31,543 nucleotides of DNA, from positions 1 to 31,543 of the forward strand of contig DATCWO010000076.1 of NCBI GenBank assembly GCA_036566325.1, read 5' to 3'. This DNA comes from Burkholderiales bacterium (GTDB lineage Bacteria; Pseudomonadota; Gammaproteobacteria; Burkholderiales; SG8-39). Below are positions 1 through 31,543 of the stretch, piece by piece. The position numbers were made by a program, and so were the translations under genes. A model generated the notes under the pieces. The model had not been told where the DNA came from. It worked only from the letters and a program-made list of their open reading frames with translations, and ran no database searches. The number at the start of each line of letters is the position of its first letter. Positions within the stretch are counted from its first letter, which is position 1.

Positions 1-518
1 CCGGCAGCGAAATTTTCCAGTCCGATATGAATCAGGCCGGCGAGAAAGGTCCCGGCCGTCAGCACGACCGTCGACGCCCTGAACGTCAACCCCATTTGCG
101 TGACAACGCCCGTCACCCGATCGCCGTCCAGCAACAGATCCTCGACCGCCTGCTGAAACAAGGTCAGATTGGGCTGATTTTCAAGCCGACTCCGAATCGC
201 CTGCCGATACAACACCCGATCGGCCTGTGCCCGCGTCGCCCTAACCGCCGGACCTTTGCTCGCGTTCAGAATGCGGAACTGGATGCCCGCCTCGTCCGCC
301 GCGAGCGCCATGGCACCGCCCAATGCGTCTACTTCCTTGACGAGATGGCCCTTGCCGATGCCGCCGATGGAGGGATTGCAGGACATCTGACCCAAGGTCT
401 CGATATTGTGGGTCAGCAAAAGCGTGCGGCACCCCATCCGCGCAGCGGCAAGCGCGGCTTCTGTGCCGGCGTGACCGCCACCGATCACAATGACGTCGAA
501 ACGAGTAGGAAACTGCAT
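1..518 (-). CDS. mnmG: tRNA uridine-5-carboxymethylaminomethyl(34) synthesis enzyme MnmG/GidA, 5' part only (runs off window start; absent from ORF track)
   Basis: Manual translation from ATG at 518: [29 protein letters not shown]...[24 protein letters not shown]...[15 protein letters not shown]. It has the FAD-binding GGGHAG motif and the GidA signature SCNPSIGG. Confidence 0.97.
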
Positions 519-580
519 GACTGGAACGGGTTGAATAACGCCGGAATGATACGCCGAACAGAGGTCTCAAAATACGCAAT

Positions 581-596
581 GGTTCCACGTGAAACA
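581..596. promoter_or_regulatory. parS: parS centromere-like site (ParB binding)
   Basis: GGTTCCACGTGAAACA (minus strand TGTTTCACGTGGAACC) matches the near-universal parS consensus TGTTTCACGTGAAACA at 14/16. It lies in the mnmE-mnmG intergenic region close to the origin. Confidence 0.88.
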
Positions 597-629
597 CGCG
601 CACAAAGAGATGTTAGCGTGTGCTTACAC

Positions 630-1970
630 TTACTTACCAATACAGAATCTGCTAAAAATTTCGCCCAGGAGGTCATCTGCCGTGAACACCCCCGTAATGC
701 GGCCCAGCGCCACCTGCGCCAAGCGCAATTCCTCTGCCATCAATTCCGCTTGACCGACCGCCTCTGCAGCGCGTTCCAGGCAGAGTGCCGTTTCGTTCAA
801 AGCGACAAGATGGCGTTCACGAGCGAGATAAACATCCTCGGTATTCGCTTGCCACCCCGCGATTGCCTGCAGCCGATCACGCAGCGATTCGATGCCCTCG
901 CCCGTCTTCGCAGAGACCTGAACCGAATCGGCGTCGAGGCTGGCGCCACCTCGGTCTTCAACCAGATCAAGTTTGTTATAGACGATCAAGCGCTGCAGCC
1001 CTTCGGGCAGTTGCGCAACGATACGCAAATCTTTGGCAGTGACCCCCGCGCGGGCATCGACCAGCAATAACAGCACGTCCGCGCGCTGGATTTCGCTCCA
1101 TGTCCGAGCAATGCCGATGCGCTCCACCTCATCCTGCGTGTCGCGCAGCCCGGCGGTGTCGATGATATTGACCGGCAGTCCATGCACCTGAATCGTCTGA
1201 CGCACGGTATCGCGTGTCGTGCCAGGCACATCCGTCACGATTGCGAGCTCTTCACCGGCAAGTCGGTTGAGCAAGCTGGACTTACCCACATTCGGCTGCC
1301 CTGCCAACACCACATTGAGTCCGGAACGCAGCAGACTTCCCTGCGTCGCCTTGGCCAGCACCTCGCCGATTCGTATGCGCAGGTCGTTCACCCCCTCCTG
1401 CGCCACCGTACGCTCCAGCGCGTCGACCTCCTCTTCCGGAAAATCAAGCGCTGCCTCAACGCGCATACGCAGTTCGATGAGCCGATCGACCAGCGCGTTC
1501 ACCGTGGCGGAGAACTCGCCGCGCAAACTGCGACCCGCACTGCGCACCGCTGCTTCATTCGAAGCGTCGATCAGGTCGACGACTGCTTCAGCCTGCGCCA
1601 GGTCGAGCTTGTCATTGAGAAAAGCGCGCCGAGTGAATTCTCCCGGCTCGGCGAGACGCGCGCCCAGGGCCAGGCAACGCCGCAGCAGCAGATGCAGCAC
1701 CACGGGACCGCCGTGAGCATGCAATTCGAGGACATCTTCGCCGGTAAAGGAATGCGGCGCGGGGAAATACAGCAGCAGACCCTCATCAAGGATCGCGCCA
1801 TGCTCATCCAGAAAGTGAGTAAAGGTCGCGCGACGCGCGACTGGGATCTCACCACAAAGCGCTAGGGCGACGTCGGCGAGGCGCTTCCCGGATACCCGAA
1901 CGATGCCGATTCCACCGCGGCCGGCCGCTGTTGCAACCGCCGCAATCGTCTCACTTTCAGCGCTTGGCAC
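630..1970 (-). CDS. mnmE: tRNA modification GTPase MnmE/TrmE
   Basis: N-terminal [53 protein letters not shown]1 [10 protein letters not shown]2 GTTRD, G3 DTAG, G4 NKLD, C-terminal FCIGK. Confidence 0.98.
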
Positions 1971-3603
1971 TCGCCGCTGTCTTACCCTGTGCGCCTTCCA
2001 CCATGCGCGTGATCTGCCATTGCTGCGCGATGGAAAGAATGTTGTTCACCAGCCAGTACAACACCAGACCGGCCGGGAAGAAAAAGAACATCACCCCGAA
2101 AACGAGCGGCATCGCCATCATGACCTTGGCCTGGACGGGATCGGGCGGCGTGGGGCTCAGCTTGGTCTGGATCAGCATGGATACCATCATCAGCGCCGGC
2201 AGGATGAAGTACGGATCCTGCTCCGACAAATCGTGAATCCAGCCATAGAACGGGGCGTTGCGCAGCTCGACACTCCCAAGCAATACCCAATACAGCGCAA
2301 TGAACACCGGAATCTGGACCACCACCGGCAAACAACCGCCGAGAGGATTGATCTTTTCGGTCTTGTACAACTCCATCATCGCCTGATTCATCTTCATGCG
2401 ATCGCCGCCGTACTGCTCCTTCAATTTCGCCAGACGCGGAGCTACGACGCGCATCTTCGCCATCGACTTATAGCTCGCGGCGGACAATGGAAAGAACACC
2501 AGCTTGATCACCACGGTCAGCGCAATAATCGCCAAGCCCCAGTTGCCCAGCCAGCCGTGGAACCACTTCAGCACGCTGAACAGCGGTTCGGCAATGATGG
2601 TGAGCCAGCCGTAGTCGACCACCACGTCAAGTCCCGGCGCAACCGCGCGCAAATGGTCTTGCCGTTGCGGCCCCGAATAGAGCGGCACCGTGACGCGGGC
2701 GGTTTCGCCCGGGGCAACCGAAGCGACCGGCACAATGACACCGGCGCTATACATCTTCTGGCCGAGCGCGCGGGTGTAATTCTCATGCGGCGTGCCACTC
2801 TGCGGTAATAAGGCGGATACGAAATAGTGCTGCACCATTGCCACCCAGCCATCCTCGGCATTGCGGGTGTACTTGACCTTGCCCTCATCAATGTCCGAAA
2901 ACCCGACTTTGACGAACTTGTCCTGCTCGGTATAGACAGCCGGGCCGGTATAAGTCCGCGCCATCATCGGATCGCCTTCCGGGGACTCGCCGTCACGCGT
3001 TAACTGGAAATAGGCATGCGACGCGGCCAGTGGATTTGCCGAGCTGTTTACGATTTCATACGTTATATCAATAACATAACTTGATCTATGGAAAGTGAGG
3101 ACTTTTGCGACTTGCACCCCCTCACCGCCCGTCGCTTCCAGTTTGACCTGCAACTGATCCTGCCCGTCTGGCAAAACAAATTCGTTTGCATCGGCACGGT
3201 AGAGCGTACGGTGGGTCGGTAACTGCGGACCGATCAGCCCGCTCTGCGCTGCGTAGTGATGCTCCGGCCCAAGCAGCACCATCGGAGCGGTCTCGTCGCC
3301 GCCCGCGGCATAACCGAGCATGACCAGACGCACGATCGAGCCGCCGATCGGATCGATTTCGGCTTCGACGACGTCCGTGCGAACGCGGATTGGCTCCTGC
3401 GGCGTCGTTTCGGCGACTGTCGCAGCCTGCGGTACGGTGGTGGCCGAAGGCGGTAGCGAAGGATTCGGGACATCCCGCGATTGCGCGCCCTGTTCGGTCG
3501 TCTGAGGCGCCTGCTGCGGATAATGCTCTTGCTGCCAAGCCTGCCAAAGCATCAAGAGAGAGAACGAGAACACGAGGAGCAGGATCAGGCGTCGGGTATC
3601 CAT
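1957..3603 (-). CDS. yidC: Membrane protein insertase YidC
   Basis: N-terminal TM anchor, large periplasmic domain, [26 protein letters not shown]-terminal [20 protein letters not shown]; canonical position after rnpA-yidD. Confidence 0.98.
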
Positions 3604-3617
3604 CGATTATCTATTTT

Positions 3618-3836
3618 TCAAGGTACGGGGTCGTAGCCGCCAGGATGCCAGGGATGACAACGGGAGACGCGACGCAAGGCCAGCCACGTGCCTTGCCACG
3701 CGCCGTAGCGCTGCAATGCTTCAGTGGCATATTCGGAACAGGAGGGCGCAAACCGGCAATTGCGGCCCAGCAACGGGCTGAGACAATAGCGATAGGTGGC
3801 AAGCAAGCCAAGCAATACTTTAAGCATCGCTCGCAC
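3618..3836 (-). CDS. yidD: Membrane protein insertion efficiency factor YidD
   Basis: [23 protein letters not shown] and [14 protein letters not shown] are YidD signatures. The start could be GTG 3836 or ATG 3827. Confidence 0.95.
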
Positions 3837-4149
3837 GTCTCATCAAGGCTTGTACGTCAGCCAAATGCAGCCCTGACTCGCCCACCGGCTTGGTGACGCG
3901 CACAACACAGTCCAGGCCGGATAGATGCGCCTGGTGTAGTCGGAACGCTTCCCTGGTCAGGCGACGGATGCGGTTGCGCGCCACAGCGGTAGGAACCAGC
4001 TTTTTCGGAACGATCAATGCAAGCCGCGCGCAGTCGAGGTCATTGTTACGCCGGTAGAGCGCGAGACCGGCAGTGCGTACAGGCTTGCCGGATCTCAACG
4101 CCGCGGCGACGTTGATGGCGCCAAGGCGCTGAAATCGGCGCAGCCGCAA
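3820..4149 (-). CDS. rnpA: Ribonuclease P protein component
   Basis: RLALIVPKK and the RNR motif [16 protein letters not shown]; located between rpmH and yidD. Start placed at the TTG (4149) 7 nt after the rpmH stop rather than the ORF-track start 4197, which lies inside rpmH. Confidence 0.92.
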
Positions 4150-4156
4150 GCGCAGG

Positions 4157-4291
4157 TCAAACGCCCAAGCGAGTGCGACCTTTGGCGCGACGCGCACGAA
4201 TCACCGCGCGTCCTCCGCGGGTACGCATGCGAACGAGAAAGCCGTGCGTACGCTTGCGACGGACTACGGAGGGTTGGTAAGTGCGCTTCAT
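4157..4291 (-). CDS. rpmH: 50S ribosomal protein L34
   Basis: [44 protein letters not shown] (44 aa) from ATG 4291. Confidence 0.99.
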
Positions 4292-4328
4292 GTCTAATGT
4301 CCAATATCCAGCTGAGCGGAAACCCGCT

Positions 4329-4358
4329 ATTAAAGCAACCGGTTGCACATGCTGTCAA
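4329..4358 (-). promoter_or_regulatory. sigma70 promoter for rpmH operon
   Basis: Minus strand TTGACA (4358-4353), 18-nt spacer, TTTAAT (4334-4329) preceded by TGn and followed by a GC-rich discriminator. Confidence 0.7.
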
Positions 4359-4373
4359 ACAACTCGCGCAGCC

Positions 4374-4382
4374 TGTGGATAA
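4374..4382 (-). promoter_or_regulatory. Perfect DnaA box upstream of dnaA
   Basis: TGTGGATAA is the reverse complement of TTATCCACA. Confidence 0.9.
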
Positions 4383-4404
4383 CTTTGTGCCTTCGGGGTA
4401 TCAT
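4376..4404 (+). promoter_or_regulatory. Candidate sigma70 promoter for dnaA
   Basis: TGGATA (4376-4381), 17-nt spacer, TATCAT (4399-4404); the -35 element lies inside the DnaA box. Confidence 0.55.
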
Positions 4405-4466
4405 TACGCGTTCCGAATTGCTCCGGCCTGTGCTCGGGCGCTCACCACTAGAAGAGCAAACCAAGG

Positions 4467-5855
4467 ATGGAAGGTTTCTGGCACGACTGCCTTGCCCGCC
4501 TAGAAAAAGAGCTTCCTGCCCAGCAGTTTACGACTTGGATTCGACCGCTACAGGTCGACGCGGCACGTACCACCGACGATGAGTTGCATCTCACCGCACC
4601 CAACCGCTTCGTTCTGCAATGGATCAAGGACCGTTTCCTGACGCGGATCGAAACGTTGGTTGGCGAACAACTTGGCAAGCCCGTACACGTCAGCGTCGCG
4701 CTCCTGAGTAACGATGCCATTGCGGCGCCCACTGCGCTAACTGCACCTGTGTCGCTCGCCCCTGTGGATAACGTGGCGCGCTCTCAGAACGGCTTCGCCA
4801 ATCCCACGCGCCCGACAACGAACATCTCCGAGCCGCGTTCGAGCATCATTGGGGACTTCACTTTCGATAATTTCGTGCCCGGCAAGGCCAACGCACTTGC
4901 GCGCGCTGCGGCGATGCAGGTCGCGGAGAACCCTGGTACTTCGTACAACCCGTTGTTCGTTTATGGCGGCGTGGGCCTGGGCAAGACGCATCTGATTCAC
5001 GCGGTCGGCAATCACGTCAGGAGCGAGCACCCCAACGGCAAAGTGCGTTACCTCCACGCCGCGCAATACATTTCCGACGTGGTACGCGCCTATCAGCAGA
5101 AATCGTTTGACGCATTCAAGCGCTACTACCATTCGCTTGACCTGCTGCTGATCGACGACATTCAGTTCTTCACCGGCAAGGACCGCACGCAAGAAGAATT
5201 CTTCTATGCGTTTAACGCGCTGATCGAAGCGCGCAAACAGATCATCATCACCTGCGATACCTATCCGCGCGACATCAACGGCATCGATGAGCGTTTAAAA
5301 ACCCGCTTCAGTTGGGGGTTGACCGTTGCGATCGAACCGCCTGAGCAGGAAATGCGCGTCGCTATCATTCTGAAAAAAGCAGAAGCGGTTGGTGCTCGAC
5401 TGCCCGAAGAAGTCGCCTTCTTCATTGCCAAGCACATTCGCTCGAATGTGCGGGAGCTGGAAGGCGCGTTAAAGAACGTATTGGCTGTCGCGCGCTTCAG
5501 CGGCAAGGAAGTCAGCGTCGAGGTTGCGAAGGAAGCACTGAAAGATCTGCTGTCTGTACACAACCGGCAGGTTTCGATCGAGAACATTCAAAAAACGGTA
5601 GCCGATTACTACAAAATCAAGGTCTCCGATCTGCATTCCAAGAAGCGCACCCGCGCCATAGCGCGACCGCGCCAGATGGCAATGGCGCTGGCCAAGGAAT
5701 TGACCGAAATGAGTTTGCCGGAAATCGGCGATGCCTTCGGTAATCGCGATCACACGACCGTATTACATGCGTGTCGAACCATCGCAACGCTAAGAAGCAA
5801 GGACCACGAACTGAACCGGGATTTCCACGTACTTGAACAGACATTGAAGGGCTAA
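4467..5855 (+). CDS. dnaA: Chromosomal replication initiator DnaA
   Basis: Domain [39 protein letters not shown] (Walker A), LLIDDIQF (Walker B), NVRELEGAL, domain IV RQMAM and RDHTTVLHA. Confidence 0.99.
4763..4771 (-). promoter_or_regulatory. Perfect DnaA box inside the dnaA coding sequence (domain II linker)
   Basis: TGTGGATAA at 4763-4771. Confidence 0.65.
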
Positions 5856-6052
5856 CAACTCATGTATAACCCGGCAAAAGCTGTGCGCAATCCAGGCAAA
5901 CTTCGACACCTCGGCAAAGTTGTTCCGTTTTACACAGCACTATCCACAGGCGCGTCCACAGGCTGTGCACAGCCTAAGACGTTGAATCACAGCGACTGCT
6001 TGCACTTACCCCCACATTTCGAGTCGCTCATCATCATCAATCAGGAAAGAAT
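5856..6052. other. oriC: Probable oriC core (dnaA-dnaN intergenic DnaA-box cluster)
   Basis: TTTTACACA (5928-5936, fits TTWTNCACA), CTATCCACA (5940-5948), and weaker boxes GCGTCCACA (5952-5960), CTGTGCACA (5963-5971), TGAATCACA (5983-5991), plus reverse CATGTATAA (5861-5869). A (CAT)n run precedes dnaN; parS is about 5 kb away. Confidence 0.7.
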
Positions 6053-7162
6053 ATGAACCTATTAAAGACAAACCGCGAGACGCTACTCAAGCCCTTGCAG
6101 GCAGTGTCGGGGATCATTGAACGGCGTCATACCTTACCGATACTTTCCAACGTGCTGATCGAGCGTGATGCGGCACGACTGTCCTTTGTCGCAACGGATA
6201 TCGAAATCGAAATCACGGCATCCGTTGCGGTGGACGCCAACAGCGAAACCAAGTCGGTGACAGTCGGTGCACGGAAACTGCTGGATATCCTGCGCGCGTT
6301 GCCCGATGTCAGCGAGGTGACGCTTGCGCTGGCAGACAAGCGCTTGCAGGTGAAGAGCGGCAAAAGCCGGTTTAATCTGCAGACGCTTCCGGCGGAGGAC
6401 TTTCCCCGATTGGCCGGGCCTGAAGGCGATAGCGTGCGGTTCGAGTTGCCGCAGAAATTATTGAAAGATCTGTTTTCGCAAGTGCAGTACGCCATGGCGC
6501 AACAGGACATTCGCTACTACCTCAACGGCTTGTTGATGGTCATCGAGGCTGGCGAGTTGCGCGTGATCGCGACTGATGGTCACCGTCTGGCGTTCGCATG
6601 CAAGGAAGTCGCGCCCAAGGATTTAGGTAAGCAGGAAGTGATACTTCCTCGCAAGACAGTGCTCGAACTGGCTAAACTGTTGGCTGACACAGACGAGCCG
6701 GTTGCGATCGAGCTTACCGCCACGCAGGCGCGCTTCAAGTTCGCTGACGTTCTGCTGGCTTCCAAATTGGTGGACGGCAAGTTTCCGGATTACCAGCGCG
6801 TCATTCCCACACAGCATCCGAAGCAATTGCGCATCGGTCGAGCTGCGTTGCAGCAGGCCTTGCAGCGTGCGGCAATTCTCACCAGCGACAAGTTCCGCGG
6901 TGTGCGTTGGGTGCTGGCTGAAAACAGTTTGAAGATCAGTTGCAGTAATACCGAGCAGGAAGAAGCGCAGGAAGAACTCGATGTGGCTTATGAAGGTGAA
7001 GTGCTGGATATTGGCTTCAACGTCGGCTACCTGCTCGATGTGCTGAACAATCTTGACGTGAACGAAGTCGATGTCGCGCTTGGCGATTCGAACTCGAGCG
7101 CACTGATTACCGTACCCGAGCGCGACGACTTCAAATACGTCGTCATGCCGATGCGTATCTAG
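6053..7162 (+). CDS. dnaN: DNA polymerase III beta sliding clamp
   Basis: IERRHTLPILSNVLI, ATDIEIEI, QQDIRYYLNGLL, ATDGHRLA, KLVDGKFPDYQRVIP, YVVMPMRI. Confidence 0.99.
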   Translation: MNLLKTNRETLLKPLQAVSGIIERRHTLPILSNVLIERDAARLSFVATDIEIEITASVAVDANSETKSVTVGARKLLDILRALPDVSEVTLALADKRLQVKSGKSRFNLQTLPAEDFPRLAGPEGDSVRFELPQKLLKDLFSQVQYAMAQQDIRYYLNGLLMVIEAGELRVIATDGHRLAFACKEVAPKDLGKQEVILPRKTVLELAKLLADTDEPVAIELTATQARFKFADVLLASKLVDGKFPDYQRVIPTQHPKQLRIGRAALQQALQRAAILTSDKFRGVRWVLAENSLKISCSNTEQEEAQEELDVAYEGEVLDIGFNVGYLLDVLNNLDVNEVDVALGDSNSSALITVPERDDFKYVVMPMRI

Positions 7163-7168
7163 GAATAG

Positions 7169-9604
<2,436 letters not shown>

Positions 9605-9628
9605 GCTGGGCTGGGCGGCTGACGGCGA

Positions 9629-12268
9629 TTAGCCGCCGGACGCCCGTTTGCGCGCCGGTGTTTTCTTCGCGGCAACTTTCCTGACTGCAGCGGTTTTTTT
9701 GGCCGTAGTTGTCACAGCCTTTTTCGCCGCTGGTCGTTTTGCCACCTTCAATTCCACTGCTGCTTCGATTGCGTCGTCGGCCGGCGCTGCTTTTTTCGCG
9801 GCTGTCTTGGCGCCCTTCTTTGCTTCGCGCGGTGCGAATTCAAAACCGATCTTACCGTCGGGCTGACGGACCAGGAAGGCCGAGAACGGCCGCCCCTTTT
9901 TGGAAATGAATCGGTGCAGCAAATCGGTCTTGCCGGTGCCAAGCAATTTAACGATTTGATCCGGCTCGATGGTGCGTTGCAGGATGATTTTTCCAGTGCG
10001 GAAATTGCACGTCCGTCCGGGGCCGACTGACTTCTCGCATACGTAGGCGAGTTCGTGATCGTAAACGTTGGCGCCGCATTTCGGGCACGTTCCCAACGCC
10101 GTCTTGCCGGAGAAGTCCACCGGCTCCGCATCGCGCTCATCCTGTGCCGATTGGCCAAAGTCGAGTTCCGTGGTGAAGTCGTCTTTCAACTTCACCATTG
10201 CAGCGAATGGGCGTCCCATGCGGCTGCGAAATCCCTGTAGCGGGCCGATCGACCGTTCGCGAATGAGCTGTTCGATTTCGTCATTTTCCATACGTCTGCT
10301 GGCGACGATTTTCCACAGCGCGAAGTCGCATTGTCCGCACTGAAATTTCTTGTAATTCTCGTGGATGGCGCCACCGCATTTGGGACACGGCGTGGTCAGC
10401 GTGGATAGCGGCTCGTCAATGCTTGTGCCTTGCTTGATCCGGTTTACCAGATCACTTGTGGTATCGACGATGTGGCGCATGAAATCCTGGCGCTGCAGCT
10501 TGCCCTGCTCGATCTGGCGAAGTTTGTATTCCCAGTCACCGGTGAGTTCGGGTGAACGCAGTTCGTCCACGCCGAATTTGGAAAGCGCGTAGATCAGGTC
10601 GAAAGCCTTGGCCGTCGGAACGAGTTCACGCCCTTCGCGACGCAGATAGTCTTCGAAAATCAGGCCTTCGATAATGGCTGCGCGCGTCGCCGGTGTGCCC
10701 AGTCCTTTTTCGCTCATCGCTTCGCGCAATTCTTCGTCGTCGATGAGCTTGCCGGCCCCTTCCATCGCCGACAGCAGCGTCGCTTCGCTGTATCGTGCCG
10801 GCGGCCGCGTTTGCAGGCTTTTCGCTTCGATTTCGATTGTCTGCGCCTTACCGTCCGGCACGGGCGCCAGGGTTGCGCTTTCTCCCGCCTCGACGTCGCG
10901 TCCATACACTGCGCGCCAACCCGCGTTCACCATCACACGTCCTTCGGTCTTGAACGGCTCGTCTTCCACGCGCGTGATGCGAGTGGTGATGAGGTATTCG
11001 GCGGCCGGATGGAAAACCGCCAGAAAACGCTTTGTCACGAGGTCGTACAGTTTCGCTTCGGGCTCGGACAAGTGCTTCGGCGCCTGCGTGGTCGGAATAA
11101 TGGCGAAGTGATCGGAAATCTTTTCGTTGTTGAAAATGCGTTTGTTGGGTCGCACCCACCCTTCCTTCAGCACGATCTGCGCAAAAGAGCCGTAACCGCG
11201 GCCGGTATCCGCTGCCTGCAGCATCTGGAGCGTTTCTTTAACCGTGGCCATATAGTCCTCGGGCAACGCGCGTGCGTCGGTACGGGGATAGGTGAGCACC
11301 TTGTGCTTTTCGTATAGTGCCTGCGCGAGCGACAGGGTCGCGCGTGCGGAGAAACCAAAGCGCCCGTTCGCCTCGCGCTGCAGGCTGGTTAGGTCGTAAA
11401 GCAGCGGTGGCGCTTCCGTTGACGGTTTCGATTCCTCGGTGACGATGCCGGGTTTGCCCGCGCACTTATTCCGGATGGCTTCGGCGCGTGCCTTATCCCA
11501 CAGTCGCTCGGCGCGCGCCTCAGGTTCGTCCGCCTTGCGCTCGAAGCGCTCGTCGAACCAGCGACCGGTGTACTCGCCGCCGCTGCTTTCGAATGTACCG
11601 TGCAATTCCCAGTAGTCGCGCGCGACGAACTGCTTGATGCGCTGTTCGCGTTCGACCAGGATGGACAGCGTCGGCGTCTGCACGCGCCCCACCGTAGTTT
11701 TATAGAAGCCGCCATCCTTCGAATTGAAAGCGGTCATGGCGCGCGTGCCGTTGATGCCGATCAGCCAGTCGGACTCCGAGCGGCAGGTCGCGGCATCGGC
11801 GAGCGGCTGCATCGCTTCACCCGAACGCAGGCGTTCGAATCCGTCGCGGATCGCCCCCTGCGTCATCGACTGCAGCCACAGACGTTCGATCGGCTTCTTG
11901 GTGTTCGCGTGCTGGACAATGTAGCGGAAGATCAGTTCGCCTTCGCGCCCCGCGTCGCAGGCATTGATGATGCCGGTGATGTCCTTGCGCTTAAGGAGCT
12001 TGACCAATAGCTTGAGCCGATCTTCGGTGCGCTCGATCGGCTGCAGGTCGAAGTGCGGCGGAATCACCGGCAAATGTGCGAACGACCACTTGCCGCGTTT
12101 GACCTCGTACTGTTCCGGCGCGGCGATCGCCAGCAAGTGACCGATCGCGGAAGACAGGACGTACTGATCGCTTTCGTAGTAATCGCCGTGGCGTGTGAAA
12201 CCGCCCAATGCACGGGCGATGTCCGCAGCGACGGACGGCTTTTCCGCAATGATGAGACGTTTGCTCAC
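9629..12268 (-). CDS. topB: DNA topoisomerase III (type IA, betaproteobacterial long form) with C-terminal Zn-ribbon-like repeats and Lys/Ala-rich tail
   Basis: IIAEKPSVA (TOPRIM), NACDAGREGELI, TVGRVQTPTL, catalytic LTYPRTD, GLGTPATRAAII, two CPKCG motifs. Confidence 0.93.
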   Translation of the reverse strand: MSKRLIIAEKPSVAADIARALGGFTRHGDYYESDQYVLSSAIGHLLAIAAPEQYEVKRGKWSFAHLPVIPPHFDLQPIERTEDRLKLLVKLLKRKDITGIINACDAGREGELIFRYIVQHANTKKPIERLWLQSMTQGAIRDGFERLRSGEAMQPLADAATCRSESDWLIGINGTRAMTAFNSKDGGFYKTTVGRVQTPTLSILVEREQRIKQFVARDYWELHGTFESSGGEYTGRWFDERFERKADEPEARAERLWDKARAEAIRNKCAGKPGIVTEESKPSTEAPPLLYDLTSLQREANGRFGFSARATLSLAQALYEKHKVLTYPRTDARALPEDYMATVKETLQMLQAADTGRGYGSFAQIVLKEGWVRPNKRIFNNEKISDHFAIIPTTQAPKHLSEPEAKLYDLVTKRFLAVFHPAAEYLITTRITRVEDEPFKTEGRVMVNAGWRAVYGRDVEAGESATLAPVPDGKAQTIEIEAKSLQTRPPARYSEATLLSAMEGAGKLIDDEELREAMSEKGLGTPATRAAIIEGLIFEDYLRREGRELVPTAKAFDLIYALSKFGVDELRSPELTGDWEYKLRQIEQGKLQRQDFMRHIVDTTSDLVNRIKQGTSIDEPLSTLTTPCPKCGGAIHENYKKFQCGQCDFALWKIVASRRMENDEIEQLIRERSIGPLQGFRSRMGRPFAAMVKLKDDFTTELDFGQSAQDERDAEPVDFSGKTALGTCPKCGANVYDHELAYVCEKSVGPGRTCNFRTGKIILQRTIEPDQIVKLLGTGKTDLLHRFISKKGRPFSAFLVRQPDGKIGFEFAPREAKKGAKTAAKKAAPADDAIEAAVELKVAKRPAAKKAVTTTAKKTAAVRKVAAKKTPARKRASGG

Positions 12269-12389
12269 AGCAGCTCTTTATGAAGGCGCGAATCGGCGAC
12301 GTGCACGGGTGCACGCTAAGGACTCTGCGACCGGGAATCGGTTCTTGCGTCGCACGGATTGCGCCGCAGTGTCGGCAAAGGAGCGCCGA

Positions 12390-12418
12390 AGTTTAAGGAC
12401 AAGCCCGAGGGCAGGCAA
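12390..12418 (-). promoter_or_regulatory. Candidate sigma70 promoter for topB
   Basis: Minus strand TTGCCT (12418-12413), 17-nt spacer, TAAACT (12395-12390). Confidence 0.6.
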
Positions 12419-12450
12419 GACGCGCTTATGCGAGCGCGCCTTGACCGGGA

Positions 12451-12909
12451 CTAATGGATATTACGCGGGCCACCTTCGGGTAGCAGTTCTTCTAGTACGA
12501 GCGTGTCGACATCACCCCGGTGCGTCCACAACACCAGGAGGATGATGACCTTGAGCTTGTCCAGACCCACCACATCATCGGGCAAGGCCATGGCGCGATC
12601 GAGAATCACCTCGCGCAGCGAGGGGGTGAGGATGCGCGCGCTTTCCAGAAAGGCGACGAAGCCGCGACCGTGGGTCGATAGCTTGGCGTACTCTTCATCG
12701 GTGTAGCTGCGAAACGAAGTGCCGAGTTCGAAATGCTCCGGGAAACCGGTTTCATGAGGGGGCGCCAAGCCCTTCAACCAGTCCAGCGCATCGCTAATCT
12801 CTTCGTCTTCAAAGCCGGCCGCGGTGAGTTTGCGCGCAAGCGTGTCGTGATCCGGATAAGCGTCGTTTTGGTAATAACTCTCAAACAGATAGACGAGGAC
12901 GTCGAACAT
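12451..12909 (-). CDS. smg: Smg / DUF494 family protein
   Basis: MFDVLVYLFESY...LTAAGFEDEEISDALDWL...GFVAFLESARILTPSLREVILDRAMAL; canonical position after dprA. Start set at ATG 12909 rather than ORF-track 12963. Confidence 0.93.
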   Translation of the reverse strand: MFDVLVYLFESYYQNDAYPDHDTLARKLTAAGFEDEEISDALDWLKGLAPPHETGFPEHFELGTSFRSYTDEEYAKLSTHGRGFVAFLESARILTPSLREVILDRAMALPDDVVGLDKLKVIILLVLWTHRGDVDTLVLEELLPEGGPRNIH

Positions 12910-12926
12910 TTGGATGCTGTGTGCTC

Positions 12927-14012
12927 CTAAGGTATGCGCTGATATCGGCCGCCAGGCAGACATGCGACCCTTCCGTCCAGCTCAAGTTCCAACAGGATCG
13001 CTGATACAGAATCGGGCGTCAAGCCGCTACGCAAACACAACATGTCGATACTGCACGGGTCATGACCGAGGTGCTGGAGTAGAGAATGATCGCTCGGAAC
13101 TTGCAGAGAATCGTCTTTTTTCTGCGTGACCGTTGTCTGCCATGCGCCGAGTTCTTCAAGCACGTCCTGTGCGCTGTCGACGAGTTTTGCGCCCTGTTTG
13201 ATCAGCGCATGACAACCTTTGGACAAGGGCGAATGGATGGATCCGGGAATCGCGAACAGTTCGCGTCCCTGCTCGCCGGCGTATCGCGCGGTGATCAACG
13301 AACCGCTCGACAACGCCGCTTCGACGACGAGCACACCTTTTGATAAACCGCTGATAAGCCGATTGCGACGCGGGAAATTGATCGATGCGGCTGCGGTGCC
13401 GAGTGGAAACTCGCTGAGCAATGCACCTCCTTTAGCGATCGCTTCGTACAATGCCGCGTTGCGCGCGGGATAACGTATATCGACGCCGGTTCCCAGCACG
13501 GCGACGGTCGAAGATGGTCCGCGTAGCGCGCCGCGATGCGCGGCGGCATCGATGCCTAGTGCCAGGCCGCTGACGACTGTCAGTCCTGCACAACTCAGCG
13601 CCGCGCTGAATTGTTCGGCGTTGCTTAAACCTTGTGCTGTTGCATTGCGGCTGCCGACGACCGCGAGCATCGGCCGAACAAGCAACTCAGCATTGCCCTC
13701 CACGTACAACAATGTCGGCGGATTGGAAATTTCCAACAACACGGCCGGGTAGCGCTCGTCCGCCAGTGTCAGAACATGATGATCGGGCTCGGCTGCCCAG
13801 GTGAGCGTCGCTTCGATTTGCCCGGTCGCATCGTGCGCGAGCAGGCGTCGGGCGAGTTCATCTCCGATGTGTTTGGCCAACGCCGGCCAGCCTGCCGCAA
13901 AAATGCGGGACGGCAGTCCGAAGGCTGATAACAGTTTGCGTTGTCCCTGCGGTCCCAGGCCGGGAACGAGGGTTAATCGAAGCCACGCTGCCAGTTCAGG
14001 ATCGCTGGACAT
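12927..14012 (-). CDS. dprA: DNA-processing protein DprA (Smf)
   Basis: LAVVGSRNAT, VVSGLALGIDAAAHRGAL, FPRRNRLISGLS, VVEAALSSGSLITA, AIPGSIHSPLSKGCHALIKQGAKLV, C-terminal winged helix LLELELDGRV. Confidence 0.98.
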   Translation of the reverse strand: MSSDPELAAWLRLTLVPGLGPQGQRKLLSAFGLPSRIFAAGWPALAKHIGDELARRLLAHDATGQIEATLTWAAEPDHHVLTLADERYPAVLLEISNPPTLLYVEGNAELLVRPMLAVVGSRNATAQGLSNAEQFSAALSCAGLTVVSGLALGIDAAAHRGALRGPSSTVAVLGTGVDIRYPARNAALYEAIAKGGALLSEFPLGTAAASINFPRRNRLISGLSKGVLVVEAALSSGSLITARYAGEQGRELFAIPGSIHSPLSKGCHALIKQGAKLVDSAQDVLEELGAWQTTVTQKKDDSLQVPSDHSLLQHLGHDPCSIDMLCLRSGLTPDSVSAILLELELDGRVACLPGGRYQRIP

Positions 14013-14087
14013 CGCATGGCCCCGGAACGATTGAGGAAGCGCCGATCAAGTGTTTGGGTTGTATCTGAAGCTTCCTGATTCCGAGAA

Positions 14088-14115
14088 TGTGCAAGGAGTC
14101 ATGTCTCCTTGCACA
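14088..14115. terminator. Perfect 11-bp stem-loop between the LysM gene and dprA (terminator or mRNA-processing element)
   Basis: TGTGCAAGGAG-TCATGT-CTCCTTGCACA, starting 8 nt past the LysM stop; only a weak U-tract (TTCTC) follows on the minus strand. Confidence 0.5.
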
Positions 14116-14123
14116 AGTCACCT

Positions 14124-15251
14124 TTAAGGATTGCTGACACGATCTCCGGGCGCCACCTGCCGTTCGGCCTGTACGATCAAGGCGTATGACAGGTTCTCGA
14201 AAACGCGAAACACCATCGCCAAACCGTAGCGTTCTTCCGGCAGCACCACCGGCTTTGGCCGTGCTTCACCCAAATACCAAGGGCCAACGCTGCGATCGCG
14301 CGGCAGAACCATGCCGCGTTGCAGCGCCAGCACGTGACCGGGTTCGATGCCGTCGCTTGCGCCCACGTTCAGCGTGATCATCGATAACGGACCGGCTTCC
14401 TCATAGCTGCCGTACACCGACTTGAGTCCATGGTCCTGCTTGCCCGAGTAGTAACTGGTGCGCGCATCGGTACGACCGTTGTACAGCGACATTACACGTG
14501 CGCGGATTTTATTCTCCGGCGCGTGCGGCACGTAATGGAAAATGCTCGGCGGTTCTGCCGCCACCAGGCGATCACCTTCGCCGATTTCGCGTTGCGCGGA
14601 AACGATTTTCAGTTTGGCGGGCTCGCCGGCTTTGACCACGCGTGCCGTACCCAGATAAATTGCCTCATAGCCCAGCGTTTCCTCGGTCTCGGGATCGACC
14701 AGCGCTGCGCCAGGCCGATAAACGTTCCAGACCTCTGCGGTCGAGTCGCCCAGACCTTCCACATATGCGACGTTTCCGACGCCCAGATTCACGCGGCCTT
14801 CTTCGGTCGCCACGATCCGCGGCGCCTTGTCGAGGCCATCCTTTTCCACCACCAGAGGCTGAGACAGGAACGGGTCAATCATTTTGGCCGGGATGGTCGG
14901 CACCGGTTCGGCGTCGAGCGACGTCTCGCGCACGCGGGGCGCAAGCGTGCCGTTTCCATCCGCGCGACTTTGCAGCAGCAGCTTCATGTTCGCGCGATCG
15001 AAAATGACGGTATCGCCGGGATAGATCCAGTGCGGGTCCTTGATCTGGGCCTTGTTCAGGCCCCAGATTTCCGGCCAGCGCCAGGGGTCTTTTAGAAAGC
15101 GACCGGAAATGTCCCACAGCGTATCGCCCTTGACGACCACATAGCGGTCCGGCGCGTCCGGTTGCACTTGCAGAACGTTGCCCTTCGCCGCCCAGGTGAC
15201 TGGCGCCGCCAGCGCAAGGGCGAGTAAAAGTGCTGTGCTAGACTTGAACAT
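14124..15251 (-). CDS. Secreted LysM peptidoglycan-binding protein (TsaP-like, type IV pilus secretin-associated; inferred)
   Basis: Signal peptide (...APVTWA), Lys[49 protein letters not shown]-terminal [14 protein letters not shown]; conserved location between def and dprA. Confidence 0.85.
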
Positions 15252-15366
15252 AAAGGCCTCGATCCGATCTAAGCCCTGTAAAGGCTTGATTTGTCTTGAA
15301 CTGTGCGGGCAGTCTAAGACTTTTCATGACCAAAGCATATTCAACTATTTCACGCAGCAGGAATTT

Positions 15367-15870
15367 ATGTCGCTTCTTCCCATCCTTCGCTATCCGGATG
15401 ATCGACTGCACACCGTCGCGCAGCCCGTTGAGGTCGTGGACGACGAGATTCGTACATTGGTGCGCAATATGGCGGACACCATGTACGCCGCGCCGGGCGT
15501 CGGCCTGGCAGCGACGCAAGTGGACGTGCATAAGCGTGTAATCGTGATCGATGTCTCCGATACGCGTGATGATTTGCTGGTGTTGATCAACCCGGAACTG
15601 ATCGCGCGAGAAGGCGAACAGGAGTGCGAAGAAGGTTGCCTTTCCGTGCCGGGAATTTTTGATTACGTCACGCGCGCCGAACGGGTCATCGTTCGTGCGC
15701 TCGACGAAAACGGCCAGGTCTACGAGCGCGCAGCCAGTGGGTTGCTCGCCGTGTGTATCCAGCACGAGATGGATCACCTTGAGGGCAAGGTGTTTGTCGA
15801 ATATCTCTCTCGGCTCAAACAGACGCGTATCCGCGCCAAACTCCTGAAGCAGCAACGTCAGGTCGCTTAG
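15367..15870 (+). CDS. def: Peptide deformylase
   Basis: [13 protein letters not shown] and QHEMDHL motifs; start at ATG 15367 after AGGA (ORF-track start 15178 is an upstream extension). Confidence 0.99.
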
Positions 15871-15893
15871 CGATTCGGGCCGGCGCGCCGATC

Positions 15894-16817
15894 ATGCGTA
15901 TTGCCTACGCCGGAACGCCCGAGTTCGCCGTGCCCGCCCTGGAGGCGTTGATTGCGGCCGGGCACGAGATCGTCGGCGTCTGGACGCAACCCGATCGTCC
16001 GGCAGGTCGCGGCATGGCCCTCGCCCAAAGCGCGGTCAAGAAGGTCGCGTTGCAGCATCAACTCCCCGTTCATCAGCCGCTATCGTTAAGGGATGAGCAC
16101 GCCTTGGCGCCATTGCGTGCGTGCGGCGCCGACGCGATGGTCGTGGCGGCGTACGGATTGCTGCTGCCGGTCGCCGTGCTCGAGATGTTTCGGTACGGTG
16201 CGCTGAATATCCACGCGTCGCTGCTGCCGCGCTGGCGCGGTGCGGCGCCGATTCATCGTGCGCTGCTCGCTGGCGATCGCGAAACCGGTATCTGCATTAT
16301 GCAAATGGACGTTGGTCTGGATACCGGCCCCGTGCTGATGCGCGAGGCGATCGCCATCCAGTCGCAGGACACGACCGGCACCCTGCATGACAAGCTAGCG
16401 GCGCTGGGCGCGCGCATGATTGTCGCCGCGCTGCGGGGGATCGAAGCCGGTACGTTGCGGCCCGAACCGCAGTCCAATGAGGGCGTGACCTACGCCGCCA
16501 AAATCGCCAAGGCCGAAGCGCGCATCGACTGGCGCCAGTCGGCCGAGGTCGTGGCGCGGCAGATTCGCGCATTCAATCCATTCCCTGGCGCAAGCACGCG
16601 CCGGCGCCAAACCGATATCAAACTATGGCAAGCAGGTGTTGTAGCGGCGAGCGGCGAGCCGGGCGTTGTGTTGCACCTCGACGGCGACGTGTTCGTTGTT
16701 GCGTGCGGAGTTGGTGCCGTGGCGGTCGAAGTCGCCCAGCGCGCCGGCGGGAAACGCCTGCCGGCGGCCGAATTCGCGCGCGGATCGAGTCTCGCGGCGG
16801 GCGATTGCTTCGAGTAG
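15894..16817 (+). CDS. fmt: Methionyl-tRNA formyltransferase
   Basis: [59 protein letters not shown]. Confidence 0.99.
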
Positions 16818-16824
16818 CACAACA

Positions 16825-16851
16825 TTGAATTTTTTTGCCGCGCCGCAATCT
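16825..16851 (+). promoter_or_regulatory. Candidate sigma32 (RpoH) promoter for htpX
   Basis: TTGAAT, 13-nt spacer, CGCAATCT, compared with consensus TTGAAA-N13/14-CCCCATnT; htpX is a known heat-shock gene. Confidence 0.45.
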
Positions 16852-16894
16852 CAGGTCGTGGGCTCCGGGTTACGGAACGAGAGGAATAAAAGGA

Positions 16895-17743
16895 ATGATC
16901 GGAAACTGGATGAAAACGGGAATCCTGCTGGCGGGCATCGTGGCACTGTTCGGTGCCGTCGGCGGATTGATCGGCGGGCAGCAGGGCATGCTCATCGCGC
17001 TCCTACTCGGCGGCGGGATGAATATTTTCGCCTATTGGTTCTCCGACAAGATGGTGTTGAAGTTGTATCGGGCGCGCGAAGTCGACGAGACCTCGGCGCC
17101 GCAGTTCTACAACATGGTGAAAGAACTCGCGCAGCGGGCCGGGTTGCCGATGCCGCGTGTTTATCTGATTGACGAAGCACAGCCGAACGCATTTGCGACC
17201 GGGCGCAATCCCGATCACGCCGCGGTCGCCGCGACGACAGGCATTCTGCAACTGCTCTCGGCACGCGAACTGCGTGGCGTGATGGCACACGAACTGACGC
17301 ACGTGAAAAATCGCGACATTCTGGTTTCAACGATTTCGGCGACTGTCGCCGGCGCCATCTCTACGCTAGCGAACTTCGGCATGTGGTTCGGCATGAGCAA
17401 TAACAATCGCGAAGGCGGCGGCAACCCCATTCTCGCCATTCTGGTGATGATCATGGCGCCGATCGCGGCAATGCTGATCCAGTTCGCCATTTCGCGCACG
17501 CGCGAGTTCGGCGCGGATCGCGGCGGTGCCGAGATTTCCGGCGACCCGCATGCGCTTGCCGACGCGCTGGCCAAGATCGATCGTTATGCCAGGGGCGTGC
17601 CGATGGAAACCGCCGAGCAGCATCCTGCCACGGCGCAGATGATGATCATCAATCCGCTTTCCGGCGGTGGAGTGCGCGGCCTGTTCAGCACCCACCCGGC
17701 GACCGAAGAGCGCATCATGCGCCTGCGTGCGATGGCGCACTGA
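16895..17743 (+). CDS. htpX: Membrane zinc metalloprotease HtpX (M48)
   Basis: [16 protein letters not shown] (HExxH), [20 protein letters not shown]; start at ATG 16895 (MIGNWMKT) after an AGGA-rich RBS. Confidence 0.97.
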
Positions 17744-17769
17744 TCGCAAGATCGTCATTTACCCTCTTG

Positions 17770-17797
17770 AGCGCCGGTTCGTCCGGCGCTTTTGTTT
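17770..17797 (+). terminator. Intrinsic terminator after htpX
   Basis: AGCGCCGG-TTCGT-CCGGCGCT followed by TTTGTTT. Confidence 0.8.
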
Positions 17798-17850
17798 GGT
17801 AACAATCCGTGGCGTTTTGAAGTCGCAATGCCTTTGTTGAAAAACCGTGG

Positions 17851-17878
17851 TTAATGCTTCCGCGCGCACCGATATAAT
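17851..17878 (+). promoter_or_regulatory. Candidate sigma70 promoter for rsmB operon
   Basis: Perfect TATAAT at 17873-17878, weak -35 TTAATG (16-nt spacer), GC-only discriminator CGCGC. Confidence 0.55.
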
Positions 17879-17883
17879 CGCGC

Positions 17884-19143
17884 GTGTCTTACGCCCCACC
17901 CCTTGCCGAAACGCTCGCCGCCAGCAGTCGCGCCATTGCTCGCGTACTGAATGGCGAAAGTCTGTCCGAGGCGTTGCCAGCAGGCCGGCAGCCCGGCGTG
18001 CAGGATGTTGTCTACGGAACCTTGCGTGACTACGGTGTCGCCGACGTCATTCTTGCACGCTTGCTGCGACGGCCGGCCACCGATGTCGGCGTTCATGCAC
18101 TGTTGCTTTGCGCGTTGCGGGAATTGCGCCGTGATCGGGCGGCCGCCTACACGGTCGTCGATCAGGCAGTGTCTGCTTGCGTTGCGCTGGGATTCGGTAC
18201 GGCGAAGGGGCTGGTCAATGCCGTATTGCGCAATTACTTGCGCCGTCGGGACGAACTGGAGCGTCACGCGCTCGCCGGCGAAGTAGGCCGTTTTTGCCAT
18301 CCGCAATGGTGGATCGACCGGCTCAGGGAAAGCTATCCCGATAGCTGGCAAAGCGTGCTGGAAGCAGGCAACACGCATCCGCCGATGACGCTGCGCATCA
18401 ATCGCCGACGTGTCGAACGCGATGTCTACCTGCAACGGTTGCAGGCCGCGGGCATCGATGCTGATGCGATCGGCATGAGTGGCGTCCGACTTGCCCGGCC
18501 GATGCCAGTTGCGGATGTGCCGGGTTTTGCCGCAGGGGAAGTATCCGTGCAGGACGCCGCCGCGCAGTACACGGCCCCCTTGCTGGCCTTGGCCGACGGG
18601 CTGTCCGTGTTGGATGCCTGCGCCGCGCCCGGCGGAAAAGCCGGCCAGATACTGGAGACGGCCGATGTTCGATTGGTTGCGCTCGATCGGGATCGTGCAC
18701 GCGCCCAGCGGATCGAGCAGAATCTCGCCCGGCTCGACCTCGTCGCGGACGTGCATGTGGCGGATGCAAAAGACGTCGATGCATGGTGGGACGGTGCTTG
18801 CTTCGATCGCATTTTGCTCGACGCGCCGTGTACCGGCTCGGGCGTTGTGCGTCGCCATCCGGATATCAAGTGGCTGCGCCGGGAGTCGGATATCGCAAGC
18901 TTTGCCGTGCAGCAACGACAATTGCTGGACGCGCTTTGGCGGGTTCTCGCCCGCGATGGTAAATTTCTTTACGCCACCTGTTCGGTCTTCCCGGAAGAAA
19001 ACCGTTTGCAGATCACCGATTTCCTCACGCGGCATCCTGATGCGCGTCTATTGCCTGCATTGCTGCCGCGTGACGGACAGTTATTGCCCGATTCCGAGCA
19101 TGATGGGTTCTACTACGCCTTGCTCGAAAAAGCCCGAGGGTAA
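17884..19143 (+). CDS. rsmB: 16S rRNA m5C967 methyltransferase RsmB (Sun/Fmu)
   Basis: NusB-like N-terminus (KGLVNAVLRNYLR), HPPMTLRINRR, SVQDAAAQ, DACAAPGGK, LLDAPCTGSG, YATCS, HDGFYYALL. Confidence 0.97.
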   Translation: MSYAPPLAETLAASSRAIARVLNGESLSEALPAGRQPGVQDVVYGTLRDYGVADVILARLLRRPATDVGVHALLLCALRELRRDRAAAYTVVDQAVSACVALGFGTAKGLVNAVLRNYLRRRDELERHALAGEVGRFCHPQWWIDRLRESYPDSWQSVLEAGNTHPPMTLRINRRRVERDVYLQRLQAAGIDADAIGMSGVRLARPMPVADVPGFAAGEVSVQDAAAQYTAPLLALADGLSVLDACAAPGGKAGQILETADVRLVALDRDRARAQRIEQNLARLDLVADVHVADAKDVDAWWDGACFDRILLDAPCTGSGVVRRHPDIKWLRRESDIASFAVQQRQLLDALWRVLARDGKFLYATCSVFPEENRLQITDFLTRHPDARLLPALLPRDGQLLPDSEHDGFYYALLEKARG

Positions 19144-19193
19144 AAGTGCCGTTCATGGACGAACCAATCCGCTCGGTTGTACGCGATAACGGC

Positions 19194-19769
19194 ATGAAGC
19201 ATTTGCGGGGTTTCATCGTTGCCGCCCTGCTCGCGGTGTTTGCGATGGTTGTATGGGCAAACGAGATCGGCATCAGCAATGCTGCTCTGTCACCGGCGGA
19301 CGACGGCGGCTACATGCTGTCCGCGGATTTCGATTTGACGTTGAGCCGTCGTCTTGACGATGCGCTGAGCGAGGGGGTGCCGCTTTATTTCGCGCTCGAC
19401 TTCGAATGTTATCGGCCGCGCTGGTACTGGTTCGATGCCACGGTGGCGAAGAAAACGCATCAGGCGCGTTTGTCCTTTCATGCCCTGACGCGCACTTATC
19501 GGCTCAGTACCGGCGCCCTGCACCAGACCTTCGCCTCCGCGGAGGAAGCCGTGCGTGCGCTGAGTACGGTGCGCAGCTGGCATGTTTTGGCACCGGGCGA
19601 TCTGCGACCCAACACCAGCTACGAAGTCGCCGTTCGCATGGCGCTCGACGTCGACCAGTTGCCCAAGCCGTTTCAGGTCAGTGCGCTGACCAACCGTGAC
19701 TGGACGCTGAGTTCGCGCTGGGAACGTTGGGGGTTTGCCACCGACGCCGACGGGAAGATCGTGCGATGA
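19194..19769 (+). CDS. DUF4390 family exported protein
   Basis: Signal-like N-terminus, EGVPLYF, RWYWFD, LSFHALTRTYRL, QLPKPFQVSAL...DW; conserved between rsmB and the NtrY-like kinase. Start uncertain (19146, 19155 or 19194). Confidence 0.85.
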   Translation: MKHLRGFIVAALLAVFAMVVWANEIGISNAALSPADDGGYMLSADFDLTLSRRLDDALSEGVPLYFALDFECYRPRWYWFDATVAKKTHQARLSFHALTRTYRLSTGALHQTFASAEEAVRALSTVRSWHVLAPGDLRPNTSYEVAVRMALDVDQLPKPFQVSALTNRDWTLSSRWERWGFATDADGKIVR

Positions 19770-21847
19770 GATACGTGCTCATCGCCAGCGGCGCCCTCGG
19801 GGGCATCCTGCTCTTCCTGCTCGCTGCCGCGAGTGCGGATTCATCGCTGTTTGCCGGGCACTATCCGCTGCTGCTGGTCCTCAACGGCGTCATTGCGGTC
19901 GCGCTCGTCGGCCTGGTTATTTATCAGCTGGTCACCTTGCGACGTGCGCTCAAGGCGCGCGTGTTCGGCTCTCGTCTGACCTTGCGGTTTCTGCTCGTTT
20001 TCGTGCTGATGGCGGCGTTGCCCGGTGCGCTGGTCTATACCGTCTCAGTCCAGTTCCTCGCCAAGAGCATCGAGTCGTGGTTTGACGTCCGGGTCGACGC
20101 GGCGCTGGAGTCCGGCCTCGATCTCGGCCGCACCGTATTGAATAACATGCTCAACGATTTGCGCAGCAAGGCGCGGACGATTTCGCTTGAATTGGGCGAT
20201 GCACCCGTCCAGCAGCAGGCAAGCATGCTGAATCGCTTGCGCGAACAGACGGGGGTGGAAGATGCGTTGGTCGCGACGACGAGCGGCTTCGTCCTTTCCA
20301 GCGCCAGCCGGTTGCCGACGCAACTGGTGCCGGAGGCGCCGCCGATTTCGGTGTTGCGTCAGGTTCGCCAGGGGCGGGATTACGCCGCCATTGAACCTGC
20401 GGGCGAGAACGGCCTGTTGATGCGAGTGGTGGTGCCGCTGCCGACCACCGCATGGGTGGAAGACAATCGTCTGCTGCAACTCGTGCAACCGGTGCCGCCG
20501 TCGTTGGCCGAAAGCGCGGAGACGGTGCAGGCGGTCTATCGCGACTACAAGGAGTTGTCGCTACTGCGCGTCGGACTCAAGCGCATCTACATCCTCACAC
20601 TCACGCTTGCCTTGTTGCTGGCGCTGTTCACCGCCATTGCACTTGCGTTCATTCTCAGTCGGCGACTGTCGACGCCGTTGGCGGTGCTCGCGGAAGCAAC
20701 ACAGGATGTGGCGCGCGGCGATTTCACTCGTCGCGCCAAGATCACCAGTCGCGACGAATTGGGCGTGCTGACCAAGTCCTTCAACAGCATGACCGACCAG
20801 TTGGGCGAGGCGCGCGCCGCCGCCGAGCGCAATCGCGCGCAGGTCGAGAACGCGAAGGCCTATCTGGAAAACATCCTGGCAACGCTATCGGCGGGAGTGA
20901 TGACTTTCGACGACACATTCCGCCTGCAGATCGCGAACGCGAGCGCTGAGGCCATCCTCAAGGACGCGCTCGTCCCCGGTCAGCCGCTGTCCGGTTCCGA
21001 GGCGTTGGTCGCGCTGGCACAACTCGTGCGCAACAGCTTCGAAACGGCGAACGAGTCATCGTGGCAGCAGGAACTGGAATTGCCGGGCCGCGATCAAGTC
21101 CTGCTGGTGCGTGGCTCGCTGTTGCCGCATGCGCTTGGTTATGTCGTCGTATTCGACGATGTCACGCAGTTGATCGCAGCGCAACGCGCGACCGCGTGGG
21201 CGGAGGTTGCGCGACGGCTGGCGCACGAAATCAAGAATCCGCTCACGCCCATTCAGTTGTCCGCCGAGCGCTTGCAACACAAGCTGGCCGATAAGCTCGA
21301 TGCCGCCGATGCCGCCGCGCTGCAACGCGCGACCGGTACCATCGTCGCGCAAGTCGCGGCGATGAAATCGATGGTCGACGAGTTTCGTGACTATTCCCGT
21401 CTGCCTGCCCCAACGCTGGCTGCGCTCGACCTCAACCAACTGGTGGGCGATGTGCTTGCTTTATACGAACATGCGTCGAATCGTTTCGTTATCGATCTCG
21501 CACACGAGATGCCGCGGGTACGCGGCGACGCCAGCCAGTTGCGCCAGGTTATCCATAATCTGTTGCGAAATGCGGAGGACGCCTTGCATGGTCACGCCGA
21601 ACCGCGTATTGAAATCCGTACCGAGGTGGTGGGTGATCGCGTGCGGCTGTCGGTGAGAGACAATGGCGGTGGCTTCGCCGAATCGGTCATGAAGCGGGCG
21701 TTCGAACCGTACGTGACCACCAAATCGAAAGGTACCGGCCTGGGTCTGGCGATCGTCAAGAAGATCATCGACGAGCACCATGGCACGGTAAGCCTGGAAA
21801 ACAAGGAGGGCGCAGCGGTGACGATCGCCCTGCCCCGTGCAGCATGA
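19766..21847 (+). CDS. ntrY: NtrY/PlrS-like sensor histidine kinase (TM, HAMP, PAS-like, HisKA, HATPase)
   Basis: ATGA overlap with the DUF4390 stop; HAMP DELGVLTKSFNSMT; H-box AWAEVARRLAHEIKNPLTPIQLSAERL; N-box NLLRNA; DNGGGF, FEPYVTTK, GTGLGLAIV. Confidence 0.88.
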   Translation: MRYVLIASGALGGILLFLLAAASADSSLFAGHYPLLLVLNGVIAVALVGLVIYQLVTLRRALKARVFGSRLTLRFLLVFVLMAALPGALVYTVSVQFLAKSIESWFDVRVDAALESGLDLGRTVLNNMLNDLRSKARTISLELGDAPVQQQASMLNRLREQTGVEDALVATTSGFVLSSASRLPTQLVPEAPPISVLRQVRQGRDYAAIEPAGENGLLMRVVVPLPTTAWVEDNRLLQLVQPVPPSLAESAETVQAVYRDYKELSLLRVGLKRIYILTLTLALLLALFTAIALAFILSRRLSTPLAVLAEATQDVARGDFTRRAKITSRDELGVLTKSFNSMTDQLGEARAAAERNRAQVENAKAYLENILATLSAGVMTFDDTFRLQIANASAEAILKDALVPGQPLSGSEALVALAQLVRNSFETANESSWQQELELPGRDQVLLVRGSLLPHALGYVVVFDDVTQLIAAQRATAWAEVARRLAHEIKNPLTPIQLSAERLQHKLADKLDAADAAALQRATGTIVAQVAAMKSMVDEFRDYSRLPAPTLAALDLNQLVGDVLALYEHASNRFVIDLAHEMPRVRGDASQLRQVIHNLLRNAEDALHGHAEPRIEIRTEVVGDRVRLSVRDNGGGFAESVMKRAFEPYVTTKSKGTGLGLAIVKKIIDEHHGTVSLENKEGAAVTIALPRAA

Positions 21848-21874
21848 GTTCGCCGGTGAGGGTGAGCGACTGAT

Positions 21875-23122
21875 ATGGCAACGATACTTGTAGTCGATGA
21901 CGAAATCGGCATACGTGAACTGCTGTCCGAAATACTGGCTGACGAAGGACACACCGTATGTCTCGCCGAGAACGCCGCCAGCGCGCGCGAGCAGCGTAAT
22001 CGCGCGCGGCCGGATCTCGTGCTGCTCGACATCTGGATGCCGGACATCGACGGCATTTCATTGCTTAAGGAGTGGGCCGCAGCGGGTCAGTTGACCATGC
22101 CGGTAGTCATGATGTCAGGCCATGCGACGATCGATACCGCGGTCGAGGCCACGCGCATCGGCGCAATGGAGTTTCTCGAAAAGCCGATCGCGATGCAGAA
22201 GTTGCTTGCGACAGTCAAGCGCGCGCTGCGTGCATCGGAGCCGCAGACTTATGCGCGATTCGCGCCGCTCAACATCGGTCGCTCGCCGGCGATCACCGAT
22301 TTACGCAGACGCCTGACGCAATACGCACAGGTCAATACGCCGTTGTTGCTGCGCGGCGAAGCCGGCGCAATGGCTGAACTGTACGCGCGCGCCTTGCATC
22401 AACCGGGGATGCCGTTCGTCGTCGCAGGTTCCGCGCTGTCCGAGGCACCGCAGCCGTTGCTCGCCCAGGCGGCCGGCGGCGTGCTGTTCGTCGACGAACT
22501 GGGCGCGTTATCCAAAGCGCAGCAGCGCGGTCTGGCTTTTCTCGTGCCGCATGCCGAGCGGCAAAAGGTGCGTCTCGTGTGCTTCACAACCTATGCACAC
22601 CGCGAGCTCGTGGTCGATTGCGGACTGGACGAAGGGCTGCTGGCGCACGTATCCCAACTCGTGCTCGCCCTGCCGCCGCTGCGGGCACAAGCCGAAGATA
22701 TCCCGGACCTTGCGACGAGCCTTTTGACGCAACTGATCGAGACGCGTGTGAGCCCGCCGCGCAGTTTTGCGGTTGCGGCGCTGAACGTGCTGCGACAGCA
22801 CCCGTGGCCGCGCAACATGGAAGAATTGCATCAGGTCGTGCGCAGCGCGGCGCTCACTGCGCTGGATGCGGAAATCAGCGCGGAAGATGTGCAGCATGTT
22901 CTACCGCCCCCGCCGCCGCAGGAATCCGTGCCGCTTGCAGCCGGGCTGCTCGACCTGCCGCTGCGCGAAGCGCGCGAAGAATTCGAGCGCACCTACTTCG
23001 AACACCACCTCGCGCGCGACGTTTCAATGAGCCGACTGGCCGAGAAGAGCGGCCTGGAACGCACGCACCTTTATCGCAAACTGAAGGCCCTGGGATTGCA
23101 CGCCGGGAAAAAGGAAGAATAA
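21875..23122 (+). CDS. ntrX: NtrX/PlrR-like response regulator (REC, degenerate AAA+, Fis-type HTH)
   Basis: ILVVDDE, LLDIWMP (phospho-Asp), MSGH, FLEKP; central WPRNMEEL; C-terminal GLERTHLYRKLK. Confidence 0.88.
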   Translation: MATILVVDDEIGIRELLSEILADEGHTVCLAENAASAREQRNRARPDLVLLDIWMPDIDGISLLKEWAAAGQLTMPVVMMSGHATIDTAVEATRIGAMEFLEKPIAMQKLLATVKRALRASEPQTYARFAPLNIGRSPAITDLRRRLTQYAQVNTPLLLRGEAGAMAELYARALHQPGMPFVVAGSALSEAPQPLLAQAAGGVLFVDELGALSKAQQRGLAFLVPHAERQKVRLVCFTTYAHRELVVDCGLDEGLLAHVSQLVLALPPLRAQAEDIPDLATSLLTQLIETRVSPPRSFAVAALNVLRQHPWPRNMEELHQVVRSAALTALDAEISAEDVQHVLPPPPPQESVPLAAGLLDLPLREAREEFERTYFEHHLARDVSMSRLAEKSGLERTHLYRKLKALGLHAGKKEE

Positions 23123-23132
23123 GGAGCGCGTT

Positions 23133-24557
23133 TTGAAAATCGTCATCCTCGGCGCCGGACAAGTGGGCTCCACGCTGGCGGAAAGTCTGGCGTCCGAAAA
23201 GAACGACATCACGGTCGTCGACGTGGAATCAGGGCGACTGCGCGATCTTCAGGATCGGCTTGATCTGCGTACCGTGATCGGCAGTGCGGCACATCCGGAA
23301 ACATTGATTGAAGCCGGCATCGAAGACGCCGACATACTGATCGCGGTCACACAATCGGACGAGACGAATCTGGTTGCCTGCCGTATCGCCGCGCAGCTCT
23401 ACAACGTACCGACCAAGATCGCGCGTATCCGTACTCCGGGTTTTCTCAGTCGGCCGGAACTGCTCGAAGGCGGTGGTTTCAATGTCGACCACGCCATTTG
23501 TCCGGAGGCGGTACTCACCGAGTACATCACGCGCTTGATTGAGTTTCCGGAAGCGTTGCAGGTTCTCGATTTCGCCGATGGCCTGCTGACCATGGTCGTG
23601 GTGCGTGCCGTCAAGGGTGGCCCGCTGGTCGGGCATCCGCTGAAGGAATTGCGCCATCATGTGCCGAACGTCGACGCGCGCATCGTCGCCATTTTTCGCG
23701 GCGACGAAGCCACCATCCCGGACGGCGACACCGTCGTACTGCATGGCGACGAAGTGTTCTTTCTTGCTCCCACCGATCACATCCGTCAGGTGATGCGCGA
23801 GTTGCGCAAGATGGACAAACCGGTGAGACGCCTGATGATCGCGGGCGGCGGCAACATTGGTATTCGTCTTGCGCGGGCGCTCGAGAATGACTATCAGGTC
23901 AAGCTGATCGAACGCAACAAGCAGCGAACCGAATTCGTCGCTAACGTGTTGAACAAGGTGCTCGTTCTGCAAGGTGATGCGACCGACGAGGAATTGCTCG
24001 AGTCGGAAAACATCGATGACATGGATCTCTTCCTTGCGCTGACGAACGATGACGAGAACAACATCATGTCGGCGTTGCTGGCCAAGCGCATGGGTGCGCG
24101 CCGTGTCGTGGCGCTGATCAATCGACGCGCTTACGCCGATCTGGTGCAGGGCGGGCAGATCGATATCGCGCTGTCGCCGGCGCAAGCCACCATCGGTAAA
24201 TTGCTGCAGCACATCCGGCGTGCTGATGTCGTGGCCGTGCACAGCTTGCGCCGCGGCGCGGCCGAAGCGCTCGAACTGGTGGCACACGGCGACGAGCATA
24301 GTTGCAAGGTCATCGGCAAACGGATCGAGGAGATTTCGCTGCCGCGCGACGCGACGATCGGGGCGATCGTGCGCAAGCGCGCGGCAGCGCAAAGCGAGCG
24401 AGTCGATGTCGCCGCACCGGAACAGTTGTCCGACGTCATCATGGCGCACCACGACACGGTGATTCAGTCGGGCGACCACGTCATCATGTTCGTTGCCAAC
24501 AAGCGCATGGTGCCCAAGATCGAGAAGCTGTTCCAGGTTGGTTTTAGCTTTATCTGA
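23133..24557 (+). CDS. trkA: Trk potassium uptake gating subunit TrkA
   Basis: TTG start after AAGGAG; two RCK_N domains (IVILGAGQVG; MIAGGGNIG), AVTQSDETN, ALTNDDENNIMS, HSLRRGAAEALE. Confidence 0.98.
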   Translation: MKIVILGAGQVGSTLAESLASEKNDITVVDVESGRLRDLQDRLDLRTVIGSAAHPETLIEAGIEDADILIAVTQSDETNLVACRIAAQLYNVPTKIARIRTPGFLSRPELLEGGGFNVDHAICPEAVLTEYITRLIEFPEALQVLDFADGLLTMVVVRAVKGGPLVGHPLKELRHHVPNVDARIVAIFRGDEATIPDGDTVVLHGDEVFFLAPTDHIRQVMRELRKMDKPVRRLMIAGGGNIGIRLARALENDYQVKLIERNKQRTEFVANVLNKVLVLQGDATDEELLESENIDDMDLFLALTNDDENNIMSALLAKRMGARRVVALINRRAYADLVQGGQIDIALSPAQATIGKLLQHIRRADVVAVHSLRRGAAEALELVAHGDEHSCKVIGKRIEEISLPRDATIGAIVRKRAAAQSERVDVAAPEQLSDVIMAHHDTVIQSGDHVIMFVANKRMVPKIEKLFQVGFSFI

Positions 24558-24561
24558 GCTG

Positions 24562-26049
24562 ATGATCGACGCCACGTTTATCCCAGGCGCGTTCGAGCGC
24601 CGCATGCCGCTGCTCAACACGCTCGGCAAGGTCATCATGATTTTCGGCCTGTCGCTGGCGCTGCCCATCGGCATTTCGCATTACCTCAACGATGGCGCCG
24701 AACGGGCCTATGACGAGGCGCTGCTGGTCACGGTCCTGATCGGCGCGATATTGTGGTTCTCGACGCGTCGCTATCGCGGCGAACTCGCGACGCGCGACGG
24801 CTTTCTGCTCGTCGGATTGGTGTGGACAGCGCTACCCGCGCTGGCGACTTTGCCGTTGCTGTTTTACCTGCCTCAGATGTCGTTCACCGACGCGTACTTC
24901 GAGACGGTGTCCGGCCTCACGGCGTCCGGTGCAACGGTAATGGAACAGGTCGACAACCTGCCGCCTTCCATCAACGTGTGGCGCACGCAACTGTGCTGGA
25001 TGGGCGGCATGGGGATCGTCGTGCTGGCGGTGGCGATTCTGCCGCTGCTCGGCGTCGGCGGTGCGCAACTGTTCAAGGCCGAAATCCCGACGCCGATGAA
25101 GGACAACCGCCTGACGCCGCGCATCAACGAGACCGCCAAAGGTTTGTGGATGGTGTACTTCGCCGCCACCATTGCGTGCGTGGCGGCCTATCGGGTGGCG
25201 GGTATGACATGGCTCGATGCCATGATGCACGGGTTTTCCACCGTGAGTCTGGGCGGACTTTCGCCGCACGATGCAAGCTTCGGCTACTTCGATTCGCTCG
25301 CCATCGAAATCATCTGCATTGTCTTCATGCTATTCGCGAGTCTTAACTTCGCCACCCACTTTCTCGTCTGGCGCCGTCGCTCGTTGCGCGCCTACTGGCG
25401 TGATCCAGAGGTCGCCTGGGTACTTGGCGTCATGCTTGGCAGCGCGCTGCTCCTCGCGATTTTTCTTTACGCCCGCAGCTTCTACGAAACCTTCGGCGAA
25501 GCATTGCGGTATGCAATGTTCAACGTCGTTTCCGTCGCCAGCACGGCCGGTTTCGCGACGGCCGATTTCAACCAGTGGCCCATCTTCGCGCCGCTGTGGA
25601 TGTTGTTCTTATCGTCGATCGCCTGTTCGTCCGGCTCGACCGGCGGCGGTATAAAAATGATTCGCGCCCTGGTATTGCAGCGTCAGGCGCTGCGCGAGTT
25701 CACCCGCATTCTTCATCCGCGCGCCGAAGTGCCGCTGAAGATCGGCAGTGGGGTCGTCGATAACAAACTGATTTTCGCGGTGCTGGCCTTCATGCTGATC
25801 TATGGCAGCGTGATGATCGCGATGACGCTGTTGTTGGCGGCCTCCGGGGTCGATGTCATCACCGCTTTCTCCGCCATCGTTGCGTGTCTGAACAACCTGG
25901 GGCCGGGCCTGCATCAGGTCGGACCCAACAGTAACTTCTCGGCATTGACCGATTTCCAGACGTGGGTCTGTACCGTGACCATGCTGCTCGGTCGTCTGGA
26001 GCTGTTCACGTTGCTGGTGCTGTTCACGCCGGGATTCTGGCGTAAATGA
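24562..26049 (+). CDS. trkH: Trk potassium uptake membrane subunit TrkH
   Basis: Four pore-loop glycine motifs (LTASGAT, SLGGLS, STAGF, NNLGPG), WMGGMGIVV, GSTGGGIK, MLLGRLELFT. Start is 24562 or 24604. Confidence 0.96.
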   Translation: MIDATFIPGAFERRMPLLNTLGKVIMIFGLSLALPIGISHYLNDGAERAYDEALLVTVLIGAILWFSTRRYRGELATRDGFLLVGLVWTALPALATLPLLFYLPQMSFTDAYFETVSGLTASGATVMEQVDNLPPSINVWRTQLCWMGGMGIVVLAVAILPLLGVGGAQLFKAEIPTPMKDNRLTPRINETAKGLWMVYFAATIACVAAYRVAGMTWLDAMMHGFSTVSLGGLSPHDASFGYFDSLAIEIICIVFMLFASLNFATHFLVWRRRSLRAYWRDPEVAWVLGVMLGSALLLAIFLYARSFYETFGEALRYAMFNVVSVASTAGFATADFNQWPIFAPLWMLFLSSIACSSGSTGGGIKMIRALVLQRQALREFTRILHPRAEVPLKIGSGVVDNKLIFAVLAFMLIYGSVMIAMTLLLAASGVDVITAFSAIVACLNNLGPGLHQVGPNSNFSALTDFQTWVCTVTMLLGRLELFTLLVLFTPGFWRK

Positions 26050-26056
26050 CGGGCCG

Positions 26057-26584
26057 TTAGAGCGACAGCATCTTGAACGAGCCCAGATAAAACGCGAGAT
26101 CGACTTCGGCGGATTGCTCGCGCGGGCCGATAAAGGTGATCTGGTAGAGCTTGTCCGAGCCAATCAGTAAGCGGGCAGCGACCAGCATCGGTTTGTCCTG
26201 CGCCGTGCCTTCCGCTTGGAATTCCTGCCCGTTCAGTCCCGGCAGGGTCACCGGCTGTTCGATCGATATCCGCCCGTTGATGTTGTGCACCAGACCGTCT
26301 CGTGCCGCGGCCAGCAGCACATTGCCGTCCACATCCGCAGGCAGATCGGCATAGCCCACACCGAATGCCATGCCGTTCACTTCAGCGCTCAACATGTGCA
26401 GACGCAGCGCGGTGCCGCCGATCTTCACTTCGCGCGTCACTTCATTCGGCTTTGCCGGAAACATCACTGCGAAACCGCCGTCGTTCGAGCGCAGCTCGCG
26501 CCAGTCGAGATCGGGATAACAGCCGGTAAGCAACACGGCCGCGAGCAGGCAAAGCAACGCGACACCCGATCGCCTGGCGTTCAT
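26057..26584 (-). CDS. Hypothetical lipoprotein
   Basis: Basic N-terminus (NARR), hydrophobic stretch, lipobox LTG-C, then a roughly 150-aa soluble domain; no family securely recognised. Confidence 0.75.
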   Translation of the reverse strand: MNARRSGVALLCLLAAVLLTGCYPDLDWRELRSNDGGFAVMFPAKPNEVTREVKIGGTALRLHMLSAEVNGMAFGVGYADLPADVDGNVLLAAARDGLVHNINGRISIEQPVTLPGLNGQEFQAEGTAQDKPMLVAARLLIGSDKLYQITFIGPREQSAEVDLAFYLGSFKMLSL

Positions 26585-26615
26585 GCCGTGCAAATCCGGT
26601 CGTTGTTCATCCGTT

Positions 26616-26966
26616 TTACTTCGCTGCGACGCAGGCGATCTCGATCAGCATGCGGTGGTCGGCGAGTTTCGCTTCGACCGTCGCCCGACAAGGCAGATTG
26701 CCGGCGTCGATCCATGCAGACCACACTTCGTTCATCGCTTCGCGATGGCGCATGTCGGTCAGCCAGATATTGGCAGACAGAATCTTTGATTTGTTCGAGC
26801 CGGCTTTGGCGAGCAAATCGTCGATCTGCTTCAACACATTCGCGGTCTGGCCTTTGATGTCCAGGCTCACGTCGGTCGGCACCTGGCCGCCGAGGAATAC
26901 GAAGCCGTTGTACTCGACTGCGTCGCACAGCACTTTGCCGTGCGGATTATGGCGGACGATATTCAA
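26616..26966 (-). CDS. RidA/YjgF/YER057c family protein (YoaB-like)
   Basis: VFLGGQV, QTANVLKQIDDLL, ANIWLTDM, AMNEVW, PCRATV (conserved Arg), IEIACVA; TTG start after AGGA. Confidence 0.92.
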   Translation of the reverse strand: MNIVRHNPHGKVLCDAVEYNGFVFLGGQVPTDVSLDIKGQTANVLKQIDDLLAKAGSNKSKILSANIWLTDMRHREAMNEVWSAWIDAGNLPCRATVEAKLADHRMLIEIACVAAK

Positions 26967-27001
26967 TTTTTTTCCTGGATTTGGTTCGTAATTTGTCGAA
27001 A

Positions 27002-30679
<3,678 letters not shown>

Positions 30680-30696
30680 GGGGCCGGCGGAGGGTG

Positions 30697-30722
30697 AAAG
30701 CAAAAAGCCCGCGCTGGCGGGC
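30697..30722 (-). terminator. Intrinsic terminator in the metH 5' leader (attenuator)
   Basis: Minus strand GCCCGC-CAGC-GCGGGC followed by TTTTTGCTTT, ending 17 nt upstream of the metH ATG and in the same orientation as metH. Confidence 0.75.
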
Positions 30723-30831
30723 ATCGTTGACGCGTGCCCTGCTGTGATTTGACTTAAGCGAACACGCGACCCAAGGCTAAAGGGTTGATGCGTCAGTGTC
30801 AATTTAGGAGCCTTTGGGTTGAAGCCCTGCT
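30723..30831 (-). ncRNA. Candidate cis-regulatory RNA (riboswitch-like aptamer) upstream of metH, class unassigned
   Basis: Two adjacent stems (ACCCAAAGGCU/AGCCUUGGGU; CGCGUG/CACGCG) directly upstream of the terminator, with a competing antiterminator pairing. Confidence 0.45.
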
Positions 30832-30844
30832 ATTGAAATGGTTT

Positions 30845-30858
30845 TTGATCGTGATCAA
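30845..30858. promoter_or_regulatory. FNR/ANR-family binding site
   Basis: TTGAT-CGTG-ATCAA is a perfect match to TTGAT-N4-ATCAA. A -10-like CATACT at 30880-30885 gives class II (about -41.5) geometry toward ompW. Confidence 0.8.
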
Positions 30859-30927
30859 CCGGCTTCCCGGCGCCATAACCATACTTCTCACATGGAATTG
30901 TTCATGTCGTTGAGGTATGGAGATCGA

Positions 30928-31543
30928 ATGAAAAAGGCGGCATTGGGAATATGCGTATTGGCGGCGGCGCTAACGGTGGCAATGCCCGTTCAGGCCGAGG
31001 AAGAAGGGCCGTTCATGGTCCGTCTGCGTCTGGTGAATATGCAGGTCGATAACGGCAACAGCCCGAACGCGGCGGCGGGCGAGGTGGAGGTGGACGACAA
31101 GGTCTTCCCGGAAATCGACTTCTCGTATTTCTTCACTCCCAATCTGGCTGCGGAACTGGTGCTGACCTATCCGCTCAAGCACGATGTAAAACTGGGCGGC
31201 ACCGATATCGGTAGTATCAAACGCCTGCCGCCGAGCCTGCTGTTGCAGCATCACTTCACGCCGGGCGAGCGTTTTAAACCTTATGTTGGCGCGGGTCTTA
31301 ACTACACTCATTTTTCCAGCGTCGATCTGGATGTTCCCGGCGCCGATATCGATCGCCGTAGCTTCGGGGTTGCGTTGCAGGCGGGTGTCGATATTCGTCT
31401 GGCCAAGCACTGGTATCTCAACTTCGACGTGAAATATATCGACATCGATACCGATGTGAGCGTGAACGGAACAAAACTCACCACGCTGGAAGTGGATCCG
31501 ATGCTGTACAACATCGGCATCGGCTATCGTTTCCAGGCGCGCG
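30928..31543 (+). CDS. ompW: OmpW-family outer membrane beta-barrel protein (no stop codon within the window; absent from ORF track)
   Basis: Manual translation: MKKAALGICVLAAALTVAMPVQA signal, PEIDFSYFFTPNLAAELVLTYP, LPPSLLLQHHF, FKPYVGAGLNYT, QAGVDI, NFDVKYIDIDTDV, VDPMLYNIGIGYRF; RBS GAGG/GGAG upstream. Confidence 0.93.
   Translation, partial: MKKAALGICVLAAALTVAMPVQAEEEGPFMVRLRLVNMQVDNGNSPNAAAGEVEVDDKVFPEIDFSYFFTPNLAAELVLTYPLKHDVKLGGTDIGSIKRLPPSLLLQHHFTPGERFKPYVGAGLNYTHFSSVDLDVPGADIDRRSFGVALQAGVDIRLAKHWYLNFDVKYIDIDTDVSVNGTKLTTLEVDPMLYNIGIGYRFQAR

Follow-up and report, generated by a model that had tools for sequence, protein, structure and literature searches.

A conserved hairpin and terminator in the metH leader of a Burkholderiales clade whose relatives carry SAM-II riboswitches at that position

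What controls metH in an uncultured Burkholderiales lineage in which the leader of this gene is rich in potential RNA structure and resembles no described riboswitch? The leader lies near one end of a stretch of 31,543 nucleotides (the window: contig DATCWO010000076.1, positions 1 to 31,543) from a metagenome-assembled genome (MAG) that is 84% complete (G000). The gene downstream of it carries the MetH domains (5/5 Pfam matches). A sequence-only reading had proposed that the minus strand folds into a long imperfect hairpin (hairpin 1), an immediately stacked stem (stem 2) and an intrinsic terminator, with an antiterminator that competes with stem 2 and sequesters the 5′ arm of the terminator. 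Loop-loop contacts and a repeated octamer completed a picture that was taken for an OFF riboswitch, a variant or undescribed regulatory RNA of the Met/folate pathway.

Every one of these elements can be read directly from the minus strand. The arms of hairpin 1 are ACCCAAAGGC (30819-30810) and GCCTTGGGT (30777-30769); stem 2 pairs CGCGTG (30768-30763) with CACGCG (30736-30731); the terminator is GCCCGC-CAGC-GCGGGC (30722-30707) followed by a T-run to 30697; the antiterminator would join GGGCACG (30739-30733) to CGATGCCC (30726-30719); and the octamer AGCAGGGC occurs twice, at 30831-30824 and 30743-30736. The minimum free energy (MFE) structure predicted by RNAfold for 30680-30900 includes hairpin 1, stem 2 and the terminator. 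Taken as a whole, this 221-nt fold is ordinary when compared with shuffled sequences (z = -0.69). Stem 2 alone is non-random (z = -3.04, with 0 of 200 shuffles equal to it in stability), whereas for the outer stem of hairpin 1 the result is marginal: about 6% of shuffles match it.

Comparison with relatives leaves the interpretation as a riboswitch-like switch largely unsupported. The reading that we favour, at a probability of roughly 0.55, is a clade-specific leader terminator without an aptamer, at a site where relatives carry a SAM-II riboswitch. The result is mainly corrective: a putative promoter had been folded as if it were RNA, which made a simple leader look like an aptamer. The features on which the argument draws are collected in Table 1.

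Table 1. Features of the metH-ompW region, with positions numbered from the first letter of the window
Feature	Position	Strand	Remarks
metH, cobalamin-dependent methionine synthase, 1225 aa	27002-30679	-	ATG at 30679, conserved start
Pyrimidine-rich spacer, terminator T-run to ATG	30680-30696	-	about 65% identity; no Shine-Dalgarno sequence
Intrinsic terminator (predicted)	30697-30722	-	6-bp all-GC stem 30722-30717/30712-30707, loop CAGC, TTTTTGCTTT
Linker between hairpin and terminator, TCAACGAT	30723-30730	-	7-9 nt in 6/6 leaders, weakly conserved
5′-terminal leader hairpin (stem 2)	30731-30768	-	about 12 bp including G-U pairs; loop 13-26 nt by stem count
metH sigma-70 promoter block (predicted)	30773-30805	-	-35 TTGACA 30802-30797, 17-nt spacer, -10 TAGCCT 30779-30774
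Hairpin 1, 5′ arm	30810-30819	-	upstream of the -35 box
Palindrome TTGAT-N4-ATCAA, presumably FNR/CRP-type	30845-30858		direct reading; half-site variants in ompW-linked relatives
ompW-family outer-membrane protein gene, divergent	30928-31542	+	Pfam OmpW E = 3.6e-38; runs off the window end

metH was fetched from 30 genomes of the family, G000 included, of which the 25 outside genera g1 and g3 are loci L009-L033. The leader alignment comprised G000 and the two other species of genus g1 (G001 and G002) and later also G061 (a g3 genome), L037 (a metagenome contig) and L038 (a locus with a 98%-identical MetH). MAGs of neighbouring species are deposited as “Nitrosomonadales bacterium”, “Burkholderiales bacterium” or “uncultured proteobacterium”. 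When GTDB species genomes were scanned with the promoter block of Table 1, matches were found in G001, G002 and G061 only, and a pattern scan of metagenomes contributed one additional leader, L037. Of 317 family genomes, four have the hairpin-plus-terminator leader, namely G061 and each of the three species of g1; with two metagenome contigs added to genus g1 and the g3 genome, six distinct leaders of this type were available. Three of the six distinct sequences (G000, G002 and L038) are near-identical, so the set is too small for statistical covariation testing. Segment identities refer to four divergent representatives (G000, G001, G061 and L037). The metH start ATGCAACC is kept in all relatives.

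The promoter block and hairpin 1

The most conserved intergenic block in the alignment, AAATTGACA-N17-TAGCCTT (30805-30773), is not a stem. Its mean pairwise identity among the four representatives is 97%, compared with 57% for the 45 nt upstream and 57-65% for its flanks generally. The block has the hexamers and the 17-nt spacing of a sigma-70 promoter, and its near-constant distance to a transcribed element is clearest in relatives: an exact TTGACA-17-TAGCCT precedes the SAM-II aptamer in 14 metH leaders, and the P1 stem of the aptamer begins 8-9 nt past the -10 box. Since a riboswitch must be transcribed, TTGACA-17-TAGCCT in these relatives is its promoter, with a transcription start inside this interval of 8-9 nt. 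In the window both hexamers, the 17 nt between them and their placement with respect to metH are the same, and the transcription start is therefore predicted near 30767 (±2 nt). A consensus scan called no promoter here because the -10 box TAGCCT agrees with the consensus at only 3 of 6 positions. The block is single-copy in the genome, and its spacer sequence is invariant only in leaders of the hairpin-terminator type: genome G004 and locus L045 keep the hexamers and their spacing around a different spacer sequence.

Judged by this conservation, the core of hairpin 1 is the predicted metH promoter, that is, palindromic conserved DNA that had been folded as RNA. The -35 box and the spacer fall in the hairpin 1 loop, and the 3′ arm overlaps the -10 box. 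With a promoter at 30802-30774, the 5′ arm, the partners of the proposed loop-loop contacts and the upstream copy of AGCAGGGC should all lie outside the transcript; the 5′ arm is probably not transcribed with metH. The outer stem also fares poorly among relatives. The complementarity of the 5′ arm to 30777-30769 is broken in L038 and missing from G001 and G061, and the outer stem is not kept in these three; one compensatory exchange (C-G to G-C) distinguishes G000 from G002. As for the octamer repeat, both copies exist in the window, and the repeat is lost in G002. A pairing of GCAUC in the promoter spacer with GAUGC in the linker was considered as well and is not kept in L037.

RNA data bear on this region to a limited extent. 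The G001 locus is present in a bioreactor metatranscriptome (X23), and contigs of X23 and X24 were compared with it. A single contig runs from the coding sequence through the terminator and the hairpin as far as the -10 box, and the sequence farther upstream is on a second contig. The break between them coincides with a 32-nt block common to several strains, and neither the ends of an RNA nor its local depth can be read from assembled contigs, so that no evidence about the transcription start is drawn from it; the depths of the adjacent contigs (21.8 vs 3.7) are not usable either. The contigs show only that the leader-to-gene sequence is present in an RNA library. This gives a weak hint of read-through of the G001 leader into metH, with DNA carry-over possible. 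For the window itself, only 5% of the sampled words were present in RNA runs.

On the ompW side of the promoter block lies the perfect palindrome listed in Table 1, which we take to be an FNR-type site from the known consensus. It is kept, with half-site variants, in G002, L038, G001, G061 and L037. In the window it stands about 41 bp upstream of a candidate ompW -10 box (CATACT, 30880-30885 on the plus strand; the ompW ATG is at 30928), and its likeliest role is at the divergent ompW promoter, which in its arrangement looks like a class II FNR-type promoter. This would agree with the oxygen-regulated ompW of enterobacteria. The ompW neighbour has been lost in G004 (L008) and L045, and an ammonium transporter gene with its own terminator is now found upstream.

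The transcribed leader

The six leaders have a common plan: a hairpin, a linker of 7-9 nt and an invariant GCCCGC-N4-GCGGGC-T4/5, followed by a pyrimidine-rich spacer of 17-23 nt (17 nt in the window) that reaches the AUG without a Shine-Dalgarno sequence. The terminator was matched by a consensus scan and is present in the folds. Its 6-bp GC stem, 4-nt loop and U5GCU3 tract, placed between the predicted promoter and the start codon, are those of a predicted intrinsic terminator. The stem is invariant in 6/6 leaders, and the differences among them are confined to the loop. Mean pairwise identity among the four representatives is 91% in the terminator and 63% in the hairpin plus linker. Leader and terminator sequence are both single-copy in the genome. 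Here the sequence-only reading was right in part: by the six-leader alignment and the shuffle test, the metH leader bears a genuine, conserved intrinsic terminator behind a conserved hairpin.

The hairpin is stabler than shuffled sequences in 5 of the 6 leaders (z from -1.8 to -3.0); that of L037 is weak (z = -0.03). Its stems are unrelated in sequence: CGCGUG/CACGCG in the window, GCGCGCGU/ACGCGCGC in another leader, a U6/A5-containing stem in G061 and GGUCUC/GAGAC in L037. Since different stem sequences occupy the same place, the hairpin is, as far as six aligned leaders can tell, kept as a structure by covariation and not as a sequence. Its loop measures about 7 to 26 nt and varies in sequence as well, apart from a UCAYAGC-like motif that itself occurs in variants (UCAGAGC, UCACGC, UCAUAGC); a seventh leader variant, at a loose metagenome contig end, also has AUCACAG. 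A loop of such changeable size with only a short, varying motif in common is unlike a ligand pocket, which speaks against an aptamer in stem 2. The leaders of G004 and L045 have a short hairpin and no T-run. They keep the promoter but lack the T-run, so the leader evolves quickly.

A switch would need a second structure, and the folds offer little room for one. Whether the nascent or the full-length RNA is folded, the MFE structure of each leader is the hairpin plus the terminator. Folds constrained to pair the 5′ arm of the terminator upstream (a constraint that was only partly enforced) gave no competitive structure, the alternatives being 2-8 kcal/mol worse. No conserved antiterminator was found among the six leaders; the GGGCA/UGCCC pairing, on which the proposed switch depended, is restricted to the near-identical G000/G002/L038 trio. 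Conserved unpaired aptamer nucleotides, a conserved internal loop and a conserved junction were likewise looked for and not found in this small sample of six. What the upstream regions of relatives preserve of the original model is the position of the hairpin and the terminator, and neither the outer stem nor the antiterminator.

Further candidate elements within the leader were examined and set aside. A pseudoknot of the hairpin loop with the linker, the U-tract or the start region amounts to 3 bp (AUC/GAU) and fails in G001; one loop-to-linker position does co-vary, as AUC/GAU in G000 vs GUC/GAC in L037. Small open reading frames that might encode a leader peptide (GUG-UUC-GCU-UAA, and one that opens with the ATG at 30724) differ from leader to leader, both in frame and in whether they occur at all. 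An N-terminal extension of MetH from the same ATG would be in frame in G000 and L037, is out of frame in G002 and L038, and is absent in G001; the ATG at 30724 is not conserved and is thus not the metH start. In G000 this codon (30724-30722) adds 15 codons, and gene callers may mis-start metH there. The longest metH open reading frame listed for the window begins at a TTG at 30802.

SAM-II riboswitches in relatives

Does the leader belong to a known riboswitch class that has been overlooked? With Rfam 15, no family matches the leader when the whole window is searched at the gathering threshold. A search of 30600-31000 at E ≤ 10 returned four matches that score well under their cut-offs and are due to chance: poplar-1, a microRNA, a viral frameshift element and, on the terminator, a CRISPR repeat model. 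The covariance models for cobalamin, SAM-I, SAM-SAH, SAM-V, SAM-VI and THF riboswitches have no match in the metH leader. The earlier placement of the leader outside the known Rfam classes is borne out by these searches, and no literature on a metH-specific leader motif was found.

The site itself has a riboswitch in most relatives. Among the 25 metH leaders from outside g1 and g3, 19 contain the core strands of SAM-II followed by a terminator. The core strands are complete in the 17 full-length examples, and two leaders cut by a contig end show the 3′ strand. Two of the 19 pass the Rfam cut-off for SAM-II (RF00521). Upstream of metX, a complete SAM-II with a terminator is present in G001 (L054), G002 (L056), G061 (L055) and G004 (L057). 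It contains an inserted hairpin between P1 and the 3′ strand, which keeps it below the RF00521 cut-off: it scores 28.7 bits in G004, with no match in the others. The lack of an Rfam match is thus no proof that SAM-II is missing in this family. An RF00521 search of five genomes that returned nothing in g1 was accordingly a false negative, owing to the inserted hairpin of the metX SAM-II. In G000, the region upstream of metX ends at a contig end, and its SAM-II status is not visible there.

Because the Rfam model misses hairpin-inserted SAM-II, the core strands were checked directly in the metH leader. Of the strands that build the SAM-II pseudoknot and triplex, the metH leaders of G000, G002, G001, G061 and G004 contain neither L1 (CGAUUUGA) nor the loop strand (AGCUUGCGGGCG) nor the 3′ pseudoknot strand (GCUAAAGCG). 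A P1-like feature is present in the leader, in that a hairpin starts 5-7 nt past the -10 box and is followed by a terminator; this alone is insufficient for membership in SAM-II. Since metX keeps SAM-II in the clade, SAM-II has not been lost from the clade as a whole. Within the family, the metH loci amount to a natural case of riboswitch turnover, in which one promoter-metH junction is followed by three kinds of leader: SAM-II, a hairpin with an orphan terminator, and a short hairpin without a terminator.

Two groups of the more distant loci have peculiarities of their own. In L009 (G130), L013 (G113) and L022 (G026), a duplicated fragment of the metH 5′ end (ATGCAATCCGACCG...-like) lies between the SAM-II terminator and the real start, and it is followed by a short insertion with an inverted repeat, CAAGGGGGC...GCCCCCTTG, and ATCCCCC. 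It looks like a small MITE/REP-like element that went into the metH start in three genera. In L030 (G112), L031 (G015) and L033 (G093), no SAM-II precedes metH; a divergent regulator-like gene has its end or its start about 100 nt upstream, adjoined by a conserved AT-rich box (...TTTCATTGGATTCATAG...), and metH in these loci may be under MetR-type control.

The alternative methionine synthase gene, metE, is found in G000, G002, G061 and G004, and no cobalamin riboswitch precedes it at E ≤ 0.01 in the loci fetched. It was not found in G001, whose genome is 98% complete; consequently metH there must be expressed through the hairpin-terminator leader. A second metH-like gene is present in G001 (contigs C24 and C41), on C41, and is 64% identical over the N-terminal 200 aa.

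How the leader may work, and how it compares with known systems

Given the parts of the leader, the pattern of their conservation, the SAM-II riboswitches of relatives and the missing core motifs, the leader terminator without an aptamer could operate as follows. The metH promoter fires and the transcript would start at about 30767. The 5′ hairpin, folding first, would keep upstream RNA from interfering with the terminator; its probable roles are to insulate the terminator and to shield the mRNA at its 5′ end, and it probably binds no ligand. The terminator would then halt most transcripts at about 30700 by default, releasing a product of about 65-70 nt, and metH mRNA would consist of the transcripts that read through. 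We infer this default-off behaviour with read-through from the arrangement of the parts. Metabolic control would more likely be exerted at the invariant promoter block or its spacer, by a DNA-binding regulator, or through a trans-acting factor, than by binding of a ligand to the RNA. The leader is possibly a SAM-II remnant, or else it arose independently; the shared position, the shared promoter and a faint UCA..GC similarity are the basis for descent from SAM-II, and no detectable RNA homology stands behind that suggestion.

Several observations sit uneasily with this reading. A strong, unregulated terminator is an odd thing to find before metH; in G001, where no metE was found, metH would be the only methionine synthase. 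The weak -10 match counts against the promoter; the start position derives from homology, and the RNA contigs show no ends. The stem of the terminator is invariant beside a drifting hairpin and the promoter spacer is invariant too, which suggests constraint, perhaps by a regulator. The comparison also comprises just six distinct sequences, with three of them near-identical. An invariant orphan terminator with no visible antiterminator, together with an invariant promoter spacer, points to a further regulator.

Could that regulator act on the RNA itself? A trans-acting RNA-binding protein or small RNA might recognise the hairpin loop or the linker and block formation of the terminator. Such a factor would explain how metH is expressed behind a strong terminator that has no built-in competitor, as it must be where metE was not found, and the UCAYAGC-like motif and a GAU/GAC just before the terminator do persist while the hairpin drifts. 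There is, however, no candidate factor, the motif is 6-7 nt long, is not identical in all leaders and could be plain inheritance, and neither a second motif nor a second copy of the leader exists in the genome to indicate a regulon. We regard this explanation as rather unlikely.

A second possibility is a new, very small riboswitch in which the hairpin, linker and terminator together bind a methionine-cycle metabolite, the ligand shifting the equilibrium of the terminator. It would occupy the SAM-II site of relatives, its hairpin and terminator have been kept over about 37% sequence divergence, no Rfam class matches it, and one loop-to-linker position co-varies between G000 and L037. Against it, the 7-26 nt loop comes with no conserved internal loop, junction or alternative pairing, the possible pseudoknot is 3 bp long and fails in G001, and the L037 hairpin is barely stable, and such a riboswitch is unlikely. 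In its boldest form, the hairpin, linker and invariant terminator would be a minimal undescribed sensor, for a ligand or a dedicated antiterminator protein, that replaced SAM-II at metH. This, too, is a long shot. If it were true, metH would respond to something else, such as homocysteine, methyl-THF or B12 status, while this Burkholderiales clade of soil and groundwater goes on using SAM-II at metX and the SAH riboswitch at ahcY.

Just as unlikely is the proposal that the terminated leader is itself a small RNA of 65-70 nt that acts in trans. Its architecture is typical of a terminator-ended small RNA, its terminator is conserved beyond what mere damping needs, and there is a precedent in RZ (PMC9373788). 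The seed would have to be the loop, however, and no part of the leader is less conserved; the expression data cannot resolve such short species. The original two-hairpin aptamer with loop-loop contacts and a GGGCA/UGCCC antiterminator is scarcely credible: its pairings exist in G000, with one compensatory exchange in G002 and an outer stem borderline above chance in G000, G002 and L037, but the core of hairpin 1 appears to be promoter with its 5′ arm upstream of the -35 box, the outer stem is not kept in G001, G061 or L038 nor the octamer repeat in G002, and the antiterminator, absent outside the trio, could form only by opening a hairpin of about -15 kcal/mol.

The favoured leader terminator can be set beside four known systems. 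The first is the ompA-type 5′ hairpin of E. coli, a 5′-terminal stem-loop that stabilises mRNA. Like it, the metH leader hairpin is stable, lies only a few nucleotides from the predicted 5′ end and is conserved in structure and not in sequence; unlike it, the metH hairpin is directly followed by a terminator, and a stabilising function would be assigned to it by analogy. The second is the SAH riboswitch, which in Betaproteobacteria often controls ahcY, metF and metH and switches expression on through an LL-type pseudoknot. It acts on methionine-cycle genes from the leader, as the metH element would, and the clade has it: RF01057 matches directly upstream of ahcY in G000, G001, G004 and G061 (L060-L063) with 54-61 bits. 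The G000 copy (L061:2932-3017, contig C34, 57.1 bits) also serves as a positive control for the same library. The metH leader differs in having no RF01057 match and nothing comparable to the LL-type pseudoknot.

The third comparison is with leader terminators that derive from riboswitches and release small RNAs, such as RZ of Sinorhizobium meliloti, which is reported to be released by the SAM-II riboswitch of metZ (PMC9373788). RZ resembles the product expected from the metH leader in being a short transcript with a 5′ hairpin and a terminator before a methionine gene. The two differ in that RZ is formed by SAM-dependent termination through an intact aptamer (PMC9373788), whereas no aptamer is detectable here and a small RNA is only hypothetical.

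The closest comparison in position is with the SAM-II leaders (RF00521, SAM_alpha) of the relatives themselves. The metH leader of the clade differs from them in that the three core strands are missing and cmscan gives no match at E ≤ 10, in that the terminator sequence is unrelated, and in that the leader is about 40-100 nt shorter. It is like them in serving the same gene from the same promoter, in beginning with a hairpin at about +1, and in its intrinsic terminator, which stands 10-25 nt ahead of an ATG lacking a Shine-Dalgarno sequence.
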